Shown: piece by piece, positions 1 to 64,000 of the stretch
Position numbering within the stretch: the stretch's first letter is position 1
How the letters are laid out: each line of letters starts with the position of its first letter
From: a phage
Reading direction: 5' to 3' (one strand)
NCBI GenBank assembly: GCA_025284135.1
Contig: GCA_025284135.1_3646.1
DNA length: 64,000 nt
Notes under the pieces: generated by a model
Seen by the model: the letters and a program-made list of their open reading frames with translations, nothing else
What the model was told of the DNA's origin: nothing
Databases searched by the model: none
Translations under genes and position numbers: made by a program

Positions 1-19
1 AACAAAAGGAACCTTTAAA

Positions 20-289
20 ATGTATACACTTAAAATTGTAGAGCGTGTGAATCCAACCCATACCGTAGATTTTCGTGACGATTTCAATCCTCTGGCTGTA
101 AATCTTCGAGAGTCATATCATGAACTCAGCTGCGATGCAGTGGTGGTCTTTTTTGAAGACAACTCTGAAGGGGCGGTAGCTTGTGTTGTTGATAGTGAGC
201 AGAAGTTTTATATTTACAGAGATGTAGATGCATACTTGATGAATGAAAATGCAGTTACTGTTAGAATCATCCACCGAGTGCCTCGATAA
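20..289 (+). CDS. hypothetical protein (89 aa)
   Basis: ORF from the six-frame track; no TM segment or recognisable motif; ends just before an intrinsic terminator. Position upstream of terL is compatible with a small terminase subunit, but there is no sequence support. Confidence 0.35.
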   Translation: MYTLKIVERVNPTHTVDFRDDFNPLAVNLRESYHELSCDAVVVFFEDNSEGAVACVVDSEQKFYIYRDVDAYLMNENAVTVRIIHRVPR

Positions 290-345
290 GTATTAGTCTC
301 CTTTTAGTTAGTTTCGATCTATTTAGGTTACTCAATTTTAACCCG

Positions 346-376
346 CCCCGTTAGCTGTATAGCTGCGGGGTTTTTT
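346..376 (+). terminator. intrinsic (rho-independent) terminator
   Basis: GC hairpin CCCCG...AGCT/AGCT...CGGGG followed by TTTTTT. Confidence 0.6.
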
Positions 377-394
377 CGTTTCTGGAGCCTTAAA

Positions 395-793
395 ATGATT
401 TCAGGTTTAACATGGCTTAGTAGGTATAGAGGGATCATAAAAGGTTTAGTTTTTGCAGCGGCTATAGGTACAGCTTATCTTGGGGCCGTGTATTGGTTTA
501 ACTCTAAGCTCAATGATGCTTATCAGGAAGGTGTGTCAGCAACAGAGTTAAAGTGGGAACGGATCCTTGACCAACAACAAAAGCAGGCCGACAAAATTAA
601 AATGGGCCACGCAGAGGAGGTTAAAAACCTTGAAAAATCCCTTTCTGATCTACAGGATAAATTAAATATAGCTGAGAGGGCAGGTAGAGAAAAGCAGATT
701 ATCTACCTCCAATCACCTGAAGGTAAGAAGTCAACACTTCCTGATCAGCTTATAGATATTTATAATGAGAGTATCAATCAGGAGGATCGATGA
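395..793 (+). CDS. i-spanin (Rz-like inner membrane spanin)
   Basis: 132 aa; single N-terminal TM segment (GLVFAAAIGTAYLGAVYWF) followed by charged coiled-coil region; 4-nt overlap with a downstream lipoprotein gene. Confidence 0.6.
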   Translation: MISGLTWLSRYRGIIKGLVFAAAIGTAYLGAVYWFNSKLNDAYQEGVSATELKWERILDQQQKQADKIKMGHAEEVKNLEKSLSDLQDKLNIAERAGREKQIIYLQSPEGKKSTLPDQLIDIYNESINQEDR

Positions 794-1077
794 GAGTTGC
801 CACACTGTTTATTGCGTGCTTGTTATTATGTGGGTGTGCAACCAGCGTTGAGAGAGAATACAAGATTGACCCTCCGGATGTAGGAAGGTTGATTGTTAAA
901 CCCCCAGAAGGTGCCATGAAACCACCTGCTAAAGCTATGCCTTTGAAGAAAGGTGCGCCAGATGCAGTGAATTCTGGCATTATGAGGGATAATAATCTGT
1001 CTTGTAGCAATGATAGAGCTAAATTGATCATTTTGCAAGACTATATTAGAACACTGTTTCCAAAGGAGAGAGGTTAA
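790..1077 (+). CDS. o-spanin (Rz1-like outer membrane lipoprotein)
   Basis: 95 aa; signal peptide with lipobox-like LLLCGC; proline-rich mature region (PPDVGRLIVKPPEGAMKPP); start overlaps i-spanin stop, stop overlaps terL start. Confidence 0.6.
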   Translation: MRVATLFIACLLLCGCATSVEREYKIDPPDVGRLIVKPPEGAMKPPAKAMPLKKGAPDAVNSGIMRDNNLSCSNDRAKLIILQDYIRTLFPKERG

Positions 1078-2624
1078 TGTCTAAGATTTACGGACCGTGT
1101 TCTGAAAAGCAGAAGATGATCCTCGAAAACGATGCAGATATCTTGGTAATCGGCGGTGCCGCAGGGTCTGGCAAGTCGTTCCTCTTGCAGTTGATGCCAC
1201 TTAAAATTATTGATGACCCCCACAGCTCTGTGGTTATGTTCCGAAGAACAACCCCACAGTTAGAAGGTGAGGGTGGACTATGGCCTAAAGCAGTAGCTAT
1301 TTATAGTGATCTGCCTGAAAACATTAAGCCAAAGTTCAGAGAGAAGGATCATAAGTTCATTTTTCCACGGTTTGATCCGAACACTGGTAAGTGGGATAGA
1401 AGCAAAAAGGGAGCTGTTGTAAAATACTGCCATATGGAGTATGTACAAGATAAGCTTAACCATCAGGGGCTTGAGTACACCATGGTTTGCTTCGATGAGG
1501 GCACGCAGTTCGAATGGGAGCAGATAGACTACCTGATGTCTCGTCTGCGATCTCAGTCAAAGTATCCATCAAGAATGGTTATCAGCTGTAACCCCGATTC
1601 AGAACACATGCTTGCCAAACTGGTTAGATGGTGGTTGGACGATGAAGGGTATCCAGATCCGGAGAAATGCGGTAAGAAAAGATATTTTATCCGACGCGAC
1701 GGTGAATTTATCTGGGGGGACTCTAAAGAAGAGTTGATAGAGAAATACACCACGGTTAACGGACTTGGTGTGGAGATCAAGCCAAGACCGTTGTCATTCT
1801 CGTTTATAGGCGCAACAATATTCGATAATCCTGTTTGCTTAAGAGACAACCCAGAATACCTTGCTTTCCTTGAAGGTCTGCCGGAACTGGAAAAAGCTCA
1901 GCTTCTTCATGGTAACTGGTTTGCAAAGCCTGAGGGCGCAAACTATTTTCAAAGATCTTTCCTTCGTGATGCCGATAGAGTACCCCTTGGATCAGTATCT
2001 TGCAGGGCATGGGATAAGGCAGGAACCGAGAGAACTTCCGGTAATAAATTTCCTGACTTTACCGCCAGTGTTAAGGTAAGTAAAGATAGCGACGGCTTTT
2101 ATTACCTGTCCGGTGATTATTGTCCTGAGAACGTGGATGACGGGAGGTATTCCACAGGCCTGGAAGGCAAGTTCTGTAAAAAGGCTGGTGAACGAGATGT
2201 GATCATCAGGAAACAGGCGCAGTTTGATGGTGATGATTGTATAATCGTATTCTCTGTGGACCCCGGTCAGGCAGGTAAGAGTGAGTTCTTAACCTCATCC
2301 AGATCCTTGCTCGCAGAAGGGTTCAGGGTTGAAGAAGACCCAATGCCTTCCAACAAGTCTAAACTGACAAGGTTCTCACCTTTTGCCAATCTTGCCCAAC
2401 AAGGGATGGTGAGGATTGTAAAATCCAGTTTCCATCCTGATACTCTGGAAGCATTTCTGACCGAACTTGAAAAATTCAACGGGGAAAGATCAACATTTAA
2501 CAGAAAAGACGACTGGGCCGACTGTGTAGCTTCTGCGATTAATTTCCTGGAGAAAGAGGAGGTAGCACTTCCTTGTGTGATTCCATCAATCTCCTCACCT
2601 TCTATGTTCAAGCGTTTTATCTAA
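1077..2624 (+). CDS. terL: terminase large subunit
   Basis: 515 aa; N-terminal Walker A P-loop GGAAGSGKS and ATPase-like region; C-terminal acidic nuclease-like region; immediately upstream of portal-sized gene. Confidence 0.9.
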   Translation: MSKIYGPCSEKQKMILENDADILVIGGAAGSGKSFLLQLMPLKIIDDPHSSVVMFRRTTPQLEGEGGLWPKAVAIYSDLPENIKPKFREKDHKFIFPRFDPNTGKWDRSKKGAVVKYCHMEYVQDKLNHQGLEYTMVCFDEGTQFEWEQIDYLMSRLRSQSKYPSRMVISCNPDSEHMLAKLVRWWLDDEGYPDPEKCGKKRYFIRRDGEFIWGDSKEELIEKYTTVNGLGVEIKPRPLSFSFIGATIFDNPVCLRDNPEYLAFLEGLPELEKAQLLHGNWFAKPEGANYFQRSFLRDADRVPLGSVSCRAWDKAGTERTSGNKFPDFTASVKVSKDSDGFYYLSGDYCPENVDDGRYSTGLEGKFCKKAGERDVIIRKQAQFDGDDCIIVFSVDPGQAGKSEFLTSSRSLLAEGFRVEEDPMPSNKSKLTRFSPFANLAQQGMVRIVKSSFHPDTLEAFLTELEKFNGERSTFNRKDDWADCVASAINFLEKEEVALPCVIPSISSPSMFKRFI

Positions 2625-2627
2625 GTG

Positions 2628-2656
2628 TTGCCAATCTTAATTAGATGTGGTAGAAT
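2628..2656 (+). promoter_or_regulatory. sigma70-type promoter, extended -10 (TTGCCA-N17-TGgTAGAAT)
   Basis: -35/-10 hexamers with 17-nt spacer and TG at -15/-14; same architecture recurs 7 times in the structural region. Confidence 0.5.
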
Positions 2657-2673
2657 AGAGTAATCGGAGATAC

Positions 2674-2702
2674 TAGCCCTCTAACACGAGGGCTATTTTG
2701 TT
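2674..2702 (+). promoter_or_regulatory. leader hairpin / terminator-like attenuator upstream of portal gene
   Basis: Perfect 8-bp inverted repeat TAGCCCTC-TAACAC-GAGGGCTA followed by TTTTGTT, located downstream of promoter 2628-2656 and upstream of the portal start. Confidence 0.4.
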
Positions 2703-2726
2703 ATACTGTTTTGAGGGGTAAAGCTT

Positions 2727-4283
2727 GTGTCCAAAAAGAACCGCAGGAAACACAACGCCACAGCCAAAACTGTGAATAAATCTGGGAACGCAGGCGCACC
2801 AACTCATAATGTTCGTATGAGTGAGATCGGTTCTGGCGCACTTTCCCAAATTATGGCAGAATCGCAATCTATGATGGTTGAGGAATTGCGTTGGCCTCAG
2901 CTGATTGCCACAGTGGAGACTATGAAATGTGATTCCACAGTTGCTACTGCCTTAGATACAAAATATGTTTTCATCACGAAAGCATTCAATGATTTTAAGA
3001 TCCTTTATAATGTTAAAAGTGAAGACTCTAAGAAAGCTGCCGAGCTTATAGAGTATTCTTTGCGTAATTTGGCAAACCAACAAACTCTTCGAGATATTGC
3101 AAGAAGCGCAGCTACCTTTAACGAGTATGGTTTTTCACTGTTTGAGAAAGTATACCGCAGAGAGAAAGAAGGTAAATATGCCGGGATGCTTCTTATTGAT
3201 AAAATTGCATTCCGACCTCAGGCCAGTCTGTCCAGATCAGAGCCGTTTGTCTTTGACAAGAATAGCAGAACACTGACAGGTATTTATCAGTCACCTAATG
3301 CATTTCTAAACACTCAGAATGCACGCTGGGCTGGACCTCTTGCTGCAATGCCTTCAAAAGGCTTTAATGAGCCTGAAATTTTCATCCCTGCTAAAAAGCT
3401 TATGCTCATGACCCTGTCAGGAACAGAATCTAACCCTGCAGGTGTGTCACCTATGATAGGTTGCTACAGATCTTTCCGTGAGAAAGTTCTGATTGAAAAC
3501 CTTGAGGTTGTTGGCTGTTCCAAAGACCTTGGTGGTGTGCTTGAGCTGAAAATTCCTTCCAATATTTTGAACAAGGCCAGCATTGACCCTAATTCAATGG
3601 AAGGGAGAATGGTTGCAGACCTTATGCTTGACGCAGCAAACGCCCATAGTGGTGAGCAAAGTTTCTTTATACTTCCGTCTGATAGAGATAAGTCTGGTAA
3701 AGAGCTTTACTCCATGACCCTGAAGGGGGTTGACGGTATGGGTAAGCAGTATTCCACTAAAGATTTGATTGATGCCCGTAAGAAGGCGATTCTTGACCGT
3801 TTCGGTGCTGGCTTTATTAACCTCGGTAACGATAACGTTGGATCCTTCTCTCTGTCTGAGTCAAAACAGTCTATCCATGGTCATTTTGTTCAGCGTGATA
3901 TAGATATTATCACTGAAGCCTTCAATAAAGATCTTATTCCACAGCTTCTGGCATTGAATGGTATCATCCTTGAAGATGATGATATGCCTAAACTGAAACC
4001 TGGTCTGATTGAAGAAGTGGATATGGAGAGCTTCTCCAAGTTTGTCCAGAGGATCGGTGCTGTAGGTTACTTGCCAAAAACTCCTGCAGTAATTAATAAG
4101 ATTCTTGAAGTAGGTGGGTTTGATGAAAGATTTGACGAGGACATGGATCAGGAAGAGCTGATGAAGCTCTTGGGCCAGGACATCAGTAGGGCTGGTGATG
4201 GAATGGCTGCAGGATCCACTGGTAACGGCACTTCTAAGATGTCATCAACCAGAGATAATTCCATATCCAACATGGAAAATTAA
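2727..4283 (+). CDS. portal protein (putative)
   Basis: 518 aa; GTG start with GAGGGG Shine-Dalgarno; canonical position directly after terL and before scaffold/capsid genes; size typical of portal proteins; no motif confirmation. Confidence 0.7.
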   Translation: MSKKNRRKHNATAKTVNKSGNAGAPTHNVRMSEIGSGALSQIMAESQSMMVEELRWPQLIATVETMKCDSTVATALDTKYVFITKAFNDFKILYNVKSEDSKKAAELIEYSLRNLANQQTLRDIARSAATFNEYGFSLFEKVYRREKEGKYAGMLLIDKIAFRPQASLSRSEPFVFDKNSRTLTGIYQSPNAFLNTQNARWAGPLAAMPSKGFNEPEIFIPAKKLMLMTLSGTESNPAGVSPMIGCYRSFREKVLIENLEVVGCSKDLGGVLELKIPSNILNKASIDPNSMEGRMVADLMLDAANAHSGEQSFFILPSDRDKSGKELYSMTLKGVDGMGKQYSTKDLIDARKKAILDRFGAGFINLGNDNVGSFSLSESKQSIHGHFVQRDIDIITEAFNKDLIPQLLALNGIILEDDDMPKLKPGLIEEVDMESFSKFVQRIGAVGYLPKTPAVINKILEVGGFDERFDEDMDQEELMKLLGQDISRAGDGMAAGSTGNGTSKMSSTRDNSISNMEN

Positions 4284-4350
4284 AAATTATCAACACAGGG
4301 GGTTGCAAAACCTCCTTTGGCGTGATAAAATAATCCACATGGGGAATAAT

Positions 4351-4770
4351 ATGCCACAGGAAGAAATGATTTCCTACGAAATCATCTACGAGCCTGACAC
4401 TAAAGATGCTCACGGTGAGTGGATGAGTAAAGACACCATCAAAAAGGCTAAAGATAACTGGGACGCAGCATACGCCGCAGGCCTAGTTTCTGAGAACCTT
4501 TTCCACTTGACCTCTACAGATGCTTTCACCATTGAAAAGACGTGGATTCAAGAAGAGTTTGATGTTGTAGTAATTGGCACTGAGCAGGTCATCAAGGCTG
4601 GCTCTTGGGTTGCTAAAGTTAAATACAATAATCCTGAACTATGGGAAGCTAAGAAGGCTGGCATTGTTGGTGGCCTAAGCATTCAGGCAACAGGTAATGT
4701 TGATGAAGAAACTGGTGAAATTACCAACGTAAACTTCGGGATCAGTGTTGTAGAAGAGGGCAATGAATAA
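4351..4770 (+). CDS. head morphogenesis protein, possibly XkdF-type prohead protease-like
   Basis: Track ORF 4195-4770 overlaps portal by ~90 nt; internal ATG at 4351 preferred. Motif PDTKDAHGEWMSKDTIKKA resembles the conserved N-terminal D-x-H-G-D/E segment of XkdF-like phage proteins; position between portal and scaffold. Confidence 0.35.
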   Translation: MPQEEMISYEIIYEPDTKDAHGEWMSKDTIKKAKDNWDAAYAAGLVSENLFHLTSTDAFTIEKTWIQEEFDVVVIGTEQVIKAGSWVAKVKYNNPELWEAKKAGIVGGLSIQATGNVDEETGEITNVNFGISVVEEGNE

Positions 4771-5747
4771 TGTCTGAAAAAACGATTACTATTAAAGAGA
4801 AGGGGATTGCCCTGTGCCATAAGGCGCAAGGCTATAGCGCTAACAACAGACCTGTATCTCTTTTGATGAAGAGTGATCTTAAGCCTGAGCAGTTAACAGA
4901 CGATATTGTTAAGGCACTTCGCCAAGTTACTGTGGAGCTTAGTTTTGAAGAATACCTGCGTCGTTTCTTCGATATGTGGTATGATGATGCTAAAGCACTT
5001 GCACACATGCTTGGTTTTGAGATTGAAGAGGAGGCTTGGGCTAAAGAGCATCCTGATTGGGAATGGGCGCAAGCTGACGCAGAGTCTTGTATTGCATGGC
5101 TGGAAGAGCGTTGTGATAACGTGACCATTCATAAGGCTGCAAAAGAAGGCAAGCAGCTTAGTGTGGTAGATCAGTACAGCCTGTTAAAAACACAACAGAT
5201 TTTTGAACAAGTAACCGCTGATCTCTTCGATAAAGAAGGGAACCTGATCAAGGCGGTACAGGAACCTGCTGAGGTGGATAAAACTACCGAGGTGGATGAT
5301 GTTGCAAAATCCGCAAATACCGAGGAGAATCCGGTGGACGTAACCAAAACTAAAGAGTATCTGGATCTGCTGAAGCAAGTAGAAGAGCTGAAAGCAACCC
5401 AGAGTAAAGCTGAAGAAATCATCAAGGCCCAGGTTGAAGTTGAAAAAGCTAAAATGCTGACTAAGGCTCAAGCTTTAAGCTTTGTTGGTGAAGAAGATCA
5501 CGCAACCCTGGTTGACTTCATGCTGGAGAAAGCTAACGAACCTATCGTAGCTATGCTGGAGAAAGCTCAAGCAAAAATTGAAGAGCTGGAAGCAGAGGTG
5601 CATAAAACTAAAGAAGAGTTTGCCACCACTGAACATGGTAATGATGGCGAACCTGTTGTGGATGATATTGCAAAATCCGCAGAAGAAATTCTTGCTGAAA
5701 ACGTTGCAAAAGCACTTGCTCGTGCACGTGCAGAATCTAACAAATAA
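4770..5747 (+). CDS. scaffolding protein (putative)
   Basis: 325 aa; acidic, Ala/Glu/Lys-rich with long predicted coiled coils (EELKATQSKAEEIIKAQVEVEKAKMLTKAQA); located between portal and major capsid genes. Confidence 0.6.
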   Translation: MSEKTITIKEKGIALCHKAQGYSANNRPVSLLMKSDLKPEQLTDDIVKALRQVTVELSFEEYLRRFFDMWYDDAKALAHMLGFEIEEEAWAKEHPDWEWAQADAESCIAWLEERCDNVTIHKAAKEGKQLSVVDQYSLLKTQQIFEQVTADLFDKEGNLIKAVQEPAEVDKTTEVDDVAKSANTEENPVDVTKTKEYLDLLKQVEELKATQSKAEEIIKAQVEVEKAKMLTKAQALSFVGEEDHATLVDFMLEKANEPIVAMLEKAQAKIEELEAEVHKTKEEFATTEHGNDGEPVVDDIAKSAEEILAENVAKALARARAESNK

Positions 5748-5767
5748 GACATTAACGGGGGAAATAA

Positions 5768-6154
5768 ATGATTACCGCTCAATATTCTGATATCGTGCTC
5801 GGCAAAGTTGATTCTAGCGATGCTGGCTACAATTTTAAAGAGATTAAGGTAACACTGACAGAGCATCACCACGCTGGTACTGTTGTAACAAAAACAGGTA
5901 CCATCGCTAACGCAGACGGTTCTGATGTGTACGGCGTTCTTGTTGACCGTGCTCTTGTCAAAGATGCTGGTACGGTTCATCTTGCAAAACCTTTAGAAGT
6001 AGGTCAATCCTATAACCTGGTTGTTGCCGTCCATGGTGTTACCTTTGCAAAAGATATGCTGTTAGGTGCAGATGGAGCTAAAGCAGACCAAAGAATTCTG
6101 GATAAGTTGGAAGCTTTAGGTAACAAAGTTCACGTCCAGACTCTTGGTGAATAA
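5768..6154 (+). CDS. head decoration/auxiliary capsid protein (putative)
   Basis: 128 aa; position immediately upstream of major capsid gene as for lambda gpD; no convincing sequence similarity to gpD itself. Confidence 0.35.
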   Translation: MITAQYSDIVLGKVDSSDAGYNFKEIKVTLTEHHHAGTVVTKTGTIANADGSDVYGVLVDRALVKDAGTVHLAKPLEVGQSYNLVVAVHGVTFAKDMLLGADGAKADQRILDKLEALGNKVHVQTLGE

Positions 6155-6205
6155 TAAGCCCTAAATTGTTCGGGAAAATATTTAAGTTTTACTTTGGAGA
6201 AATAA

Positions 6206-7216
6206 ATGATTACTCGTAAAGATGAATTTGGCATTGTCGATTTAGGTGCTACTCTGGACCTTGTTCCGCGCCAATTCCGACTGATCACCGGTATGGATCT
6301 GTTCGAAACCCGTCTCGGCACCTCAACAATTGCTCAGATCGAGCGTGTTGATGAAGTTGTAACCGACATTCCGGCACGCCGTCGTGGTGGTGAACGTAAC
6401 TATGTTGGTAGTGAACGTGCTCAGGTTAAAAACCTGAACATCCCGTTCTTCCCTCTGGACAAAGGCATCACTGCCGCAGATGTTCAGAACTTCCGTCGTT
6501 ACTTCACTCCTGATGCTCCGAAAACTGTTCAGGACGTAGTAACCCGCGTTGTTCGTCGTATCCGTGTTTCTCATGAAGCACTGCGTGAGAAAGCTCTGTT
6601 CCAGGCTATTCTGGGTAAATCCTATGCACCTGGTGACGCTACCTGCCAGTATGATTACTACACTCTGTGGGGTGTGTCTCAGAAATCTGTTGAGATCGAC
6701 CCTGCAAAAGCAGATCAGGATCCTATGGAGGTTCTGGAAGAAGCTCGTCTGCACATCGCACTGCAAGCTGGCGATAATGCAGCTGGCTATCGCATCGTAG
6801 CCCTGTGCTCACCAGAGTTCTTCAGTGCTATTACCCATCACCCGCTGGTAGAACTGGCATACACCTATTACGGCTCTGCTCAGGAACCTCTGCGTCGCCG
6901 TCTGGGTGCGGGTGGTCAAGACAGCGTATACCGTGTGTTTGAGCATAAAGGTATCACCTTTATCGAAGATATCTCTGGCAATATTCCGAAGAAAGAAGCT
7001 CGCATTCTGCCTATGGGTATTGATCAGATGTTCCAGCTGCACTTTGCTCCAGCAGATGATGTTAACGAAGCAAATACCCCAGCTCAGGAACTGTACATGT
7101 GGTATAAACACTCTGCATACCTGCGTGAAGAGAAGATTGAATCTGAAACTTCCATGCTGGCAGTTAACACCCGTCCAGAGCTGGTTGTTAAAGTAACTCT
7201 GAAAAACGGTGGCTAA
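6206..7216 (+). CDS. major capsid protein (lambda gpE-like family, putative)
   Basis: 336 aa; segment patterns reminiscent of phage major capsid protein E (e.g. HEALREKALFQAILGKSY vs lambda EELAIAQVEEMQAVSAVLKGKY); strongly host-optimised codon usage (CTG, CGT, GGT, CCG); followed by a perfect 10-bp terminator hairpin. Confidence 0.8.
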   Translation: MITRKDEFGIVDLGATLDLVPRQFRLITGMDLFETRLGTSTIAQIERVDEVVTDIPARRRGGERNYVGSERAQVKNLNIPFFPLDKGITAADVQNFRRYFTPDAPKTVQDVVTRVVRRIRVSHEALREKALFQAILGKSYAPGDATCQYDYYTLWGVSQKSVEIDPAKADQDPMEVLEEARLHIALQAGDNAAGYRIVALCSPEFFSAITHHPLVELAYTYYGSAQEPLRRRLGAGGQDSVYRVFEHKGITFIEDISGNIPKKEARILPMGIDQMFQLHFAPADDVNEANTPAQELYMWYKHSAYLREEKIESETSMLAVNTRPELVVKVTLKNGG

Positions 7217-7240
7217 TCACTGATGTGATTCATCCCATAT

Positions 7241-7270
7241 GGGGAGGGGGTTCTCCCCCTCCCCTTTTTA
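7241..7270 (+). terminator. intrinsic terminator
   Basis: Perfect 10-bp stem GGGGAGGGGG-TTCT-CCCCCTCCCC followed by TTTTT. Confidence 0.8.
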
Positions 7271-7297
7271 CTTATTAGGGTTTAACAGGAGTGTCCC

Positions 7298-8143
7298 GTG
7301 AAGCGAACCGTCTACCCAGTCGAGTATGATCCTCTATTAAGAGTTTTCAACAATCAGTTAAGTTTTTATCAATTTTTAGCACAATATAACCCAGAAATCA
7401 ATGTTGGTTTATCAGCCCTGCTGCCGCCAACAGAATTCGTTATTGGCAGTGTGCACTATCCATGCAGAACGATTGTAGACTTCTTCCAGAAGATTGCAAA
7501 ACACACAGGCCTGCCAATTGATACTGGTATTTCAACTATCCGTATGGGTGTTATTCTTCTGTTCTTCACAGAGAACCTTGATGAAAGCACTTTAACACTG
7601 CAAAGTGGGGATGTCAATATCACACTCACCCCGTCAGTGTTTAAAGAGGTAGATGCGGCTTTCCAAGTTTCCGTGGCAGAGGGCCATCTATGGGACCCTG
7701 TAGGGATGCCTAAAAAGGTGACCATAAACGATGAGCAATGCAACGTTGTTTATGAAGAAGATACCCAAACTTTCACCATTGAGTGGCCTAAGAAACGTTC
7801 TCAGGTTGTAAATCTTGGGCTGGTCTCTACGATAGCTCCACCGCCTCAACCAGAGCCGGAGCCGCCTGTAGGTCCTACTGAACCTGGTGGTGGTGAAGAA
7901 TCCCAAGGTCCGACTGTACCGGAGGGAGGCACTGAGCAGGATCCTGAACAGGCACAAGAATCAAGATCTTCTCGCAGTGATGTTGATGCCCTACTACAGC
8001 AGGCCGCAGCTCTTAACAACGAAGATGACAAAAGTGGTTCAAAAGATGCACTCCAAACCTTCGCCAAAGAGCACGGTGTTACCTTAAGTAAGGCAAAAAC
8101 TTTCCAAAATATGATGAAAGATTTTGAGGCTGCACTGGCATAA
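7298..8143 (+). CDS. hypothetical structural protein (head/neck region)
   Basis: 281 aa; GTG start with AGGAG SD; Pro/Glu-rich linker (PPPQPEPEPPVGPTEPGGGEE); position between capsid and tail genes. Confidence 0.35.
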   Translation: MKRTVYPVEYDPLLRVFNNQLSFYQFLAQYNPEINVGLSALLPPTEFVIGSVHYPCRTIVDFFQKIAKHTGLPIDTGISTIRMGVILLFFTENLDESTLTLQSGDVNITLTPSVFKEVDAAFQVSVAEGHLWDPVGMPKKVTINDEQCNVVYEEDTQTFTIEWPKKRSQVVNLGLVSTIAPPPQPEPEPPVGPTEPGGGEESQGPTVPEGGTEQDPEQAQESRSSRSDVDALLQQAAALNNEDDKSGSKDALQTFAKEHGVTLSKAKTFQNMMKDFEAALA

Positions 8144-8152
8144 TTTTGTTAA

Positions 8153-8187
8153 GGCCCCTTCCAAATTAGGAATGGGGCTTTATTTTT
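8153..8187 (+). terminator. intrinsic terminator
   Basis: GCCCCTTCC...GGAATGGGGC hairpin followed by T-rich run TTTATTTTTA. Confidence 0.55.
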
Positions 8188-8202
8188 ACGAGGTATTTTC
8201 AA

Positions 8203-8823
8203 ATGGCATGGTATGAAGATGAAGAGATTATCCCGTCCCCGCCTAACCATGATGGTGCAGTAGATACCCCAGAAGAACCACCAAAAGAAGATCCTGTACC
8301 TCCGGAACCTGATCCAGACCAACCTCTTATTAATATTATGAGGTTGTTGCTTGGCAATGTTGATGAGGAAACCCTCCCTGACGAGGTAATTAAAACATTC
8401 CTTGACATGGAGAAGTTGAAACTAAATTATCCGGCAGATCCTGATAAGCTGCCTCTGCTTAAGTACAATGTGCTTGTGCAGCTTGTGCGGTGGCTGATGA
8501 TGCAGGAAGTGTCCAGCGGTAATGCAAGTATAACTTCCCGTCTGGAAAAAATAGGTGATGAGACCATAGAGATTCGTGGTGGATCTTCCTACGCCCAATG
8601 GAAAGATTTCCTTGATTGGCTGCTGGCACACCCAGACTATGTAGATTCTGAGTTAGATGCTTACAGCAGAATGATTATCATTGGTGGTGTTCGTGTAGAC
8701 GAAGGAATTCGGGTTAAATTTAATGAAAACAGCAACGGACCGTTCGATGTCCAGGGGATTACACCTATCAGTGGTCTAAATAACCAACCTCCTCGCCACC
8801 CAAGACGCAAACGCAGTTTTTAA
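8203..8823 (+). CDS. hypothetical protein (putative neck/head-tail joining)
   Basis: 206 aa; acidic Pro-rich N-terminus; positional inference only. Confidence 0.3.
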   Translation: MAWYEDEEIIPSPPNHDGAVDTPEEPPKEDPVPPEPDPDQPLINIMRLLLGNVDEETLPDEVIKTFLDMEKLKLNYPADPDKLPLLKYNVLVQLVRWLMMQEVSSGNASITSRLEKIGDETIEIRGGSSYAQWKDFLDWLLAHPDYVDSELDAYSRMIIIGGVRVDEGIRVKFNENSNGPFDVQGITPISGLNNQPPRHPRRKRSF

Positions 8824-8829
8824 AAATTG

Positions 8830-8858
8830 TTGCTTTTGATGTATCTTTGTGGTAAAAT
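8830..8858 (+). promoter_or_regulatory. sigma70-type promoter, extended -10 (TTGCTT-N17-TGgTAAAAT)
   Basis: Shares the GGTAAAATAC -10 motif with promoters at 12352, 26507, 32324. Confidence 0.4.
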
Positions 8859-8876
8859 ACATTAGTGAGGGATATA

Positions 8877-9335
8877 ATGCTAAAGGTTAAATGTCAAACA
8901 AGGTTCAACCTAAAGCGTTTAGATCGCTTCTACAAAGAACTTGTGAGACTTGAAAGTAAAACAATAACCTACGGCTTTTATGACGAACCTCACCCGTCAG
9001 GCTTAAATATGGCAACATTGGCAGCCATTCACAACTTCGGTTGGAACGGGCTGCCTGTTCGCAATTTCATGGAGACAGCCTTTGCATTTCACAGCACTCA
9101 ACTACAGACCTTGACAGAAAAATTGTTGAGAGCTATGGCTAGAGGATCAAGTGCAGAGGCTATTCTTAAGCAGATGGGGGACACAGGGGCCAAAGCTATC
9201 CAGTTTGTTATTGAGGCTGGGCAGTTTAGTAATCCTACTGTTAGCGAGCAGTGGGCACAAGAGAAAGGCTTCAACGAGGCTATGCGGCATTACGATGTGC
9301 TGCTTGAATCTGCAACCTTTAAAATCGGACAGTAA
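8877..9335 (+). CDS. hypothetical protein (putative neck/head completion)
   Basis: Track ORF starts at GTG 8865; ATG 8877 with GAGG SD preferred; positional inference only. Confidence 0.3.
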   Translation: MLKVKCQTRFNLKRLDRFYKELVRLESKTITYGFYDEPHPSGLNMATLAAIHNFGWNGLPVRNFMETAFAFHSTQLQTLTEKLLRAMARGSSAEAILKQMGDTGAKAIQFVIEAGQFSNPTVSEQWAQEKGFNEAMRHYDVLLESATFKIGQ

Positions 9336-9350
9336 AAATAAGGGGGTTGA

Positions 9351-9776
9351 GTGGCAGCAGGTTATAAGCTGATAGGAAAGAACAGACTAATACCTCGTAA
9401 AACATTCAAAGGTCGCCACAGAGTGTATAACAAAACAGTTGGTGGCCCTTTTGCCAACGAGGGGTTAGAACTTGAGTATGAAGAGTTTGATGTCTTAGAG
9501 TGTGTTGTGCAGCCGTTGACAGGAAGGGCGGCTAAAGATTACTCCTCTCAAATAAACCCTGAAGGTGACAGACAGTACGAGGCTTTTACAGTTTACTCCT
9601 CAACCAAGTTGTATAGTCCGGATGAAGGAACATACGCAATGGCTGATCAAATTCAACTTCCTGACATCCGTGGTGACTTGAAATGGTTTACCGTTTTAAA
9701 ATGCGATGCATATGTTACCTCTGGTGGTGGGAGATATAGATTTTTTGTGGTAGAAGAGCCTGAAGGAGAAAACTAA
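9351..9776 (+). CDS. hypothetical protein (putative neck/tail completion)
   Basis: 141 aa; GTG start with AGGGGG SD; positional inference. Confidence 0.3.
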   Translation: MAAGYKLIGKNRLIPRKTFKGRHRVYNKTVGGPFANEGLELEYEEFDVLECVVQPLTGRAAKDYSSQINPEGDRQYEAFTVYSSTKLYSPDEGTYAMADQIQLPDIRGDLKWFTVLKCDAYVTSGGGRYRFFVVEEPEGEN

Positions 9777-10327
9777 TGGAAGCTTTCGAAAAAGTTTTTT
9801 CTGATCTTGAAACAACCATTGCTAAGCTTGTCAAGGTTGCCACAGGAAGAACTGTAGTTCTGGCAGAAAGCTCTACCATACCGAAGCCGGAAGGTGAGTT
9901 TGTACTTTTACAAACCTTGGCGATAAATCCTACCACTTGGGAAGATAATGAGTTTCAAGATGCGGAGGGTAATGCTTACGTCACCCACAGCTATACTGTT
10001 ACCTATCTGCTAACAGCTTATCGTGGCAGGGCATATGCTGCACTTAGCAGAGTATTGCAAGCAATAAATCTTCCAATGTTTTATGACAAGTATTTCCCTC
10101 TGGGGTCGTGCTTTGCCTACTCTAACAATTCAACAATCTCACCTCAAAGAGTGCCGTTGAATAAGCAGACGTATGAAAATAGAGCCACTGTGATGCTGAC
10201 ATTTAACGTAAGGTTTGTTGAAACAGACATTGGGGCTTTTGAGGATCTTCAGGGAATTAAGGCTGAAATAACCACACACTTCCCTTCACCCAATTCTGGT
10301 AAAGCGGTTACAGACAGTGGTCAGTAA
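9776..10327 (+). CDS. hypothetical protein (putative tail terminator/neck)
   Basis: 183 aa; start overlaps previous stop (TAATGG); immediately upstream of sheath gene. Confidence 0.3.
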   Translation: MEAFEKVFSDLETTIAKLVKVATGRTVVLAESSTIPKPEGEFVLLQTLAINPTTWEDNEFQDAEGNAYVTHSYTVTYLLTAYRGRAYAALSRVLQAINLPMFYDKYFPLGSCFAYSNNSTISPQRVPLNKQTYENRATVMLTFNVRFVETDIGAFEDLQGIKAEITTHFPSPNSGKAVTDSGQ

Positions 10328-10342
10328 TCGTTATAATTGTGT

Positions 10343-10359
10343 AGTGTAATGATTACACT
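10343..10359 (+). promoter_or_regulatory. perfect 17-bp palindrome AGTGTAAT-G-ATTACACT (candidate operator or RNA hairpin)
   Basis: Perfect dyad symmetry seen directly in sequence, just downstream of a TATAAT hexamer (10332-10337) and ~40 nt upstream of the sheath start. Confidence 0.4.
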
Positions 10360-10399
10360 GCGTGTTTGATATCCGTGCACAGATATTAAGAGGAAACAA

Positions 10400-11776
10400 A
10401 TGCCATATTTAGATAAGGTGGTAGATGTTACAGTTAACCTCGGAACCCAGCCTATTGACACTGTAGGTTTCGAAACTCCCCTGTTCATCGCTATCCACAA
10501 CAACTTTACTGAGCGAGCTCGCGTATATGCGGAGCTGGATCAGATGGTGGAAGATGGTTTCGCACAAGGCTCTGCAGCGTATGAGTTTGCAGCAAAAGCT
10601 TTTGGTGGTGTATTCCCTCCACAATACGTTATGATCGGCAGACAGGCCAAAGAAAAGACCACTGTAGATTTTAAAGGTATTGCTGCCGCAGCTGATACCG
10701 ATGTCGTAATGACTATTGCAAAAGGTAGCTACAATACTTCTTTGATAGTGCCTATCTCTGGTGGAACAGGTGCAACTCAGATTGCAGAGTCAATGAAGAC
10801 TAAAATTGAAGCAGATGATAGCTTGAACGATATCACTGTAGAGGCTGCTGAAGGTGTTCTCACCATCACTGGTAACTGCACTGTTGGTTATCATACTGGT
10901 AACTACACAATCAAAAATATCGCCAATGCTGAAAAACCTTCTACAGTAGTTGATAAGATCAATGCTGAGCGTGACAATTGGTACTTCCTGTGCCATGAAG
11001 ACCACACCGACATTGAAGCATGTGCCAAGTGGGCTCAGGCTAACTATAAGCTGCATGTCTACTCTACTGCAGAAGATGTGACTGGCAAAGATAATAACAT
11101 CGCCACCAAACTGATGGCTGCACAGTATGACAGTGTCGGCATGTACGATCCTCGTGCTGATAAAGATTTTCCAGAGGGTGGTATCGTAGGCGCTATGGCA
11201 TCCAACGATCCGTCTTACGGTGACAGCTTGCACTTAAAACAGATGCCGGGTGTGATTGCACCATCTCTGACTTTAACTCAGCGCATGGCGATTTGGGAAA
11301 ACCACGTTAACTTCTATAGAATGATTAACGGTGTTGGTGCTTTCTGGGAAGGTAAGTGTGCTTCAGGTCAGTATGCAGACGCTATTCGTTTTGCACACTG
11401 GATCAAGTTCAGATCTGAAGAATCTATGTTTGGGTACATGCATCGCCGCTCCAACATGGGTTTAAGCATGAAGATGTCTGATGATGATCTTCCGGTTATC
11501 AAGTCTGTCTTGATGAACAACCCAATCAACACTGGCATTAAGAATGGTGCGATCCTGACAGGTTTCGACGAAGACAATAATGTATTCTACGACCCGATCA
11601 TTACAGTTCCTAAACGTGCAGAAATCCCAACTAATCAGTTGGCTGCTCGTGTTCTGGAAGGTGTGAAAGTAGAACTGGTGTATAACAACGCCCTGCACTT
11701 CGTTCGTATCCGGATCAACGTCCTTCTGGACAAAGTTGGTTCTAAATCCACCAATGCTGTTGCAATGACTGAATAA
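10400..11776 (+). CDS. tail sheath protein (putative)
   Basis: 458 aa; followed by tube-sized gene, frameshifted chaperone and tape measure (canonical contractile-tail order); C-terminal segment MINGVGAFWEGKCASGQYADAIRFAHWIKFRSE resembles the conserved sheath C-terminal motif; host-optimised codons. Confidence 0.6.
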   Translation: MPYLDKVVDVTVNLGTQPIDTVGFETPLFIAIHNNFTERARVYAELDQMVEDGFAQGSAAYEFAAKAFGGVFPPQYVMIGRQAKEKTTVDFKGIAAAADTDVVMTIAKGSYNTSLIVPISGGTGATQIAESMKTKIEADDSLNDITVEAAEGVLTITGNCTVGYHTGNYTIKNIANAEKPSTVVDKINAERDNWYFLCHEDHTDIEACAKWAQANYKLHVYSTAEDVTGKDNNIATKLMAAQYDSVGMYDPRADKDFPEGGIVGAMASNDPSYGDSLHLKQMPGVIAPSLTLTQRMAIWENHVNFYRMINGVGAFWEGKCASGQYADAIRFAHWIKFRSEESMFGYMHRRSNMGLSMKMSDDDLPVIKSVLMNNPINTGIKNGAILTGFDEDNNVFYDPIITVPKRAEIPTNQLAARVLEGVKVELVYNNALHFVRIRINVLLDKVGSKSTNAVAMTE

Positions 11777-11786
11777 GGAAGCCTAG

Positions 11787-12260
11787 ATGGAAACTCAAAT
11801 TTTAACTCCTTATGCGTATGACCCTAAAAAGGTCAAACTGTATCTGATGCAGCAGCGTGTCACTGGCTTCGCTGCTGACACCAAGATTGTTGTTTCAAGA
11901 AACGAAGACAACATTTATCCTCACGTCGGCGTGGATGGTGAAATGTCTGCAGCTCTGTCCCGTAACCAATCTGGTGTTATGACTGTATCTTTGCAGAACA
12001 CTTCTGTATGGAACGCTTACCTTTCCGACTGGCAGAAACAGGCATCGATTACTGGCCTGGTATTCTTCCCGGTTCTGCTGGAAGGTAGCCAGGGCCCTGG
12101 TATTTCCACAATCGGTTGGATCCAGAAACAGCCTGACCTGACTTACGGAACCGAAGTAGGTCAACTGGACTGGGATATCGGTATTCTGGATGCATGGCTC
12201 AACCGTGATAACATCACTGGTGCTCTTACTGGCCTCGCAGGTCTTGCAGGTATTATCTAA
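11787..12260 (+). CDS. tail tube protein (putative)
   Basis: 157 aa; position between sheath and chaperone genes; host-optimised codons; followed by terminator. Confidence 0.5.
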   Translation: METQILTPYAYDPKKVKLYLMQQRVTGFAADTKIVVSRNEDNIYPHVGVDGEMSAALSRNQSGVMTVSLQNTSVWNAYLSDWQKQASITGLVFFPVLLEGSQGPGISTIGWIQKQPDLTYGTEVGQLDWDIGILDAWLNRDNITGALTGLAGLAGII

Positions 12261-12277
12261 GGGCACACTTTAGCATA

Positions 12278-12310
12278 AGCCTCACCTTCGGGTGGGGCTT
12301 TTTGCTTTTT
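12278..12310 (+). terminator. intrinsic terminator (UUCG tetraloop)
   Basis: AGCCTCACC-TTCG-GGTGGGGCT stem-loop followed by TTTTGCTTTTT. Confidence 0.7.
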
Positions 12311-12351
12311 ATGGTTTTGACACACGTTCTTGAATTGCTTGAAAGGTTAAA

Positions 12352-12380
12352 TTGACAATGCACCATAATCATGGTAAAAT
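12352..12380 (+). promoter_or_regulatory. sigma70-type promoter, extended -10 (TTGACA-N17-TGgTAAAAT)
   Basis: Consensus -35 TTGACA, 17-nt spacer, TG-extended -10; bracketed by a 9-bp inverted repeat TGCACCATA/TATGGTGCA (12359-12367 and 12388-12396). Confidence 0.6.
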
Positions 12381-12423
12381 ACACAAATATGGTGCACAAC
12401 ATGACTAATAAGGATGCTATAAA

Positions 12424-12891
12424 ATGGCTATAAACTTTAGACCTACAACAGAGATTGATTTAGCAGGGCACAACTTTGTGATCACCCACTGGGGACCGAT
12501 GAAAGCAATGAAAAACATGCCTAAAATCGGTAAGATTGTGGCTGTTCCGCTAGGTGCTATCGGTGGATCTATTATCTCAGGCGGTCAGAATATGGCAGAG
12601 GTACTTCCTACTGCTCTGGCTTACCTGTTCCAAGAACTTGATGATAACTCTATTGAAGAGTTATTTAAAATCTTGTTCGAAGATATTACCGTGGATGGTG
12701 TGGATAAGCTTAACCCGGATGTTGTGTTTGCAGGACATCTGCTGGAGATGATTAAGCTGGCAGGTAAGGTTCTGGAGGTTAACTACGGCTGTTTTTTCAC
12801 ACAAGACGGTTTAGGAAGCCTTCTGGAGATGTTACAGCAGATGGGTATGATTCAGCAGGTGAACAACCTGGATCAGACTCCGGAAGAGTAG
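12424..12891 (+). CDS. tail assembly chaperone (gpG/gpE-like, frame-0 product)
   Basis: 155 aa; between tube and tape measure genes; contains slippery heptamer T_TTT_TTC near its 3' end with an open -1 frame continuing to 13157. Confidence 0.6.
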   Translation: MAINFRPTTEIDLAGHNFVITHWGPMKAMKNMPKIGKIVAVPLGAIGGSIISGGQNMAEVLPTALAYLFQELDDNSIEELFKILFEDITVDGVDKLNPDVVFAGHLLEMIKLAGKVLEVNYGCFFTQDGLGSLLEMLQQMGMIQQVNNLDQTPEE

Positions 12892-13157
12892 GAATAAGCA
12901 AGGTTGTTGTGAGGGCCAGTGAGTGGGCAGCTAAGAACAGTTCACTCAACTGGTTCGACTTTCTTTGGTGCAGGGTGCTCAAGAATTTCAAAGGGGAAAA
13001 TTTTGAATCGCTAAATCTTGCAGATATGGCGTATTTCCTGAAGCTATGTGAGTATCTTGATATCGAAGAATTCCTAGATACCGTCCAAAACAGGGAAATG
13101 GAGCGGGAGCAGAAGGCTGCCGCAGCTGCTGCGAAAGCTAAGCGCAGGAGAGGATAA
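12424..13157 (+). CDS. tail assembly chaperone, predicted -1 programmed frameshift fusion product (gpGT/gpE+E'-like)
   Basis: -1 frame is open from 12783 to 13157 and overlaps the 3' end of the upstream ORF; slippery site T TTT TTC at 12792-12798 in the correct zero frame; conserved position upstream of tape measure gene. Confidence 0.5.
12792..12798 (+). other. candidate -1 ribosomal frameshift slippery heptamer (T_TTT_TTC)
   Basis: X_XXY_YYZ heptamer in frame of ORF 12424-12891 (codons TTT TTC = FF of ...NYGCFFTQ...). Confidence 0.5.
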
Positions 13158-13160
13158 TCT

Positions 13161-13198
13161 AAGGGCCGGATTCCTTTTCTGGGATCTGGCCCTTTTTA
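13161..13198 (+). terminator. intrinsic terminator/attenuator
   Basis: Long imperfect stem AGGGCCGGATTCC...GGGATCTGGCCCT followed by TTTTTATT; lies between chaperone and tape measure genes. Confidence 0.5.
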
Positions 13199-13211
13199 TT
13201 ATGAGGAAACC

Positions 13212-15548
13212 ATGGCTACAAACAAAATAGTTGCCACAACAGTCAACAAGATTGGCTTTGAGATAGAGAACTCCTCCTACAAAAAAGCTGTAGAGAAAAT
13301 TCGCAGTATTGGGAGGGAGTTCAGGAAACTGGGCGAGGATTTTAACTCAGCCAACCCCATGAGTAGATGGCAGGCAGTGGCGGTTAAAACTCAGCAGACA
13401 ATGCAACGTGTTGCCAGACAACAATCTCAAGCAAATGCTAAACTGCACAGGGAGAGCGTTGCTCAGGCCAAGAAAGAGGCTGCAGTAAAGGCTGCAATAG
13501 AGCGTAGGGAGAATGCAAGACGTAGGCAAGCTGTAGGCAATCTTACCGCCAAAAACCCAGAGATGGCTAGGATGCGTAAGTTCTACCAGCAGCAAGCTAA
13601 AGAGGCTAAAAAAGCTGCCAAATCTGCACCAGTATCCTATGGGGGTTATAAGGCACCTAAGGCAAGAGTTCTTGCTAACGCCAAGTCTTTCAGATATATT
13701 CCAGGCAACCCGAACATGGGTGGGGTGGCTTCAGATCCTAATCTTGTGAAAGCCCAGACCGCTGCCATGAATCGTTATCATAGACAGCTAAGAAGAGACA
13801 GTAAAGCTGGTATGGATAATAGGCTTATGTCGGATCGTGAGGCAAGGAGAACCCACCTCTACAACTCCGCGATAAGACTTTCTGCCAAGTATGGGGCCGG
13901 ATTCCGTGGAAGCTTGCCAGGATACTCAGAGTTAGAGTCTAGGTTTGCTCGCGGGGAGATGAAAAAGTCAACCTTTAACGCCCACCTGTCAGCTCTGCAG
14001 TCTGGATTTAAAAGCGCCACCAGCCAAACGCTTACACTAGGCGATGCCATGAGAGACTTACGTAGATCTGTTATTAATGCAACAGCTGCGTATACAGCTT
14101 TTTCTGGATTTGCTGCGGTTAACAGATCCGGTCACATGATGGAGGGGGCAAGTGCTGCTCTTACTGCTGTTACTGGAGATCCAAACAAAGCCAACAGTGA
14201 GGTTGCGTTTGTCCAGCAAGAGGCTATGCGTCTTGGTTTTGATCTCAAATCTGGTCTTCAAGGTTACGCCCAGATGTCGGTAAACGCCAAAAACCAGATG
14301 ACAAATCAGGAAGTGCATGAGCTGTTTTCTGCATACTCCCAGTATGCTGCTGCTTATGGTGCTGATGAGGTAAAATATCAGCGCGGTATCATGGCAATCC
14401 AGCAGATGCTTGGCAAGGGACAAGTAATGTCCGAGGAACTGAAGCAACAGCTTGCTGAAGCATTACCTGGTGCATACGAACCTTTTATCAAGGCCACCAA
14501 AGAGGCTTTTGGTCTTTCTGAACTCTCCATGGATCAGTTCATGGACATGATGAAGAAAGGTGAGGTTAAAACAGCCAAGATCATGAAGTATGTGGCTAAG
14601 TACATGAACGAGGCATCTGCAGCTGGTTATGAAAGAATGCAGAAGTCTAACGTGCTGGCAGAAAACAGACTGAAAACCTTCATCGAACTGACTCGTCAGA
14701 AACTGTTCACCCGTTGGTCTGACGAACTGACAGAGTTCTATTATACACTGATCCGCACTGGTGAGACTCTGCAATTTGTATGGGATGCCTCTGGTGATTT
14801 TGTTAGCGGGTTTGTGAGAGGCCTTAACTGGGTAGTTGGTGAACTAAACAACACCATAGTCAAGATCCGCATGTTTTTCCTTGAATGGGGGATTAAATGG
14901 GGATTCATAACAGCTAAGACGAAGGAATATTCTGAAGAGCTTCATGACACCTTTAGCTATGCTAAATGGGCAGGGTTTGCTGCTGCCATCATGCTGGTCG
15001 TCAACGCTCTAACAAAAGGTTTTGTCATGGCATCCATGCTTGTAAAAACCTTTAAATTCCTTAACTCTCTAAGAGGTGCAGCTGGAGCAGCAGGTGCCGC
15101 TACTGCAGAAGGATCTGGTGGTGGCGCTCCGGCAGGAAAAGGTGGGGGTGGCCTCAAGACACCTGGTGGCAAAGTTGGTCTGCTCGGTAAGCTGGGCATT
15201 ATCGGCACAATACTAAGCGCCGGGGAATTATTTAATGACCGTTACAACCCGCTAAGTGAAAGAAATCAGCAGCTGGATACTATCAGCGATATGATTCGCA
15301 AAGATATCATATCGGGAGGTAACGGGTTTGTTAATCCTTTGGACACCTTACCTGGTGGGACTCTTCCGTTGCCAGGTGGCCCTGGTTTTGCTTCTCAATT
15401 AAGAACTATGGAAATGCTACCTTTAGAGATCAGTGATGGGAAAATCACGATTTCAATAGATGAGGGCGAGTTTAACAAAATATTTGATGCAAAACTTGAG
15501 TGGGAGAACAATAAAGATATCAACTTCATGTCTACCGACCTTTGGTAA
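13212..15548 (+). CDS. tail tape measure protein
   Basis: 778 aa; Ala/Lys/Gln-rich helical N-terminal half, hydrophobic segment and Gly-rich stretch (GAAGAAGAATAEGSGGGAPAGKGGGG) near C-terminus; position after frameshifted chaperone. Confidence 0.8.
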   Translation: MATNKIVATTVNKIGFEIENSSYKKAVEKIRSIGREFRKLGEDFNSANPMSRWQAVAVKTQQTMQRVARQQSQANAKLHRESVAQAKKEAAVKAAIERRENARRRQAVGNLTAKNPEMARMRKFYQQQAKEAKKAAKSAPVSYGGYKAPKARVLANAKSFRYIPGNPNMGGVASDPNLVKAQTAAMNRYHRQLRRDSKAGMDNRLMSDREARRTHLYNSAIRLSAKYGAGFRGSLPGYSELESRFARGEMKKSTFNAHLSALQSGFKSATSQTLTLGDAMRDLRRSVINATAAYTAFSGFAAVNRSGHMMEGASAALTAVTGDPNKANSEVAFVQQEAMRLGFDLKSGLQGYAQMSVNAKNQMTNQEVHELFSAYSQYAAAYGADEVKYQRGIMAIQQMLGKGQVMSEELKQQLAEALPGAYEPFIKATKEAFGLSELSMDQFMDMMKKGEVKTAKIMKYVAKYMNEASAAGYERMQKSNVLAENRLKTFIELTRQKLFTRWSDELTEFYYTLIRTGETLQFVWDASGDFVSGFVRGLNWVVGELNNTIVKIRMFFLEWGIKWGFITAKTKEYSEELHDTFSYAKWAGFAAAIMLVVNALTKGFVMASMLVKTFKFLNSLRGAAGAAGAATAEGSGGGAPAGKGGGGLKTPGGKVGLLGKLGIIGTILSAGELFNDRYNPLSERNQQLDTISDMIRKDIISGGNGFVNPLDTLPGGTLPLPGGPGFASQLRTMEMLPLEISDGKITISIDEGEFNKIFDAKLEWENNKDINFMSTDLW

Positions 15549-15559
15549 TAAACTGTGCA

Positions 15560-15585
15560 GGGGGCTCCGGGCCCCCTTTATTTTA
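15560..15585 (+). terminator. intrinsic terminator
   Basis: GGGGGC-TCCGG-GCCCCC hairpin followed by TTTATTTTA. Confidence 0.7.
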
Positions 15586-15591
15586 TCGGTG

Positions 15592-15620
15592 TTGTAAAAA
15601 CAGCTATTTTATGATACAAT
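15592..15620 (+). promoter_or_regulatory. sigma70-type promoter, extended -10 (TTGTAA-N17-TGaTACAAT)
   Basis: Hexamers with 17-nt spacer directly after terminator; first ATG (15627) lies ~7 nt after the -10, so a leaderless start is possible. Confidence 0.5.
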
Positions 15621-15626
15621 ATCTAG

Positions 15627-16538
15627 ATGGTATCGGAGTGTCCTGGAGAGGTTATGCCAAGCAATATAGTTGATGAAAAAGACCTGTACAAGCCTCAAGA
15701 GGTTAAATCTCCAAAGGCTGAAAAGGCAGAGCAGCAAACTGAAAGCGATGTAAAGTACACTATGTTTGTCAGCGGTCTTAACTATGGTGGTCGCAATACG
15801 GAGATGAAGGGTAAAAACTTTACTAACGATCTTGCCATTATCTTCGACCAGGTTGAGAACTATTCTTTCAAACATTCTGTTGATAAGACTGATTTTGCAG
15901 TGGAAGATAAATCTACCCTGTCAGACCACGCTGTAATTAAAGATGGTGTATTTTCTTTTACTGGTAGGGTAAATACATCACCACATATAATCTATGAGCA
16001 AAACTACATTGACAGGAATACTGACTCTAAAAACCCTGCAGCATCTATGCGACCGGGCGCTGCACTGGAGGCTTTGACTGAAATCATTAATAAGCGCCAA
16101 TTGGTTTCTTTGGTTACCGAGGAAAGACTCCTTGAGAACTACATTATAACCAGCCTTTCTGCCAGCAAGTCTGTTGGCGAAGGTGCTGCAATGGTTTTTG
16201 ATGTAGAGCTTACAGAGTTCCGCACATTCTACTTGAACAAGGTTGTTAATGCAACTGTATACAGCAATCCTAAGAAAGTAGGCAAGACCCAACAAAAAGG
16301 TGCTGTCAACGACTGTAAGAATGGTAGTAACGTAGGTAACAAGAGGGACACAGGAGCATTCGCAGACACTGCATCCACAAACGCTGCAGAGGAGTGGCAG
16401 CCATACAAATCTATGATGTGGACAGATGAAAACGGTGTTACCCAATCGGCTGCGGATTGGTATTATCAGGAATATGGAAGACCTTCTACCATAGTCCCAT
16501 CTGAGCAGGGAAACTACAACAAAGTTAACGGGAAATAA
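15627..16538 (+). CDS. tail/baseplate-associated protein (hypothetical)
   Basis: 303 aa from track; alternative start at ATG 15654 with GGAGAGG SD; position after tape measure (as Mu gp43 / P2 gpU); no motif support. Confidence 0.3.
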   Translation: MVSECPGEVMPSNIVDEKDLYKPQEVKSPKAEKAEQQTESDVKYTMFVSGLNYGGRNTEMKGKNFTNDLAIIFDQVENYSFKHSVDKTDFAVEDKSTLSDHAVIKDGVFSFTGRVNTSPHIIYEQNYIDRNTDSKNPAASMRPGAALEALTEIINKRQLVSLVTEERLLENYIITSLSASKSVGEGAAMVFDVELTEFRTFYLNKVVNATVYSNPKKVGKTQQKGAVNDCKNGSNVGNKRDTGAFADTASTNAAEEWQPYKSMMWTDENGVTQSAADWYYQEYGRPSTIVPSEQGNYNKVNGK

Positions 16539-16550
16539 GGGGAGCGTATA

Positions 16551-16931
16551 ATGGAGCTTAAAGATTGGTGCATAATCACCTTTGTGTGGGACATTGACGG
16601 CTTTCCTGATCAAACCATGCGTGTTGTTTTAGACAACGAAACGTATGAAATGCGTATGCAATGGAATGAGAGGGATGAGTCTTGGTGGTTATCTCTTGGT
16701 CCAGTAGGTGACAGCCCTTTAGTAACCAGAAAAGTAACAGCTTGTCAAGATATCTTAGACGGACTGCATTATAGAGACGATTTACCGAAAGGTAGATTGA
16801 TGGCACTGTCGTTTAAAGATGATCAATATTGGGGCAGGGTTGGAAGATACAACCTTGGAGCAAGATCCGAGCTACAACTTGTATACGGCACCCCAGTTGA
16901 TCTTTACAAGGAACAGCAAGGGTTAGAATAA
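16551..16931 (+). CDS. hypothetical tail protein
   Basis: 126 aa; positional inference. Confidence 0.3.
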   Translation: MELKDWCIITFVWDIDGFPDQTMRVVLDNETYEMRMQWNERDESWWLSLGPVGDSPLVTRKVTACQDILDGLHYRDDLPKGRLMALSFKDDQYWGRVGRYNLGARSELQLVYGTPVDLYKEQQGLE

Positions 16932-17935
16932 TGGCAGAGTACAGACGTAGAACATGGCGATTATTGTTTGGTCGTCCTGTAGAACATGGCGGTAAATCAA
17001 AAACCAATATCCCAAAATCTGTTGAAAAGAAAGGGGAGAGTGATTCCGGAGTTTATGAAGTTAGCTCAGACACTGGTGCTGCCAATATAGAGTTTGACAT
17101 ACAAAAGGACAATACCAAAGAGCCAAACAAAGGTTATGTGACAGTTTACAACCTGTCCGACGATACAGTTAACTATCTGGATATGCATCAGGCTGATGCT
17201 CTTGCAGTTATGTTTGAAGCTGGCTATGATAATGAGAACCAGTTGATATTCTCCGGAACTGTGGAGTTTGTTGAAGACAGATGGGAAGGTCCTACCAGAA
17301 AAACTAAGTTCATCTTTGGGGATGGCACTGAGAACATCATTAAGTGCCAAAGCACAAGATCTTATCAGAAAGGCACACCTCTGAACTCTGTGCTTAATGA
17401 CTTACTGAAGGATATGAACTTGCCAAAAGGTAGGGTTGTTGGTTTTGGAAACCAGACTTTGCAATACTCTATGGCTTTCTCTGGAAACACTGCAGAGAAC
17501 CTCCGCAGGTTTGCAAGGCTGACCAACTCAACATTTAGCGTTCAGGATGGGGCTTTGTATTGGACCAAGGTTGGAAAAAGGTTCAAAGACTCTGTGTTTG
17601 AAATAAGCGCAGAGTCTGGGATGCACGGATCTCCTACCCCTAAAAACCCAGAACCTGCTAAAAAACGAAAAGCTAAAGCTGCTGCCAAAGGTGGTTCGAC
17701 ATCTAAAAAGAAAAAGAAAAACCCGAGAGAGGATGTTGGCCTTACTGTAACCACATGCCTTAACGGAGCTATCCTCCCAGAGTCCACTATTTATCTTAAA
17801 AGCAAGCAATATACAGGCTTCTATAAGGTGATCACGGTGCATCATAAGGGCACCATAGAAGGTGGTGATTACACTACAGAGCTTGGCCTTGGGGAAACAG
17901 TGGGTGGAGTTGTTGACAAAACTGAGGAGGTATAA
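16931..17935 (+). CDS. baseplate hub-like protein (putative, Mu gp44 / P2 gpD position)
   Basis: 334 aa; positional inference; contains a poly-lysine linker (KKRKAKAAAKGGSTSKKKKKNP) encoded by an A-rich tract near 17640-17720. Confidence 0.3.
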   Translation: MAEYRRRTWRLLFGRPVEHGGKSKTNIPKSVEKKGESDSGVYEVSSDTGAANIEFDIQKDNTKEPNKGYVTVYNLSDDTVNYLDMHQADALAVMFEAGYDNENQLIFSGTVEFVEDRWEGPTRKTKFIFGDGTENIIKCQSTRSYQKGTPLNSVLNDLLKDMNLPKGRVVGFGNQTLQYSMAFSGNTAENLRRFARLTNSTFSVQDGALYWTKVGKRFKDSVFEISAESGMHGSPTPKNPEPAKKRKAKAAAKGGSTSKKKKKNPREDVGLTVTTCLNGAILPESTIYLKSKQYTGFYKVITVHHKGTIEGGDYTTELGLGETVGGVVDKTEEV

Positions 17936-18612
17936 TGGCAATAAATAGGAAAGATGCTGCTGTAAGATCCTTCATAGAAAAAATAATGAGGGACTACCAC
18001 ACCAGTATCAGGGCCAGAGTTGTCAGTGTAGACTACAGTATCCCTTCTGCATCTGTGCAGCCAATAGCTGAAACCACGTTTGATGACGGAGATGTGGAGA
18101 GATACCCCCTTATCTATGACGTTCCAATTCAGGTGATGTCTGCAAACAGCGGAAAGGCAAGGTTAACACTTCCTATTAAGGCCGGAGATGTTGTAGGATT
18201 GCAGTTTTCAGAGAGGAATGAAAACAATAACGACGATCAACAAACTCACGGCCTGTTTCCAGGGTGGGCAATCACCTCCGTTCATTCAGACTCAAACGCT
18301 TTACAGATCGATCCTGATAACGTAGAGTTATGGAATGATAGGGTTTATTTTAAACTGACACCTTCTGGCGATTTTGAGCTTCAGACACCGGGTGGAACAT
18401 TACGGTGCGACAGCAGCGGGGAGTTTTCTTTCACTAACGGTGCTGCCAATTTGCGAGCTGCTGTGGATGGAAATATCAGAATGAATGGTGCCACAATAGA
18501 CCCATCTGGTAGAATTATAACTGCTGCTGGCGTGGATTTGGATTCATTCTATGCAGAATATAAAGGTCATACCCACTCTTGCCCTGATGGCGAGACAAGT
18601 GGACCGCACTAA
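17935..18612 (+). CDS. baseplate spike protein (P2 gpV / Mu gp45-like)
   Basis: 225 aa; C-terminal apex motif YKGHTHSCPDGETSGPH closely resembles the P2 gpV C-terminus (LHTHKHPGDSGGTTGSPL, metal-binding HxH). Confidence 0.6.
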   Translation: MAINRKDAAVRSFIEKIMRDYHTSIRARVVSVDYSIPSASVQPIAETTFDDGDVERYPLIYDVPIQVMSANSGKARLTLPIKAGDVVGLQFSERNENNNDDQQTHGLFPGWAITSVHSDSNALQIDPDNVELWNDRVYFKLTPSGDFELQTPGGTLRCDSSGEFSFTNGAANLRAAVDGNIRMNGATIDPSGRIITAAGVDLDSFYAEYKGHTHSCPDGETSGPH

Positions 18613-18624
18613 TAGAGGGCTTTC

Positions 18625-19341
18625 ATGGCTACGCTTTATAGTGATATATTGATGGACCCACAGACAGGCGATTTGGCGATAGACAAAGGTCTTGAGTTGA
18701 TAGATTCAAACCAGGTGAGTCTGCGCCAGCGCTTGTGGATGAGATTTAATACGTGGAAGGGGAGCTGGTACTTTGACGAGTTGTTTGGCTTTCCTTATAT
18801 GGACTTTCTCAGTAAGAAGGTCATGAAGACTGTTCTTGATAACAAGATTATGGAAGTGGCAAGACAAGAGCCGGATGTGCTAAACATCATAAACTTCCAG
18901 TCTACCATGGATCGAAGATCGAGAACATACCAAGCGTTCTTTGAGGTTGTTACCAAAGAGAACGAGATTGTAAGGCTGGCTTTCGTAGGTCTTGATCAGT
19001 TTACCTACCCACAGCCTGATTCTGGGACAACCTCTCTCTGTGATGATGAAGGTTGGATTAAGTGGGCTAATAAACTGTACTACCTGATCAACTTCAGATT
19101 GCCTAGAACCGGAGATGCCACATGGTGGAACCAGTATGCTGGTCCTGAGATGGAAAACCCGATCCCTGTAGGCTCTCTGTTGACTCAGGATAAAGATCTG
19201 CTGATGACCGAGGCAGAACAAACCATTAACCGCAATACCTGGACGCTTGCTCCAGATGAGCGCGAATACTCTGGTGTTATTGCTACCTCCAATGATGAGG
19301 CTATTGCCAACCAGTCTGGTCGTGCTATTGATGTTAACTAA
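18625..19341 (+). CDS. baseplate wedge protein (gp25/gpW- or XkdS-like, putative)
   Basis: 238 aa; position directly after spike; N-terminal pattern D-x-x-TGDL...SLRQRL...TWKGSWYFDELFGFP compatible with gp25/W-like small wedge proteins. Confidence 0.35.
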   Translation: MATLYSDILMDPQTGDLAIDKGLELIDSNQVSLRQRLWMRFNTWKGSWYFDELFGFPYMDFLSKKVMKTVLDNKIMEVARQEPDVLNIINFQSTMDRRSRTYQAFFEVVTKENEIVRLAFVGLDQFTYPQPDSGTTSLCDDEGWIKWANKLYYLINFRLPRTGDATWWNQYAGPEMENPIPVGSLLTQDKDLLMTEAEQTINRNTWTLAPDEREYSGVIATSNDEAIANQSGRAIDVN

Positions 19342-19350
19342 GGAGAAATC

Positions 19351-20019
19351 ATGGCTGTAGCTTATCCTACAATACCAATTCCAGATCTTGAAGATGCAGA
19401 AACAGTCCTGAGTGATGACTTCTTGGTTGTCAACCAGACTGATGGGACAAGAAAGGCTAAGATTGATGATGTTGTCAACGATCTCAGCATTACTAAAATA
19501 GTCTATTTCACAGAGGGTGGTTATCTTAAGAGCAAGAAGGACTTTGCTTATGATCCAGAGACCAAGCGCTACTACACGTGGAACGGGGACTATCCTAAAA
19601 TAATCCTCCCAGACTCCACTGTAGAGGGTGCTGGGGGTGTGTCTGCAAATGCCTGGTCTGTTTTTGGTGAGCTTGCTGCAACTTCTTCTGGCAGAATAGT
19701 TGATTACGGATCTATCGGTGGTCAGCTTAATATGGATCTTGAAGTTGCGGATACCTTTAAGGTTCGACTAACTTCAAATACCACAATCTCTTTTGAAAAT
19801 CAAACAGAAGGTCTTGAAGGGGTGGCGAGAACTATAACCGTATGCATTACTCAGACCTCTGGCGGCAACAAAGTCTATTGGCCCGGCAATGTTAAATGGT
19901 CCTACGGAAGAGATCCTATCCTAACATTTACAGCTGGTGCAACAGACATTTTCAAGTTGGAAACCTACGACAACGGGTTAACTTGGTACGGGGCACTGAT
20001 TATCGCAGGAGCTATCTAA
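19351..20019 (+). CDS. tail fibre/tailspike anchor-domain protein
   Basis: 222 aa; N-terminal ~100 aa clearly paralogous to the N-terminus of the 1270-aa fibre at 22655 (DDFLVVNQTDGTRKAKIDDVV...FTEGGYLKSKKDFAY vs DDYLVVQQPDLTRRVKIGDVV...FKEGGKLNGPMDFAY). Confidence 0.5.
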   Translation: MAVAYPTIPIPDLEDAETVLSDDFLVVNQTDGTRKAKIDDVVNDLSITKIVYFTEGGYLKSKKDFAYDPETKRYYTWNGDYPKIILPDSTVEGAGGVSANAWSVFGELAATSSGRIVDYGSIGGQLNMDLEVADTFKVRLTSNTTISFENQTEGLEGVARTITVCITQTSGGNKVYWPGNVKWSYGRDPILTFTAGATDIFKLETYDNGLTWYGALIIAGAI

Positions 20020-20020
20020 G

Positions 20021-22618
20021 ATGCGTATTCAACATAACATTGATAACGTATTTCAGATGATTGAGGGGCACAGGAAGTGCCTCGATAACAACACAGGTAT
20101 TACCAACACCCCTACACAAAATAAGCTAGTAAACCCTGATGGTCTTATAGCTGCAGGGTGGGCAGGTAATAAGATAAATAATGATTGGGCAATGCATGAG
20201 TCCCAAGCTGTGTTGATTCTGGGATACATTGAAGCATACAGGGCATCGAAAAGCGATTTCTATCTGGATAGGGCAAAAGATGCTTGGGAAGCTTACAATA
20301 GTCATCTTCTGGGTGCATATGCAGTAGAAAGTAAAATGCAAAGATTGTCCCACTACCCTCTATCTACAGATGGGGTTCCATCACATGGTGGGTTTAAAGA
20401 TGTGGTGGTGTCTTTTACCAATGGTAGAGGAAAAATCCCAGCTGGATCTCCGACATGGGGAGAATACCTGGACAAGGCATTCCAAGCGTATAACGGTGTG
20501 TTAGGAAGAAACACGGTAGACTCCGATGTTTACGGTGGCACAGATGCTGACCCAGATTGGACAACATCCGGATTAAGTTGGTGGGTTGAGTGGTATATAG
20601 CATGGGATGGTAACCGCTATTGGGCTAACGGTAGCATAGCCGACAGTGGTCATACGTCTGTAGAGTTCGGCACAATCCAATTACAAGATAAGGGTGTTAC
20701 AGGAAGCCACAAGGTAACCTATTGTGTAAGATTACCTCAAGAGCAGGGTGGATCGGTGATACCTGCAGGATCCCCTGTAATTGTGAATCCTATAAACGTG
20801 GTTGCAGACAATCAAGCCCCAGAGTTGGACGGGGAAGAAATGTGGTGTGACGCTTGTTATCAACTCTACACCTTGACAGGTGAGGAAAAGTATTACACCG
20901 CGTTTAAACAGTCTTACAACAAGTTGCTTAATTTCAGTGATATAAACGCCTACGACAAACTGTTTAGAAAGACCACGTTGATTAAGGCACCATTTACAGA
21001 TGGTGCTTGTCTTGTTGCAGGAACAGTTCCTGTCATGAGCAGGGATAGTGACGGGTATATCAATTTTAGAATGAACGCACGCCAGCCTTGCGAAATAATT
21101 CAAAAAGGGACTACATACAAAATAGGCAGAGATGCTGAAATTGTTATGAATTTCGGAGGAGAAGGGGTTCTGTTCCAGCCACATTTCATCCTTAATGATG
21201 GCAACAATAACAAAAAACAGTACAGGATAGGTGTTCCTTTTGGGGGTGCAGAGGTAACAGAAATAGTTGCCAAGGTTACTGATTTCGTAGAGGTAGTTGG
21301 TAAAGACGGTAATCCGTACCTCTTACCTAAAGAGGAAAACATTGCCGTGAGCGGTGGTGCCAGTGTTAGTATGCAGTACGATACCGACATTTACAACCAC
21401 TCTGACAACTTCACCCGTTGTAATATAGCAAGGGGCAAAGTAACTTTCAATTTTGGAAGAGAGATTTCTTTAAACTCAGTAACTTATCGATCAGATGATG
21501 AGATGGTAAGGGTCAAATTTCTTGACAAAGACAGGTGGTTATGGTATGCTGATCTATATGCCACTAATGGACAATGGATAACAGAAACTCTTACTCTAGG
21601 AGATTTCAAACTAGATCCGACACAACCTCATCACACCGAAGAAGAGATTAAACCTTTCTTTGCTAATCCTAAGGGGCTCACCTCTGTAGATTTCAGCCTA
21701 AGCGACAGGCAGATAGGTAATGGCTTGTTTGACCTATATTGCGTCAACACACTGCCACAATTTTATATTGCAGATAGAGATGCTTATCTAATCTGGTTTA
21801 GCGTATGGATGGCAAGCAAGACAGAATCAACCGCTAGGGTTGGCGATTGCTATGTCAGAAACTACAAGCAAGGCGCATACAGGCACACACCGGGTGTGTT
21901 CCCTGCCGGAAAGGTGATAGATAAGGAAAACTATCTCTTAGAGGAAAAGCCAAATTGGCCCTACCCTGGCATGCAATATCCAGCAATCTACTGCATGGGT
22001 GCAGAAAACATAGATCGCCATAGATTGTCAAATACAATAGGCTTTCTGTATGACGCTCAAGTCTGGTATAATAATACATTTAAGACAGAGGGTCCAGTTG
22101 CCTCGCGTTATGTATGGCAGAGAGGTAATGAAGGGCTGACTGGTTGGTGGGAGATGGTAGATAACTCTAAACTCCAGTCAAGATCTTTTGTTGCTGCGTG
22201 CCGCACAATATATGAGCTCAAGAAACATAAAGAACCTGTTGATGAAAGACTATTCCTGTTCTGCCAGAAATGGGCATGGTTCCTCAACAGATTCCAGTCA
22301 TCTCATTCAGGAAATCTGCCCACAGACTTTAACACCTCTGGGGGATATTCTTATCAAGACAGAGGAGACAGGATGTGGGTGGTAGGTGAATGGCTTGCAG
22401 GTTGCTGCTGGCTAGGTCTGTGCGGGTATTCAGAGACAATACCTCAAATAGATATTGTTGTGGAAGCCTGTGTGAAGCTACTGCAAAAGCACCACTTCAT
22501 TAATGGGGATAATATTTTAAACGGCTGCTGGGCAGTTTCTGATCCGGTTGGCTATCACTCTGGCGAAATCCTTCGCGGTCTGGGCCTTTATGCTCAATAC
22601 CGTGGATTGTACCTTTAA
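20021..22618 (+). CDS. large tail-associated protein, possibly enzymatic (depolymerase-like?)
   Basis: 865 aa; Trp/Tyr-rich, no fibre-like repeats; start 2 nt after the anchor-domain gene; function inferred from context only. Confidence 0.3.
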   Translation: MRIQHNIDNVFQMIEGHRKCLDNNTGITNTPTQNKLVNPDGLIAAGWAGNKINNDWAMHESQAVLILGYIEAYRASKSDFYLDRAKDAWEAYNSHLLGAYAVESKMQRLSHYPLSTDGVPSHGGFKDVVVSFTNGRGKIPAGSPTWGEYLDKAFQAYNGVLGRNTVDSDVYGGTDADPDWTTSGLSWWVEWYIAWDGNRYWANGSIADSGHTSVEFGTIQLQDKGVTGSHKVTYCVRLPQEQGGSVIPAGSPVIVNPINVVADNQAPELDGEEMWCDACYQLYTLTGEEKYYTAFKQSYNKLLNFSDINAYDKLFRKTTLIKAPFTDGACLVAGTVPVMSRDSDGYINFRMNARQPCEIIQKGTTYKIGRDAEIVMNFGGEGVLFQPHFILNDGNNNKKQYRIGVPFGGAEVTEIVAKVTDFVEVVGKDGNPYLLPKEENIAVSGGASVSMQYDTDIYNHSDNFTRCNIARGKVTFNFGREISLNSVTYRSDDEMVRVKFLDKDRWLWYADLYATNGQWITETLTLGDFKLDPTQPHHTEEEIKPFFANPKGLTSVDFSLSDRQIGNGLFDLYCVNTLPQFYIADRDAYLIWFSVWMASKTESTARVGDCYVRNYKQGAYRHTPGVFPAGKVIDKENYLLEEKPNWPYPGMQYPAIYCMGAENIDRHRLSNTIGFLYDAQVWYNNTFKTEGPVASRYVWQRGNEGLTGWWEMVDNSKLQSRSFVAACRTIYELKKHKEPVDERLFLFCQKWAWFLNRFQSSHSGNLPTDFNTSGGYSYQDRGDRMWVVGEWLAGCCWLGLCGYSETIPQIDIVVEACVKLLQKHHFINGDNILNGCWAVSDPVGYHSGEILRGLGLYAQYRGLYL

Positions 22619-22622
22619 CATA

Positions 22623-22644
22623 GGGGGGCTGTTTGCCCCCTTTC
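22623..22644 (+). terminator. weak intrinsic terminator/attenuator
   Basis: GGGGGGC-TGTTT-GCCCCC hairpin followed by only TTT. Confidence 0.35.
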
Positions 22645-22654
22645 AGGAGAAAGA

Positions 22655-25600
22655 ATGGCTGATATTAAAGTTGTCAGAATTGAATCTCTTCCTGCCACTA
22701 CCGCAGTGACAGAGGATGATTACCTGGTTGTTCAACAACCAGACCTGACCCGTCGTGTAAAAATTGGCGATGTTGTCCATGTTGATGGGACTGTTTCTCA
22801 TGTAATCTCCTTTAAGGAAGGTGGTAAGTTAAACGGCCCAATGGATTTTGCCTACTTCGAAGAGGAAGACCTCTACCTGCGTTGGAAAGGCGAATTTCCG
22901 CACACTGTTCCTGCACTATCTTCACCGTACTCCGATGGCGGGATTACTGACGCTGCATGGATGGTATATACAGACCCGTCATTAAGGGAGGAGCTGGAAT
23001 CTACCATTGGCGCATCTATGATCATGACAGCCGAAGGGCAGTCTGTCCAGGATGTAATGGATGTTACTGTTCAGACAGCTAACGATGCCAAAGCACTTGC
23101 ACAGCGTGTAGATTTTGGTACAGTGCACACTGTAGGCGATGTTATTCACCTTGATAACTTTGTTGGCCCTGCAGTTATTGAAGAGGGAAGAACTACCAAC
23201 TACCCTTCTGCAGCAGCTGGTGAAAAATTTCTGAACGGTGTGGTATCTCGTCGTGATACTACAACTGTTGATGGTATTTTCCGTGGCGCTACCTCCGGAG
23301 CCATGTATACCATTGCAGTAACCAACGGTGTAGCAACAACAAAAAGAATAGCACTTCGTGATGAATTTAAACGCCTGGAGGCAAACAACCCAACAAGAAC
23401 AGTTATCCGTGCTGGAGATGATTTAAACACGGCAGGGTACTTGCAGCTTGATGCAACAGGCCGTTGGGGTATGTGGAACCAACAAACAGCCTCGTGGCAA
23501 CCTCTTGCTATAGAGCAAGGCGGTACAGGGGCCAGAGATGCCGCTGGAGTCCGTATCAATATCGGGGCTTTCTATAAGCAACGTGCAGCCCTTGAGCCAA
23601 ATTTCAATATCAATAACTTGACTGGTAATCAGGATGGTGTATACTACCAGCCGATGACTGCTTATGCAACTGAGGCAAATGGTTATCCTGCAGGTTCTGG
23701 TGCTGGTCACTTGATTGTTTGGCAGAACAATGCTAACGGTGGTACAGGTTGTCGTCAGGAATACTATCCATTCTCTAACGTAGATGTTTGGTATTTGAGA
23801 ACCTATCAGGCCAATACAAACCAGTGGACTGCATGGCAGCCGATGGTCAGACCTCGTAACGATGATACCTTTAGATCGCACATCGGCCTTGGTAAAAACA
23901 ACTCACCAGCCTTCGGGCACCTTTACTTAGCTCAATACTCTGGAGATGTCAAATCGGCCTCAGGTATTCTCCATGGAGATAAATATAACACTGATGGTGT
24001 TCTTGAGCATGGCTATAGGATCTATTCTGAGGTAAGAAACGACAATAAGGCTTGGTTGACAATCCACCTGCACAAAGGTGCAAAAGGATCTGAAACCCAT
24101 AGATATTTAGGCTTCCGTGAGGATGGGGTCTTAGATTGTCCTAAATATATGCAGGTTGGTGATCTGAACGGTCAGATGGCAAACTGGGGACTTGGAGAAT
24201 GGATCCGCAGTTCAGGAGCAGAAAGAGGTTTCTGGGGATCTAAGAAAGCCGCCAAGATGGTCATCTGGGATGGCGGTATGGACGAGCAAGGTGAAGGAAC
24301 GCTTGAGTGGGGTGTTTATAACAACCGGAAAGCCAAATGGGAACCACTACCGATAGCTTGTGGTGGTACCAGTGCCAGGACTGTAGGGGATGCTCAAGCA
24401 CAATTCAGAATCCCTCTGGCAGCAGGTACTAGACCATATGTAAACCTGCCTAGAACTGCAGCTATGCAGGACGGTAAGTATTATCCTATTATCGTCAGAA
24501 CTGACCCCAACTTTGCAGCAACTATCGGGACAGATTTAACCATTGTCACCAGATCTTCTTCTGGCGGCGACCCAATGAACTGTGCTACACTACAGTGTCA
24601 CTACAGAACTGGTGGCTGGACAGACAGAGGTGATTCTTTCCAAGGGGTTATTAATTTCTACCAAAACGAGAAAGCAATCCTCGGATGTGTATCTCCAACC
24701 AGAGGTAAGCAGGAGTATGTTGCATTCTATGTAGAGGCACGTGCATTCCCTGTTACAGTATATGCTGGTGCTACTGTAATAGAAGTGTCAACCAGGGAGG
24801 TTGATTGGCAGGTAGGCAACGTGACAGGTAACCAAGATGGTGTCAAGTTCTGTGCTCCTCTGGCATCTGCAGATTTGAGTCTTGCAATCAAAGGTGATGA
24901 TGTAACAAACACCAGACCTCTGGTTGAGTTCAAAGGAACATCAGGTTTCTACACTGGTGGTGGAACTATGTGGCACTACCTGGGGACTCCTGAACGCTAT
25001 GCAGTGATGAGCAAAATGAACATGCCTAAAGTCGAGCTTTGGGCAGACGGTATTGACTACATTTGTCCTGGTAGTCAGACCACTAGAAAAGCACTGTTCT
25101 CTAACGCAGGGTTCCAAGCTGCATCGGAAGGAACAGAGGATCTGATCAACAACACCTTTACCTCTAAATGTGGTAATGGTGCAAGACTGCAAGGCCAGGC
25201 AGAGTTCAGATCTACTCCGGAAGCTGGTCAAGTTATCGTTCGCGATGTTGTAGGTACAGCTCATAAGTTCTACAATTTCAACAAAGACGGCACATTTTTC
25301 CCTCCTGGAGGCTATGTTTGCCAGACAGGCGCTGACTGGAACAATCAGTTTGGTAATACAAACCCCTCCAAGATAATGGCTGGCAATGTCAACGGGCCGG
25401 AAGGTTCGATGGTTGTTGGAGGACTGTCTGTGGCGTTTTCTGGAAACTATGCTTTCCAAATGGCTGGTCGCCTTGATCAGTTATACACCAGATCTATCGA
25501 GGGTGGTAACCATAGGGCATGGAACAAAGTTATTCAGCACCGTGGTCAAGGTCTGGGGACAGAAGACCTTAATAACTACGATGGTAGCCGTGAAGGTTTC

Positions 25601-26467
25601 TATCACCAGGGTTCAAACGCTGACGCACTTGTAATAGCTCGTCACTACCCTGCTCCGTACGCTGGTACGCTGCTTGTTTACAAAAACACAGCCAACAGAC
25701 CGCAAGGTTGTGTGCAGGAATACATTACCTATTTTGGTGACAGATATACTCGTGCTGGTAACTACGTTGGCGATGTCTTTACTTGGGAAGAATGGAGACA
25801 CGATGCTGGTAAGGGCATTCAGTTAAGACCTAATTACAATTTCGGTGAAAACAGTACTCAGCTGGAAATTCATGTTGGTGCTAATGGTCTTCCATCCAAC
25901 GCCGATAACTTACCTACCAACAGTGCTATACTCCATTATTGGGGTAACGGCAGTGCAGGGACTCGTCCAAACGTGTTAGAGTTTAAGGTTCTTGACGAGT
26001 CTCAATCGGCTTATGTATGGCATTGCGGTACCTTGCCGGATAAATCAAGATATCTTTCTGTAAACGGTGCTGTGAATTGCACATCTGTCAATCAGAGTTC
26101 TGACAGAGACCTGAAAGATAACATATCTGTTATTCCTGATGCGTTAGAAGCTATCCGGAAGATGAAGGGTTATACTTACACTCTTAAAGAGAACGGTATG
26201 CCTTATGCAGGTGTTATAGCACAAGAAGTGCTTGAAGCGTTGCCGGAAGCAGTTAGCTCTTTCGTGCAAAGAAAGGAAATCCCAAACCCTGATCAAGATG
26301 GAACTCCTTTGATAACAGAGGAAAGATTCTACAGCGTGGATTACGCAGCCGTAACAGGCTTGCTTGTCCAGGTTTGCAGGGAACAGGACGATAAAATAAC
26401 CGCCCTTGAGGAGCAGGTTAAAAAATTGACGGAGGTTGTTACTGGGTTGCAAGAGAAACTGAAGTAA
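22655..26467 (+). CDS. tail fibre/tailspike protein with C-terminal intramolecular chaperone (peptidase S74-like) domain
   Basis: 1270 aa; N-terminal anchor domain shared with 19351 gene; C-terminal 122 aa (SDRDLKDNISVIPDALEAIRKMKGYTYTLKENG...AGVIAQEVLEALPEAV...coiled coil) matches the auto-cleaving chaperone domain of endosialidases and T5 L-shaped fibres. Confidence 0.8.
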   Translation: MADIKVVRIESLPATTAVTEDDYLVVQQPDLTRRVKIGDVVHVDGTVSHVISFKEGGKLNGPMDFAYFEEEDLYLRWKGEFPHTVPALSSPYSDGGITDAAWMVYTDPSLREELESTIGASMIMTAEGQSVQDVMDVTVQTANDAKALAQRVDFGTVHTVGDVIHLDNFVGPAVIEEGRTTNYPSAAAGEKFLNGVVSRRDTTTVDGIFRGATSGAMYTIAVTNGVATTKRIALRDEFKRLEANNPTRTVIRAGDDLNTAGYLQLDATGRWGMWNQQTASWQPLAIEQGGTGARDAAGVRINIGAFYKQRAALEPNFNINNLTGNQDGVYYQPMTAYATEANGYPAGSGAGHLIVWQNNANGGTGCRQEYYPFSNVDVWYLRTYQANTNQWTAWQPMVRPRNDDTFRSHIGLGKNNSPAFGHLYLAQYSGDVKSASGILHGDKYNTDGVLEHGYRIYSEVRNDNKAWLTIHLHKGAKGSETHRYLGFREDGVLDCPKYMQVGDLNGQMANWGLGEWIRSSGAERGFWGSKKAAKMVIWDGGMDEQGEGTLEWGVYNNRKAKWEPLPIACGGTSARTVGDAQAQFRIPLAAGTRPYVNLPRTAAMQDGKYYPIIVRTDPNFAATIGTDLTIVTRSSSGGDPMNCATLQCHYRTGGWTDRGDSFQGVINFYQNEKAILGCVSPTRGKQEYVAFYVEARAFPVTVYAGATVIEVSTREVDWQVGNVTGNQDGVKFCAPLASADLSLAIKGDDVTNTRPLVEFKGTSGFYTGGGTMWHYLGTPERYAVMSKMNMPKVELWADGIDYICPGSQTTRKALFSNAGFQAASEGTEDLINNTFTSKCGNGARLQGQAEFRSTPEAGQVIVRDVVGTAHKFYNFNKDGTFFPPGGYVCQTGADWNNQFGNTNPSKIMAGNVNGPEGSMVVGGLSVAFSGNYAFQMAGRLDQLYTRSIEGGNHRAWNKVIQHRGQGLGTEDLNNYDGSREGFYHQGSNADALVIARHYPAPYAGTLLVYKNTANRPQGCVQEYITYFGDRYTRAGNYVGDVFTWEEWRHDAGKGIQLRPNYNFGENSTQLEIHVGANGLPSNADNLPTNSAILHYWGNGSAGTRPNVLEFKVLDESQSAYVWHCGTLPDKSRYLSVNGAVNCTSVNQSSDRDLKDNISVIPDALEAIRKMKGYTYTLKENGMPYAGVIAQEVLEALPEAVSSFVQRKEIPNPDQDGTPLITEERFYSVDYAAVTGLLVQVCREQDDKITALEEQVKKLTEVVTGLQEKLK
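26096..26467 (+). other. intramolecular chaperone auto-processing domain (S74-like) within fibre gene
   Basis: S-D-x-x-L-K signature (QSSDRDLK) with predicted cleavage before the Ser; ends in a coiled-coil segment. Confidence 0.7.
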
Positions 26468-26474
26468 CTGTTTT

Positions 26475-26504
26475 GCCCTCGCTTCGGCGGGGGCTTTTTG
26501 TTTG
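26475..26504 (+). terminator. intrinsic terminator (UUCG tetraloop)
   Basis: GCCCTCGC-TTCG-GCGGGGGC followed by TTTTT. Confidence 0.75.
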
Positions 26505-26506
26505 TA

Positions 26507-26535
26507 TTGCGTATTAACTCAAAATCTGGTAAAAT
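26507..26535 (+). promoter_or_regulatory. sigma70-type promoter, extended -10 (TTGCGT-N17-TGgTAAAAT)
   Basis: Immediately downstream of terminator; shared GGTAAAATA motif. Confidence 0.5.
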
Positions 26536-26566
26536 AACTATCATGATTGTTTAACCTGGAGGCACA

Positions 26567-27157
26567 ATGTTTTTATGGGAAAGGCCTAGATACCTTCCAG
26601 ATATTAGATTGGAGCTGCTGGCAGATATTGTTACGTTTAAAAGTCCGTTTACAGGTAAAACGCAAAAAGTAACCTATGCCACACCTAACTGGAAAGGCAC
26701 TTTGACGGTTTCCAATATCAGCGAGTCACAGTTGCTAGAGCTTAAGAGCTTTGTTGATCAGGTGTATAAAGATGGAAACATCTTTCTTATTAAAACTTAC
26801 GGTCACTCAGTAACAGCTAATGAGCCAATCGCCCTTGGGCCTACTGGTAACGATGATTTTTTGAGGACGGTTGGGTGGGAGCCAAACAGAGACATAGCCA
26901 GAGTTGGGGATAAAATATCTGTCAATGATGAATTGAAAGTGGTAACAGCTCCAGTGCGTAGCGATGGTGTTGGGTCTGCTGTTATAAGCATATCTCCAAG
27001 ACTTAGAAAACCTATTGCCGCAGGGGACACTATGAAGATAATAACTCAATCCCCGAAGGGTAGGTTTCATATCAGAGATATTTATAAAATTAAGCAAAAA
27101 GTCGATGCTATGCAAAAAGGTGATAATATAGTTATCAACTTCTTTGAGGATTTCTAA
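26567..27157 (+). CDS. minor tail protein, lambda gpM-like (putative)
   Basis: 196 aa; segment WKGTLTVSNISESQLLELKSFVDQVYKDGNIFL resembles lambda gpM TYSVTLSVPREEATVLESFLEEHGGWKSFLW (recalled from memory); first gene of an M-L-K-J-like set. Confidence 0.45.
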   Translation: MFLWERPRYLPDIRLELLADIVTFKSPFTGKTQKVTYATPNWKGTLTVSNISESQLLELKSFVDQVYKDGNIFLIKTYGHSVTANEPIALGPTGNDDFLRTVGWEPNRDIARVGDKISVNDELKVVTAPVRSDGVGSAVISISPRLRKPIAAGDTMKIITQSPKGRFHIRDIYKIKQKVDAMQKGDNIVINFFEDF

Positions 27158-27710
27158 GATGATCAGAGCGCCATTAGATAATTTATTTCTTGAAAAGCTG
27201 GAGCTTGATGGTGTTGAGATCTTAATTGCTGCAAAGCTGGAGCTACCGACAGGAACTGTCAGGGTGTGCTCAGGCACTGGTGTTGTAGTAATTGAGGGGC
27301 AACATTTTATAGGGATAGGTGGGTCAGCAACATTAACCGCTGTGTCTGAGAAAGATGCCACCAACTTCGGATCTGTGGTAGCGACATTGAACGGGTTTGA
27401 TCCTAAGTATGTGGGTGATCTGCTGAAGACTGAGTATTCTGGTTGTCGTGCCACGTTGTACATTACCGCTATGGAGAATGGTCTGCCTGTTACAACTAAT
27501 GGCTTGTTTGACGGCCTTATAACAGATATGGCTATTCAGACGGGTGAGAATAGCGCTTTGTCCATATCCATCTCTTCCATCTTCAACAGTTGGTTAAGAG
27601 GTTTTCCTTATCGGTACACGGAGGAAAGCCACAGCTCAAGAAACGATAACGACAGATTTTTTAAATATGTGGATCAGGTGGCGAGCCGCCCGATCATTTG
27701 GGAGGTTTAA
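27144..27710 (+). CDS. minor tail protein, lambda gpL-like (putative)
   Basis: 188 aa; position between M-like and K-like genes; loose pattern similarity to gpL N-terminal region; overlaps neighbours by a few codons. Confidence 0.4.
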   Translation: MRISKMIRAPLDNLFLEKLELDGVEILIAAKLELPTGTVRVCSGTGVVVIEGQHFIGIGGSATLTAVSEKDATNFGSVVATLNGFDPKYVGDLLKTEYSGCRATLYITAMENGLPVTTNGLFDGLITDMAIQTGENSALSISISSIFNSWLRGFPYRYTEESHSSRNDNDRFFKYVDQVASRPIIWEV

Positions 27711-28135
27711 TGAGCACACATCCTCGTCTAGTGGACTGGCAAGAAAGATTGTGGAAAGTGTTTGACGAAGAGGCCACCATACCTTTTGAATGGGGATTCC
27801 ACGATTGTTGCACCTTTGCAGCTAAGTGTGTTGATGCCCAATACGGAACAGATTTTCTTTCTAACTTCGAAGGAACGTATAAAACAGAGTTGGAAAGCAA
27901 AAGATGGTGCATGCTCCGTTTCAAAACCACACACCTGCCTACTATTTTTGATCTCTTTATGACTCGGCTGGATACTCCTAAACAGGTTCAGCGTGGAGAT
28001 ATTGTCATTTTCGAAGGTCTGAACGGCCTCACCGCCGGTGTGTTCTGGAACAACCAGATTTGGGCGAAAGGTGATAAAGGGGTCTTTATGTTCGATATGA
28101 AAGATTCTATCGTTGTTGATGTCTGGAGGTATTAA
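27698..28135 (+). CDS. tail assembly protein with NlpC/P60-like motifs (lambda gpK-like, putative)
   Basis: 145 aa; candidate catalytic Cys in WGFHDCCTF and downstream GDIVIFEG...GVFW pattern typical of NlpC/P60 folds; directly upstream of J-like gene. Confidence 0.45.
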   Translation: MGGLMSTHPRLVDWQERLWKVFDEEATIPFEWGFHDCCTFAAKCVDAQYGTDFLSNFEGTYKTELESKRWCMLRFKTTHLPTIFDLFMTRLDTPKQVQRGDIVIFEGLNGLTAGVFWNNQIWAKGDKGVFMFDMKDSIVVDVWRY

Positions 28136-31100
28136 TGCCAATTGCAATGATTGATAACATCGTTGCTTCTGCAAGATCTTCAAGTTATGACTGGAACGCA
28201 TCCAAGGCAGCTCTGGCTGACAGCCTGAACACTGTTACCACCAGAACTCTGGATAAGATTTTTGAGGGCAACAAATCTTACAGAAGTCAGCAAGATAGAC
28301 AAAAGCTTCTCAGATCTTCTGCTGCACCCTGCTCTGTAGTGTATGGAAAGACACGCACATCTGGATTGCTTGCGTTTTTGGAGCAGGATAGAGACAAAAC
28401 CCTCCATTGTGCTATTGTTCTTGCCAATCACCCTCTGGAAGGTATAGAAGATATACTTATCGACGGTAATCCGATTTCCTCGTATGGAGATCTGGTATCG
28501 TGGGAGCTACATAACGACAGAAAAACATCTGATCCTTTCATGGGTACACACTGCCCATCATGGTCACCAGACATGATAGGTAGAGGGATCAGTTGGCTAC
28601 GTGCCAGCTTCAGGTTTGACCCTAACAAGTTTCCTTTTGGGTTGCCAAACGTTACACTTGTCAAGGTTGGTAAAAAATGCTATGATCCTCGTATCAGTAA
28701 AGAGGTGTATACCAATAACGCGGCCTTGGTGATTCTGGACTATTTAAGAACGTACCTTAAATGTCCTGACGAAACCATCAACTGGGAGTCCTTCAAGGAG
28801 GCTGCCAACATATGCGATGAGGCGGTAAAAAACGCTGACGGAACCAGTGAGCGCCGTTACACAATTAATGGCGAGTTCGATATGGATGAGGCTCCAGCAA
28901 GTATTATGGCAGAAATGCTGAAAGCTTGTGGAGCAGATCTCAGCTATGTAGCTGGTAAGTATGGTTTGCTGGTCGGTGCATATTATGGTCCGGCAACAAT
29001 GACACTGAGTGAGGATTGTGTCTGCGGTGAGGTAAAGATCTATCCGGAAGCCTCATTTGACAAAAGATCCAACACAATAACTGGCAGATTCACTAGTCCG
29101 ACCAAAGGGTATTCTGAAACAGATTTTCCATCAGTGTTTGTCCCAGAGTGGATAGAGAAGGATGGAGAAAGAAAGATAATCGATATAGACTATCGCTTTG
29201 TTACCAGTCCTTATCAAGCTCAACGTGTTTCTGCAATCTTCCTAAGACGTGCCAGAGCTGGCAGGATTATTGAAGTCACCTGCAATATGCGAGGTTTTAA
29301 ATTTAAGCCTGGCCGTTACGTTACAATGAATCTTCCAAGTATTGGTATAGTAGGCCAAGAAATGAGGGTTCTTGAATGGGAGTTCACCAAAAAGGGTGGT
29401 GTCAAGGTAAAACTTCGTCAAGATGCTAAAGAGTGGAATGATGCCACAGGGCAACTTCCGGATTCTGGTGATGTAGATATTCCGATATCTCCATCTGGTG
29501 TAGCTCAACCGCAAAACTTCAGATACTCCGTCCTCCAAGCTGGGGAAATAACTCACGGTGTTCTGGCTTGGGACAACGTTGGGACTTACGCTCAAAATAT
29601 TGTGCAGGTAAGAAAGAACGGAGAGATTGTTTGGACAGCACAGACAGTTGAGCAGTTTGTCCGAGTAGAAGGCTTGACCAAGGGGTCATACACAGCAACC
29701 GTGGTTGCAACATCTTATAAAGGTGGTGTATCTCCAGAAGCGTACTGCGAGTTTAACATTCAGGCACCTGAAGCTCCTGTTTCTGTAGAGGTTAAGCAGG
29801 GATACTTTGCTATCACCTTGATTCCACACAGCAGGGATTTAGCAAGTGTAAGCACCCAGTATGACTTTTGGACATCTGGTATGACAAGGTTGCCCGACAC
29901 CAGCGATGCAACCGTTACTTCAAACGCCACCCGTATGGGTGTTGGTTCAACTTGGACATCCGAAGGTCTGCAGAACGATAAGGTTTATTATTGGTATATT
30001 CGAACCACAAACGCTTTTGGTAGCTCTCAGTTTGTAGAGTGTGCTGCACGCTGCTATACCTCCATTGAGGATTTGATGCCTCAGATAGATGCTGAATTCA
30101 AAAAGACAGAAACTTATAAAGAGTTGATGAGCACTTTGGATTCCTCTATTGAAGAGGTTGAAAATCGTGTCACAGAACTTAACAGGTACATGGATGGTAG
30201 AGTTGACGAGGCTTTTGACCACATGGAAGGTGAGTTCTCTAGAGTAGACAAGCTGTATGCTCAGTTGGGAGATAGGGTTGGAATATTCATCCAAGAAACC
30301 CACGACAACTTCCAGGACGTTAATGGAACGCTTACCACTCTAGATCAGAAACTGGTAGCCACTCAGAACAAGTTTGCAGATGATCTTTCTAAAGAAAGTG
30401 GCAAGCTTGCTTCTCTAATCCAGACCACTAACAAAGCTACAACCGATCTGTTAAATCAGAAAACTGAAGCTTTGGACGAGAAGATTGTTTCAACCAGGGG
30501 TGAGTTGGAAGATGCTTTAGCGCAGGAAAGCTCTGAGCTGAACTCCCTGATTGTATCAACCAATAAAACGACTACAGATCTCCTTAATCGGAAAACCGAG
30601 GCTTTAGACAATAAGCTGACGGCAACGAAAGGTGAGTTGACCAACAATCTGCAGAATGAGAGTGCTAAACTATCGTCCTTGATTGAGTCAACCAACAAAT
30701 CCACCACTGATCTTCTTAATAAGAAAACAGAGGCGTTGGATGAAAAACTGGTTGCTGCACAGGGCGAGTTGACTGAGCAGATCGGAGATGTTGAAAAAGG
30801 CTATCTGGCTGGTGATAAGAGCCTAGAGGGCAAGTTGAATACTCAAAGATCTGAGTTGGATGCGAGCATTCTGAGCACTAACCAGGCCACTGTGGACTTG
30901 CTGAACAGAACTTCTGAGACTCTTGACCAGAAGATTAGCCAGACCAACGCCACAGTGTCCAAAAACTACACCACGCTTGATGGTAAGATAAACACCGCCA
31001 AGTCTGATCTTAATACGTTGATTTCTACCACCAACAAGGCCACAACTGACCTGTTGAATCAGAAAACGGCAGCTTTGACTGAGCAGTTAACCACTGCTAA

Positions 31101-32280
31101 AGGGCAGATTACAACCAACACCAATAATATTACTGGGTTGGACAATAAGCTGACTCAGACTAAGAAAGATTTGTCTGCGAATATTTCTGAAACTAATAAC
31201 GCCACTGTTGATCTGATTAACGGCACAGCGTCAGCTATTCGTCAAGAACTTGCTGTTGCTAAGCAGGAGATCATTGATGGTGTTGGTGATGTGTCCGAGA
31301 TCAGGGCTGCAGTAGCTACAACAGCTAAGGCTGTAACCGACTTGGAGGGTAAAGTAAGTGCTCAATGGGGCACAAAAATACAGGTAGACTCCGCAGGGAA
31401 TAAATATGTTGCAGGTATCCAGTTGGGGATGGAAGGGTCTGGGGGCCAAGTTCAATCCTACTTCATGGTTAGTGCAAACAATTTTGCGGTATACAACCCT
31501 GGCAATGGAACAGCAACCCTTGCTTTTGCAATCAAGAACAACCAAGCGTTCTTGAAAGACGCTTTTATAGAGAACGGGACGATTTCATCTGCCAAGATCG
31601 CACAAGAAATCTCGTCAAACAACTACGATGGCAACGGGTACCATAAATACGGTTGGTATATTAACAAGAACGGGCACGCCCAATTTATGGATGTGTGGGT
31701 GAAAGGCAACATCAACGCTAGTTCTGGTAACTTCACAGGGGCAGTTAACGCCACTAGTGGTACCTTCCGTGGGGATGTTTATGCCAATAATGGTAGCTTT
31801 AGAGGCACCATAGATGCAACCGGAGGTACCTTCCGTGGTCGTGTAGAAGCTTCTGTTATCCGTGCTAACCAGTTCGAAGGTGCAATTGTTGCGCACAGGA
31901 CTTATGGGGATTGTGCTCCAGTATATAACTCCCGGCAAAGGGTTTGCCGTTGGAGGTGGAGATACGTAGATAACGTTTCAGGTCAGGGTAAGAACGTAAC
32001 ATTCTTCTTTAAACTGAATGGTACTCTTGCCAGCTCCCAGCTCAACGTTTGGATAGCCGGACATCAAATCCTTGCAGGTAAGAAGTACGGAAACGACAAC
32101 AACGGTATGTGTGCGGTAGGGATAACAGGTCTTGGTGAACAAACCATAGATATTGTTGTTGAAATCTACACACCATGGTCAACGTCTTCTGTAACAGGGG
32201 TCGCAATATCCTGTCCTACTGTTGTGGTAAGCCGTTCTAACTCAAGCTTCCAGGGACCTTGGAACGAGTCTCACGACTAA
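28135..32280 (+). CDS. central tail fibre / tip attachment protein, lambda gpJ-like, with inserted coiled-coil repeat array
   Basis: 1381 aa; N-terminal HPLEGIEDILIDGNPIS and AALVILDYLRTYLKCPDETINWESFKEAANICDEAV, FN3-like GYFAITLIPH...YYWYIRTTNAFGSSQFVE, and C-terminal KYVAGIQLGMEGSGGQVQSYFMVSANNFAVYNPGNG...AFLKDAFI all parallel recalled lambda gpJ segments. Confidence 0.75.
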   Translation: MPIAMIDNIVASARSSSYDWNASKAALADSLNTVTTRTLDKIFEGNKSYRSQQDRQKLLRSSAAPCSVVYGKTRTSGLLAFLEQDRDKTLHCAIVLANHPLEGIEDILIDGNPISSYGDLVSWELHNDRKTSDPFMGTHCPSWSPDMIGRGISWLRASFRFDPNKFPFGLPNVTLVKVGKKCYDPRISKEVYTNNAALVILDYLRTYLKCPDETINWESFKEAANICDEAVKNADGTSERRYTINGEFDMDEAPASIMAEMLKACGADLSYVAGKYGLLVGAYYGPATMTLSEDCVCGEVKIYPEASFDKRSNTITGRFTSPTKGYSETDFPSVFVPEWIEKDGERKIIDIDYRFVTSPYQAQRVSAIFLRRARAGRIIEVTCNMRGFKFKPGRYVTMNLPSIGIVGQEMRVLEWEFTKKGGVKVKLRQDAKEWNDATGQLPDSGDVDIPISPSGVAQPQNFRYSVLQAGEITHGVLAWDNVGTYAQNIVQVRKNGEIVWTAQTVEQFVRVEGLTKGSYTATVVATSYKGGVSPEAYCEFNIQAPEAPVSVEVKQGYFAITLIPHSRDLASVSTQYDFWTSGMTRLPDTSDATVTSNATRMGVGSTWTSEGLQNDKVYYWYIRTTNAFGSSQFVECAARCYTSIEDLMPQIDAEFKKTETYKELMSTLDSSIEEVENRVTELNRYMDGRVDEAFDHMEGEFSRVDKLYAQLGDRVGIFIQETHDNFQDVNGTLTTLDQKLVATQNKFADDLSKESGKLASLIQTTNKATTDLLNQKTEALDEKIVSTRGELEDALAQESSELNSLIVSTNKTTTDLLNRKTEALDNKLTATKGELTNNLQNESAKLSSLIESTNKSTTDLLNKKTEALDEKLVAAQGELTEQIGDVEKGYLAGDKSLEGKLNTQRSELDASILSTNQATVDLLNRTSETLDQKISQTNATVSKNYTTLDGKINTAKSDLNTLISTTNKATTDLLNQKTAALTEQLTTAKGQITTNTNNITGLDNKLTQTKKDLSANISETNNATVDLINGTASAIRQELAVAKQEIIDGVGDVSEIRAAVATTAKAVTDLEGKVSAQWGTKIQVDSAGNKYVAGIQLGMEGSGGQVQSYFMVSANNFAVYNPGNGTATLAFAIKNNQAFLKDAFIENGTISSAKIAQEISSNNYDGNGYHKYGWYINKNGHAQFMDVWVKGNINASSGNFTGAVNATSGTFRGDVYANNGSFRGTIDATGGTFRGRVEASVIRANQFEGAIVAHRTYGDCAPVYNSRQRVCRWRWRYVDNVSGQGKNVTFFFKLNGTLASSQLNVWIAGHQILAGKKYGNDNNGMCAVGITGLGEQTIDIVVEIYTPWSTSSVTGVAISCPTVVVSRSNSSFQGPWNESHD
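30394..31266 (+). repeat. in-frame array of ~6 diverged ~132-nt (44-aa) coiled-coil repeats inside J-like gene
   Basis: Protein repeats of the form ES(G/S/A)KL(A/N/S)SLIxSTNKxTTDLLNxKTEALDxKL; first three units exactly 132 nt apart (30394, 30526, 30658); DNA diverged mostly at synonymous positions. Confidence 0.7.
31720..31851 (+). repeat. four tandem 33-nt (11-aa) Gly-rich repeats inside J-like gene
   Basis: SSGNFTGAVNA / TSGTFRGDVYA / NNGSFRGTIDA / TGGTFRGRVEA. Confidence 0.7.
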
Positions 32281-32286
32281 CCTTTA

Positions 32287-32315
32287 AAGCCCCGCTTCGG
32301 CGGGGTTTATTTTTA
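32287..32315 (+). terminator. intrinsic terminator (UUCG tetraloop)
   Basis: CCCCGC-TTCG-GCGGGG followed by TTTATTTTTAT. Confidence 0.8.
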
Positions 32316-32323
32316 TGCTCAGA

Positions 32324-32352
32324 TTGACTATTGTTACAAAATTTGGTAAAAT
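32324..32352 (+). promoter_or_regulatory. sigma70-type promoter, extended -10 (TTGACT-N17-TGgTAAAAT)
   Basis: Hexamers with 17-nt spacer directly after terminator. Confidence 0.55.
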
Positions 32353-32385
32353 ACCTTGTAGAGATTTTCATACCGGAGGAGTGAC

Positions 32386-33876
32386 GTGGCTAAGTATGGA
32401 TTGACAGAGGCTGGTTTCGTTATACCAACCCTAAATGACCTAATCGTTGAAACTAAGCAAAGCCTGATCCGTGCTTTTGGCGAAAACTTCAACGTACAGA
32501 GTAACTCCGTTGCAGATAAGCTGACCACTATCTTCAACGAGCGAGAGTATCAACTTATTCTTATGGCAGCATCTGTATATGCATCACAGACGCTGTATGG
32601 GGCAGAAGGTATTTACCTAGATGAGCTTCTTGGAAGACAGGGTATTTACCGAAGAGGCCGTTCTAAATCATCAGGTACCTGCCAGTTGACAATCAACACA
32701 ACTGTGCCGTACAATATGATTTATGATTCCAAAACTTATACGCTGGACAGTGGCAACTTTGTTCTTAGCAACGATGTGCAAGTAGCAGGGAATCTTATTG
32801 CTCACAGAATAAATGCTCCAGACCTAAGGATTGGGAAATACAACTTCCAAATTACCAACCAGACAGATGGAAGTATCAAAACAAAAAGCCTGGTTTTAAC
32901 AGATAAGTCTCTGGACTCTTCTGATTTGCCAAGCTTTTACGGAGAGATTAAGCAATTCATTGTCGATAATACAACTCTGTTGAACGACGATTTGATTCAA
33001 ATCGATATGTTGACAGGAACGTTGTGGATAGGGTACAATTCGAATCTTGATCAGGTTGGACTTAATAGTAGGGTAGATTTCAGAGTATCCCCGATTGTAG
33101 GGGAAAGAACTATCACTCTAGATGTTATCGCTAACGAGGCTGGTGAGCTGTCAAGGGAGGCAGAAACCGTGACAACAATGTCGCCTACCCCCAGCGGATT
33201 TATTAAGCTTACCAACCGAGAAAGATTCAATGAGGGAAGGGATGTTGAAAAAGACTCAGAGTATCGCTTAAGAGCTTCCAGCACAAAACAGTTAACATCG
33301 AAGGCTACCCGTCCTGCAATCCTTAGCGCTGTAAGCGAGGTAAAAGGTGTTGAGAAAGTGAGAGTGTTCTCCAACAACACCGATAAAACTGATGCTAAAG
33401 GTATACCTCCTTACAAGTTCCAAGTGGTTGTGTTTGGTGGTGCAACGGAGGACATTTGCCAAGCACTTTACCAAACTATAGCCTGTACGAACAGGACTTA
33501 TGGTAATATTTTCTACGATATCGCTACATCTGACGGTCAAACTGAAAGAATTTATTACTCCAGGGCAAATACCTACCGCCTAGATGTAAGAATTACCTAT
33601 TCCGGCGCTGCGCTTTCCACAACCGAAAAAGATGCCATTGTAGAGGCTCTTTTGCAGGTTGTTAACGGACTTGATGTTGCAGATACGTTGTACAATATCC
33701 AATTGGTCGGTGCTGCATCCGCTGCTGTGTCGATAGGTAGATTTAATAGACTGGTAATTCAAGTTAAACCAGTAGGAGCTTCTGATGAAGCTTACACGAC
33801 AAACGATATTGTTGCGAACATGACCGAGGTGTTTGACCTCGACGAAAGTAATATAACTTTCCAACAAACTATTTAA
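32386..33876 (+). CDS. baseplate wedge protein, Baseplate_J-like (P2 gpJ / Mu gp47-like, putative)
   Basis: 496 aa; GTG start with GGAGG SD; DSEYRLRA motif matching the D-x-D-Y-R-L-R signature recalled from P2 gpJ, followed by alternating beta-strand-like segments. Confidence 0.5.
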   Translation: MAKYGLTEAGFVIPTLNDLIVETKQSLIRAFGENFNVQSNSVADKLTTIFNEREYQLILMAASVYASQTLYGAEGIYLDELLGRQGIYRRGRSKSSGTCQLTINTTVPYNMIYDSKTYTLDSGNFVLSNDVQVAGNLIAHRINAPDLRIGKYNFQITNQTDGSIKTKSLVLTDKSLDSSDLPSFYGEIKQFIVDNTTLLNDDLIQIDMLTGTLWIGYNSNLDQVGLNSRVDFRVSPIVGERTITLDVIANEAGELSREAETVTTMSPTPSGFIKLTNRERFNEGRDVEKDSEYRLRASSTKQLTSKATRPAILSAVSEVKGVEKVRVFSNNTDKTDAKGIPPYKFQVVVFGGATEDICQALYQTIACTNRTYGNIFYDIATSDGQTERIYYSRANTYRLDVRITYSGAALSTTEKDAIVEALLQVVNGLDVADTLYNIQLVGAASAAVSIGRFNRLVIQVKPVGASDEAYTTNDIVANMTEVFDLDESNITFQQTI

Positions 33877-33887
33877 GGCGGCGAGAT

Positions 33888-34574
33888 ATGGCAGAGATTA
33901 AGTCGGATGTTAACCACATCCACACTCTGCCAGATTTTGTTCAGGGAGGTCTTGACTACCTACCTGGAGATTTTCTGGCTGAGAAGGTTAATTTAGTCAC
34001 ATTCTTAACCGTATACCTTAAAAGGTTGGAGGATGTTGATAAGATGCTGGTAGGTTTGGCTGAAGGAAGATTGCTTAACAATGCCAGCGGAAGATACCTT
34101 GACGAAGTTGGTAATCAACTTGGTATTCTTAGGAATGGACTTTCAGATGCTGATTTTCGTGCCACACTAATTATTCAGCAGGCCGCAGCATCAAGGGGCG
34201 GGACTCGCGAAGATGTCATCTCCACCTTGCGACAATTGTTCGGAAGAGACAATTTCGATACGTGGAAAGGAGACAACTTCAGGTTTGACATAAATATTAG
34301 AAAAACTTGCTTTGACATATTGCAGTCTATCGATCAGATCTTAGATATGCTACCATTACCTTGTCATTTGCGTCTTACAGAATCGCAAGGGCAAGCTTTT
34401 GGTTTTGAAGGGGACTCTACAGCTCTTGGCTTCGGATCAGTGTGGGAAGAAAACCAATTCGGAGTTGGTGGGCTGGCTACTTTGCTATATGTTCCTGACG
34501 TAAGACCTGATTGGGACACCACAACCATTTATTGTGAAAGTATTACAGTAAACGCAACTAGACAGGAGGGTTAA
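33888..34574 (+). CDS. baseplate protein, XkdU / P2 gpI-like (putative)
   Basis: 228 aa; N-terminal YLPGDFLAEKVNLVTFLTVYLKRLEDVDKMLVGLAEGRLL resembles the tail protein I/XkdU family motif; position directly after J-like wedge gene. Confidence 0.45.
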   Translation: MAEIKSDVNHIHTLPDFVQGGLDYLPGDFLAEKVNLVTFLTVYLKRLEDVDKMLVGLAEGRLLNNASGRYLDEVGNQLGILRNGLSDADFRATLIIQQAAASRGGTREDVISTLRQLFGRDNFDTWKGDNFRFDINIRKTCFDILQSIDQILDMLPLPCHLRLTESQGQAFGFEGDSTALGFGSVWEENQFGVGGLATLLYVPDVRPDWDTTTIYCESITVNATRQEG

Positions 34575-36646
34575 TGGCAACAGCTGTTTTTAAACCTTAC
34601 CGTGATTACTCTACAATGGCTGCACAGTTTCATTACCGAACAGTTCAGGATACTGCCGTTCCTGGTAGGGATTATAATCATGTTGAGGGCGATGTAACTA
34701 TCCCAATTGGGGCAACCAGTATTGAAATCCCAGTGGAAATTGTTGACAAATTACCCAACAGGTTACCAAGAAGCTTCTTTATGGAGTTTTCATCAAAATC
34801 TCAAGGGGTGATGATTGGGACACAAAGGGCAAAATGTACAATAGTTTCAGATGAGAATCTTGACAGGATATCTTGGGATACTGTTGAGGAGAGAATGTTT
34901 CACCCAAGATATTGGGTTACAAATACTCAGCAGACTGAAAGTACCTGTATTGTTGCAGATGACAACTGTTGTATTAACCGTTTAGTGTCAAGAACATATG
35001 GAGGTATGGCTGGGTGCATTTGGGAAACAGTTGACAAGTATGACCATTTCGGTATTGGGTTTGATGATCACTATGAGATGAGAAACACCAAGCTTTGGTT
35101 CAGAATGTCAATAACCAATGCCAGCAACTTCTCCACCCCTGAAAAGATGATTATGACTGTAGACCTTGTCGATGGCACAATCATCTATGTTCCTTTAGCT
35201 CAATATGCTGTCAGCATCTCAGAGGATAAGAATGTTGCAGAAATTCATATTGATTTTGAGGACTGCGTCGGGATGGACCAGAACAACAACATGATGGGTG
35301 TTGATCCTCGGCAGGTTAGAAGGATTTTAATACCACTCATGCCTAAAGACTGGGTAAGTAATAGCACAGACCCGAGAACGGAAAATGTAGAGTGTGAGTT
35401 GCGCCTAGATTTGCTTCAGCCAGACACAGGCTGGAAAATGATGCAACTTAACAATATTCAGGTGAGAGAGCACGACGTTGGGATCTGCACCGCATATGAC
35501 GATATGTGGAACGTATCCCCTTTAAGGGTGTTGAACAATATCAAGCGTCTGGGCTATACCGGAACCATAAACCATTATGTTGGTATGAGTCATTATTATG
35601 ACTACACATGGTCAGGAACTCAATGGTCTATAAACAGAACAGGAGCGCTAAACGCTGCAGCTTATAAATGGCATGATGATTTTATGTACAATGCCAAACG
35701 ACATAACTTCGACGTTATGCAATCTGTAAGTTTTGAGCTTTTCAGCGATGCCTGCCCGTTGGAATGGACCCAAAGAGACTGGAACGATAACTACGCTAAA
35801 ACAGGGTATACACCTTGTAGCTACCTCCTGTCTCCAACCATTGAAGAGGGTATGAATTTCCTTACTGCAGTATTTAAGAATTTTGCATCAGCCGCTATGA
35901 GAAACAACCTGCCAGTGATTATGCAGGTTGGTGAACCGTGGTGGTGGTACAATACCGATACTCGTAGACCTTGTATTTATGATTACCCTACAAAACAGGC
36001 GTTTTATGATGAGACAGGCGAGTATGCATTAGATATTGGGACTATTGACGATCCTAAAACTGGCGGTGTTTACGATAAGTATGTAGCATTTTGTCGTGGT
36101 AAGCTTGGCGCTCGTATTGCGGCTATTTCAAAGGCAATAAAGGCACACGCTGCATCAGCTCAGATGACAGCTCTGCTGTTTTTCCCAACCATTATGGAAA
36201 CCGAGCTTACGCAAAAGCTTAACCTTGCTGACCAATATAAAAAGGAAGCAGGTGCTCTTGATTTCTTCTGCACCGAGTGCTACGATTGGGTGATGCAGGG
36301 AGGTATTGAAAAGGCAAAAGAGTCTGTAAACATACCTATCGTTAAGTTAGGTTGGCAACCGTCTGAAATACAATACCTTGCAGGGTTCGTTCCTAGTAAA
36401 GAGCTTGCTCCGGTATATGGCTACGACCCAACCAGGAATTACCAAGAATTTTTATGGAGATGTATTTGCGGAAACATGGCAACTATAGAGTATAGATACC
36501 CTGAGGTAAAACAGTATGTGTGGGCATACCCGCAAGTAATGTCTGACAGCATCACTGTTACCGCTAGAGATTCTACCGTGCTTCATATGGGGCAGGTTGC
36601 TCTGAAAGGGTATGTAGAAGATGTTGTCCCGCCAGACTTCTCATAA
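34574..36646 (+). CDS. baseplate-associated protein with N-terminal Calx-beta-like segment
   Basis: 690 aa; N-terminal AVPGRDYNHVEGDVTIPIGATSIEIPVEIVD resembles the Calx-beta motif; Trp/Tyr-rich remainder; function unknown. Confidence 0.3.
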   Translation: MATAVFKPYRDYSTMAAQFHYRTVQDTAVPGRDYNHVEGDVTIPIGATSIEIPVEIVDKLPNRLPRSFFMEFSSKSQGVMIGTQRAKCTIVSDENLDRISWDTVEERMFHPRYWVTNTQQTESTCIVADDNCCINRLVSRTYGGMAGCIWETVDKYDHFGIGFDDHYEMRNTKLWFRMSITNASNFSTPEKMIMTVDLVDGTIIYVPLAQYAVSISEDKNVAEIHIDFEDCVGMDQNNNMMGVDPRQVRRILIPLMPKDWVSNSTDPRTENVECELRLDLLQPDTGWKMMQLNNIQVREHDVGICTAYDDMWNVSPLRVLNNIKRLGYTGTINHYVGMSHYYDYTWSGTQWSINRTGALNAAAYKWHDDFMYNAKRHNFDVMQSVSFELFSDACPLEWTQRDWNDNYAKTGYTPCSYLLSPTIEEGMNFLTAVFKNFASAAMRNNLPVIMQVGEPWWWYNTDTRRPCIYDYPTKQAFYDETGEYALDIGTIDDPKTGGVYDKYVAFCRGKLGARIAAISKAIKAHAASAQMTALLFFPTIMETELTQKLNLADQYKKEAGALDFFCTECYDWVMQGGIEKAKESVNIPIVKLGWQPSEIQYLAGFVPSKELAPVYGYDPTRNYQEFLWRCICGNMATIEYRYPEVKQYVWAYPQVMSDSITVTARDSTVLHMGQVALKGYVEDVVPPDFS

Positions 36647-36658
36647 TCAGGAGATAAA

Positions 36659-37699
36659 ATGTCAAAACCTAGTTTTCCATTAGAGATTTGGGCAGAGGAG
36701 GATCAGGTTCTGCCTAACACCCACAGACAGAACAGGCTACGCCCGATTGATGATTTGTGGAGAAAAGGTTGGGATCTTGGTCAAAAGCCCTCATGTGAAG
36801 AACTTAACTATATTTTCAATATGCTCGGAACTTGGGCAAAATACATTGCTGACGAGCAGATCCCCGCTCAAGAAGGCCGTTATCTGGTACGTGATAATAA
36901 CTTGAGTGATCTTTTGAACATCCCTGTTGCCCGTAGAAACCTTGGGATTATTACCAAGGAAGAGGCAGACGCCAGGTATGTAAAAGTTACAGGTGATACA
37001 ATGACAGGCCCATTGGGTTTGCAACGTATCAACTTTAAGGCTGCCGAGACAGATAAGGCTTGGATAGAGACAACTATTGGCCCAGATAAGACAACTCTCG
37101 ACTTCGGGTTAAGTGATAATATTGGGTCGTTTGATGATGGTGGTACATCTACAGTAGATGCGTTTCGTTGGAGATTCCAGCCAACTCAGCCGGATATTAA
37201 TCCAGAGTTCACTTTGATGTACCTTAACGCGATCACGGCGAACCGTGCGCTGTTGAAAGTGGTAGGCAATGTTGAAGTTGTCGATAACATGAGGTGCAAT
37301 AACCTTACTATCAGCAATACAGCAACATTCACCAACTGTAATGTGGCTAGTCAGTTGACGGCTGGGTCAGTATATGTTAATGGTGGTGCAAGTTGTGACA
37401 GCATGGTTGTAAGAAGTCAGCACTGTGTTGTCGGTAACAGAAATGTGGTTCGCTCTGTGAACGGAGTGACGGCTAACGGTAACGGTGATGTAACGATCAC
37501 TATCCCGCAGACAGGTGTGCAAGACATCAGAATCGGTGCAAGACTTGTTGACGGCGTTTCTGAATCTCCAATTCGCAACGGCTACGTTGTCACAGGCTGG
37601 CATTTCGGTGACAAAAAAGAGATGCGTGGTTCAACCTACTGGGCAGGACCTTTACAAAAACTTGTAAATGGTCAATGGATCACTGTTAATTATGCATAG
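36659..37699 (+). CDS. tail fibre protein (P2 gpH / Mu S-type C-terminus), paralog A
   Basis: 346 aa; C-terminus YWAGPLQKLVNGQWITVNYA parallels P2 gpH C-terminus (...RPIQKYINGTWYNVAQV); followed by a Tfa-type chaperone gene; paralog at 38714. Confidence 0.7.
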   Translation: MSKPSFPLEIWAEEDQVLPNTHRQNRLRPIDDLWRKGWDLGQKPSCEELNYIFNMLGTWAKYIADEQIPAQEGRYLVRDNNLSDLLNIPVARRNLGIITKEEADARYVKVTGDTMTGPLGLQRINFKAAETDKAWIETTIGPDKTTLDFGLSDNIGSFDDGGTSTVDAFRWRFQPTQPDINPEFTLMYLNAITANRALLKVVGNVEVVDNMRCNNLTISNTATFTNCNVASQLTAGSVYVNGGASCDSMVVRSQHCVVGNRNVVRSVNGVTANGNGDVTITIPQTGVQDIRIGARLVDGVSESPIRNGYVVTGWHFGDKKEMRGSTYWAGPLQKLVNGQWITVNYA

Positions 37700-37713
37700 A
37701 TCGGAGGACTAGC

Positions 37714-38298
37714 ATGAAAATACTTCAAGAGTTTAAACTTTACCAACCGGGATCTGGCGAATACCACGCCAACAAGGAAACCAAAGAGCTGACCCCTCAA
37801 GAGGTTGAGGATTACACCGCATACACTGGGTATTTTTTACGTAATGATGATGGCGATTGGTATGTGCAGTCACGAACATTACGACAAGAAAATCCGGGTT
37901 GTATCTTCCTACTTGTTGACGAGAAGGGAATTCTTAAGACATCTACAGAAGAACCTGATGCCTTATGGCCTGCTCCAGGTCTTCGTGTGGTTATCGCCAA
38001 AAAAGAAGAGGTACCAGAAAACATTATGCTTCACCACGACGCTTTGCGTTTAGTTGGTGATGAATTTGTCACAGATAATGAATTCTTTGTTCAACAGGCA
38101 GAGGGTGTCATAGAGACAGAACTTGCTTGGGCTACTGCTAGAATTGGTGCCTATCAAGACATGATTGACCTTGAATATGATCTTACTGATGACCAGAAAC
38201 GTAACATCAGGGATTTGAAAATGTACAGGGTAAAACTTCTTGAAATAGATACATCTAAAGCCCCTGACATTTTCTTCCCGGAGCGACCTACCCTCTAA
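37714..38298 (+). CDS. tail fibre assembly chaperone (Tfa-like)
   Basis: 194 aa; C-terminal motif LKMYRVKLLEIDTSKAPDIFFPERP matches the Tfa signature (W/Y-R-x-x-L-x-x-D-x-S-x-APDI-x-W/F-P). Confidence 0.75.
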   Translation: MKILQEFKLYQPGSGEYHANKETKELTPQEVEDYTAYTGYFLRNDDGDWYVQSRTLRQENPGCIFLLVDEKGILKTSTEEPDALWPAPGLRVVIAKKEEVPENIMLHHDALRLVGDEFVTDNEFFVQQAEGVIETELAWATARIGAYQDMIDLEYDLTDDQKRNIRDLKMYRVKLLEIDTSKAPDIFFPERPTL

Positions 38299-38309
38299 GA
38301 GGAGGTGTT

Positions 38310-38624
38310 GTGGAGTTGGATTTGGCGGCATTGTACGGTATCTGCATGGGTACCGTTGTCCCGATCTGTGTATGGGCTTTCAACCAGTGGCACACTAAAT
38401 GGAAAGGTATTTCCAAGAGGTTGGATGAACTGGAGAAAGACCTCATCTTAGTGAAAAACAGTATGGTTACAAAAGATAAACTTGATTCCGTTATCGAGAC
38501 CCGGTTAAGCAAGCTAGAGGCCGATATTAACGACCTTAAGCAGGATGTCAGGACAGATGTCTCCGGTATCCGAGCTGATGTACAAAAGATTTTGCACATG
38601 CTTGTAGAGCATAGTAAAAGGTAA
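38310..38624 (+). CDS. small membrane-anchored coiled-coil protein (function unknown; holin/antiholin-like or exclusion candidate)
   Basis: 104 aa; GTG start with GAGGAGG SD; one N-terminal TM (LAALYGICMGTVVPICVWAF) then coiled coil; sits between Tfa and second fibre gene. Confidence 0.35.
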   Translation: MELDLAALYGICMGTVVPICVWAFNQWHTKWKGISKRLDELEKDLILVKNSMVTKDKLDSVIETRLSKLEADINDLKQDVRTDVSGIRADVQKILHMLVEHSKR

Positions 38625-38654
38625 ACAAAGGTCAGAACGGAAAGGACTCCGTTC

Positions 38655-38683
38655 TTGCATTTTGTTCTCTAAAGTGTTAAAAT
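38655..38683 (+). promoter_or_regulatory. sigma70-type promoter, extended -10 (TTGCAT-N17-TGtTAAAAT)
   Basis: Hexamers with 17-nt spacer upstream of second fibre paralog. Confidence 0.5.
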
Positions 38684-38713
38684 AGTCCTAAGGAATTTTC
38701 TCAGGAGAACGTG

Positions 38714-39757
38714 ATGACTAAACCAGTTATCCCTCTTGATATTTGGGCCAATCAGGATGTTGTGCTTGAAAATACGGGAGAGTTGAATAAGTCTCAACCA
38801 AAAAAAGAAGATAGATTGAAAGGTTGGGATATGACACAAAGAATGGCATGTGAAGTTGTTAACTTTGAACTTCACATGCTTTCTGCGTGGTTGAAGCATT
38901 TAACAGAAGATGTTGTCCCGGGATGGGATAATAGATTCTTAAGGGTCACTAATAATCTAGCAGACGTTCCAGACAAAGCTGCTGCACGTCAAGTTCTCAA
39001 TGTATACTCGCCTGAAGAAATGGACGATCTATATGTTGACAAGTCTGGAGACATAATGACTCAGACTCAAACTTTAGGTCTTCAAAGAATCGAGTTTGCA
39101 TCTGCGTCAACAGACAATGCGGCAATATATACCACCATAACTCCAGACAAGACGACAATGGACTTCTGGATTATGGACAACATCGGCGGTGCTGACGGCA
39201 CAGACCTTGATGATCCTTCTCACCAAATAGACGGGTTCCGTTGGAGATTTCAACCTTCTGGTGGTCAGCCTGTGTTTTCGGCTATGAAGCTCAATGCTAT
39301 AACTGCCAACCGTGCAAGACTGGCTATCCAAGGAAATCTTGAATGCAACGATGCAAAAAGTTCCTCTGCAAATGCCAATGCGGTCACGATACCAAGAGCC
39401 ACTGTTAACGGACAACAGTCCTGCGGAAGCGCTCAAATAGGTGAAAGAGTTGATTGTAACGATGAAACCGTTAGGGGCCAATATGCAACAGTCGGTGGAA
39501 GAAACGTGGTCCGTAGGGTAAATGGTAGTAGCGCAGACAGTAGTGGTAACCTTACTATTCCTATGCCTAGTAGGGGTGTTGAAGATGTAAGGATAGCAAA
39601 CCGTTTCAGAACCACCTACAGAGAATCAAGAGTATACCCTGGGCATGTAATGTGCTCCGGCAATTACGCCTATAAACACCCGTATCAGGGCGACTATTGG
39701 ACTGGAGCCATTCAAAAATTTGTAAATGGTCAATGGATCACTATATCTTATGCTTAA
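38714..39757 (+). CDS. tail fibre protein (P2 gpH-type C-terminus), paralog B
   Basis: 347 aa from ATG 38714 (track gives GTG 38711); N-terminus (PLDIWANQDVVLEN...) and C-terminus (YWTGAIQKFVNGQWITISYA) paralogous to 36659 gene, central region diverged. Confidence 0.7.
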   Translation: MTKPVIPLDIWANQDVVLENTGELNKSQPKKEDRLKGWDMTQRMACEVVNFELHMLSAWLKHLTEDVVPGWDNRFLRVTNNLADVPDKAAARQVLNVYSPEEMDDLYVDKSGDIMTQTQTLGLQRIEFASASTDNAAIYTTITPDKTTMDFWIMDNIGGADGTDLDDPSHQIDGFRWRFQPSGGQPVFSAMKLNAITANRARLAIQGNLECNDAKSSSANANAVTIPRATVNGQQSCGSAQIGERVDCNDETVRGQYATVGGRNVVRRVNGSSADSSGNLTIPMPSRGVEDVRIANRFRTTYRESRVYPGHVMCSGNYAYKHPYQGDYWTGAIQKFVNGQWITISYA

Positions 39758-39768
39758 AAAGAGGGTAA

Positions 39769-40035
39769 ATGAAACTAACTCAGTTTTTATGGGGACTGGT
39801 TGCGGCATCTGATGACCCTACGAAAGTGTCCCAATCTAAGCTATGGTCGAATATAGGCATGGCGGTGATGACTGGGGTGTTTATTCATATGGGGTATAAT
39901 GATACGCTTCCGGAATGGTATGCGTGGATATACGCACCTTCAGTAGCCTGCCCCCAGCTTATTAGCAAATTCATCTCGCTCCGGTGGGGTTGCCAGCACC
40001 CTGACCACGTTAAAAACGAAGAGCAAAAAGCTTAA
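39769..40035 (+). CDS. small hydrophobic protein (holin-like candidate)
   Basis: 88 aa; two to three hydrophobic segments (FLWGLVAA, IGMAVMTGVFIHMG, WYAWIYAPSVA) and charged C-terminus; no motif match. Confidence 0.3.
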   Translation: MKLTQFLWGLVAASDDPTKVSQSKLWSNIGMAVMTGVFIHMGYNDTLPEWYAWIYAPSVACPQLISKFISLRWGCQHPDHVKNEEQKA

Positions 40036-40044
40036 GGAGAAATC

Positions 40045-41790
40045 ATGGCGCAAGACATGACAAGCTTTGAGCAGGCGGTAGATCAAGTAATTGTTGATTC
40101 TGAACGTTTGCACTTGGTTGTCAACGGTAACGCTGTGGATGAAGTTGTCGTAGAGGATGGGACCACCATCCCTACGGTACGAAAAGCCATGCTTGACAAC
40201 CTTTATTTTAAAACGCCACCGATCCCTTGGGCGTATGGTGCATCCACAACAGTTTTTAACCAGCTGTATGAGTTTAAAGGGGACACAGGCCCTCAATGGT
40301 GGTACGCTCCCGCAGCATCAAAATCTAACCCGGTTAGAATGCCAGCAGATCCTTCACAATCTCCAAACTGGAGATTATACACCGACTCTGCAGTAATGGC
40401 AAAATACTACGCAAAACTTAACAGCCCAAGGTTCGAAGGTGACCCGCGAGTACCTACACCTCCAATGGACGATAAGTCTGAGTCTATAGCAAACACAGAG
40501 TTTGTTGTTGACTATGTGGATAGCATATTTAAAGCCATGGAGGGGATGAAAGTTACTGTAGGGTCTTTGGTGGTAAAAGGTCTTACAGAACTAGCTAACA
40601 CCATAGTTGGGGGCACCCTTACCTTACATGGGCCTGTTAATGGAGCAGATTCTACTGCACGCTTCAGGAACCTAATCCTCACGGCAAATACTTCTACACT
40701 TACTTTTGCGTGGAGCGATCCTAAGCATGCAGACTGGAGAAGCACAGAGCTGCAACCTCATGAAGTGTCCACCCACAGGGTTATAGCTGACACTATAACC
40801 TCTGGGAAACCAGTGGCTAATAATAACGATGTACATTTTGATGGTCTGGGTAATAACTTTTTTGACTACGTGTACATTCGTGGTAATGCCATGAAGGCAG
40901 CAACCGAACCTACATTGCAGGTCGATGGGACCGCCAGGGTTAAGAACCTTGAGGTGACAGGCACCGTTACAGGGATAACCTACTCTGTCGATGGTACCAT
41001 GATCTACCCTAGCTATATTGAAAGCACGGGTGATGCATTGATAAATGGCGATTTAGAGGTTGGTGGGTCTGTAGTTATTCGAGGTACAGCCTCTATCCAA
41101 AACATAGCTCTGAACACTCTGAGAGTCAATGAGCGTGCAACTTTTGAAGGGGAAGGGCTTACAGCTAACAAAGGCATAATTACCGAGCTGACAACAACTA
41201 CTTTAACTGCAACAACTGCAAACTCTGAAAACTGCAACGTTACCAGAAACTTGCAGGTAAACGGCGATGTTAGCTTAAATGACAACGGCACAGGAACAAC
41301 ACGCCTTCATAACCTTGAAATATCCGGCACAGTGACTGGGTGGCTGCCAGACTTCTCTAATGTCAATTTTGTTTGTAATGGTATTAACTCCAGCGGTAAG
41401 ATAACCACCTCTCAAGGAATTGAGGCTGGTAAAACCATCACTGCCCCTACTTTCCACGCAGGAAAAGTAGACTTTGACTTAGAGGAGGTTGACGCATCTA
41501 GTGGGATATGGACACCTAACGGGCAGGCCAGTATGTATGTTGTCCACGCTAAAGGGGATTTTACAATAGGGCAGTGGCCTGGGACATCAGCGGAAGATAA
41601 ACCTTATCCATTCACTGCAGTTATCTATGTCATTCAGGATGCCGTAGGTCACAACGTGACTTTGCACGATAAGTATGCTATCCTGTCGGCAACACCTGTT
41701 ATTAACAACAAGGCTAACAGTGTTACCCTGCTGCAATTAACATATTGTGGTGTTGGTGATATCGTAGACGTGGTAATTGCACAACGTTAA
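40045..41790 (+). CDS. tail fibre protein
   Basis: 581 aa; conserved fibre collar-type motif NSPRFEGDPRVPTPPMDDKSESIANTEFVVDYV (cf. P2 gpH NSPALTGTPTTPTARQGTNNTQIASTAFV); repeated NL-x-V-x-G-x-VTG beta-helix-like segments. Confidence 0.6.
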   Translation: MAQDMTSFEQAVDQVIVDSERLHLVVNGNAVDEVVVEDGTTIPTVRKAMLDNLYFKTPPIPWAYGASTTVFNQLYEFKGDTGPQWWYAPAASKSNPVRMPADPSQSPNWRLYTDSAVMAKYYAKLNSPRFEGDPRVPTPPMDDKSESIANTEFVVDYVDSIFKAMEGMKVTVGSLVVKGLTELANTIVGGTLTLHGPVNGADSTARFRNLILTANTSTLTFAWSDPKHADWRSTELQPHEVSTHRVIADTITSGKPVANNNDVHFDGLGNNFFDYVYIRGNAMKAATEPTLQVDGTARVKNLEVTGTVTGITYSVDGTMIYPSYIESTGDALINGDLEVGGSVVIRGTASIQNIALNTLRVNERATFEGEGLTANKGIITELTTTTLTATTANSENCNVTRNLQVNGDVSLNDNGTGTTRLHNLEISGTVTGWLPDFSNVNFVCNGINSSGKITTSQGIEAGKTITAPTFHAGKVDFDLEEVDASSGIWTPNGQASMYVVHAKGDFTIGQWPGTSAEDKPYPFTAVIYVIQDAVGHNVTLHDKYAILSATPVINNKANSVTLLQLTYCGVGDIVDVVIAQR

Positions 41791-41798
41791 TATATCTA

Positions 41799-41825
41799 AC
41801 CGCTCCTGACGGGGCGGTTTTCTTA
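41799..41825 (+). terminator. intrinsic terminator/attenuator
   Basis: ACCGCTCC-TGAC-GGGGCGGT hairpin followed by TTTTCTT. Confidence 0.5.
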
Positions 41826-41838
41826 TCTGGAGAACACA

Positions 41839-44800
41839 ATGCTTCCAATCCCTTTGCTAAAACTTGGTCGTCATTTCCTCGATAAGAGGGGTGGAATTAA
41901 GGAACTTGCTGTTCTGTCATACCCAATAGACAACAGTGACGGTACAAGCACTACAGTATCCTATGTAAACAGCTTGGCTATACTTTTTGACGATGGTCAA
42001 CTTAATATTACGGGCTATAACAAGTTCGGGGAGTGTCGCACTGGGGATCGTAACCCTATAAACTACCCGAGCGAAACAGCATGGAATGTTGATCATGTGT
42101 GGAGAGCAGACCGTGCGTTTGTGATCCGAACTTTTGATAATCAGTTTTTCTACATCGGCTGCACTGCAGGGCTTATTGGATCTGATGCTGCAGGTGGTAA
42201 TGATGTTTGTGTAAGGGAGTGGACACCTCTTCCTGAACAGATTGTTAAAGGGTTGCACCTTGACACCCACCCGGAGCGCCTTGTTGAGGTGATGGGTGGT
42301 ATTAACAACACTGTCTGGGTTATTGCAGAGGCAGAAGGCACAGGCATACTGAATCTGTATGGGTCTGGTAACAACACCTACGGATCTTTGCATGTAGATA
42401 AAAATCAGCATGCAACCCCTGTAAAGATTGGTGAGACATCGGAAAATCCTGAAACAGGCCCTTGGAAAAACCCAAGCATTAACTGCGAGGTGCATGACAA
42501 CTCTGTTATTTTCGGTGGTCCTAGAGGTTTCTGGATTGCTGGATACGACTTTCTGAGAAATAACAGTAGAAACGACCTTGTTTGGCCTCCTGTGCAGATT
42601 ACTCGTAACGATTTGAGAGGCATTCCTGCAGATGAGGAGTGGAAAGGGTTTATGTGTGGTCCTAACGGGGCAATAATCGCCACACAGAGGATGCACACAC
42701 CCAATGACCAGCAGCTTGTTAACGTATTCTACGGGCAAGACGTCTGGGGAGATGACACATGGCGTTCCTTAAATATCACCTACACCCATGAGGTGATAAT
42801 GGCTCGTGGATACGGCACAAGTGGCATTTTCTTCAATAATGGCACTAAGCAGTATCGTGGATTCTCTCGCAACTTGTGCAATGATATTGGTGCACAATCT
42901 GCAAACAATAGCCCTAGGGCTAATTTTATCCACTATCGGGCTCTTGCTACAGCTAAATATGTTGAGCAACGCCTGCCAGTTAGCTGGACAGAGAGTGTTT
43001 ATTTCCAAGGCATTCACAGGGAAGGTTTCTTAGGAACCTTTACTGTTGTTAATGGCAAACTTTGGTGGTCAGGCATCCCAAGGGGAAGTTTTGCAGGCTC
43101 TAACAACCTGTTTGGCGGCAGACTTAATAGTCAGGGGTTCACAGAGGTTCCTGAGAATTGGTATAAAAATGTCCCGGTAGATAGTTGGGGTGTTGATGAT
43201 ATTTTCGACGTTAACGGTGTTAGCAGCGTTAGCAATATTTACATTGGTGACACGGTCAAGATGAAATTGAAGCCTCAGCCAGAGGGGGCTACGTTCATTA
43301 TTGACAAGATTGAACTGGTAAATGCTGCAGGCACGGTTGTTACAGATGCAAATTACCAATTCTCCACCAACTGGAACCACGGCGGGGCCAACGAAGTTGT
43401 TGTTACCCAGTATAACAGAAATGTTAACAGACGTGGCCTGTACTCTGTAAAAATAACCTATCATGACAAGCATGGCACAGGCAGAACTCACACAACAAGG
43501 ACTTTGAACTGGAACACCATAGTTCCTGCGTATCCGTCCAACGGCAAGTGGCATACTGTCGGTAGAAACAAACAGTTCCATGTCAACAACACTGTATACT
43601 TTGGACTGAATGGGGCTCAGCCTGTAGTAGAAGGTGATACAGCATACATGGTCAGACTACATAGAATGGATGCTGGATCAGCCACGTATGATGTTACCCA
43701 AGAGATTTATGATCAGCGACGAAATACTTACAACAACTTGGTGCAGACACAAGCTGTATGGGAGTTCAATCCTAACGGCAGAGGTGGTAAAATGTTACAG
43801 GTTAACGAGCAAAACGGAACATCGTTGACTGTCCACGAACACCCAGACCCTTGGCGTGATCCTGGAAAACCTAACCCAGGCGCTCGTACACTGAAAATTG
43901 TCAGCCATGATGTAGGATATTTCGGAATACGCTGGGAAGCTACAGTAAGATATGCCGACGGGACGACAAACAATATTGGGATCACCCTTGGTGGCACTAG
44001 TGAGGATAACTCACTGAAAATTGCCTATACACCTAGAGGAATCTCTATTGATAGTATGGATGTTGTTCGCAACGGTTACGGCGATGTGAATGTCAAAGTT
44101 ACTCTTGGCGAACATCTTGGTGGGGAAAGGATCATCATGTATGCCTTTGATCATGACCCTCGCACCAATGGAACCTATGCAGACCAAGCATGGAGTTACC
44201 TGATAAGCGCACCTGAGCCAAATACTAAAGAATTCTACTATGGTATGAAACGAGATGTGTGCAAGAAAACAGGAACACATGACTGGATTGCTATCTGCGT
44301 TAAAGATGAACGAACAGCTTGGGATGAGCCTGTTAACAGATGGTTCATAGGAATTCCTGCCCGAAGTGATAAATATGTTGAAGAATATATTGTGTGCATG
44401 GGAGGCACCAACCTGAACTTGTGTTGGAACGAGGATGCAAACAAATACTCTGATTATGACTATATGCGGGACTATTCTTGCAATCAGTGGTTTAACCAAC
44501 CCGGATATGCTGATCGACAGGCAAGGGTGAATCCTGCAATCTTTACAGATACACAGGTTTTCTTGACAAAACAGGCTAACGAGGTTCAGACCTTCAAGAA
44601 CAAATACGATCCTAACAAGTGGTTTTATAACTGTTATGGCGCATTTTTCTGGGGTCCTGGCGAACTACCTAATGGAGGATCTTGCTTCGAGGCTGCAACT
44701 TACGCCAGTGACAGGTTTATGGGGCAGGTTAAGAAGTACAAGATAATCCCCGGTCCTGAAACTCTGGGCAATGCCGTTGACCCTTATATCGTCATGACTG

Positions 44801-47463
44801 TGCTGAGATCAAACATGGATGGGACATCCATGTCTATGCAAGTTCCAGTAACAAACGGGTACAAACGTGTTGTGATGATCATTAAGTGCGACTTAATAGG
44901 TAAGCAAGTTCTTGCAGAAAACGGAACCTCAACACATTTATTCGAGACTGCTCTGCATTATCAGTTTGCTGATTCACCTTTTGCAGGGGATAAGAGAATA
45001 TCTGATACAGACAATGCTCGATGCAAGAAATTTATGCTTGGTGGTGGATGGTGGTGGTATGAATTTGATTTAACAGACAAATTCACTGACACGTCTAAAG
45101 TGGTGACAGGGCTTCGTCTAGATCTTGGCGAAAACATGCACAAAAGTGTTTGTGATGGCACCTACGGTGACCCAACAATCTACTTAAAGTATGTTTCTTT
45201 TGAGCACCCAGAGGATGTCGTTTATGGTCCAAAACTGAGACTGTTTGGCAATTGGATTGCTAAAGACAGGGCAGGTATGGGTAAAAAGGTAAGAGGGTTC
45301 TTAGTGGATGCAGGAACAGAAGACATGTTGGTTAATGCAGTGTGGCCTGAATTACCGGGAACTCAGTGGGACAACTCTGCTAAATCTATAAACTGGTTCA
45401 ACATTCACAGAGCTATGTGGACAACTAACTGCTACCTGTGGAAAGAGTTGAATGACGGCGCTTTCGGGTTTACAGGTGGCAGAAGAATGGCAATCATCTG
45501 CTGGACAACGCTGCAAAGATGTTATGACCATGACTACGAGATTGGAGGTAGGGCATGGAAAAATATTAGAGATAGAATCATAACTAACTTCGCAGACCCT
45601 AATGGTGGTGGAGCGTATGGCTTCGACTGCAGCAGGCTCATCCATTTGAACGGGTCCTCTGCATATAAGAAAGAGGGTTACTCTGGGTCCATGATTGAGT
45701 GGGGTCTGGTGAAAGATGCTCGCGTATTGATGGGTCAACAACTTGCTGCTGCAATAGGACCGAACGCAGTACAATCTGTTAAACCAGCGTGGTTCGATAT
45801 CCCATTATGGTCCTCTGGAACACCAGGAACTGCTGTGATCAACCCTACCACTGGGGATCTGGAAATCTCTTGGGAGGACTTGAAGCAGGTCGGTGGTTGG
45901 GACAAAACAGGGTATCAGGTTCAATGGTGGAGGGCTGATGGATCTTTAGCCGCTGATGAGTTTGTTAGGGACAATTTCTACACCATGTCCTCTGCAAAAG
46001 CACAACAACTGTTCGGTCAGGCTACCCCGTCAACGATCACCATGTCCATGTGCTGTAAAGACAACAGGACTGGAGCTTTGGGGCCAAGGGTTGCTAAAGT
46101 TTTCTCAGGTATCAAATGGAATCTTCCTGTTCAAAGTGTTGCATGGAAGCAAATAGGTGATAACAAGCTGCTGGTTACTCCTGCTTGTCAGTTCAACGCA
46201 ACTCTTAACGTTGATCCTGCTGTTGCGGCAAACTCAGCTAAAGCTTCTGACTTCTCTGTGTCTAACACTGCTATGGCAGATGTGAGGAAGATTGACACGC
46301 TGAACGCCAGAATTACCTGTAAAAACACTTATGGCACATTCCAGATCATCAACAACTTCACAGACGCGGACTCTAAGGTAGTGAGGACAGCAAGCCAGAC
46401 TCTGAGTTTAGGAACTCTGGCCTATGCGGCCCTGATCACTGAACAGTCAGCAACACTCCAAGGGGGTGGTGTAGGCAAGTCCATTACAACACCTGTGTGG
46501 AAGCCAAATGAGTGGGTTGTGTTTGATTTGACTGTAGACTTCTCCAGCGATAATAACTGGACATGGGTAAGGAATTGTTTGTCACAGTTGATGGGCGGTC
46601 CAAGCTCCATTAGCGATAGTCACGACTCTACTGACCCGAGTGTGTTCCAGGTAGGCAAAACTCACCCGGAGACTGGAGCAACGTTGCCTGACAGGAAGTA
46701 TGCTTTGGTTTGCATCTCTTACGGGAAGGCAGATGTCACCTTCTCAGGGACACACACTTATAACGGAACCTACAATTTCTCAAGGAAGTATAGTCTCAAA
46801 GCGGGAAACATTGTAGACGAGGTTGGTGTGCTGTATAATCCTGGCAACGGCATAGGGATTGTGGGTGGTAAACTGCAGATGCAGGAACCTTCTATTACCC
46901 CTTCCAATGTGTCTGGGATTAGAAAGACTTGGGAAAGCAGTAATACCAACATTGCAACAGTGGATGCTACCACAGGGCTGGTAACATTTAAAGCTACTGG
47001 GAATGTCACCATAAAGTTTGTAGTTACTGATGATGCAGGGCGCAAAACGTCTTCAACATCGTTTACTGTCAGACAGATGGCACCTCAGTGGTTTATTTGG
47101 GAAGGAAATCCTCTTGACGGGACTTACCCTAGACCTGCAGGAACGTCCAATATGAGGGTCTTTACCGGTCCGGTCATGGACAATCCGACCACAACCACCA
47201 ACCCTACATTTTTTGGTGCTTACATACCTGAAATTATTGGCCTACCAAGGAACCAGATACAACTGCTTTTCGGAGCAGGTGTTGATGGCCTAGCCACTTT
47301 TGGGTACAGTGACAACATCGATGCAGCCAGAAGCTCGGGTTGGATTGGATTTAAGTTCCAGTGGAACCCTGGTGGTAGAACATTAGGTCTTGCAAGCATA
47401 GGTGTTATGCTACCTGGTAACCAGCAATACCATCTCGAAGCTTATACAAACTTCCCTAGTTAA
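41839..47463 (+). CDS. giant structural protein (1874 aa) with RCC1-like repeats and C-terminal Ig-like (Big_2-like) domain; probable adhesin/fibre
   Basis: N-terminal repeated Gly-rich blades (ITGYNKFGECRTGD, LYGSGNNTYGSLHVD, FYGQDVWGDDTWR) resembling RCC1/beta-propeller repeats; C-terminal SNVSGIRKTWESSNTNIATVDATTGLVTFKATGNVTIKFVVTDDAGRKTSSTSFTV resembles bacterial Ig-like group 2 domains; last gene of the plus-strand structural block. Confidence 0.45.
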   Translation: MLPIPLLKLGRHFLDKRGGIKELAVLSYPIDNSDGTSTTVSYVNSLAILFDDGQLNITGYNKFGECRTGDRNPINYPSETAWNVDHVWRADRAFVIRTFDNQFFYIGCTAGLIGSDAAGGNDVCVREWTPLPEQIVKGLHLDTHPERLVEVMGGINNTVWVIAEAEGTGILNLYGSGNNTYGSLHVDKNQHATPVKIGETSENPETGPWKNPSINCEVHDNSVIFGGPRGFWIAGYDFLRNNSRNDLVWPPVQITRNDLRGIPADEEWKGFMCGPNGAIIATQRMHTPNDQQLVNVFYGQDVWGDDTWRSLNITYTHEVIMARGYGTSGIFFNNGTKQYRGFSRNLCNDIGAQSANNSPRANFIHYRALATAKYVEQRLPVSWTESVYFQGIHREGFLGTFTVVNGKLWWSGIPRGSFAGSNNLFGGRLNSQGFTEVPENWYKNVPVDSWGVDDIFDVNGVSSVSNIYIGDTVKMKLKPQPEGATFIIDKIELVNAAGTVVTDANYQFSTNWNHGGANEVVVTQYNRNVNRRGLYSVKITYHDKHGTGRTHTTRTLNWNTIVPAYPSNGKWHTVGRNKQFHVNNTVYFGLNGAQPVVEGDTAYMVRLHRMDAGSATYDVTQEIYDQRRNTYNNLVQTQAVWEFNPNGRGGKMLQVNEQNGTSLTVHEHPDPWRDPGKPNPGARTLKIVSHDVGYFGIRWEATVRYADGTTNNIGITLGGTSEDNSLKIAYTPRGISIDSMDVVRNGYGDVNVKVTLGEHLGGERIIMYAFDHDPRTNGTYADQAWSYLISAPEPNTKEFYYGMKRDVCKKTGTHDWIAICVKDERTAWDEPVNRWFIGIPARSDKYVEEYIVCMGGTNLNLCWNEDANKYSDYDYMRDYSCNQWFNQPGYADRQARVNPAIFTDTQVFLTKQANEVQTFKNKYDPNKWFYNCYGAFFWGPGELPNGGSCFEAATYASDRFMGQVKKYKIIPGPETLGNAVDPYIVMTVLRSNMDGTSMSMQVPVTNGYKRVVMIIKCDLIGKQVLAENGTSTHLFETALHYQFADSPFAGDKRISDTDNARCKKFMLGGGWWWYEFDLTDKFTDTSKVVTGLRLDLGENMHKSVCDGTYGDPTIYLKYVSFEHPEDVVYGPKLRLFGNWIAKDRAGMGKKVRGFLVDAGTEDMLVNAVWPELPGTQWDNSAKSINWFNIHRAMWTTNCYLWKELNDGAFGFTGGRRMAIICWTTLQRCYDHDYEIGGRAWKNIRDRIITNFADPNGGGAYGFDCSRLIHLNGSSAYKKEGYSGSMIEWGLVKDARVLMGQQLAAAIGPNAVQSVKPAWFDIPLWSSGTPGTAVINPTTGDLEISWEDLKQVGGWDKTGYQVQWWRADGSLAADEFVRDNFYTMSSAKAQQLFGQATPSTITMSMCCKDNRTGALGPRVAKVFSGIKWNLPVQSVAWKQIGDNKLLVTPACQFNATLNVDPAVAANSAKASDFSVSNTAMADVRKIDTLNARITCKNTYGTFQIINNFTDADSKVVRTASQTLSLGTLAYAALITEQSATLQGGGVGKSITTPVWKPNEWVVFDLTVDFSSDNNWTWVRNCLSQLMGGPSSISDSHDSTDPSVFQVGKTHPETGATLPDRKYALVCISYGKADVTFSGTHTYNGTYNFSRKYSLKAGNIVDEVGVLYNPGNGIGIVGGKLQMQEPSITPSNVSGIRKTWESSNTNIATVDATTGLVTFKATGNVTIKFVVTDDAGRKTSSTSFTVRQMAPQWFIWEGNPLDGTYPRPAGTSNMRVFTGPVMDNPTTTTNPTFFGAYIPEIIGLPRNQIQLLFGAGVDGLATFGYSDNIDAARSSGWIGFKFQWNPGGRTLGLASIGVMLPGNQQYHLEAYTNFPS

Positions 47464-47473
47464 CAGGAGGCAA

Positions 47474-47506
47474 ATAAAAAGGGGCCGTTTGGCCCCTTTC
47501 TTTTTA
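47474..47506. terminator. bidirectional intrinsic terminator between convergent transcription units
   Basis: GGGGCC-GTTT-GGCCCC hairpin flanked by A-run upstream and T-run downstream. Confidence 0.8.
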
Positions 47507-47509
47507 TAA

Positions 47510-47710
47510 TTAGTAATATTCCCAACACGACCCATCTTCAGACGGCTGGACACGCTTACCTTCATGATCGACATAGGTGTAACCACAGCCTTCACAGATA
47601 ACAGGTGCCGCGTAACCTTCCTTCCACTGCTTCTCCGTGATCAGTCCTTTCAGATCTCCGCAGTCACGACCAAACAACTCTTCAGAGCAATCTTTACAAA
47701 AATCAGCCAT
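47510..47710 (-). CDS. small zinc-ribbon protein
   Basis: 66 aa; two CxxC pairs (CKDC ... CEGC); GAGGA SD. Confidence 0.45.
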   Translation of the reverse strand: MADFCKDCSEELFGRDCGDLKGLITEKQWKEGYAAPVICEGCGYTYVDHEGKRVQPSEDGSCWEYY

Positions 47711-47713
47711 TTC

Positions 47714-48121
47714 TCAGTCCTCGCATTTAACAAATTTTTCTACAGATCCGCCAAGCACAGCTTGTTGCTTGATGGCACTTCCTTCATCATAGTGGATAGA
47801 TTTATGCTCCGTTCCACCAAACTTCCCTGTGTGGAAGGTGTGCACCCAAATCTCTTTGGGAAGGGATTTATTCTCTTCTTCCACCAACTCCCACATTCCC
47901 CATAGGTGATCTGTGATATCTCTGATGAAATATCCCTCGCCGAGGTTTGTATTCACACTATAGGCCGATTCGTGAACTGGGTGAGTATAACGGAAGGCAG
48001 TGTACTCTTTTCCCGGTGTGAAGTGGGTATCCATTAGTATAGCTGTTAAAGAATAAGGGTCTCGAAAGCCCAAGAACTTTAGTTTAACAATTTCGACATT
48101 CACACTTGCAAGATTCTCCAT
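47714..48121 (-). CDS. hypothetical protein (135 aa)
   Basis: ORF with compact spacing in minus-strand operon; His-rich (HTFHTGKFGGTEH) but no assignable motif. Confidence 0.4.
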   Translation of the reverse strand: MENLASVNVEIVKLKFLGFRDPYSLTAILMDTHFTPGKEYTAFRYTHPVHESAYSVNTNLGEGYFIRDITDHLWGMWELVEEENKSLPKEIWVHTFHTGKFGGTEHKSIHYDEGSAIKQQAVLGGSVEKFVKCED

Positions 48122-48150
48122 GACAGTCTCCTCTGTTCGGTTGGTGAGAT

Positions 48151-48179
48151 AATCCTATACAAATCTGGTATTGGTGTCA
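48151..48179 (-). promoter_or_regulatory. candidate sigma70-type promoter on minus strand (TTGACA-N17-TAGGAT)
   Basis: Read on minus strand in the 164-nt gap upstream of gene 47714-48121; -10 is weak. Confidence 0.3.
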
Positions 48180-48257
48180 AGCTTAATTTTAAGAGATCTG
48201 AGATGGTATTTTATTCAGGAAGGCAATCGCACAGGGTGTGGCAATTTATGAAGGCAC

Positions 48258-48275
48258 AGGCCTCTTTTGAGGCCT
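48258..48275. other. perfect 7-bp hairpin AGGCCTC-TTTT-GAGGCCT in intergenic gap
   Basis: Seen directly; no adjacent U-run on either strand, so not a canonical terminator. Confidence 0.3.
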
Positions 48276-48284
48276 TAAAATCGA

Positions 48285-48665
48285 TTATGACACTTTGACG
48301 TAGCGCTCTGACAGAGCTGGAAAGCCAAAAGCAGTACCTATACTGCCGTATGCTACCCACCATTGAAGTTCATCGTGACACCATTTTCCGATCAGGAAGA
48401 TGCTGGGGTATCGGGTCAGTATTTTGGCATAAGCTTTAGGGTCTGCATCTTCTGGGATAATGATACTTGGAACATCTTTGTTATGACCACAGCAGCAGTT
48501 TAGAGTTTTCAATCCTGCCGCCCATAGACTCATGATAGGCTTAGCCATGCACTTATCAAGGCACACACGTTTTTTGCCGTCACGGAGCTTTTTAGGCACA
48601 TCAACGATAACATTTTGATGCTTGGCACCTTTCACTTTCCAATTATAGGATTTACACTTGCACAT
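48285..48665 (-). CDS. Cys-rich putative zinc-binding protein (nuclease-like?)
   Basis: 126 aa; CKCK...C-x3-C...CCCGHN cysteine/histidine clusters; family not identifiable by eye. Confidence 0.4.
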   Translation of the reverse strand: MCKCKSYNWKVKGAKHQNVIVDVPKKLRDGKKRVCLDKCMAKPIMSLWAAGLKTLNCCCGHNKDVPSIIIPEDADPKAYAKILTRYPSIFLIGKWCHDELQWWVAYGSIGTAFGFPALSERYVKVS

Positions 48666-48686
48666 TTAATCAGTCTCCATCTAGAA

Positions 48687-48866
48687 AGCAATACTTTACT
48701 TAAAATCTTTGTCACCTATTACGATTGCACGAATCCACTCATTGTGATGTTCGATGGCGGTAAGGTGCAACATAATGCAGTGATTGTCATTACCAAACAC
48801 GGTGCGGTAAGCTTTAGCAGCACCATGATATAACTTCCACATCAGGTAATGATATCTTCGCCTCAT
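48687..48866 (-). CDS. small ORF (59 aa), below the track length cutoff
   Basis: My own translation of the minus strand: MRRRYHYLMWKLYHGAAKAYRTVFGNDNHCIMLHLTAIEHHNEWIRAIVIGDKDFK; start ATG overlaps the stop of upstream gene (ATGA), suggesting translational coupling; fills an otherwise 198-nt gap. Confidence 0.3.
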
Positions 48867-49342
48867 GGCTCTTTCTCCGGTTCAGGATCTGGGTAATCTT
48901 CAATAATAAAAGGCCATCCATTACGCTTTGCTTCAGACTTATACTTAATCTCCTTCATTGCAAACTCTAATTGATTCTTAGCCGGAATACATGCCGGAGA
49001 ATCATCAATCCAGATATCTGGGTAGATATCAAACTGCGCCAGATAGGCTGCCTTCTGAACACCTCCAGTATAAAACACACCAACATCAAGCTCCTTGCGC
49101 CAATACTCAATGTCTACATTGTCTTGAGTAATGAATCGGAAAGTCACAAGGTAGACTGCCCACCCCTCCTTCTTCAGATCTCTGATCAGGCGGGAGAAGA
49201 TGAAAGGACTCGCATTAAATGTTCCATCAAAGTCAATGGCAATGATGTGCGTTCCGTGGCGAGTCTCATATGGATTGCTTGTGGTAAGATTGCTGTAGTT
49301 AAAAGGGACCTCTTCCCCGCAGTAGCTGTAGTCCATATTCAC
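48863..49342 (-). CDS. HAD-superfamily phosphatase (putative nucleotidase/phosphoesterase)
   Basis: 159 aa; HAD motif I DxDGT in HIIAIDFDGTFN; additional downstream Asp-rich motifs (IWIDDSP). Confidence 0.55.
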   Translation of the reverse strand: MNMDYSYCGEEVPFNYSNLTTSNPYETRHGTHIIAIDFDGTFNASPFIFSRLIRDLKKEGWAVYLVTFRFITQDNVDIEYWRKELDVGVFYTGGVQKAAYLAQFDIYPDIWIDDSPACIPAKNQLEFAMKEIKYKSEAKRNGWPFIIEDYPDPEPEKEP

Positions 49343-49614
49343 ACCTTCTCGTTGATAAATTTACGGGCGGTTTGGTGAGTTGTTTCTGCTGTCTTCAGAA
49401 TGATATTAATTTTATCGTCAAGATCATTCATCTCAGCAGTTAATTCAGGAATCTCCCCGGCATGCATGGTGAAATCATACATAGACATGCCCAGGATCTC
49501 ATTGATTCGGCGGTTGCATTCTGCAGCACGTTGGTTCATTTTCCAAGCTAACACCAGAGCCTCTTGCGTAGCCTCCAGTGCAAAGTCTAATACGTCGGCT
49601 TCTTCTTTCGTCAT
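49339..49614 (-). CDS. hypothetical acidic protein (91 aa)
   Basis: ORF with tight operon spacing; no motif. Confidence 0.4.
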   Translation of the reverse strand: MTKEEADVLDFALEATQEALVLAWKMNQRAAECNRRINEILGMSMYDFTMHAGEIPELTAEMNDLDDKINIILKTAETTHQTARKFINEKV

Positions 49615-49669
49615 CTCAGTCTCTCTTGTTGTATTGTTAGTAGGTGCATGAACACCTTATATCTTACTT

Positions 49670-50236
49670 TTATTCAAACTGCAATAGCAAGTCCACCACC
49701 GCACTAGGCCTGTCAACAAATTCCCCAGGCCCACATGCCCATAGAGGGTATCCATCAACATACCGCCATATCCAACCTGCAGTGTGAAGTTCAAGCAGGG
49801 CAGTGCCGTCCTTACTGTCAACCACCCTTTCCCACAGTGTTGGGCAGCGAAGCTTGAGAATCGGGTCCCCGCCCTTATACCCATCCATGTAGATACCCAT
49901 TGCAAAGTTCAGCATCATCTTTTTGTGCACTGATCTCTTATTGAGAGTGCTCATCACTTCCTCTTTGTGAATGTTTGTAAGCTTCTCTCTGGCTACCCGC
50001 AGATCGTTGCAACCATTGTTCAGAAGATCTTCCAGGCACTTGATCCGAAGGTCGTGAATGTCTTTGTCGTGTACCGTTGGCACAGGGTCGTAGCGGTATA
50101 GCACTGTTGATACAAGATTGCTCGGGTGTGGGTCTGACAGCAACCCATAACCCCAATACTCTTCTGTATCTGAAAGGACAAGACACCCAATATCTCTGTC
50201 AAGCTTTCCTGTGTTGTAAGCCACATTGACAGCCAT
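49670..50236 (-). CDS. hypothetical protein (188 aa)
   Basis: ORF in minus-strand operon; no motif recognised. Confidence 0.4.
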   Translation of the reverse strand: MAVNVAYNTGKLDRDIGCLVLSDTEEYWGYGLLSDPHPSNLVSTVLYRYDPVPTVHDKDIHDLRIKCLEDLLNNGCNDLRVAREKLTNIHKEEVMSTLNKRSVHKKMMLNFAMGIYMDGYKGGDPILKLRCPTLWERVVDSKDGTALLELHTAGWIWRYVDGYPLWACGPGEFVDRPSAVVDLLLQFE

Positions 50237-50238
50237 GG

Positions 50239-50484
50239 CTATAGCTCCACTAGCAAAGTGCTTTCAAAGTGCCGTTCATGCAAACCGTTGTAAGGGACCA
50301 CTTCTACAACGCCATCACGGACATATGGGGCCATCATGGTGGTATAATCTCCAAACGGGTTGGTATTGTCACTAACCACAACCACCTTCTGCCCTTCCTT
50401 GGCAGAGTGCCAAATAGATCTGCACTTCATCAGGTGTTCGAGAGCTCCAGGTAAAATTTTGTTACGTTCTTTACGGGTCTTCAT
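50239..50484 (-). CDS. hypothetical protein (81 aa)
   Basis: ORF with tight operon spacing. Confidence 0.4.
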   Translation of the reverse strand: MKTRKERNKILPGALEHLMKCRSIWHSAKEGQKVVVVSDNTNPFGDYTTMMAPYVRDGVVEVVPYNGLHERHFESTLLVEL

Positions 50485-50930
50485 AACAGATATAGCTCCT
50501 TATGAAAGTGGTCTTTTAATTTCTCACTGAGAAACTTCTTGATACCTTCCTCTAAAGTGTTTTCGATGTAGTCCAGCTTAACTGCCTCGATGGACATATC
50601 ATAGATCGCCAGCTCTAAGCTGTCAAGTCCCATCATAGCATGAACCATAAGATTTTCATCTTCAGATACATTCAGGGGACTCCCTATAACATCTGTAGGT
50701 AGGATAGTTTCCCAATTATTCTGGGGGGTAGTTCTCCCGCCATCCACTTTACGGCGCAGTTCGAAGGTGTTTTTAGTGTAGAACACTTCATAGGAAACGA
50801 TACGACTGTCGCTCTCATAATAAACGAAGTTCAGGTAGGAGCCTAGCCGCAGTCGGCAAACTTCTACCCCAAACCATTGTTTCTTATAAGAATTCAGGCT
50901 AATGCTGTCGCATTCACGCTTGCTCAACAC
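50481..50930 (-). CDS. hypothetical protein (149 aa)
   Basis: ORF overlapping neighbour by 4 nt. Confidence 0.4.
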   Translation of the reverse strand: MLSKRECDSISLNSYKKQWFGVEVCRLRLGSYLNFVYYESDSRIVSYEVFYTKNTFELRRKVDGGRTTPQNNWETILPTDVIGSPLNVSEDENLMVHAMMGLDSLELAIYDMSIEAVKLDYIENTLEEGIKKFLSEKLKDHFHKELYLL

Positions 50931-50946
50931 GGCTATCTCCTTTTTG

Positions 50947-51180
50947 TTAATCTTCGTAAATCAGGATTTCTGCTTTAGGTTTTCGTGCTTTCAGGTCCAG
51001 CTCTATCCAGTGCACCATAGCTGTTTCAAGAAAAACAGCTTGGATGCATCCGTCCTCAGCGTGCCCCACCAACATAACAAGATCTTCACATTCGTCATCT
51101 GCATCACGAACATACAGAATCTCTCCAGATTCAAAGTCTTTCACAACCTGATTGCTGGATAATTTACGAATTTTTGCCAT
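50947..51180 (-). CDS. hypothetical acidic protein (77 aa)
   Basis: ORF; net negative charge. Confidence 0.4.
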   Translation of the reverse strand: MAKIRKLSSNQVVKDFESGEILYVRDADDECEDLVMLVGHAEDGCIQAVFLETAMVHWIELDLKARKPKAEILIYED

Positions 51181-51181
51181 A

Positions 51182-51445
51182 TCAGAAACCCTCTAAAAAG
51201 CTCTTGTAGAAAATAATTTCAGTGTCCACACCTGTCACGATCTTATCGTTTCGGATCTCATCTGTGAGGTAGGTATCGAAACGTAGTACTTGTGTGGTAT
51301 TGTCACACATCCACTCAGCTGTGACCATTGCGAAAATCTTAGCATCTTCATTATCTGGTGTGAATGTTACCACCTCGCCGCACTTAAACTTTTCGATAGG
51401 TTGAGTGTTAGCTTTCGGTTCTGCGATAGTGATTTTCGTGGTCAT
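51182..51445 (-). CDS. hypothetical protein (87 aa)
   Basis: ORF with 1-nt spacing to neighbours. Confidence 0.4.
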   Translation of the reverse strand: MTTKITIAEPKANTQPIEKFKCGEVVTFTPDNEDAKIFAMVTAEWMCDNTTQVLRFDTYLTDEIRNDKIVTGVDTEIIFYKSFLEGF

Positions 51446-51711
51446 TACTCTTCCTCCATAGTTTCACCAAATACTTCGATACGAGCATCGAGCTCGGTTG
51501 CTTTCAGCTCCCCAACAAAATCTTTTAGTTCTTTCTCGTCCAGATCGTAAGCCCACACACAAGAAGAACATGCAGATTTCACAATCAGCAGAGTAGATAC
51601 CTGTCCTGACTCTGTAATCAGGCTCACAACAGTTCCCACAGGGAACGTGTTGAGAGCTTTTTTAACCGGGCGCTCAGCTTTAATTACTACCTCTGTTGCC
51701 ATAAATAACAC
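51445..51711 (-). CDS. hypothetical acidic protein (88 aa)
   Basis: ORF; acidic C-terminus (GETMEEE). Confidence 0.4.
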   Translation of the reverse strand: MLFMATEVVIKAERPVKKALNTFPVGTVVSLITESGQVSTLLIVKSACSSCVWAYDLDEKELKDFVGELKATELDARIEVFGETMEEE

Positions 51712-51717
51712 CCTTTC

Positions 51718-53199
51718 TTACTTAGCGTACTCGATTAATTCCACAGTTTTCCCAAAGCTCGGGATATAATTTTTATTATACCCTTCGGTGAGAACCCACA
51801 AAGTATCGTACTTTTTCCACTTGTTGTCAACAGCCTTTTGTTCAAAGTTATGCTCAAAGTATAGGTCGGTCAGGACGATGACATCTTTTGCATTCGGTAT
51901 GTTGGCATCCAAATACTCGAACACGCAAGCAGCTGTTGTGCCCCATGTTGAGTGGACCTCATAGTTGATCATCTCGTCTATGTTGCCGCGAGTATATACT
52001 TTAACCTCTCCGACTTCAGTTGACCAACAGAACATTGTAACCTTAAACTCTTTATACAGGTTGCACAATCCGGTGATTTCATTGAACATTTTCTTTAAAG
52101 TTCTTTGAGAGATCGAGCCAGAAACGTCTAAAGCCACCACAATATCTATAGTGTTTTCCGGATTACGACCCGGAACAATAACGTGTTGGTTCTTGTTTAT
52201 AGCTCCAACTTTTCGCATTGTGCTGGTCAAAGACCCAGATCGGCGACCAGGTTTTCTGTAGGTCAGTTCGGCCTTTCGTTTAGACAACATGCGTTGCTTG
52301 ATGATGTCTATATAATTGATTACAGGCTTACCTCTGTTCTTGACAAACTCACGAACCGCCTCAGGGCAACGACCTCCGGAAGCTTGCATTGCTGCCTCCA
52401 GCATGTCACCAGAGTCCTGCATGGCCTGATCTTTATCAGATTGGCTGATTACAGGTTGTGGCTGATCATACCCCATAGCCTTTCCAAGATCATCACTAGT
52501 GCCACCGTTCCCACTCATGTGATCATCGGTTTGTCGCTTATCACCTTGAGAGTTCTCACCTTTACCGTTCTTACTTTTACCGTTATTTTGATCTCTTTGC
52601 TTATCAAGAACTGCATAAACGTTCTCAGCAATCCATCCATGAAACTTCATGTCGCAGTAGCAGCTGGCTAAGAAGCCAAAAGGCTTACCTTTTACGAACG
52701 TAGTGCTTTTCCCTTTTGGGAAGAAAACACAAGGAGGCTTGCTAAAGTCAACCACAAGGCCTGTGTTGATGACGTGATCACAAGCAATGTTGAACAGTTC
52801 CGGTTCAAAGCTTTTACCACGGACCAGGTGATCACAGATAATATGTCCCACCTCATGTGACAGAAGAAAGGCCACCTCTTTCACAGATTTGGGGGAATAG
52901 AAAACCTCAGCCATCTCAAACTGCCCGTCAGTTAGAGAAGCCTTAAGAATAGCCTTGCGTTCATCAGCCAACCCCATAATGAACTCAGGACTGTAATAGA
53001 TGCGTTTATGGTCGGTTGCCATGGTGGAGCACCATGTGTGGTTTTCTACGAACTGCAACCCTGACAGTAGCGTGCCATAAAACGGCAGCTTTTCAAGAAG
53101 ATACATACGTGCAGCTTGCAACATTCTCAGGGCATCATCTTTCTGTGAGGCAATGATTTCTGAACTTCTGCTATCCATTAAAACTCCAGAAGGGGCCAT
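51718..53199 (-). CDS. putative zinc metallopeptidase domain + von Willebrand factor A (vWA) domain protein (DUF2201-like)
   Basis: 493 aa; HExxH motif in LLSHEVGHIICDH with downstream ACDHVINTGL; C-terminal vWA-like MIDAS motif DxSGS in VVALDVSGSIS; more likely start is the second in-frame ATG at 53178 (GGAG SD) because the first ATG sits inside a GC hairpin. Confidence 0.65.
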   Translation of the reverse strand: MAPSGVLMDSRSSEIIASQKDDALRMLQAARMYLLEKLPFYGTLLSGLQFVENHTWCSTMATDHKRIYYSPEFIMGLADERKAILKASLTDGQFEMAEVFYSPKSVKEVAFLLSHEVGHIICDHLVRGKSFEPELFNIACDHVINTGLVVDFSKPPCVFFPKGKSTTFVKGKPFGFLASCYCDMKFHGWIAENVYAVLDKQRDQNNGKSKNGKGENSQGDKRQTDDHMSGNGGTSDDLGKAMGYDQPQPVISQSDKDQAMQDSGDMLEAAMQASGGRCPEAVREFVKNRGKPVINYIDIIKQRMLSKRKAELTYRKPGRRSGSLTSTMRKVGAINKNQHVIVPGRNPENTIDIVVALDVSGSISQRTLKKMFNEITGLCNLYKEFKVTMFCWSTEVGEVKVYTRGNIDEMINYEVHSTWGTTAACVFEYLDANIPNAKDVIVLTDLYFEHNFEQKAVDNKWKKYDTLWVLTEGYNKNYIPSFGKTVELIEYAK

Positions 53200-53211
53200 T
53201 GGCCCCTGTCA

Positions 53212-54255
53212 TTATTTAACGTGTTTGAAAATACCTGCCAACTCGGTCATTGTCATGCGGGTGGTCTTCATAAGATCTGTCATAGCTTTCTCCATAATTG
53301 GAGATACTACCATAAAGTTTCCTTTAGTGAAACCTTTATTCCAGTCGGTCACCAACAGTGGTTTAAGTCCAGCTCCGAGACGTTCACCAGTTAAAGCACA
53401 GCATTTGCGAATATACGAACTCTTAAATTGGCTGAACGACAGATCAACTTTCATACCTGCATCGTAGAACGTTTGACAATAGAAAGTGTAAGCCTTAGCA
53501 ATCTCAACATCATCAGGCAGTGCAGGAACTTCTTCTGCAATACCCTCTTCGACCTCCTGAGGATCTTTTTCCTCTTCAGAGTTCTGTTCTTCAATTTCTT
53601 CTGTCACAGTCTCGTTTACGATGTCTGAAATGTGTTTGTTGGCTGCACGATCAGCCATGAAATTTTTAAAGTCCTGCATTGGTGACATATCTTCCTCCTC
53701 TTCGTCAAATAGTGCTAGTTTATCTTCTTCTGTCCCGTATTGCAAGATGAAATCTTCAAAAGTATAATCACCTTTCAATTTCTCCATACGCTCTTCGCTC
53801 AGGTGGAGCATCATCTGCTGGACAATTTTTCGATCAGTTTTGTCTTTTATCAAGATTGCAGTCTTTTTATCTACCAGACAGTCCTTCAGAGCGTTGCACC
53901 TCAATCCCACCACACAACAATTATCAATTGAGTAAGGACCTTCATCATCTATCCGCTCCAGAGATGGATAGAAAGGATTTCCCAGCCCGTTTTCATCTGT
54001 GTGCATGTCAAAAGGTATAAGGGTGTAATCGCACACTCCATCTCCTAAAAGTTTTTTACCAAATAGGAGGTATTCTTCCCATGACAGGTTGAACTCTATA
54101 TCCCGTTTCCGTGCATTATTCTGTTTGCGTCTATATTTTTTGAGCAGGCGCTCTAACTCTTCTGGTGTATAATATTTTTCAAGATTCATGAGTTGTCTCT
54201 TGTGCTCTGTAGGTGAAGAAATCTTATCAAGTGCCTCAACAGATGTCAACCTCAA
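53212..54255 (-). CDS. HNH-like endonuclease candidate with acidic central linker
   Basis: 347 aa; segment SLERIDDEGPYSIDNCCVVGLRCNALKD resembles the R/H-I-D...N...CN-x-x-K core of HNH/His-Me finger nucleases; track start is TTG, so the true start is uncertain. Confidence 0.3.
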   Translation of the reverse strand: MRLTSVEALDKISSPTEHKRQLMNLEKYYTPEELERLLKKYRRKQNNARKRDIEFNLSWEEYLLFGKKLLGDGVCDYTLIPFDMHTDENGLGNPFYPSLERIDDEGPYSIDNCCVVGLRCNALKDCLVDKKTAILIKDKTDRKIVQQMMLHLSEERMEKLKGDYTFEDFILQYGTEEDKLALFDEEEEDMSPMQDFKNFMADRAANKHISDIVNETVTEEIEEQNSEEEKDPQEVEEGIAEEVPALPDDVEIAKAYTFYCQTFYDAGMKVDLSFSQFKSSYIRKCCALTGERLGAGLKPLLVTDWNKGFTKGNFMVVSPIMEKAMTDLMKTTRMTMTELAGIFKHVK

Positions 54256-54262
54256 AAACGTG

Positions 54263-54291
54263 TTGACTTTACCCTAAATCCACGATATAGT
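54263..54291 (+). promoter_or_regulatory. sigma70-type promoter (TTGACT-N17-TATAGT) in divergent intergenic region
   Basis: Hexamers with 17-nt spacer; lies inside the track-predicted 5' extension of ORF 54290, supporting the downstream ATG 54332 as the start. Confidence 0.5.
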
Positions 54292-54331
54292 GCACCCATT
54301 CGAAAGAAAACGAACACAGGAGTACTTAATC

Positions 54332-55243
54332 ATGGCAAATCTTAACAGCTTTAGCACTCGGTGGAAACAAGATATCACAACCAATCTCTCAGCAGGCGAT
54401 ATCCTTTCTGCAATTTACGAGGCTTTGGATGATAAAGCTACTTCAAAAGCGGTTTGTACCAACCCACTAATTCCTGTAGTGATGAAGGTTATTGAGCGTA
54501 GATTGGTATCTGGGTCTGATAAGTGGACATATTTAGATAATGAAGGACACACCTATTCCAATGGGTACGTCGATATAAAAGTAGAATACGCGGTATCATA
54601 CCGCCGGAGCGGTTCTGTAACTTTCAACTTCTCTGGAGGTTTTCGATCTCTGGCTACCTCACCTTTTGTTTCCTCAGAGGAGAAGTATGAGCTTCCATTT
54701 CTTTGGATGATGGCTAACGCGACAGGAAAAACCCCCGTTAGCATCCGAGTAAAATACAACTACAACGGATCTAGTAAGATCTATGCCGAGAGTGTCTCAG
54801 CAAGTTTTTATTTTGTGATGGGGGATGGAATCCTCAAACATATAAAGATGTGCGATATGCATGATGTTATAAATGAAGTGACTGATAAGAATGTTCTGGT
54901 GAAGGATCTCAACAATTTTTATACACCCGGAGACTATTACGTCAGCCGTCCACTGTGCATCTTTAATGCCGCACACCCTCTAGGTGAGTATTTGATCGCC
55001 AATAGCGATATTGCCAATAACCGCTTCGAGGTAGCAAGAGTACAGAATGAGGTATTGACATCTTGCAAGAGCGGTGATAAGTTTACCGAAGAAGAGATGG
55101 GTGTTTTAGAAATGATGGGATATAAGTGTAGCCTTTGGGTAGATGAGGTGTTTAATGATTGCATCTATGGACAGGATATTTACCCATTAAAGAAGTATAC
55201 TGATTCCAGTTTAATATTTGACTATGATGAAGTCATGTGGTAG
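54332..55243 (+). CDS. hypothetical protein (303 aa)
   Basis: ATG 54332 with CAGGAG SD; first gene of plus-strand operon; no motif recognised. Confidence 0.45.
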   Translation: MANLNSFSTRWKQDITTNLSAGDILSAIYEALDDKATSKAVCTNPLIPVVMKVIERRLVSGSDKWTYLDNEGHTYSNGYVDIKVEYAVSYRRSGSVTFNFSGGFRSLATSPFVSSEEKYELPFLWMMANATGKTPVSIRVKYNYNGSSKIYAESVSASFYFVMGDGILKHIKMCDMHDVINEVTDKNVLVKDLNNFYTPGDYYVSRPLCIFNAAHPLGEYLIANSDIANNRFEVARVQNEVLTSCKSGDKFTEEEMGVLEMMGYKCSLWVDEVFNDCIYGQDIYPLKKYTDSSLIFDYDEVMW

Positions 55244-55496
55244 TGTATATTATGTTGGTGAGAATGTTCAGGCAGATAGTGTGTGGAAATCCATTAAGTC
55301 CACCACCGATGATGCCTTTCTGAGCGGGTTATGCTTTCCCAGCCCAGGGGACACTCTCCCTTACCCTGGAGATTTTGTTGTCAACAAGATGGACGGTTAT
55401 ACCGTGTGCCTGATGGTTGAAAAAATCTTTTTAGACACTAGACACAATCACCGTCTTGTGTTAAAATTTCAAGAATGTAAAATGACAATTGCCTAA
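55218..55496 (+). CDS. hypothetical protein (92 aa)
   Basis: Track ORF with TTG start overlapping previous gene; real start probably an internal ATG. Confidence 0.3.
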   Translation: MTMMKSCGSVYYVGENVQADSVWKSIKSTTDDAFLSGLCFPSPGDTLPYPGDFVVNKMDGYTVCLMVEKIFLDTRHNHRLVLKFQECKMTIA

Positions 55497-55509
55497 GGAG
55501 ACCTTGCCG

Positions 55510-55866
55510 ATGTCTAAAGTTACTTATCGTGCAGCTATTTACTGCAATGAACACCCAATCTATAATGATGGTCACTGCCTTTTTAAAGAAAATCAATTGG
55601 GCTGTATTGTCCTCCCTGATGAAGGTGAAGGTTATCTGATTGCGTTGACAGGGTTTGAACCTGAAGCTCTGGAAGCCAATCTTGACTACCTGGTAGAAGA
55701 GGGTGCTGCAGACCTGGTTGCCAATGGCCTATCCGTAAGCCTTGATGAAGTGGAGCGCTTCATGGGCAATTACCGTGTAGTGCGTGAGTTTACTATCGAG
55801 GTGGAAACTCCAGAGTGGGGTAGCACTGAAACTAATGCCGAAGAAAAAGAAGAGGAGGTAGAATAA
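55510..55866 (+). CDS. strongly acidic small protein (DNA-mimic/anti-restriction candidate)
   Basis: ATG 55510 with AAGGAG SD (track gives TTG 55489); about 27 Asp/Glu vs about 7 Lys/Arg; acidic tail EEKEEEVE. Confidence 0.45.
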   Translation: MSKVTYRAAIYCNEHPIYNDGHCLFKENQLGCIVLPDEGEGYLIALTGFEPEALEANLDYLVEEGAADLVANGLSVSLDEVERFMGNYRVVREFTIEVETPEWGSTETNAEEKEEEVE

Positions 55867-56123
55867 TGAAAGTGCAGATCTTGACTAATGCCGAGAAGAT
55901 GTTTATTGAAGATACACCTTTTGAAGCTGGTGAGCTACAGTTCGTTTATTTTGTTGACTTAGATAAGGTGTTCCCTGCACTGAATCTGGGTCTGGATGAA
56001 GTTCCTCATAAGGTTTTGTGCCAAGTTGTTCGTGCCTTAGCGGCAGAGGGGGAGTTCCACACCCTTCAAGATATCCAGACCTACGGGTATCTTGAACTAC
56101 AACGAGAAGAAGAGGTGGACTGA
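55866..56123 (+). CDS. acidic small protein (85 aa)
   Basis: Start overlaps previous stop (TAATGA); net charge about -11. Confidence 0.45.
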   Translation: MKVQILTNAEKMFIEDTPFEAGELQFVYFVDLDKVFPALNLGLDEVPHKVLCQVVRALAAEGEFHTLQDIQTYGYLELQREEEVD

Positions 56124-56125
56124 TA

Positions 56126-56506
56126 ATGGCTCAGTGGAAGACAACAGTTGACCTTCATGATCAGTGGTTAGGACGCATCACTGAAGACGGGAAGTTAGTT
56201 GAGTGGGACAATAAGCATGTTAGCGAGTTGGCAAGTATTGTGGCTGGCAAGTTACGATCCAAGTTCCCTGAACAACTGGATCCTGATAGTTCAAAGTTCG
56301 ATCCTGAGTTGGAGGATGTTGTATACTACTTCGACACCGTGGATGACTACGATGCGTGGTTTGCAGCACGGGAGCTTTACCCACAAGGATCTGCTATGCG
56401 CCAGATGGAAGAAGATTATCCTCCGTGCGAGCAATTCAATAGTGCAATGACTTGCCTCTACGATTGGGCAGATAAGAACCTTGTCTGGATTCGGACTGCA
56501 TTTTAG
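56126..56506 (+). CDS. acidic small protein (126 aa)
   Basis: Asp-rich (DTVDDYDAW); net charge about -13. Confidence 0.45.
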   Translation: MAQWKTTVDLHDQWLGRITEDGKLVEWDNKHVSELASIVAGKLRSKFPEQLDPDSSKFDPELEDVVYYFDTVDDYDAWFAARELYPQGSAMRQMEEDYPPCEQFNSAMTCLYDWADKNLVWIRTAF

Positions 56507-56550
56507 TGGGCAGGAATGGCGGCAAGGATGCTGCTTAAGGAGTAGTAGAG

Positions 56551-56820
56551 ATGTTATACCAGCAATATGAACTTCGTGCAGAAAAAGAGTTAAATTTTGA
56601 CAAAGATATTCACAGATATTATTATGGGAAAGTTAGAGGGCAAGCAAGAAAGTGTACTCCAACACTCTTTTATGCCAGCAGACGACTAGCGCCAGAAGAG
56701 GCAACAGCAGAAAGGGTTGCGTACAACTGGAGAGTCACGTATGATATTGACAGATCCGATGTGATATCTGTTTTGGAAAACTTTGAAAACACTTACACAC
56801 AAGTAGAGGACTTTTACTAA
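56551..56820 (+). CDS. hypothetical protein (89 aa)
   Basis: ORF immediately upstream of and overlapping the AAA+ ATPase start. Confidence 0.4.
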   Translation: MLYQQYELRAEKELNFDKDIHRYYYGKVRGQARKCTPTLFYASRRLAPEEATAERVAYNWRVTYDIDRSDVISVLENFENTYTQVEDFY

Positions 56821-58004
56821 TGTCAAGAAACGTATTTGAAAGTGGTCAAATCACTGTCCGTGAGTTGCCAGCTATCATTCAGTTTGCCCAGCGTCATAAC
56901 CGATCTGTCCTGATTTTAGGACCAATGGGCGTGGGAAAGAGCCGGGTGATGAAGCAGATCGCAGACAATATGTTCGGTGAGCGAGATGACAACTTGGTTG
57001 ACGTGCGGTTGTCAGATAAAGATCCTGCCGACTTATCTGGGCTACCTATCCCTGTAGAAGCGGATGGAACTACACGTACAGTGTTTGCAATTCCAGAATT
57101 TTGGCCTGCGGATCCTGACTGGAGCGGAATTATCTTTCTGGATGAGCTCACTCATGCAGATAACTACCTGCAAAAGGTTGCAATGCAAATTATGCTCGAC
57201 CACAAGTGCGGTACCTATGCATTCCCTAAAGGTTCTGTTTTTGTGGCTGCTGGTAACCGTTCTACAGATGGTGCGGTTCTTTCGGCGCTCGAAGCCCCTC
57301 TGGCTAACCGTTTTATCATTGTAGAAGTTACAAGCAATGCAGAGGTGTTTATTGAGGACTACGCATTCCTTAATGGGGTGCATTCCTCTGTAATTGGATA
57401 TCTGAAAAGAGTTCCATCAGCTATCGATAATTATGAGGCTATGGCTGAGATTAATTGTCCATCTTTTGCCACACCGCGATCTTGGGTTGCTGCATCTGAT
57501 ATCTTGCACGATTTTGACAGCGGCATTATTTCTGACGCTATGGCCCGTGTTCTTCTGCAAGGTGCTATTGGTCACACTGCAGCGGTAGAGATCTGGACTT
57601 ACCACACCAAGAAACGCAACTTACCGGAAATCGGTCGGATTATGGCAGGAGGTTGCAAAGAATATGTAGGTCCTAAACAGCCAGACATCTTGTGGATTCT
57701 TGGATCTGAAGGTTGTATCGCTATTCGTAATATGATGGAAAATGCAAGTATCTCCGACGAAGATCTTGTTAGCTGTGTGGCAAACTTCCTCGATTTCCTT
57801 TGGGGAAACTTCAAGGATGAGAACCGAGATTTTGTATTCTCAGTCTTTATGGCGATGATGAAACCTAATGCCTTAGGAAATGCCTTGCTTATCGGTAAAG
57901 GTCGTGACAAGATTGTTGCTCAGCTGATCAAAGCATACCCAAACCTGATGAAGATTGTAAAAGAGTTTGGTGAAGAGTTTAGCGCCATTTTGGCTAAAGC
58001 TTAA
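56820..58004 (+). CDS. AAA+ ATPase, MoxR/AAA_5-like
   Basis: 394 aa; Walker A GPMGVGKS, Walker B IIFLDEL, sensor-like AAGNRSTDG; domain order typical of MoxR/CbbQ/CobS-type ATPases. Confidence 0.75.
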   Translation: MSRNVFESGQITVRELPAIIQFAQRHNRSVLILGPMGVGKSRVMKQIADNMFGERDDNLVDVRLSDKDPADLSGLPIPVEADGTTRTVFAIPEFWPADPDWSGIIFLDELTHADNYLQKVAMQIMLDHKCGTYAFPKGSVFVAAGNRSTDGAVLSALEAPLANRFIIVEVTSNAEVFIEDYAFLNGVHSSVIGYLKRVPSAIDNYEAMAEINCPSFATPRSWVAASDILHDFDSGIISDAMARVLLQGAIGHTAAVEIWTYHTKKRNLPEIGRIMAGGCKEYVGPKQPDILWILGSEGCIAIRNMMENASISDEDLVSCVANFLDFLWGNFKDENRDFVFSVFMAMMKPNALGNALLIGKGRDKIVAQLIKAYPNLMKIVKEFGEEFSAILAKA

Positions 58005-58013
58005 GGAGGTTGT

Positions 58014-58394
58014 ATGGCTAAAGTAGGTAAGCGGGGAAACTACCTAGTGGTATTGACCGAGGAGCCCGAGAAGGAGTACGAATGCAGCTCCACTTGCGTG
58101 ATCGATATCCGAGAAAAAGATGTAGATGAAATCTGGTTTGAAATATTGGACGCTTGCGATAGCAGTGATTATTTCTTCATCTATGTCAACGATAAGGCTG
58201 GGTTCTTCCATGACGACGGAGAGTTGCCGTATGAAATCTATGAACTTGTAGAGGCTTGCCATCGTGGAGATGCGGAGTTGTTTGGCTTACGGCTGAAAAG
58301 CGGTAAATTCTTCTATCAAGATGAGTGCATGAATCTTCATAACTTTGTAGAGGGAACTTGCAACGATGGAGAGATTCTGGCACACTACGATTAA
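58014..58394 (+). CDS. strongly acidic small protein (126 aa)
   Basis: About 29 Asp/Glu vs about 11 basic residues; followed by terminator. Confidence 0.45.
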   Translation: MAKVGKRGNYLVVLTEEPEKEYECSSTCVIDIREKDVDEIWFEILDACDSSDYFFIYVNDKAGFFHDDGELPYEIYELVEACHRGDAELFGLRLKSGKFFYQDECMNLHNFVEGTCNDGEILAHYD

Positions 58395-58404
58395 TTTCTA
58401 AGAC

Positions 58405-58433
58405 CACCCCGCTTCGGCGGGGATTTTCTATTT
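58405..58433 (+). terminator. intrinsic terminator (UUCG tetraloop)
   Basis: CCCCGC-TTCG-GCGGGG followed by ATTTTCTATTT; same hairpin core as at 32290. Confidence 0.75.
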
Positions 58434-58442
58434 GGAGTTATT

Positions 58443-58943
58443 GTGAAAATTAAGATCTTTGCTATTATTTTGAGCGCATTTTTATCGCTGCCTGTTGTTG
58501 CAGCACCAAAACAAAAAGTATACCATACTTGCAAGCCATCAGATACTAAGGAAAACATTCTAGCATGCAATATCTACAGGGAAGCTAGAGGAGATGGCAC
58601 GATGGGTATGCTGGCATCTGGGTTTGCCACCCTAAACAGAAAATCTCATCCCAAATACCCAGACACTATAAGAAAGATTGTCTACCAACCTAATCAGTTT
58701 TCGTGGACAAACTACGGCAAAACTTTTAAGGTGACAGAAAAAGATTCATGGGATCACGCTAAAAGTCTTGCAAAGATGCTTCTAAAGGTCTATAATAACA
58801 ACCATGTTGCATACATGGCTATGGATATAACAGGTGGAGCAACACACTACCATACAACCAAAGTACGACCGAAATGGGCAAAAAAGATGCAGAGGACAGC
58901 TCAATTCGGGAGCCATATCTACTACAAGGAGCGCAATAAATGA
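58443..58943 (+). CDS. secreted cell wall hydrolase, SleB/CwlJ-type (Hydrolase_2-like); endolysin candidate
   Basis: 166 aa; GTG start with GGAG SD; N-terminal signal peptide (MKIKIFAIILSAFLSLPVVAAP); motifs ACNIYREARGDG, GMLASGFATLNR, YPDTIRKIVYQPNQFSW match the conserved blocks of SleB-family hydrolases. Confidence 0.7.
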   Translation: MKIKIFAIILSAFLSLPVVAAPKQKVYHTCKPSDTKENILACNIYREARGDGTMGMLASGFATLNRKSHPKYPDTIRKIVYQPNQFSWTNYGKTFKVTEKDSWDHAKSLAKMLLKVYNNNHVAYMAMDITGGATHYHTTKVRPKWAKKMQRTAQFGSHIYYKERNK

Positions 58944-60922
58944 TCGTAAACAGTAATGAAACTAAAGCGGTACTAACCGGGAATATGGAGGTCACCAGGG
59001 GCTCAATTTCTCTGAACAAAGAGACTTTTGGGCTAATCATTAAAGGGATTTACGAAGATAAGGTGCTGGCAAGCTGCCGTGAACCAATCTTCAACGCCGT
59101 GGACTCCCATGTTGAGTCTGGACGGGGTGATGTACCGATCATTATTCACTCTCCTACAGACCTTGAACCGTACTTCTTTGTGCAGGACGTCGGATTGGGC
59201 ATGTCAGAAGAGATGGTCCGCAACACTTTCATGAACCTCGGGGAGTCAACCAAGCGCAACAGCAACGCTCTGGTAGGTAATAAAGGTGTTGGTTCAAAGG
59301 CTCCGTTCAGCATGGTGGACACTTTCGATGTGATCAGTGTGCATAATGGTGTTGAAAGCACATATCTATTGTTCTTGGATCAGGGTATCCCAAACGTTAC
59401 CAAGATTCGCGAGCGGAAGACTGAAGAGCACAACGGGGTAAAAGTTCAGTTCCATGTTAAGAAAGAGCATGTCCTGAAATATCGCACTGCTATTGCATCG
59501 TGCTTACGCTATGCGAAGTTTCCGTTCACCGTCACCGATCCCATGACCAGTAAGATGTTAGAAGGTGACAAGGTTGAGGCACAGTATCATTACGAGAAGG
59601 ATGGCTGGAAAATGACCATCCTGAAAGGTTATACCAGTTCTGATGAGAGCCGTGTTGTGATGGGTCACCAACCTTACCGCTCTAAGTTCCTGGAGACATT
59701 GACCGATTACCCTGCAATCTGCGTGGAAATTCCTATTGGGGATTGCAATATTAACCCTGGGCGTGAATGGACCATAGAGGGCCATGACGACGGTGGATTC
59801 CAGGATCGCCTGGAGGCCTTTGTCAAAGAAGGTATACGTCTTCGCGGGGCAGAAGTTGTTGCAGAACTGGAGACGGCAAAAACCTCCGCAGAAGCACGTG
59901 AAATGATGAAGAATAGTGGAGTGTTCGGGCACATCTTCGGTAAGAATTTTATGTATGACCGCTGGGAAGAAACAGGGCTAGGGAATTTGGGGGACTGCGA
60001 GATCTTCGCTGGCGGCTTAAATAAAGGCCGCATAGGTTACGCCTGCTACGGAAAGGTAGAATTCTTACGGGGAGTTTATTTAGTATTTAACGACGGAGAC
60101 GGCAAATATAACCGGAATAAGTGTAACTACTTAAGCGAGATCACCGGACGCAACGTTTTCTATTGCCGTAACACGGATCTGGTGAAAGAGTTTAAAGAGG
60201 CGGCACACCATCCGTTTTTTGCAGATACGGTCAAATTGTTATCTGAGCTTCCACGCCGACCTACGAAGAAAGGTGAAACCAAAACCCGTTACGAACCAGG
60301 CTATTGGGTTAAAAAACTTGAGAAGGATGGTTACTTCCGGCGTGAGCGTATTACTAAGGCAGAGTTCAGGAAGATTAAGTACTGCATTCCCTACGAGGGG
60401 GATATCCAACGTGGAAGTTGTTGGCTGGGACAGCTGAGTAACATCTACCAGCAAAATTATGACCGTGTGCGTGCGGCACTCCAGATTCCTGAAGGGGAAG
60501 ATCTGTACCTGGTATCGGAATCTCGTCTGCTTTGGACTGATCCTGATTGCCAGTATGTTACAGAGAAGAATGTGGAACATTTGTTGAAAGAGGATGCTTG
60601 GAAATTCTTACTGACTCGCGCAGCAAATGAAACTTCATATGACAGCCTGTATAGACAATTAGGGAAAATTATTCCCATGCAAGATTTTGGAAATTATCGG
60701 CCACATTTCCACAAGTGGGAAGGTAACACCGCGTGGAAGCACAGTGAGCTAAATCATCGTGCCAAAATCTTAATCGCCAACCGAGTTAAATGCGGGAAGG
60801 CCTATATTGCAAGATTGGAAAAGAAATACCCACTTTTGAAGCATGTAGGCTTGAAATATTGGGACACTCCTGCTATGATTGAATACCGTGAACTGATCGA
60901 TACAAAGAATAACATCAAATAA
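58940..60922 (+). CDS. rIIA: rIIA-like protein (GHKL/HATPase-like N-terminal domain)
   Basis: 660 aa; N-terminal segments REPIFNAVDSH, FFVQDVGLGMS, GNKGVGSKAPFSMVDTFDVISVH parallel T4 rIIA ([45 protein letters not shown]); followed by rIIB-like gene. Confidence 0.85.
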   Translation: MIVNSNETKAVLTGNMEVTRGSISLNKETFGLIIKGIYEDKVLASCREPIFNAVDSHVESGRGDVPIIIHSPTDLEPYFFVQDVGLGMSEEMVRNTFMNLGESTKRNSNALVGNKGVGSKAPFSMVDTFDVISVHNGVESTYLLFLDQGIPNVTKIRERKTEEHNGVKVQFHVKKEHVLKYRTAIASCLRYAKFPFTVTDPMTSKMLEGDKVEAQYHYEKDGWKMTILKGYTSSDESRVVMGHQPYRSKFLETLTDYPAICVEIPIGDCNINPGREWTIEGHDDGGFQDRLEAFVKEGIRLRGAEVVAELETAKTSAEAREMMKNSGVFGHIFGKNFMYDRWEETGLGNLGDCEIFAGGLNKGRIGYACYGKVEFLRGVYLVFNDGDGKYNRNKCNYLSEITGRNVFYCRNTDLVKEFKEAAHHPFFADTVKLLSELPRRPTKKGETKTRYEPGYWVKKLEKDGYFRRERITKAEFRKIKYCIPYEGDIQRGSCWLGQLSNIYQQNYDRVRAALQIPEGEDLYLVSESRLLWTDPDCQYVTEKNVEHLLKEDAWKFLLTRAANETSYDSLYRQLGKIIPMQDFGNYRPHFHKWEGNTAWKHSELNHRAKILIANRVKCGKAYIARLEKKYPLLKHVGLKYWDTPAMIEYRELIDTKNNIK

Positions 60923-60932
60923 GGAGACCAAG

Positions 60933-62138
60933 ATGATTTTCATCTACGAACATTTCAAAACCCGTAAAGAAGCACGAGACCGCCGTGCAGAACTTGAGAA
61001 GAAGGGTTTCACATGTGCCATTGAGAAAGGCGACACAACCTGGACACTGGCAGTTGGTGCCCCAGAGTTGTTCGATCCTGACCGTGACAGCGTCTGCTAC
61101 ACCCGTGAAGATTTTGAAACCCGCGAAGAGGCCCGTTTATTTCGATACGGTCTGGAAGATAACGGTAAGTACGCCATGATCTTAGATTTAGGCGAAGGGT
61201 CCGTTAAACGTTGGGGCGTGGTATACCCACTGTGTGTTGTTCATGGTGTGGGGTTCACTGGGGTAGCAATCAAGTCAGAAGAACCTTTAGTAGAAGTCAA
61301 AGATCCGGTGCTGGAGGTGGTGAGCAGTGTATCTCAGCAACAGACTCGAAGTATTGAGCCTTTGGTAGTTATTTGTGGGGAACTCCTCCAGATCACCTGC
61401 AACGAAGGCATTTTTGAAATTCGCCGCAGCGAAAGTGAGGAAGTTTACCAGAAAGTCTTCGACCATATCTCTGTCCAGAAATATGACGAGGCAATTGGTG
61501 AAATCCTTGTCTGGTTGGAACGCAAGAATGAGTTCACTACACTTGCAGACAACCTGATCATGAAAGATGGTAAGCTCTACTACTACGGTGTAGAGATGCG
61601 ATCCACCATTGCAAAGAAAATTGAGAAAGATTATGCAGACGGAACACTAGATGACCGCTATGTGAAATTCCTAGTTCGCCTGCTACGCAATCCTTCTGCA
61701 AAATCTGTAAACATGCTCTACGATTTTATGCAGGCCAACGATATCCAGGTTGCAGAAGATGGTCGAATCATTTGCTACAAAGGGGTTCAGTTTAACGGCA
61801 GCAAGTGGGTGGATTGGCACAGTGGTAAAGTTCCACAATACCAGGGTGCTTTTGTATCCATGCCTCGTAACTTTGTAGAGGATGATCCTGAAGCTGCGTG
61901 CTCCTATGGCTTACACTGCGCCAGCAAAGAGTATGCAAAGAGCTACGGCACTGTAATGACTGTTATGGTTGATCCTGCAGATGTGGTCAGTGTGCCATAC
62001 CAACACAATAGCGCTAAGTGCCGTGCATGCCGCTATGAGATTGTGGTAGCTCCGGAAGCACGCAAAGACGGAGACCCTATTGAATATGTAGTTGATCGTG
62101 ACGGTAACACTATCGACATTCTTTACGAGGAGGCGTAA
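60933..62138 (+). CDS. rIIB: rIIB-like protein
   Basis: 401 aa; C-terminal half parallels T4 rIIB (YDFMQANDIQVAEDGRIICYK vs FDFLVANDIEITEDGYFYAWK; GLHCASKEY...VMVDPADVVSVPYQHNSAKCRACRYEIVV vs GLHVCSKSY...VKVHPRDVVSIPIDYNDAKMRTCQYEVV). Confidence 0.85.
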   Translation: MIFIYEHFKTRKEARDRRAELEKKGFTCAIEKGDTTWTLAVGAPELFDPDRDSVCYTREDFETREEARLFRYGLEDNGKYAMILDLGEGSVKRWGVVYPLCVVHGVGFTGVAIKSEEPLVEVKDPVLEVVSSVSQQQTRSIEPLVVICGELLQITCNEGIFEIRRSESEEVYQKVFDHISVQKYDEAIGEILVWLERKNEFTTLADNLIMKDGKLYYYGVEMRSTIAKKIEKDYADGTLDDRYVKFLVRLLRNPSAKSVNMLYDFMQANDIQVAEDGRIICYKGVQFNGSKWVDWHSGKVPQYQGAFVSMPRNFVEDDPEAACSYGLHCASKEYAKSYGTVMTVMVDPADVVSVPYQHNSAKCRACRYEIVVAPEARKDGDPIEYVVDRDGNTIDILYEEA

Positions 62139-63508
62139 TGGAAAAAGGGCAGTATGATGTAGGCACAGATGCTGCCCTCGTTGCAATCATGAGCGGTGAG
62201 AATGTCTTCGTTTCAGGACCTGCAGGTTGTGGGAAGACGTATCTCATCAACATGATCCAGTCAATGTATGGAGACTCTTGCATAACGGTTGCCCCGACAG
62301 GGGTAGCCGCTTTAAACGTTAATGGAGCAACAGCACACCGAACCTTCGATCTTGCAGCAGGTGTGAGCATGGAGTCAGACTGGACCGCAATAAGGGCAAA
62401 AACAGCAAAGCCTTTGAAAAGCAAGGCATTTACCATCCTAATTATCGATGAAATCTCTATGATCCGTGCTGATAAGTTTATAGAGATGGATAGGAAACTC
62501 CGCTTCCTTCGAAAAAATGACAAACCTTTCGGAGGCATACAGGTCATATTGTTTGGCGATTTTTACCAGGCACCTCCTGTTGTCTCTTCTATGGAGAAGG
62601 AAGCCTACTTCAACTTCTACCATACGGACCTGTGTTGCTATACCGAATCTTGGAAAGAGCTTGACCTCCACAACATAGCCCTAGTAGATCAGTTCCGACA
62701 GGAGTCTATTCGATTTGCCACAATGCTCAACTGTGTTCGTGAGGGTCGTCGCATAAAAGAGGTTGTAGCAGAACTTAATGCTCGCTGTTACAAAGGCGGC
62801 GTACCAACAGATGCTCTCACAATTTGCGCCACCAACAAACAAGCAGAGGAAGTAAACAGAAGGTTCTATGATGCCATCAACGCCCCAGAGAAGGTATACA
62901 CTGGTGAAATGAAGGGTAAGTTTCCCTCCACCCTGCCAGTTGAGCAGGAGATGAAGTTGAAAATTGGTATGAAAGTTATGATAACCGCCAACGATGTTGA
63001 CCCGACGCACAAGGTACCTTATTATGTTAACGGAACACGTGCCACAATTGTTAAATTTAAGAACAAGGCGGTGGTGGTAGAGCTTGAAGATGGAACACAG
63101 GTTGACATAGAGCAGAGGTTGTGGGAGAATAACGAGTATAAGCCATCTCAGAGATACAACATTGCAGAAAGGAAGATGGAGAAGTTTATAGAGAGGGTAG
63201 TGATTGGGTCATACAAGCAACTTCCTCTGAAATCTGGGTACGCCGTAACATCTCATAAAAGTCAAGGGCTTACGCTAGATTGTTACAACCTAGACCTTGG
63301 AAAGAACGGAGCTTTCTCTCCTGGGATGACGTATGTCGCTTTGAGTAGAGTTAAGACAATACAAGGAATAAACTTGTTGCGTCCACTAAGAGAAGTTGAC
63401 ATTATTGTTGACCCGCGAGTCGTAGAGTTTTACAATACAACATTCCCTGACTTAGACAAAATTGTCAGGAAAGATTTTGAAACCAGAGCAGAAGAGGGGG
63501 ACGTATGA
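62138..63508 (+). CDS. SF1B DNA helicase, PIF1/Dda/RecD-like
   Basis: 456 aa; Walker A GPAGCGKT, motif Ia APTGVAA, Walker B ILIIDEISM, GGIQVILFGDFYQAPPV, AVTSHKSQGLT, YVALSRV. Confidence 0.85.
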   Translation: MEKGQYDVGTDAALVAIMSGENVFVSGPAGCGKTYLINMIQSMYGDSCITVAPTGVAALNVNGATAHRTFDLAAGVSMESDWTAIRAKTAKPLKSKAFTILIIDEISMIRADKFIEMDRKLRFLRKNDKPFGGIQVILFGDFYQAPPVVSSMEKEAYFNFYHTDLCCYTESWKELDLHNIALVDQFRQESIRFATMLNCVREGRRIKEVVAELNARCYKGGVPTDALTICATNKQAEEVNRRFYDAINAPEKVYTGEMKGKFPSTLPVEQEMKLKIGMKVMITANDVDPTHKVPYYVNGTRATIVKFKNKAVVVELEDGTQVDIEQRLWENNEYKPSQRYNIAERKMEKFIERVVIGSYKQLPLKSGYAVTSHKSQGLTLDCYNLDLGKNGAFSPGMTYVALSRVKTIQGINLLRPLREVDIIVDPRVVEFYNTTFPDLDKIVRKDFETRAEEGDV

Positions 63509-63846
63509 GTTTGTGGAGAAATATCGTTAACTACGTGTGTGGCAATCCGACTCCTGAAGAGAAGGATGTTGTGATTCACGATTTTACTAAAAGATCTCGT
63601 GAAAAAGATCTACTGCTAACAAAGGTGACTGATAAAGATCCTGCAGTAGGGGACTGGGCAGGTTTTGCGTTTACATCGGACAAATACACCTTTAACAAAG
63701 GTGACTACCTTGTTGTAGATTTTAACGAAGACATTGAGGGTGCTGAACCTTACTATCAAACCCTTATTGTTGCAGGGTGTGTTAATCTCTCTGCAAGCAT
63801 GCACAGTTTGATTCTTTTTGAGCTTGACTCTGAAGACCTTGAGTAG
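63505..63846 (+). CDS. hypothetical protein (113 aa)
   Basis: ORF overlapping helicase stop by 4 nt; no motif. Confidence 0.4.
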   Translation: MSLWRNIVNYVCGNPTPEEKDVVIHDFTKRSREKDLLLTKVTDKDPAVGDWAGFAFTSDKYTFNKGDYLVVDFNEDIEGAEPYYQTLIVAGCVNLSASMHSLILFELDSEDLE

Positions 63847-63863
63847 TAAGATGTGAGTATAAA

Positions 63864-63881
63864 GGGGAGGCACTCCTCCCC
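63864..63881. other. GC hairpin GGGGAGG-CACT-CCTCCCC in intergenic spacer
   Basis: Perfect 7-bp stem; flanked by A-rich sequence on the plus strand, so not a canonical plus-strand terminator. Confidence 0.3.
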
Positions 63882-63907
63882 ACAAAAACTAAGGAGAGCA
63901 CCAAACG

Positions 63908-64000
63908 ATGAGTAAAACCAAATTAGAACTTACCTGGATAGGTAAAAACGAGCGCAAAAAGTTAGAGCCGCACATTTTGTTAGAAGATTCTAGCAAATCT
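63908..64000 (+). CDS. N-terminal fragment of a probable DNA methyltransferase (truncated by window end)
   Basis: ATG with AAGGAG SD; N-terminus MSKTKLELTWIGKNERKKLEP carries an L-x-L-x-W-x-GK motif that I associate with N-termini of adenine-specific (Mod-like) DNA methyltransferases; only 31 codons visible. Confidence 0.35.
   Translation, partial: MSKTKLELTWIGKNERKKLEPHILLEDSSKS

Follow-up and report, generated by a model that had tools for sequence, protein, structure and literature searches.

The family of J-type tail fibers is already known to have helical stalks that vary in length, so the stalk described here is a largely ordinary finding. The central fiber of F-type pyocins (F2: PDB 25vf) is J-like and carries an extended α-helical shaft before its tip domain, and the F2-pyocin shaft has been seen experimentally to be a three-stranded coiled coil (PMC13455828). 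The pyocin shaft is shorter than the one analyzed here and is not reported as being built from 44-residue hendecad repeats. The accessible part of the RBPseg study (PMC12143355; Sci Adv 2025) describes a Vequintavirinae fiber with "large coiled-coil domains", a central-fiber-like N terminus and a C-terminal β-helix. Class TC5 of that study can be likened to our protein by description, although the TC5 member may not be this exact gene; the J-type classes TC3, TC4 and TC9 have coiled coils of varying length, and repeat units, a hendecad period and alleles are not described in that part of the study. The phi92 cryo-EM paper makes no mention of a J-like protein, and the Pa193 and P7-1 papers mention gpJ solely in their reference lists.

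The window, the whole 64,000-nucleotide stretch of phage DNA that we analyzed, comes from a Vequintavirus, an rV5-like E. coli phage with a contractile tail; its nearest genomes are Vequintavirus myoviruses that carry tail sheath, hub and spike genes. The open reading frame at 28135..32280 (+) encodes a J-type fiber of 1381 residues and is the orthologue of rV5 gp37, a protein found in virions by mass spectrometry (PMC3606486). Thin 70-nm fibers were seen occasionally on rV5 virions (PMC3606486). At the nucleotide level the gene is 97.5% identical to those of phages VB-EcoM-WM and BP9, and about 117 Vequintavirus genomes carry the same gene with the same neighbors. Whereas rV5 gp37 has a four-unit shaft and 1279 residues, the window protein has a six-unit shaft, with two extra 44-residue units and 14 further residues. 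Orthologues of rV5 gp37 are annotated as "central tail fiber J", "tip attachment protein J", "Omp-alpha" or "lateral tail fiber protein with fibronectin type III domain". The original prediction had called the protein a central fiber, a label that is unproven; the phage is a myovirus and has hub and spike genes of its own. Antisense open reading frames inside the fiber gene are considered spurious because no related record annotates them, and an Rfam search found no RNA family on either strand of 26000-33000. The coordinates of the features discussed below are collected in Table 1.

Table 1. Features of the fiber gene and of the surrounding gene block (aa, residues of the fiber protein)
Feature	Position (nt)	Strand	Evidence
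Intrinsic terminator closing the upstream fiber gene, start of block	26475..26494	+	GC-rich 8-bp stem, T-run
Gene 1, distal-tail-protein-like, 196 aa	26567..27157	+	phrog_1302 'distal tail protein', E 8e-50
Gene 2, tail protein, 188 aa as mechanical ORF	27144..27710	+	phrog_2048, E 9e-68
Gene 3, DUF6950 protein, 145 aa as mechanical ORF	27698..28135	+	Pfam DUF6950, 115 bits
Hub-like N-terminal region (aa 43-487)	28261..29595	+	hhalign to lambda-J-type profile
Two Ig/FN3-like domains (aa 493-652)	29611..30090	+	Pfam; 30% identity to lambda J 666-850
Predicted α-helical shaft (aa 644-1078), 0% Pro	30064..31368	+	AlphaFold2 monomer, hydrophobic period
Exchangeable shaft cassette, allelic segment (approximate borders)	30215..31300	+	nt identity drop vs rV5-type genomes
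Tandem units 1-3, each 44 aa (132 nt), four hendecads	30394..30789	+	Direct repeats, HMM, periodicity
18-aa spacer with GYLAGDK, predicted helix break	30790..30843	+	AlphaFold2 interruption aa 891-895
Diverged units 4, 5, 6 (aa 904-947, 955-998, 1009-1052)	30844..31290	+	Unit-HMM
Phage_Tail_Tip domain (aa 1059-1199)	31309..31731	+	Pfam PF09327; 30% identity to lambda J 849-990
Four 11-aa Gly-rich repeats (aa 1197-1240), presumed β-helix	31723..31854	+	DNA copies, motif
C-terminal domain (aa 1241-1381), predicted all-β	31855..32277	+	Lineage-specific
Intrinsic terminator closing the block	32287..32308	+	9-bp stem, T-run; annotated in Murica

Domains outside the shaft

The description of the protein as gpJ-like is supported by Pfam Ig_J_second (106 bits; cut-off 27), by Phage_Tail_Tip (134 bits; cut-off 22) and by assignment to phrog_31, "central tail fiber J" (E 1.5e-161); Pfam Ig_J is weaker, at 24 bits and below its cut-off of 29. 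The FN3 pair, the Phage_Tail_Tip domain and the β-helical turns are common to the window protein and lambda gpJ (PDB 8iyk and others), and the hub region is homologous at the profile level. The claimed match to lambda gpJ at both ends holds for the N-terminal 490 residues at that level and fails for the last ~150 residues. A 24-sequence profile aligned by hhalign to a lambda-J-type profile over J residues 78-649 (probability 98.1%, E 1.3e-13), whereas Pfam Phage-tail_3 and FNIII-A_GpJ were not detected in the hub region at E < 0.1, and BLASTP returned nothing. With J-like tail-tip proteins of Queuovirinae the same region shares 52-59% identity. Against the NCBIfam model lambda_TipJ the fiber scored 146.5 bits, below the cut-off of 1950 that marks full-length equivalence. 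The LamB-binding C-terminal domain is lambda's and has no counterpart in the window protein, and the tail of the window virion, unlike that of lambda, is contractile.

Lambda J 666-850 and 849-990 align to residues 497-684 and 1064-1228 of the window protein, on either side of the shaft, and about 380 residues are thus left without a lambda counterpart; lambda has about 24 residues where the window protein has about 400. The second repeat set that had been predicted near the C terminus, at 31720-31851, is real. Its units are SGNFTGAVNAT, SGTFRGDVYAN, NGSFRGTIDAT and GGTFRGRVEAS, with DNA copies 33 nt apart, and their counterpart in the lambda alignment is J 955-990. Four matches to the motif G.F.G.[VI].A occur in the protein, and even one match occurred in only 6 of 2000 protein shuffles; P0134 and P0142 contain long arrays of this motif, which Pfam scores as Bactofilin. 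Homologues of the C-terminal domain were found in Vequintavirus only, plus one J-like representative (P0131), and only two proteins came back when the C-terminal 192 residues were used as the query for homologues. Residues 1230-1381 had no match among PDB sequences (best E 0.36, to TonB), and the AlphaFold2 model of residues 1059-1381 was unusable (pLDDT 38).

The 44-residue repeats and their hendecad period

Both repeat sets of the original prediction, six units of about 44 residues and four Gly-rich units of 11, are real features of the gene. At the DNA level, direct repeats begin at 30424 and follow one another at intervals of 132, 132, 186 and 153 nt, with identities of 60-80%, which bears out the exact 132-nt periodicity described for the first three units; Tandem Repeats Finder reported no array here, the copies having diverged too far. 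With an HMM of the three clean units (1-3), six units were identified, at residues 754-797, 798-841, 842-885, 904-947, 955-998 and 1009-1052, with i-Evalues of 6e-30, 1e-28, 9e-30, 3e-10, 2e-15 and 4e-5, respectively. These span nt 30394-31290, so the range first given (30394-31266) was essentially right, as was the consensus quoted for it (ESxKLxSLIxSTNKxTTDLLNxKTEALDxKL). Regular tandem order is confined to units 1-3; units 4-6 have diverged and follow at uneven spacings of 62, 51 and 54 residues. From residues 953-1002 onward, the region also aligns to the solved J-like fibers 25vf, 9l9p and 23gd, and the F2-pyocin fiber 25vf matches residues 968-1180 with E 9.5e-17. The sole match of the shaft alone, to the P22-type tail needle 4lin (E 1.2e-3), was treated as compositional similarity.

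Comparison of units 1-3 points to an old duplication kept by selection, as had been suggested: synonymous sites are saturated (pS 0.79-0.94) and pN is low (0.22-0.28), a pattern of purifying selection. The accompanying claim that divergence is mainly synonymous therefore holds per site, whereas in raw counts synonymous and non-synonymous differences are about equal (about 25 each). Across all 13 units of the three shaft alleles described below, eight positions are invariant (L5, I9, T12, N13, T16, D18, L19 and N21), among them those of the motif TNxxTxDLxN; three of the eight (N13, D18 and N21) fall outside core positions.

The repeats had been described as heptad-like, and this proved wrong. 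In units 1-3 the hydrophobic period is 3.67, not 3.5, where the power is 119.6, compared with at most 79.6 in shuffles and with 1.3 at period 3.50; over the whole shaft the period is 3.64 (power 267 versus a shuffle maximum of 90). In both cases the power at 3.5 comes to no more than about 1-5. Each 44-residue unit thus consists of four hendecads (4 x 11). The period is that of hendecad coiled coils (11/3 = 3.67), and large hydrophobic residues occupy 11-mer positions 5, 8 and 9 in 9, 6 and 12 of 12 cases, with the core-like positions a, d and e filled; this likeness to hendecad coiled coils in general is one of geometry only and implies no homology. The AlphaFold2 monomer model (pLDDT 58, low confidence) places helix at residues 644-890, 896-1050 and 1053-1078, near-continuous and without hairpins, with a break at residues 891-895 where GYLAGDK lies.

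Three shaft alleles and the role of the shaft

The original prediction spoke of an inserted array, which overstates the case. Among 68 J-like representatives, the same FN3-to-tip linker ranges from 21 to 2460 residues, with lambda at the short end, and the linkers of relatives are Pro-poor, with a period of 3.5-3.6 in most. The representatives were obtained by an exhaustive representative search, used in place of a full-length homologue search that near-identical Vequintavirus clusters had filled up, leaving no distant relatives in its results. Since the linker is helical across the family and very variable in length, the array enlarges a shaft that was already there and is not a foreign insertion; only the 44-residue unit itself is lineage-specific.

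Repeat number differs among related phages. Three shaft alleles, of six, four and three units, occur in about 14, 59 and 43 GenBank phages, respectively, and the window carries the longest and rarest. Nucleotide identity to rV5-type genomes drops sharply, from 93-100% outside the cassette to 59-78% within it, and the GYLAGDK segment is present in the six- and four-unit alleles and absent from the three-unit allele. The shaft is thus a recombination cassette with three old alleles in a gene of mosaic structure. Different alleles are found within the single assigned species Vequintavirus FFH2, and in 11 genomes they showed no co-variation with other variable fiber segments, assorting independently. 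An origin of the variation by diversity generation or hypermutation was rejected because many of the differences that separate the alleles are synonymous (94 synonymous versus 52 non-synonymous differing codons, in a comparison covering residues 701-750 and 851-1050).

The age of the repeats, the hendecad period, the predicted helicity, the homology of the flanks, the family-wide variation in length, the independent RBPseg modeling, the behavior of the cassette and the presence of the orthologue in rV5 virions together favor a model in which residues 644-1078 form the helical shaft of a J-type tail-tip fiber and set the reach of its tip, with the cassette supplying three lengths. We consider this model probable. 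By analogy with trimeric fibers, the shaft would most likely be a parallel three-stranded coiled coil, largely made up of 44-residue modules of four hendecads. Hendecads would give a nearly straight bundle, with the period of 3.64-3.67, instead of a heptad supercoil. Such a shaft would join the hub-like and FN3 part to a β-structured tip, consisting of the Phage_Tail_Tip domain, the 11-residue Gly-rich turns and the lineage-specific C-terminal domain, and would determine how far that tip reaches. At an assumed 0.15 nm per helical residue, the roughly 435, 333 and 253 helical residues of the six-, four- and three-unit alleles would correspond to shafts of roughly 64, 49 and 37 nm. The shaft probably grew by old internal duplications, in which part of an ancestral shaft was copied, and its three alleles are ancient. 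We infer that the shaft is rigid and that it serves as a length-setting stalk, and any placement of the fiber on the contractile-tailed virion is likewise an inference. Against a passive spacer stand the eight invariant positions per unit, since a passive spacer would not need the constraint seen outside the core. If the shaft were a spacer, its length should also show some tie to the host surface or to partner fibers, and no such link was found in the 11 genomes; moreover, the phage already has a hub, a spike and several other fibers.

Alternatively, the shaft could be a docking platform for other fibers, with the conserved polar motif of each unit or the GYLAGDK break as the binding site. 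The F2-pyocin fiber is a detectable homologue, and its side fibers attach at shaft residue G955, where a six-helix bundle forms (PMC13455828). Side fibers of both the F2 and F7 pyocins attach at a glycine kink in the J-like central-fiber shaft, and non-helical breaks in predicted shafts may be side-fiber attachment sites (F7-pyocin preprint, 10.64898/2026.01.28.702463). The predicted break at GYLAGDK and the invariance of TNxxTxDLxN are consistent with such a role, and the assignment of genes to fibers in Vequintavirinae is not settled in the literature (PMC8594841). However, the three-unit allele does without GYLAGDK, the independent assortment of the alleles leaves no co-varying partner, and the monomer model is of low confidence. 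We therefore regard docking as unlikely, though as an alternative to be taken seriously.

The variation in length might also be neutral, the alleles persisting through drift and recombination with no selected difference in reach. This would fit their failure to co-vary with anything tested in the 11 genomes, their occurrence together in phages assigned to one species and the roughly 100-fold variation of shaft length in the family. However, the alleles are of far greater age than the sequence around them, as the identities on the two sides of the cassette borders indicate, and all three are common, which looks like long-term maintenance; purifying selection within the units likewise speaks against neutrality, which we think rather improbable.

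It is more doubtful still that part of the shaft is a metastable fold switch, in which the coiled coil next to the tip refolds to a β-prism on receptor binding. A 163-residue segment of the F7-pyocin central fiber is reported to refold in this way, and the same is predicted for many siphophage J-like fibers; the family and the position, directly N-terminal to the β-prism seed, are the same here (10.64898/2026.01.28.702463). The motif SxSxxMxxLxS of the same preprint matches at residues 1023, 1031 and 1066, conserved in all three alleles. Yet the motif is not enriched (6 matches versus 3.4 +/- 1.8 in shuffles, 13% of which reach 6) and occurs once each in units 1 and 3 and not in unit 2, a contractile tail does not require an energy source of this kind, and a switch of 435 residues would far exceed any reported size. 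Both side-fiber docking and the switch from coiled coil to β-prism are shown in pyocins and would be hypothetical for the window fiber. Finally, an apolipoprotein- or spectrin-like antiparallel helical domain, or a compositional artifact, is highly improbable: the weak Pfam matches to Apolipoprotein (31 bits versus a cut-off of 90) and Spectrin_7 all fall below curated cut-offs, the predicted helix runs on without hairpins, the flanking domains are those of trimeric fibers, and the repeat and periodicity statistics exceed those of all shuffles.

A tail-tip module in the baseplate cluster

The helical-shaft fiber is the last gene of a four-gene block bounded by two intrinsic terminators, both annotated in phage Murica as well, the first at the same place. 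The closest relatives of the fiber outside the genus are Queuovirinae J-like proteins, such as bas24_0020 of the siphovirus Seuratvirus SeppeHuegi, which are 50-59% identical over the hub and FN3 domains and have the tip domain and Gly-rich 11-mers in common with it; by BLASTP the SeppeHuegi protein is 50% identical (E 0). Its shaft, by contrast, is about 110 residues long and lacks the 44-residue unit, and its C-terminal domain is different. The homology extends to the other three genes of the block. Gene 1 shares 33% identity (E 2e-29) with the gene that directly follows the SeppeHuegi tape-measure gene, gene 2 is 40% identical (E 1e-46) to the second gene there, and gene 3, whose stop overlaps the J start (TAATG), is 45% identical (E 6e-46) to a 144-residue "putative minor tail protein"; relatives annotate gene 2 as a 552-nt gene. 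Single-sequence PDB searches and NCBIfam returned nothing for these three upstream proteins. All four genes are thus homologous to the Queuovirinae siphovirus tail-tip module and stand in the same order. In SeppeHuegi the module directly follows the tape-measure gene, whereas here it lies between a lateral fiber gene and the baseplate wedge gene. The terminator-bounded block is restricted to one genus and is absent from one related myovirus.

Gene-by-gene homology and collinearity raise the possibility that a complete Queuovirinae-type module was captured by a Vequintavirus ancestor and is a working organelle on the contractile-tail baseplate. We put this forward tentatively and consider it on the whole unlikely; its assembly and function on a myovirus are putative. 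If the proposal is correct, the phage would have a second, siphovirus-style recognition device whose reach is tuned by swapping shaft cassettes of three, four or six units, and the shaft of the captured module might also carry other fibers or refold on binding.

With this block, the baseplate cluster of a very common therapeutic group of E. coli myoviruses contains a whole siphovirus tail-tip module, whose product is present in the virion. The repeat array itself follows a known design and is ordinary as such; one shaft of this kind has been solved in the F-type pyocins. What distinguishes this stalk is that it occurs in three swappable lengths. Because the cassette is cleanly bounded and both ends of the protein are constant, the three lengths form a ready-made system to test whether fiber reach matters for adsorption, and the cassette is also a safe splice point for fiber engineering.

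Repeat units and their period

The middle of the J-type fibre protein is indeed repetitive, as the original prediction had it. Direct DNA repeats begin at 30424 with spacings of 132, 132, 186 and 153 nt, and an HMM built from three clean units recovered six ~44-aa units at aa 754, 798, 842, 904, 955 and 1009; Tandem Repeats Finder reported no array, the copies being too diverged at 60–80% identity. Between units 1–3, synonymous sites are saturated (pS 0.79–0.94), whereas pN is 0.22–0.28. The duplication is therefore old and its protein sequence conserved, which agrees with the proposal of an ancient duplication kept by selection. The second short repeat set is likewise real: four Gly-rich 11-residue turns at aa 1197–1240 follow the pattern xGxFxGx[VI]xAx, which occurred at least once in only 6 of 2000 shuffles, and align with lambda J 955–990. 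Other fibre proteins carry long arrays of this turn motif, which Pfam scores as Bactofilin, a beta-helix family.

Coordinates of the features discussed
Feature	Window position	Strand	Remark
Variable fibre segment	24001-26500		C-terminal part of 1270-aa fibre gene
Strong terminator	26475-26494		start of four-gene block
Four-gene block	26567-32280	+	
J-type fibre ORF	28135-32280	+	1381 aa
44-aa units 1-6	30394-31290	+	unit HMM
GYLAGDK spacer	30790-30843		aa 886-903, 18 aa
Strong terminator	32287-32308		end of four-gene block
NCTSP-domain ORF	34574-36646		690 aa
Variable fibre segment	42001-43500		
Variable fibre segment	47001-47500		

The description of the units as heptad-like proved wrong. The hydrophobicity of units 1–3 has its Fourier peak at 3.67 residues (power 119.6, whereas none of 300 shuffles exceeded 79.6), with a power of only 1.3 at period 3.50. 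Large hydrophobic residues take positions 5, 8 and 9 of each 11-mer in these units, so the 44-residue unit corresponds to four hendecads. The whole shaft (aa 643–1065) peaks at 3.64 (power 267; shuffle maximum 90) and contains no proline. An AlphaFold2 monomer model from a shallow alignment predicts helices at aa 644–890, 896–1050 and 1053–1078, at a low confidence (pLDDT 58) expected for a single chain of an oligomeric rod. We infer that the shaft is trimeric because its flanking domains are trimeric-fibre domains and because its F2-pyocin homologue (25vf, matching aa 968–1180, E 9.5e-17) has a three-stranded coiled-coil shaft (PMC13455828). The main predicted helix break is LAGDK, within the GYLAGDK spacer, which resembles the F2-pyocin glycine kink where F2 side fibres dock.

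A variable helical linker in J-type proteins

The expected match to lambda gpJ at both ends held for only one of them. Lambda J 666–850 and 849–990 align with aa 497–684 and 1064–1228, at 30% identity each, and ~380 residues of the window protein correspond to a handful in lambda J. BLASTP detected no similarity to lambda J in the N-terminal 490 aa, which nevertheless matched a lambda-J-type profile when compared as a 24-sequence profile (probability 98.1%, E 1.3e-13). The last ~150 aa have no PDB match, and their homologues are essentially confined to Vequintavirus.

An exhaustive search with aa 493–1240 returned 1037 representatives (E ≤ 1e-3), and linker lengths were taken from 68 of the best 150, those with both flanking domains. 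Linkers measured 21–24 aa in 10 (lambda type), 52–205 aa in 26, 223–465 aa in 19, including the window protein (406 aa) and rV5 (304 aa), and 519–2460 aa in 13. They are Pro-poor with periods mostly of 3.53–3.58; among the J-like linkers compared, only Vequintavirus proteins have a period of 3.63–3.64 or are recognised by the 44-aa unit HMM. A helical shaft of variable length is therefore a trait of the family, not the inserted array first proposed, and what is lineage-specific is the 44-aa hendecad unit as a way to build it. The RBPseg study (PMC12143355) had already described J-type fibres with coiled coils differing in length and a Vequintavirinae fibre carrying a large coiled coil; the window shaft belongs to this known kind, as the longest of its Vequintavirus alleles.

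Shaft alleles and the four-gene block

The J-type gene matches 117 phage records, including Escherichia phages VB-EcoM-WM and BP9 (97.5% DNA identity). All 117 are rV5-like Vequintavirus, contractile-tailed and ~131–143 kb in genome size. The rV5 orthologue, gp37 (1279 aa), was found in virions by mass spectrometry, and thin 70-nm fibres were seen occasionally (PMC3606486). Eighteen 'Campylobacter phage' GenBank records (MG0656xx) match the gene, eight of them listed at full coverage with 96–97% identity; this host label is doubtful because all six records examined are marked UNVERIFIED and classified as Vequintavirus.

The proposed comparison of repeat number among related phages yielded alleles of six, four and three units. 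Relative to the window gene, EduardKellenberger (rV5 type) is 93–100% identical in nucleotides outside aa ~695–1055 and 59–78% inside, and the rV5 type is shorter by exactly two units (88 aa) plus 14 aa. The third allele, found in JeffSchatz, Murica, FFH2 and LL12, encodes 1199 aa with three units and is without the GYLAGDK spacer present in the other two. Essentially all 117 genomes, from a collection of 50,697 phage records, carry a long (~14), medium (~59) or short (~43) allele, and records placed in a single species, Vequintavirus FFH2, carry different ones. When the 40-kb fibre locus of 11 genomes was compared tile by tile, the cassette assorted independently of other variable fibre segments. 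These alleles are therefore much older than their flanks and are swapped by recombination.

Other parts of the locus vary too. The strongly allelic end of the 1270-aa fibre gene, which closes with a Peptidase_S74 chaperone domain, is 73–88% identical in most genomes and 98–99% in EduardKellenberger and Murica, and varies independently of the shaft. Of two further variable segments, the one at 47001–47500 is only ~70% identical to all nine compared genomes covering it and looks like an allele specific to the window.

Four abutting genes, of which the J-type gene comes last, are homologous to those after the tape-measure gene of the siphovirus Seuratvirus SeppeHuegi and share their order (33, 40, 45 and 50% identity in gene order). 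Tblastn with aa 1–652 found 117 records at ≥95%, none at 60–95%, and then Queuovirinae siphoviruses at 52–59%; all weaker matches sampled were 42–83 kb genomes. By contrast, myovirus relatives of the adjoining baseplate wedge protein form a graded series. One, a Klebsiella phage, has a wedge protein 60% identical to that of the window, but in its syntenic 21 kb none of the four genes has a detectable homologue. Collinearity, identity gap and this absence together suggest that the block is a siphovirus tail-tip module captured by the genus Vequintavirus; we found no paper discussing it so, within incomplete literature coverage. Mechanical ORF calling places TTG starts for genes 2 and 3 of the block at 27144 and 27698, upstream of those annotated in related phages, where the two genes measure 552 and 426 nt. 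Their real starts probably lie near 27159 and 27710, with which the block genes would abut, not overlap.

The literature ties the ECA/NGR glycan receptor of Vequintavirus to a deacetylase-domain fibre homologous to N4 Gp65. The 690-aa protein, with Pfam NCTSP_N, TIM-barrel_NCTSP (names derived from non-contractile tail sheath protein) and Calx-beta domains, is a candidate of this kind.

Possible role of the shaft

The original observation was thus confirmed, and its interpretation is supported in part. On the best-supported reading, the shaft is a stiff and almost straight helical stalk whose length would set how far the beta-structured distal tip extends and would be altered in register-compatible steps. 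The indels between alleles (14, 88, 18 and 11 residues) can each be written as a sum of 7s and 11s. The support this gives is weak, since sums of that kind yield many lengths.

A passive spacer leaves one feature unexplained: eight positions per unit (L5, I9, T12, N13, T16, D18, L19 and N21), among them those of the motif TNxxTxDLxN, do not vary in any of the 13 units that the three alleles contain; N13, D18 and N21 lie outside the core. Such invariance exceeds what a spacer needs and would suit a docking platform for other fibres, on the model of F-type pyocins, which we consider unlikely. It leaves a weaker opening for a shaft whose coiled coil refolds to a beta-prism, a still more improbable reading given that the fold-switch sequence signature is not enriched in the window shaft. 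With a reach-setting stalk as the favored reading, the points that merit follow-up are the length polymorphism of the cassette and the apparent capture of a siphovirus module by these phages.

Follow-up and report, generated by a model that had tools for sequence, protein, structure and literature searches.

The window analyzed here, a stretch of phage DNA of 64,000 nucleotides, belongs to a Vequintavirus (rV5-like) coliphage of E. coli. Its giant gene is not new to science: by homology it is rV5 gp27, which is uncharacterised, with BASEL bas54_0041 as an ortholog (orthology verified) and PHROG 15684 as its family. The window copy is, from its alignments, a new mosaic allele. We propose, with a confidence that is about even, that the giant protein is an accessory adhesin, non-essential and of low abundance, which sits at the periphery of the Vequintavirus tail or baseplate and binds glycans. 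Its location in the virion, the end by which it docks, its oligomeric state, its ligand and its expression level are all features that we infer.

The ORF runs uninterrupted from ATG to TAA and encodes a protein of 208.2 kDa with a pI of 6.4 (Table 1). The next-largest ORFs have 1381 and 1270 aa, which bears out the claim of an earlier note on this DNA, made from the letters and their ORFs, that no ORF of the window is larger. The note was also right that the gene closes the structural operon: it comes last in a series of fibre and baseplate genes, has terminators on both flanks and is followed by a gene on the opposite strand. The end-of-operon position is kept in relatives which are only 40-53% identical, and it is also the position of the 888-aa homolog in the tail-fibre operon of Phapecoctavirus ZCKP1, the sole locus examined for that group of proteins. 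Neither internal repeats in the giant protein nor paralogs within the window were detectable by BLAST. The gene takes up approximately 4% of the genome.

Table 1. Coordinates of the giant gene, its flanking signals and the regions of its product.
Feature	Position	Strand	Description and basis
Terminator-like hairpin	41798..41819	+	9-bp stem, 6 GC pairs, loop TGAC, then TTCTTAT; identical to rV5 t028
Shine-Dalgarno-like GGAGAA	41829..41834	+	5 nt before ATG of giant ORF; read from sequence
Giant ORF	41839..47463	+	1874 aa plus stop; ortholog of rV5 gp27 / bas54_0041 / PHROG 15684
Probable RCC1-like beta-propeller	41839..43173 (aa 1-445)	+	Most conserved family segment; homology and partial model
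About three Ig/FN3-like beta-sandwiches	43174..44364 (aa 446-842)	+	Model; weak Bact_surface_Ig-like matches
Family-specific central region, Trp- and Cys-rich	44365..45774 (aa 843-1312)	+	Model and homology search
FN3-like domain (about aa 1335-1430), then more Ig-like sandwiches	45775..46818 (aa 1313-1660)	+	Predicted
Big_2 (PF02368), intimin/invasin-type bacterial Ig-like	46879..47034 (aa 1681-1732)	+	33.5 bits vs cutoff 22.8; pLDDT 78-92
Dimorphic C-terminal cassette, 124 aa	47089..47460 (aa 1751-1874)	+	Window carries type A
Bidirectional terminator-like hairpin	47478..47499	.	GGGGCC-GTTT-GGCCCC; equivalent to rV5 t027/t026

The hairpin which the earlier note placed upstream of the gene is indeed present, reads AACCGCTCC-TGAC-GGGGCGGTT and sits between the stop of the 581-aa fibre gene (41790) and the start codon of the giant ORF. 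The downstream hairpin, AAAGGGGCC-GTTT-GGCCCCTTT, lies between convergent genes and has an A-run before it and a T-run after it; the bidirectional terminator that had been claimed is therefore plausible. The corresponding rho-independent terminators of rV5, t028 and t027/t026, have already been published as predictions (PMC3606486, Table S4). A search for the TGGTAAAATA late-promoter motif after position 38675 found none except for one intragenic site with 1 mismatch. Lacking its own late promoter, the giant gene would depend on transcription that passes the upstream terminator, and so its expression is probably kept low.

The match to phrog_15684 (E=0, 4370 bits) pairs aa 1-1873 with profile positions 1-1877 of 1878. 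Comparison with related phages, which had been suggested as a check, showed that more than 100 sequenced phages carry the gene and that three isolates have knockouts of it (see below). Against 15 cluster representatives the giant protein showed 96%, 76% and 40-58% identity, the first of these values being to P0001, a representative of 1878 aa and of the same length as rV5 gp27, with which the giant gene shares its operon position and its flanking terminators. At the nucleotide level the giant gene is approximately 93% identical to that of Bas59, and its best full-length match reaches 93.3%; known phages match the remaining structural region at 97-98.6%. The mosaic consists of an rV5-like body joined to a type A C-terminal cassette, rV5 itself having type B. 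Judged by the distribution of identities, these last 124 aa are a cassette with two alleles, since identity to the window copy is at least 95% in 38 phage records and 60-62% in 76 (rV5 included), with none between. A conserved N-terminus combined with variable distal parts is the usual polarity of fibre-type proteins.

The first 445 or so residues probably form an RCC1-like propeller, for which seven blades and a closed ring are putative. Aa 1-450 are the most conserved segment of the family, and aa 1-198 and aa 392-444 are homologous, and collinear, to the N-domain of the RCC1+Big_2 "tail proteins" (phrog_11922) of Phapecoctavirus and Seunavirus, which are 565-890 aa long and include ZCKP1 gp122 (888 aa) and the tail protein of Salmonella phage KE23 (595 aa). 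For aa 1-198 the identity to ZCKP1 gp122 and its family is 40% (BLASTP 7e-29, hhalign 99.8%). These short proteins pass the Pfam RCC1 cutoff of 21.7 (23.0, 28.5 and 31.5 bits) and, as in the giant protein, have their Big_2 domain(s) after the propeller; the giant protein differs in having some 1200 extra residues between the two, the orphan central region included. The recurrence of tail proteins combining RCC1-like and Big_2 modules in related genera means that this architecture is not unique.

In the window copy itself neither Pfam RCC1 nor RLD (PF00415 / PF25390) gave a match even at E<=10. Weak WD40_RLD matches occurred in 12 of 16 homologs (17-18 bits against a cutoff of 150) and weak RCC1 matches in four. 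The partial AlphaFold model of the N-domain, usable over aa 20-235 and with pLDDT below 50 over aa 219-445, resembles RCC1-like domains through partial matches to Kti13, RCC2 and HERC RLDs, the superposition with RCC1, RCC2, Kti13/Ats1 and the HERC1/HERC2 RLDs covering about 120-170 residues only. A G-x-N-x-x-G-x-L-like motif recurs in the giant protein (e.g., aa 59, 169 and 420) as it does in RCC1-like domains; it should be noted that the GEF or chromatin functions of these domains are not to be expected here. Self-comparison of aa 1-460 with hhalign produced one weak off-diagonal repeat (E 0.62), a result that we ascribe to the shallow alignment (Neff 1.35), and a protein homolog search with the same segment returned near-identical fragments only. 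The RCC1-like repeats of the earlier note are thus supported indirectly, by homologs above the RCC1 cutoff and by the partial model, and not by any Pfam match in the window copy, while its description of the blades as Gly-rich is weak (Gly 10.9% in aa 1-450 vs 9.9% in the whole protein).

Structure prediction, proposed earlier as a check of the folds, was done with AlphaFold2 on aa 1-845 and aa 841-1874 with a 16-sequence family alignment and succeeded in part: a partial RCC1-like match was obtained and Big_2 was modelled well, but mean pLDDT was 52.7 and 54.0, and aa 219-445, 566-603, 639-698, 841-936 and 1125-1331 were not usable. In the first group of predicted sandwiches aa 446-565 and aa 731-842 were modelled at pLDDT 70-85 and the middle domain poorly; weak Bact_surface_Ig-like matches were found here in 12 of 16 homologs. 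A phmmer search with the central region against 1.84 billion representatives found nothing outside the family. Within this region the model predicts a CBM/lectin-like beta jelly roll at about aa 940-1125 (pLDDT 60-86), and the remainder, from about aa 1125 to 1312, is unmodelled and predicted to be helical. Between lineages, no internal stretch varies more than aa 1450-1550. The Big_2-like segment that had been noticed near the C-terminus is confirmed by Pfam (Table 1), and its assignment is firm, that of the N-terminus as RCC1-like resting on moderate evidence. A sequence profile search of the PDB with the family alignment gave Ig-level noise only.

Searches with Pfam, PHROG and PDB profiles, together with predicted secondary structure, found no coiled coil, triple beta-helix, collagen-like or C-terminal (intramolecular) chaperone domain, and no chaperone gene follows the giant gene. 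The predicted secondary structure is instead that of discrete beta-sandwiches, and with such a string of domains and no trimerisation elements the earlier description of the protein as adhesin-like and unusual for a tail fibre appears reasonable. These features tell against a canonical trimeric lateral tail fibre, i.e., one of the three Vequintavirinae fibre sets with the C-terminal cassette as its receptor-binding tip, which we regard as unlikely. Such an identity would agree with the position of the gene within the fibre operon, with the dimorphic C-terminus, with the BASEL annotation of the orthologs bas54_0041 and bas59_0040 as "lateral tail fiber protein with intimin domain", and with the BASEL paper, which counts rV5 gp27 as one of the three fibre genes of greatest size and describes its allelic variation as moderate. 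However, against nine annotated fibre proteins, cryo-EM of Bas54 and Bas49 showed density close to the baseplate for just three fibres, and none was assigned to the rV5 gp27-type protein. Phage phi92, in which three fibre sets were visualised, lacks an ortholog and keeps only a 203-aa Ig remnant, gp152; for the same reason phi92 cryo-EM was rejected as a guide to the location of the giant protein. The papers on phiTE, CB7, CM1 and W70 contain no data on a protein of the rV5 gp27 type. Finally, the gene is dispensable for infective virions.

Dispensability was apparent both from published mutagenesis and from nature. The accessible part of the HIDEN-SEQ preprint (10.1101/2025.11.20.689424) reports that bas54_0041 tolerates disruptive transposon insertions on E. 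coli K-12, and that some lateral tail fibre genes are conditionally essential on clinical isolates. Natural knockouts were verified in three isolates, namely magaca (Tyr617->TAG), nomine (Trp82->TAG) and Bas50 (frameshift). These are the three broken copies among the 10 translated at full length; all three phages were isolated on K-12, as were six of the seven with an intact copy. An amber-suppressor tRNA, considered as a way to account for the two TAG mutants, was rejected as far as the window is concerned, since it contains no tRNA genes. At the same time dN/dS is 0.03-0.14 in every domain (dS up to 1.7), and such strong purifying selection argues that the gene is still functional in nature.

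The evidence from virions is marginal. Mass spectrometry of rV5 virions assigned only nine of 3279 spectra to gp27, which would fit a low expression; its three peptides, semi- or non-tryptic, rank poorly, rIIA is likewise "detected" in this dataset, and the rV5 paper does not have gp27 in its list of detected tail proteins. The earlier note would have given up its reading for a gene absent from the virion and dispensable with no phenotype, and part of this already applies: the ortholog is dispensable on K-12, and on the virion side there are these few spectra. Together with the terminator that separates the fibre genes from the giant gene, the dispensability of the gene and the existence in other phages of RCC1-like virion proteins without a known role, they would fit a non-virion protein, expressed late and acting inside the cell or after lysis, or else ejected as an effector. 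We consider this highly improbable, as the giant protein is predicted to consist almost wholly of extracellular-type beta-sandwich and CBM-like folds, neither a signal peptide nor an enzymatic domain was detected in its sequence or by Pfam, and its N-terminal module belongs to annotated tail proteins in several genera. Phage proteins that are ejected, moreover, usually have their genes in head or core modules, and the injected effector of the earlier note is left without support.

A gene that is dispensable in vitro yet under purifying selection, in phages that come from gut and sewage, could also encode a Hoc-like decoration protein, or one resembling the lambda gpV C-domain, on the capsid, the tail tube or the sheath, with Ig-like domains that would tether the virion to mucus or to non-host surfaces and play no part in host recognition. 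There is a weak profile match to a phage decoration protein, and phrog_215, a "structural protein with Ig domain" of the head and packaging category, matches aa 1590-1759 (E 2e-30), but the latter match is confined to the generic Ig part. The capsid genes are more than 34 kb away from the giant gene, whose place is in the tail-fibre module, the N-terminal module of its product is common to proteins annotated as tail proteins, and a dimorphic C-terminal cassette suits a specific ligand better than generic stickiness. Neither of the features looked for in a Hoc-like protein, location of the gene among the head genes and a C-terminal domain that binds the capsid, was found, and we give decoration a low probability. 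The giant protein nevertheless shares with T4 Hoc, the lambda gpV C-domain, N4 gp65 and the Big_2 domains of intimin/invasin the Big_2 sequence and fold, an accessory and dispensable character and a proposed weak binding of carbohydrate, a concept which for phage surface Ig-like domains reportedly goes back to Fraser et al. in 2006. It differs from these proteins in being far larger, in its proposed anchoring by a propeller, and in its predicted CBM-like jelly roll and orphan region.

In the accessory adhesin that we favour, the conserved N-terminal RCC1-like propeller would dock the protein onto the virion, the same job that the propeller may do in the shorter RCC1+Big_2 tail proteins closing the fibre operon of related genera. 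There is a precedent for a propeller in a host-recognition protein in the staphylococcal phages (phi11 Gp45 and P68 RBP), where it reportedly forms the distal platform by which a trimer binds its receptor; that of the giant protein is N-terminal and its most conserved part, and is therefore more likely an anchor than a receptor platform. About ten Ig/FN3/CBM-like beta-sandwiches would then form a thin flexible arm of roughly 50-70 nm, and the CBM-like module, Big_2 and the swappable C-terminal cassette could make weak, reversible contacts with a surface polysaccharide of particular natural hosts or of a mucosal environment. Such contacts would raise adsorption where the glycan is present and contribute nothing on rough E. 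coli K-12. A more specific form of this proposal, which we hold to be rather doubtful, is a single-chain, non-trimeric "whisker" of about 60 nm with its propeller plugged into the baseplate periphery, carrying a lectin-like module, an orphan W/C-rich domain and a dimorphic tip; on particular clinical E. coli, smooth or encapsulated, it would determine host range and be conditionally essential.

The Vequintavirinae, with nine annotated fibre proteins, have a broad host range and are used in therapy and biocontrol cocktails. A gene under strong purifying selection that is lost without penalty on K-12 is a plausible example of a function hidden from laboratory hosts, and propagation on K-12 may silently select for knockouts of a gene possibly important on clinical strains, which matters for phage production. 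For tests of function, suitable material already exists in the form of the natural amber mutants and the two C-terminal alleles. The RCC1-like assignment links the giant protein to RCC1-like proteins that occur, unexplained, in the virions of other large phages, and if the whisker reading is true it would provide the first concrete role for these repeatedly found proteins.

The giant gene belongs to a family that is already known and widely annotated, and whose dispensability on E. coli K-12 has been published. By its sequence the phage is a Vequintavirus, an rV5-like E. coli myophage (window positions 1-25000 are 98.6% identical to phage BP9), and the gene is the ortholog of rV5 gp27 (1878 aa, 208,334 Da), with PHROG 15684 matching its product end to end. 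It matches 122 phage records, with at least 80% of the gene covered in 108, and among the 5.8 billion protein clusters searched just 15 relatives turned up (1711-1976 aa, on contigs up to 142 kb). Synteny is perfect around relatives that are 40-53% identical, the order being deacetylase fibre, short fibre, chaperone, short fibre, phiTE_241-type fibre, giant gene and strand switch. The giant ORF described in the earlier note is real, exceeds every other ORF in the window by length and is preceded by the Shine-Dalgarno sequence GGAGAA; the upstream hairpin noted there is present, as is the downstream one, plausibly a bidirectional terminator, and in rV5 both had been predicted as rho-independent terminators (t028 upstream, t027/t026 downstream; PMC3606486). 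The cumulative GC skew of the window reverses exactly at the 3' end of the gene, which therefore closes the rightward structural block, as had been proposed.

Coordinates of the features discussed (window positions unless a codon, residue or other contig is named)
Feature	Position	Strand	Description
Giant gene	41839-47463	+	ATG to TAA; 1874 aa, 208 kDa, pI 6.4
Upstream hairpin	41798-41819		9 bp, GC-rich, with T-tract; immediately 3' of the stop of the 581-aa gene
Downstream hairpin	47478-47499		A-run on one flank, T-run on the other; between giant gene and convergent minus-strand genes
581-aa gene	40045-41790		upstream of giant gene
Exact TGGTAAAATA copies	8850, 12372, 26527, 32344		intergenic, before ORFs starting at 8865, 12424, 26567, 32386
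One-mismatch TGGTAAAATA copies	2648, 38675
Big_2	aa 1681-1732		33.5 bits, Pfam cutoff 22.8; pLDDT 78-92
Dimorphic C-terminal cassette	aa 1751-1874; 47089-47460	+
magaca (L012)	codon 617		TAT to TAG amber, verified
nomine (L013)	codon 82		TGG to TAG amber, verified
Bas50 DrSchubert (L005)	near codon 1818		1-nt frameshift, stop at codon 1819, verified
phi92 gp152	L011 16320-16928		203 aa, 'lambda V-like fold'
phi92 gp153	L011 17095-17982		follows gp152
YadA_anchor gene	L015 14189-15298	-	369 aa

The 581-aa gene, with Pfam Phage_phiTE_241_N/C in its ortholog from related contigs and a match to phrog_4549 (the family to which W70_107, an abundant 112-kDa fibre of the Septuagintavirus virion, belongs), encodes a possible docking partner of the giant protein. 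About 15 GenBank 'Campylobacter phage' records MG0656xx (e.g., H20-H22, H33, H39; listed host C. jejuni) carry the giant gene with up to 98.7% amino acid identity to E. coli Vequintaviruses and look like mislabelled or contaminating coliphages, while near-identical fragments or copies filed under Eggerthella lenta and Escherichia coli assemblies (P0018, P0002) are probably phage contamination. On a 140-kb Vequintavirus-like contig a gene matching Pfam YadA_anchor (trimeric autotransporter anchor) lies a short way downstream of the giant gene, among small early genes, an odd cargo for a lytic phage.

With 18 matches where 5.9 would be expected, the window is enriched for the rV5 late-promoter core TGGTAAAATA, which precedes several structural genes. 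The motif search of the window found none directly before the giant gene, the closest copy being that at 38675, so that its transcription must cross the upstream hairpin; we infer that expression would be attenuated and come from read-through.

Residues 1-445, conserved above all other segments of the family, probably form an RCC1-like propeller. The RCC1-like repeats claimed in the earlier note are supported indirectly, by way of the homologs, whereas the window copy itself has no Pfam RCC1 match; in the family, weak WD40_RLD matches at aa ~52-202 occur in 12 of 16 members and weak RCC1 matches in four. ZCKP1 gp122, an 888-aa 'tail protein' that likewise closes the fibre operon in Phapecoctavirus, is 40% identical to aa 1-198 (BLASTP E 7e-29); together with the 565-610-aa tail proteins of Seunavirus it passes the Pfam RCC1 cutoff, and all carry Big_2, sharing this domain and the N-terminal module with the giant protein. 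Profile-profile alignment with the gp122 family gave 99.8% probability over aa 1-198 and a collinear match at aa 392-444, so the domain limits are in accord. The AlphaFold model of the module was usable just for aa ~20-235. Virions of phage W70 (Vequintavirinae) do contain stand-alone RCC1-domain proteins of 40-43 kDa (phrog_4219), and the genome of jumbo phage phAPEC6 codes for eleven RCC1-like proteins; a role of such phage proteins in DNA condensation has been speculated (PMC11370258, PMC7247149).

About three Ig/FN3-like sandwiches occupy aa 446-842, and aa 1313-1750 hold FN3-like and Ig-like domains with Big_2 last, above the Pfam cutoff and near the C-terminus as anticipated. A Hoc- or gpV-like decoration for adherence to mucus is, as a reading of the protein, unlikely. 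In phi92 gp152 is 62% identical to ZCKP1 gp122 residues 411-587 and, from this match, is read as an Ig-only remnant of an RCC1+Big_2 tail protein whose propeller was lost; gp153 lacks a ribosome-binding site. The top PDB sequence match of the Big_2 region is intimin, and the BASEL phage collection annotates the orthologs as 'lateral tail fiber protein with intimin domain'; in the BASEL paper gp27 is the last of the large lateral tail fibre genes, and moderate allelic variation is noted. Searches against Pfam, PHROG and PDB gave no sign of a coiled coil, a beta-helix, or a chaperone or enzymatic domain in the protein, and we consider a canonical trimeric lateral fibre unlikely. Cryo-EM of Bas54 and Bas49 found three fibres against nine annotated fibre proteins; phi92, the structural model for the group, differs in lacking the giant gene, only the gp152 remnant being left.

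Across 114 phage records the C-terminal cassette comes in two types: type A, with at least 95% identity to the window copy, in 38 of them, and type B, with 60-62% identity to that copy, in 76, rV5 among them; the types are about 61% identical to each other, no intermediates occur among the 114 Vequintavirus records, and no match was found outside Vequintavirus. The window copy joins an rV5-like body to a non-rV5 tip. Its full-length nucleotide identity to the best phage match is only 93.3%, so the locus has diverged further than the adjacent structural genes, and the protein's identity to single relatives is patchy; together these point to a mosaic allele.

In rV5 virion mass spectrometry gp27 was assigned three peptides (nine spectra, 3.1% coverage), but the text does not count it as detected (PMC3606486). 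The window protein contains all three peptides unchanged; however, each is semi- or non-tryptic and ranks poorly, and the data 'detect' rIIA at an equal level. A non-virion or ejected protein nevertheless appears quite improbable. According to the HIDEN-SEQ preprint (10.1101/2025.11.20.689424), disruptive insertions are tolerated in bas54_0041, which the MaxBurger record confirms as the ortholog, and various fibre genes are conditionally essential when clinical isolates are the hosts. The ortholog is thus dispensable for infection of K-12 and for making infective virions. The three disrupted isolates, magaca, nomine and Bas50, were all obtained on E. coli K-12, and the two amber mutations are independent; by record annotation the gene is also in 2-4 pieces in ECP26, phita32, naswa, ime, Alma, V18 and APECc02. 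Such breaks suggest that the gene is often lost when phages are isolated or propagated on K-12, or else that the sequences contain errors. Comparison of intact copies gave a dN/dS of 0.03-0.14 across all domains, with dS varying between segments from 0.07 to 1.7, a sign of strong purifying selection combined with recombination.

The protein is polar, its N-terminal module being conserved and common to several genera and its distal end variable and swappable. This polarity, the adhesin-type folds, the place in the operon, dispensability on rough K-12 and selection in nature are best fitted by an accessory, low-copy appendage, a reading to which we give about an even chance: the propeller would anchor the protein at the tail periphery, where it may bind glycan. 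The earlier description of the gene was accurate and its domain guesses largely right. To it are now added a connection with the RCC1+Big_2 tail-protein family, an orphan central region with a putative CBM-like module, the strict dimorphism of the C-terminal cassette, a likely expression by read-through, and the occurrence of natural knockouts in a gene under strong purifying selection.

What the first reader, a model, noticed from the sequence alone, without database searches (positions are those of the whole stretch)
47510..51711. Minus-strand operon of eleven small proteins of unknown function plus a HAD phosphatase
It is convergent with the structural operon and insulated by a bidirectional terminator. 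It contains a zinc-ribbon protein, a Cys-rich CKCK...CCCGHN protein, a DxDGT HAD phosphatase and several acidic 77-190 aa proteins with tight or overlapping gene junctions. This is typical of early host-takeover cassettes, where new toxin-like or anti-defence functions are often found. Nothing here could be assigned by eye, making it a candidate reservoir of undescribed functions.
Basis: partly seen in the sequence, partly recalled or inferred. Interest (0 to 1): 0.5.

Follow-up and report, generated by a model that had tools for sequence, protein, structure and literature searches.

The report
Known rV5-phage block of unassigned genes
This is the already published, well-conserved block of small non-structural genes (rV5 genes 14-26) of an rV5-like E. 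coli phage; all twelve are real genes and one is a minimal HAD-type phosphatase, but none has a demonstrated function.

Summary
Twelve tightly packed minus-strand genes lie at 47510-51711 and end at a bidirectional terminator facing the tail-fibre gene.

The window is a Vequintavirus (rV5-like coliphage). At least 113 GenBank phage records carry this block at 90-97% identity, nearly all calling the genes "hypothetical". The 2013 rV5 paper already described it as part of transcription unit 11-26, with the same terminator pair and a promoter.

All twelve ORFs are under purifying selection (pN/pS 0.01-0.19). The operon starts further upstream (~54249), with an Srd-like gene and a DUF2201 metallopeptidase/VWA gene.

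The HAD call is supported. Catalytic motifs I-IV are the best-conserved positions in 107 diverse homologues of a family of 930 clusters with no Pfam model. The zinc-ribbon call is supported too: four Cys are invariant in the rV5-, T5- and Felix O1-like representatives aligned.

The Cys-rich protein stays unresolved. Two genes (g88, g87) are diverged tandem paralogues.

The "early host-takeover" reading is plausible: sigma-70-type promoters, no late-promoter motif, no membrane segments, no virion evidence. It is untested, and no toxin or anti-defence similarity was found.

Verdict: an ordinary, already catalogued block of unknowns; low to moderate interest.

The parts
47473..47508 (.). Bidirectional rho-independent terminator (rV5 t026/t027) between the tail-fibre gene and g66
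   Evidence: 9-bp stem with 6 G-C pairs at 47478-47499, A-run upstream and T-run downstream; same element published for rV5.
47510..47710 (-). g66 (rV5 gp26): 66-aa acidic zinc-ribbon protein
   Evidence: C5, C8, C39, C42 invariant in Vequintavirus, T5-like and Felix O1-like homologues; homologues in 836 phage records, all those listed hypothetical. phrog_2210. pN/pS 0.13.
47714..48121 (-). g135 (rV5 gp25): 135-aa two-module protein, function unknown
   Evidence: residues 13-82 match a 72-aa alternative allele in some Vequintavirus genomes; residues 91-135 match small proteins of other phages, including some that the rV5 paper links to phage RTP; replaced by two genes in phage bov25_3. pN/pS 0.14.
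48152..48180 (-). Internal sigma-70-type promoter (rV5 P025) ahead of g135-g66
   Evidence: TTGACA-17-TAGGAT, 10 of 12; published as P025. Sequence read.
48258..48275 (-). Hairpin just after the g126 stop (AGGCCTC-AAAA-GAGGCCT); possible weak terminator or RNA-processing site
   Evidence: Read directly. No T-run follows, so its function is not established.
48285..48665 (-). g126 (rV5 gp24): 126-aa basic Cys-rich protein, fold unresolved
48696..48866 (-). g56 (rV5 gp22): 56-aa basic protein, function unknown
   Evidence: phrog_12006. 55% identical homologue in the same position in L008. pN/pS 0.19.
48863..49342 (-). g159 (rV5 gp21): capless mini-HAD phosphatase-like protein (likely start ATG 49336)
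   Evidence: D37xD39xT41, T67, K97 and D113D114 are conserved across 107 homologues; 930 cluster representatives. Rossmann-like model with HAD-type structural neighbours. No Pfam model matches.
49339..49614 (-). g91 (rV5 gp20): 91-aa acidic protein, function unknown
   Evidence: phrog_12604. 47% identical homologue in L008. pN/pS 0.03. Only sub-threshold coiled-coil-type Pfam hits, so a helical fold is a guess.
49670..50236 (-). g188 (rV5 gp19): 188-aa protein, function unknown
   Evidence: phrog_12232. Two tandem paralogues (194 and 157 aa) in the related contig L008. pN/pS 0.04.
50239..50484 (-). g81 (rV5 gp18): 81-aa protein, function unknown
   Evidence: phrog_4868. 43-45% identical homologue in L008. 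pN/pS 0.07.
50481..50930 (-). g149 (rV5 gp17): 149-aa protein found near the DUF2201 gene in related genera
   Evidence: homologues directly after the DUF2201 gene in Seunavirus and one gene further on in L008. phrog_6790 is labelled 'tail protein', and deposited names conflict ('tail protein', 'putative holin'). No membrane segment. Not flagged as a virion protein in rV5.
50947..51180 (-). g77 (rV5 gp16): 77-aa acidic protein, function unknown
   Evidence: phrog_12046. pN/pS 0.14. Only a weak, non-significant profile match to the g88 family (probability 10%).
51182..51445 (-). g87 (rV5 gp15): 87-aa acidic protein, distant paralogue of g88, extremely conserved
   Evidence: 96 synonymous against 2 nonsynonymous changes; hhalign against the g88 family gives probability 91%, E 1.2e-6, over 74 columns.
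51445..51711 (-). g88 (rV5 gp14; likely start ATG 51702): 85-88-aa acidic protein of a family whose copy number varies
   Evidence: phage HeinrichReichert carries two diverged copies (37-42% identity) at this position; an L008 homologue is 35% identical.
51802..51830 (-). Promoter-like site ahead of the small-gene block, inside the 3' end of the DUF2201 gene
   Evidence: TTGACA-17-GATACT, 10 of 12; a 12-of-12 consensus promoter at the equivalent place in L008. Consensus match only.
51718..53199 (-).
   Evidence: PF13203 E 2.7e-28 and PF09967 E 3.6e-11, both above the gathering score; homologues in 637 phage records.
53212..54189 (-). About 325-aa acidic protein with an Srd-like / HNH-like N-terminal domain (rV5 gp11); first gene of the operon
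   Evidence: phrog_3118 E 2.4e-110, phrog_4592 'decoy of host sigma70' E 3.5e-13, phrog_1400 'Srd anti-sigma factor' E 5.7e-9; the rV5 paper calls gp11 a probable Srd homologue. Start as annotated in phage AlexBoehm.
54221..54249 (-). Operon promoter (rV5 P011), divergent from a plus-strand promoter at 54263-54291
   Evidence: TTGACA-17-TAAGAT with an extended -10 TG; bidirectional promoters published between rV5 genes 10 and 11.

Best explanation
The region is the distal two-thirds of a roughly 6.7-kb non-structural operon of a Vequintavirus (rV5 genes 11-26).

Proposed transcription (inferred). Host sigma-70 RNA polymerase reads it from a promoter at about 54249, and from internal promoters at about 51830 and 48180. 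Transcription ends at a bidirectional terminator shared with the convergent late tail-fibre gene.

Products. An Srd-like protein and a DUF2201 metallopeptidase/VWA protein come first. Twelve small soluble cytoplasmic proteins follow. They do not appear to be virion parts, and most likely act inside the infected cell before or alongside replication.

g159. It is a capless (C0) HAD-type phosphohydrolase. By analogy with the superfamily, it should use Asp37 as the nucleophile to form an aspartyl-phosphate intermediate, with Mg2+ held by Asp37, Asp39 and Asp113/114. With no cap domain, its substrate is more likely a nucleic-acid end, a phosphoprotein or a nucleotide bound by an oligomer than a small free metabolite.

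Other products. g66 is a four-Cys zinc ribbon shared with T5-like and Felix O1-like phages. g88 and g87 are diverged tandem paralogues. The remaining proteins are lineage-restricted, probably binders of host or phage factors.

Shown: gene reality, operon anatomy, conservation tiers, HAD motifs, zinc-ribbon cysteines.
Inferred: expression timing, intracellular role, HAD substrate class.
For: - Identity and prior description: 122 phage records match, 113 over at least 80% of the query, at 90-97% identity. The rV5 paper gives transcription unit 11-26, terminators t026/t027 and promoters P011 and P025.
- Real genes: pN/pS 0.01-0.19 for all twelve.
- Operon anatomy.
- Non-late expression: sigma-70-type promoters here and in a diverged relative. 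The late motif TGGTAAAATA is enriched (18 hits against 5.9 expected); 16 hits lie on the structural strand and none within 47510-53200 on the minus strand.
- Not structural: no membrane segments. The rV5 gene table flags mass-spectrometry evidence for other proteins but none of gp13-26.
- Conservation tiers: g149 and g159 occur across the subfamily; g88, g81, g188, g91 and g56 also occur in a nearer relative; g87, g77, g126, g135 and g66 are genus-restricted or mobile.
Against: - No expression, toxicity or binding data exist for any of the twelve proteins.
- The rV5 authors note that sigma-70-like promoters occur throughout the genome, including before late genes. Promoter type alone therefore does not prove early timing.
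- Promoter-like sites in the region are only modestly above shuffled expectation: 22 against 15.4 +/- 3.9.
- No curated HAD model matches g159.
- I read the virion evidence from the summary gene table only, not from the full mass-spectrometry file.
Confidence: 0.7

Rival explanations
1. The block is a counter-defence (anti-immunity) island. Several of the small acidic proteins would inhibit host defence systems, and the HAD enzyme would destroy a phosphorylated immune signal or modification.
For: - The proteins are small, acidic and soluble, and sit in a sigma-70-driven block.
- The ends of the block vary within the genus: g135 is replaced by other genes, and the g88 family changes copy number.
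- g66 and the C-terminal module of g135 are shared with unrelated phage groups, as mobile accessory genes often are.
Against: - The central eight genes are strongly conserved and syntenic across the genus (pN/pS 0.01-0.07 for six of them). They do not show the presence/absence pattern typical of anti-defence islands.
- PADLOC gave no hit. That library covers defence proteins, not anti-defence ones, so the test is weak.
- BASEL phenotyping found Vequintavirinae exceptionally sensitive to type II/III restriction and to Fun/Z, and saw no evidence of effective anti-restriction mechanisms.
Confidence: 0.15
2. The genes are morphogenesis helpers (tail-fibre chaperones or assembly factors) or minor virion proteins. 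This is suggested by their position next to the tail-fibre locus and by database labels such as 'tail protein'.
For: - The block lies directly next to the 1874-aa lateral tail-fibre gene.
- phrog_6790 and one GenBank record label g149 'tail protein'.
Against: - The genes are on the opposite strand and separated by a bidirectional terminator.
- The late-promoter motif found throughout the structural module is absent here.
- The rV5 gene table flags no mass-spectrometry evidence for gp13-26.
- In Seunavirus and Mydovirus the g149 and g159 homologues lie among nucleotide-metabolism and small non-structural genes, after the DUF2201 gene, not next to tail genes.
- The labels conflict with each other ('tail protein' against 'putative holin') and carry no stated evidence.
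Confidence: 0.05
3. The block supports nucleic-acid or nucleotide metabolism. g159 would be a 5'-nucleotidase or a 3'-end-healing phosphatase, with neighbouring proteins as partners.
For: - In Seunavirus and Mydovirus the g159 homologue lies directly after a MazG-like pyrophosphatase gene.
- 5 of 107 family members give sub-threshold hits to PF06189 5'-nucleotidase.
- A T5-like phage uses a pre-early deoxyribonucleotide 5'-monophosphatase (Dmp) during takeover.
Against: - All similarity to characterised enzymes is below family thresholds.
- The other eleven proteins show no nucleic-acid-enzyme motifs.
- rV5 already encodes a metallophosphoesterase, a P-loop kinase-like ATPase and an RNA ligase elsewhere in its genome. 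I take these, from general knowledge of RNA repair systems, to be enough for end-healing.
Confidence: 0.1

Closest known systems
Phage rV5 transcription unit genes 11-26 (Kropinski et al. 2013, PMC3606486) and its orthologues in at least 113 Vequintavirus records
   Same: Same genes in the same order (sizes 85/87/77/149/81/188/91/154/56/126/135/66 aa). Same bidirectional terminator pair, the same P011 and P025 promoters, and the same upstream Srd-like and DUF2201 genes.
   Different: Only 3-10% nucleotide divergence. rV5's short overlapping ORFs gp13 and gp23 are not supported as genes here. Some relatives swap g135 or duplicate the g88 family.
HAD superfamily, capless (C0) phosphatases such as the T4 Pnkp phosphatase domain, KdsC, and the uncharacterised PDB entry 2obb
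   Different: No curated HAD model (Pfam, NCBIfam) recognises g159. It belongs to a separate, unnamed family of about 100-aa cores with an extra invariant Arg69 and Trp111. It also has a 30-aa N-terminal and a 40-aa acidic, Pro-rich C-terminal extension. Its substrate is unknown.
[quoted passage not shown]
   Same: Sigma-70-type promoters, many small soluble proteins, tight translational coupling, genus-restricted content, and a phosphatase among them. T5-like phages have the pre-early 5'-monophosphatase Dmp.
   Different: Timing, host shut-off and toxicity are demonstrated for T5-like phages but untested here. No sequence similarity to any characterised takeover protein was found within the twelve genes.
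T4 Srd (described as a decoy of host sigma factors) and MoxR-associated DUF2201 VWA/metallopeptidase proteins
   Same: The two genes that head the operon match these families. A 394-aa ORF at 56820-58004 in the divergent operon has the size and position of rV5 gp4, the MoxR ATPase.
   Different: The Srd-like protein is about three times the length I recall for T4 Srd and has a long acidic C-terminal region. No functional link to the twelve small genes is shown.

Membership tests
HAD superfamily phosphohydrolase (g159) | Motif I, DxDx(T/V), at the end of the first core strand (nucleophile Asp and general acid/base Asp+2) | tested here: met
   D37-F-D39-G-T41 follows strand 33-37 of the model. 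D37 and D39 are invariant and T41 at least 90% conserved in 107 homologues.
HAD superfamily phosphohydrolase (g159) | Motif II (Ser/Thr at the end of strand 2), motif III (Lys) and motif IV (DD or DxxxD after strand 4), in that order | tested here: met
   T67 ends strand 62-67. K97 is invariant. D113 and D114 follow strand 110-112 and are at least 90% conserved.
HAD superfamily phosphohydrolase (g159) | Rossmannoid alpha/beta core fold with HAD proteins as closest structural neighbours | tested here: inconclusive
HAD superfamily phosphohydrolase (g159) | Match to a curated HAD family model above threshold | tested here: not met
   No Pfam or NCBIfam hit. Only sub-threshold PF06189 hits in 5 of 107 relatives. 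The PDB profile hit to 2obb has E 0.015. This is a failure of library coverage and does not contradict the motifs.
HAD superfamily phosphohydrolase (g159) | Mg2+-dependent phosphoryl transfer through an aspartyl-phosphate intermediate | not testable with these tools
   Needs an enzyme assay.
Zinc ribbon (g66) | Two CxxC knuckles, conserved among homologues | tested here: met
   C5xxC8 and C39xxC42 are invariant across Vequintavirus, T5-like and Felix O1-like homologues. C17 and C62 are not conserved. Fold and metal binding were not tested.
Early host-takeover gene cassette | Transcribed by unmodified host RNA polymerase from sigma-70 promoters, and not from the phage's late promoters | tested here: inconclusive
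   Consensus-like promoters lie at 54249, 51830 and 48180, and at equivalent places in L008. The late motif is absent from the block. These are sequence matches only, and such promoters occur throughout the rV5 genome.
Early host-takeover gene cassette | Expressed in the first minutes of infection; products inhibit or redirect host functions or are toxic when expressed alone | not testable with these tools
   No Vequintavirus transcriptome or expression screen was found in the paper library.
Virion / tail protein (database label on g149) | Detected in purified particles, or homologous to a protein of known virion location | tested here: not met
   The rV5 gene table gives no mass-spectrometry evidence for gp17. 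No PDB or Pfam relative was found. Deposited names conflict.
Known defence-system proteins (PADLOC) | Profile match to a defence-system component | tested here: not met
   Zero hits for the ten proteins tested. No anti-defence protein library was available.

The most novel reading that the evidence does not exclude
At least one of the unassigned proteins is a new kind of inhibitor of a host process or defence. Three candidates stand out: the g66 zinc ribbon shared by 836 phage records spanning rV5-, T5- and Felix O1-like phages; the almost invariant g87 with its copy-number-variable paralogue g88; and the Cys-rich g126 that travels with the Srd-like gene. Alternatively, the mini-HAD family may remove a phosphate from a macromolecular or signalling substrate not yet known to be targeted by phages.
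Probability: 0.3. Interest if true: 0.55.

Novelty: already known. Interest (0 to 1): 0.25.

Why it matters
Vequintaviruses are abundant, broad-host-range coliphages often proposed for biocontrol and therapy, yet this block remains functionally blank after more than a decade.

This analysis orders the unknowns for experiments:
- A catalytically intact mini-HAD belonging to a family of 930 clusters that no curated library covers.
- A zinc-ribbon protein shared by three unrelated groups of virulent enterobacterial phages.
- A near-invariant 87-aa protein with a copy-number-variable paralogue.

Functions for these would transfer to hundreds of phage genomes. As a genome-scan finding, however, it adds no new kind of system.

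Tried and rejected
- Curated libraries: Pfam, NCBIfam and PADLOC scans of the small proteins gave nothing significant. PHROGs gave only unknown-function families plus one unsupported 'tail protein' label.
- PDB by sequence: searches with g159, g126, g66, g188, g149 and g135, and profile searches with A1 and A2, gave nothing. The deeper A5 profile gave one weak HAD-like hit, 2obb.
- g88, g87 and g77 as three paralogues: BLASTP found nothing. Profile comparison supports g88-g87 but not g77.
- A second mini-HAD copy in the window: none found.
- Source names for mini-HAD relatives: the only names given were 'hypothetical protein'.
- rV5's published P020 promoter has a 21-nt spacer here and did not pass my scan. 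I do not count it.
- AFDB Foldseek was unavailable.
- Literature searches for Vequintavirus transcriptomes or gene-function screens found none.

Full report
**What the window is.** A megablast of 47400-53300 finds 122 phage records, 113 of them covering at least 80% of the query at 90-97% identity. Nearly all are Escherichia myophages of the genus Vequintavirus (rV5-like), and nearly every gene under the match is annotated "hypothetical protein". The annotated maps of phages AlexBoehm (Bas56) and PMBT16 show the same gene order.

The 2013 rV5 genome paper already lists these genes as gp14-gp26, with the same sizes. [quoted passage not shown] It found no function for gp13-26.

**Check of the observation.** Twelve minus-strand ORFs fill 47510-51711: g66, g135, g126, g56, g159, g91, g188, g81, g149, g77, g87 and g88. 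They are separated by small overlaps or gaps of a few bases. The exceptions are a 55-nt gap (g188/g91) and a 163-nt gap (g126/g135).

The terminator is a 9-bp G+C-rich hairpin at 47478-47499, flanked by A- and T-runs. It lies between the stops of the convergent 1874-aa tail-fibre gene and g66.

Nine of the twelve proteins are acidic, two are basic, and none has a membrane segment.

Against six other Vequintavirus genomes, every ORF shows far more synonymous than nonsynonymous change (pooled pN/pS 0.01-0.19). They are therefore real protein-coding genes. g87 is extreme, with 96 synonymous against 2 nonsynonymous differences.

**True extent of the operon.** The same strand continues upstream without a break. 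First comes a 493-aa protein with DUF2201_N (putative metallopeptidase) and DUF2201 (VWA-like) domains, both above Pfam's thresholds. Before it lies a ~325-aa acidic protein whose N-terminal part matches PHROGs annotated as HNH endonuclease, "decoy of host sigma70" and "Srd anti-sigma factor". The rV5 authors called this protein a probable Srd homologue.

A sigma-70-type promoter with an extended -10 lies at 54249-54221, back to back with a plus-strand promoter at 54263-54291. The promoter lies downstream of the TTG that opens the longest ORF, so the ATG at 54189 is the likely start, as annotated in AlexBoehm.

Further promoter-like sites lie at 51830-51802, just ahead of g88, and at 48180-48152, which is the published P025 ahead of g135. 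rV5's P020 has a 21-nt spacer here and I do not count it. A hairpin without a T-run follows the g126 stop.

**Timing.** The late-promoter motif reported for rV5 (TGGTAAAATA) is enriched in the window: 18 matches with at most one mismatch, against 5.9 expected. Sixteen lie on the plus strand within the structural module. None lies on the minus strand within 47510-53200.

A diverged relative (L008) has consensus sigma-70 promoters inside its version of the block, including a 12-of-12 match just ahead of its g88 homologue. This fits early or middle transcription by host polymerase. It is not proof, because the rV5 authors found sigma-70-like promoters throughout the genome. I found no transcriptome for this genus.

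**Conservation tiers.** I anchored on the DUF2201 protein, which has homologues in 637 phage records, and compared the downstream genes.

- In Seunavirus and Mydovirus, only g149 (Seunavirus) and g159 (both genera) are detectable.
- In the nearer metagenomic relative L008 (DUF2201 61% identical), g88, g149, g81, g188 (as two tandem paralogues), g91, g159 and g56 are kept in order. g87, g77, g126, g135 and g66 are replaced by other genes.
- Within the genus, g135 is swapped for two other genes in phage bov25_3. Its N-terminal part also exists as a 72-aa alternative allele, and its C-terminal 45 residues occur in small proteins of other phages.
- Phage HeinrichReichert carries two diverged copies of the g88 family where this window has one.
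- g66 has homologues in 836 phage records, including Felix O1-like phages and T5-like phages, where it sits in the tRNA region. All those listed are hypothetical.
- In contig L006 the g126 homologue lies directly upstream of, and overlapping, the Srd-like gene.

**The HAD protein (g159).** No Pfam, NCBIfam or PDB sequence match exists. An alignment with homologues down to 43% identity keeps D37, D39, T41, T67, K97, D113 and D114 invariant.

An exhaustive profile search found 930 cluster representatives at E <= 0.001. Most are 90-140 aa long and cover query residues 30-120. In an alignment of 107 of them (22-40% identical to g159), the invariant positions are D37, D39, R69, K97 and W111. Those at least 90% conserved are T41, T67, D113, D114 and P116. 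These are the four HAD catalytic motifs plus a few family-specific residues.

I conclude that g159 is a catalytically competent, capless HAD-type phosphatase of an uncurated family. Established knowledge of the superfamily says that capless members usually act on macromolecular substrates or build a cap by oligomerising. Its substrate here is unknown.

**Other proteins.**

- *g66:* the four zinc-ribbon cysteines are invariant across three phage groups.
- *g88 and g87:* they look unrelated by BLASTP. A profile of the g88 family aligns to g87 end to end (probability 91%, E 1.2e-6), so they are diverged tandem paralogues. g77 is not demonstrably related.
- *g149:* database labels conflict ("tail protein", "putative holin"). 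It has no membrane segment, and the rV5 gene table shows no virion evidence for it.
- *Defence-system profiles:* none match.

**Interpretation.** The best-supported reading is a conserved, non-structural operon, probably transcribed by host polymerase. Its small soluble products would act inside the infected cell, and one of them is a phosphatase.

- *A dedicated anti-defence island* is less likely. The core of the block is strongly conserved rather than variable. These phages are also reported to be unusually sensitive to type II/III restriction and to Fun/Z.
- *A morphogenetic role* is unlikely, given the strand, terminator, promoter type and lack of virion evidence.

**Novelty and score.** The feature is real but already published and catalogued, so as a scan finding it is ordinary.

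What this analysis adds:
- the correct operon boundaries;
- proof of coding for all twelve genes;
- a motif-level confirmation of the HAD enzyme and the size of its uncurated family;
- the g88/g87 paralogy;
- a ranking of which unknowns are core and which are mobile.

Interest is low to moderate (0.25). The residual upside is that one of these widely shared small proteins proves to be a new host-directed effector.

Noticed in passing
window 51182-51711; L012 5137-5663; L008 7011-7262: g88 and g87 are diverged tandem paralogues (hhalign probability 91%). The family changes copy number between closely related phages: HeinrichReichert has two g88-like copies plus g87. g87 itself is almost invariant at the protein level.
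   Followed up: partly
L006 10001-11418: In a 119-kb metagenomic contig of a related phage, the homologue of the Cys-rich g126 lies immediately upstream of the Srd-like gene and overlaps it by 4 nt. In this window the two genes are about 5 kb apart. This may hint at a functional link.
   Followed up: no
window 51718-53199 and 56820-58004: The DUF2201 VWA/metallopeptidase gene lies in the minus-strand operon. A 394-aa ORF with the size and position of rV5 gp4 (the MoxR ATPase) lies in the divergent plus-strand operon. The presumed MoxR-VWA pair would then be split across a bidirectional promoter region. I did not scan the 394-aa ORF itself.
   Followed up: no
GenBank MG0656xx records (hits H1, H2, H4-H9): Sixteen records named 'Campylobacter phage' with host Campylobacter jejuni are 96-97% identical to this E. 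coli Vequintavirus region. The host labels in those unannotated records look doubtful.
   Followed up: no
window 8850, 12372, 26527, 32344 (+ strand): Exact copies of the rV5 late-promoter motif TGGTAAAATA occur in the structural module. Overall the motif is three times more frequent than in shuffles and almost entirely strand-specific.
   Followed up: partly
L008 11055-12377 and 12895-14052: The diverged relative replaces g126, g135 and g66 with a different set. This includes a 440-aa coiled-coil protein with a C-terminal region that looks like an outer-membrane anchor, and several small proteins with hydrophobic segments. The distal end of the operon therefore appears to be a swap-in site for accessory genes.
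   Followed up: no
L014 (phage V18) 1681-2152 and 3463-3762: In phage V18 the HAD gene is not annotated and the g149 homologue is annotated as truncated, although the DNA is 95-96% identical. These are probably frameshift or sequencing errors in that record rather than true gene loss.
   Followed up: no
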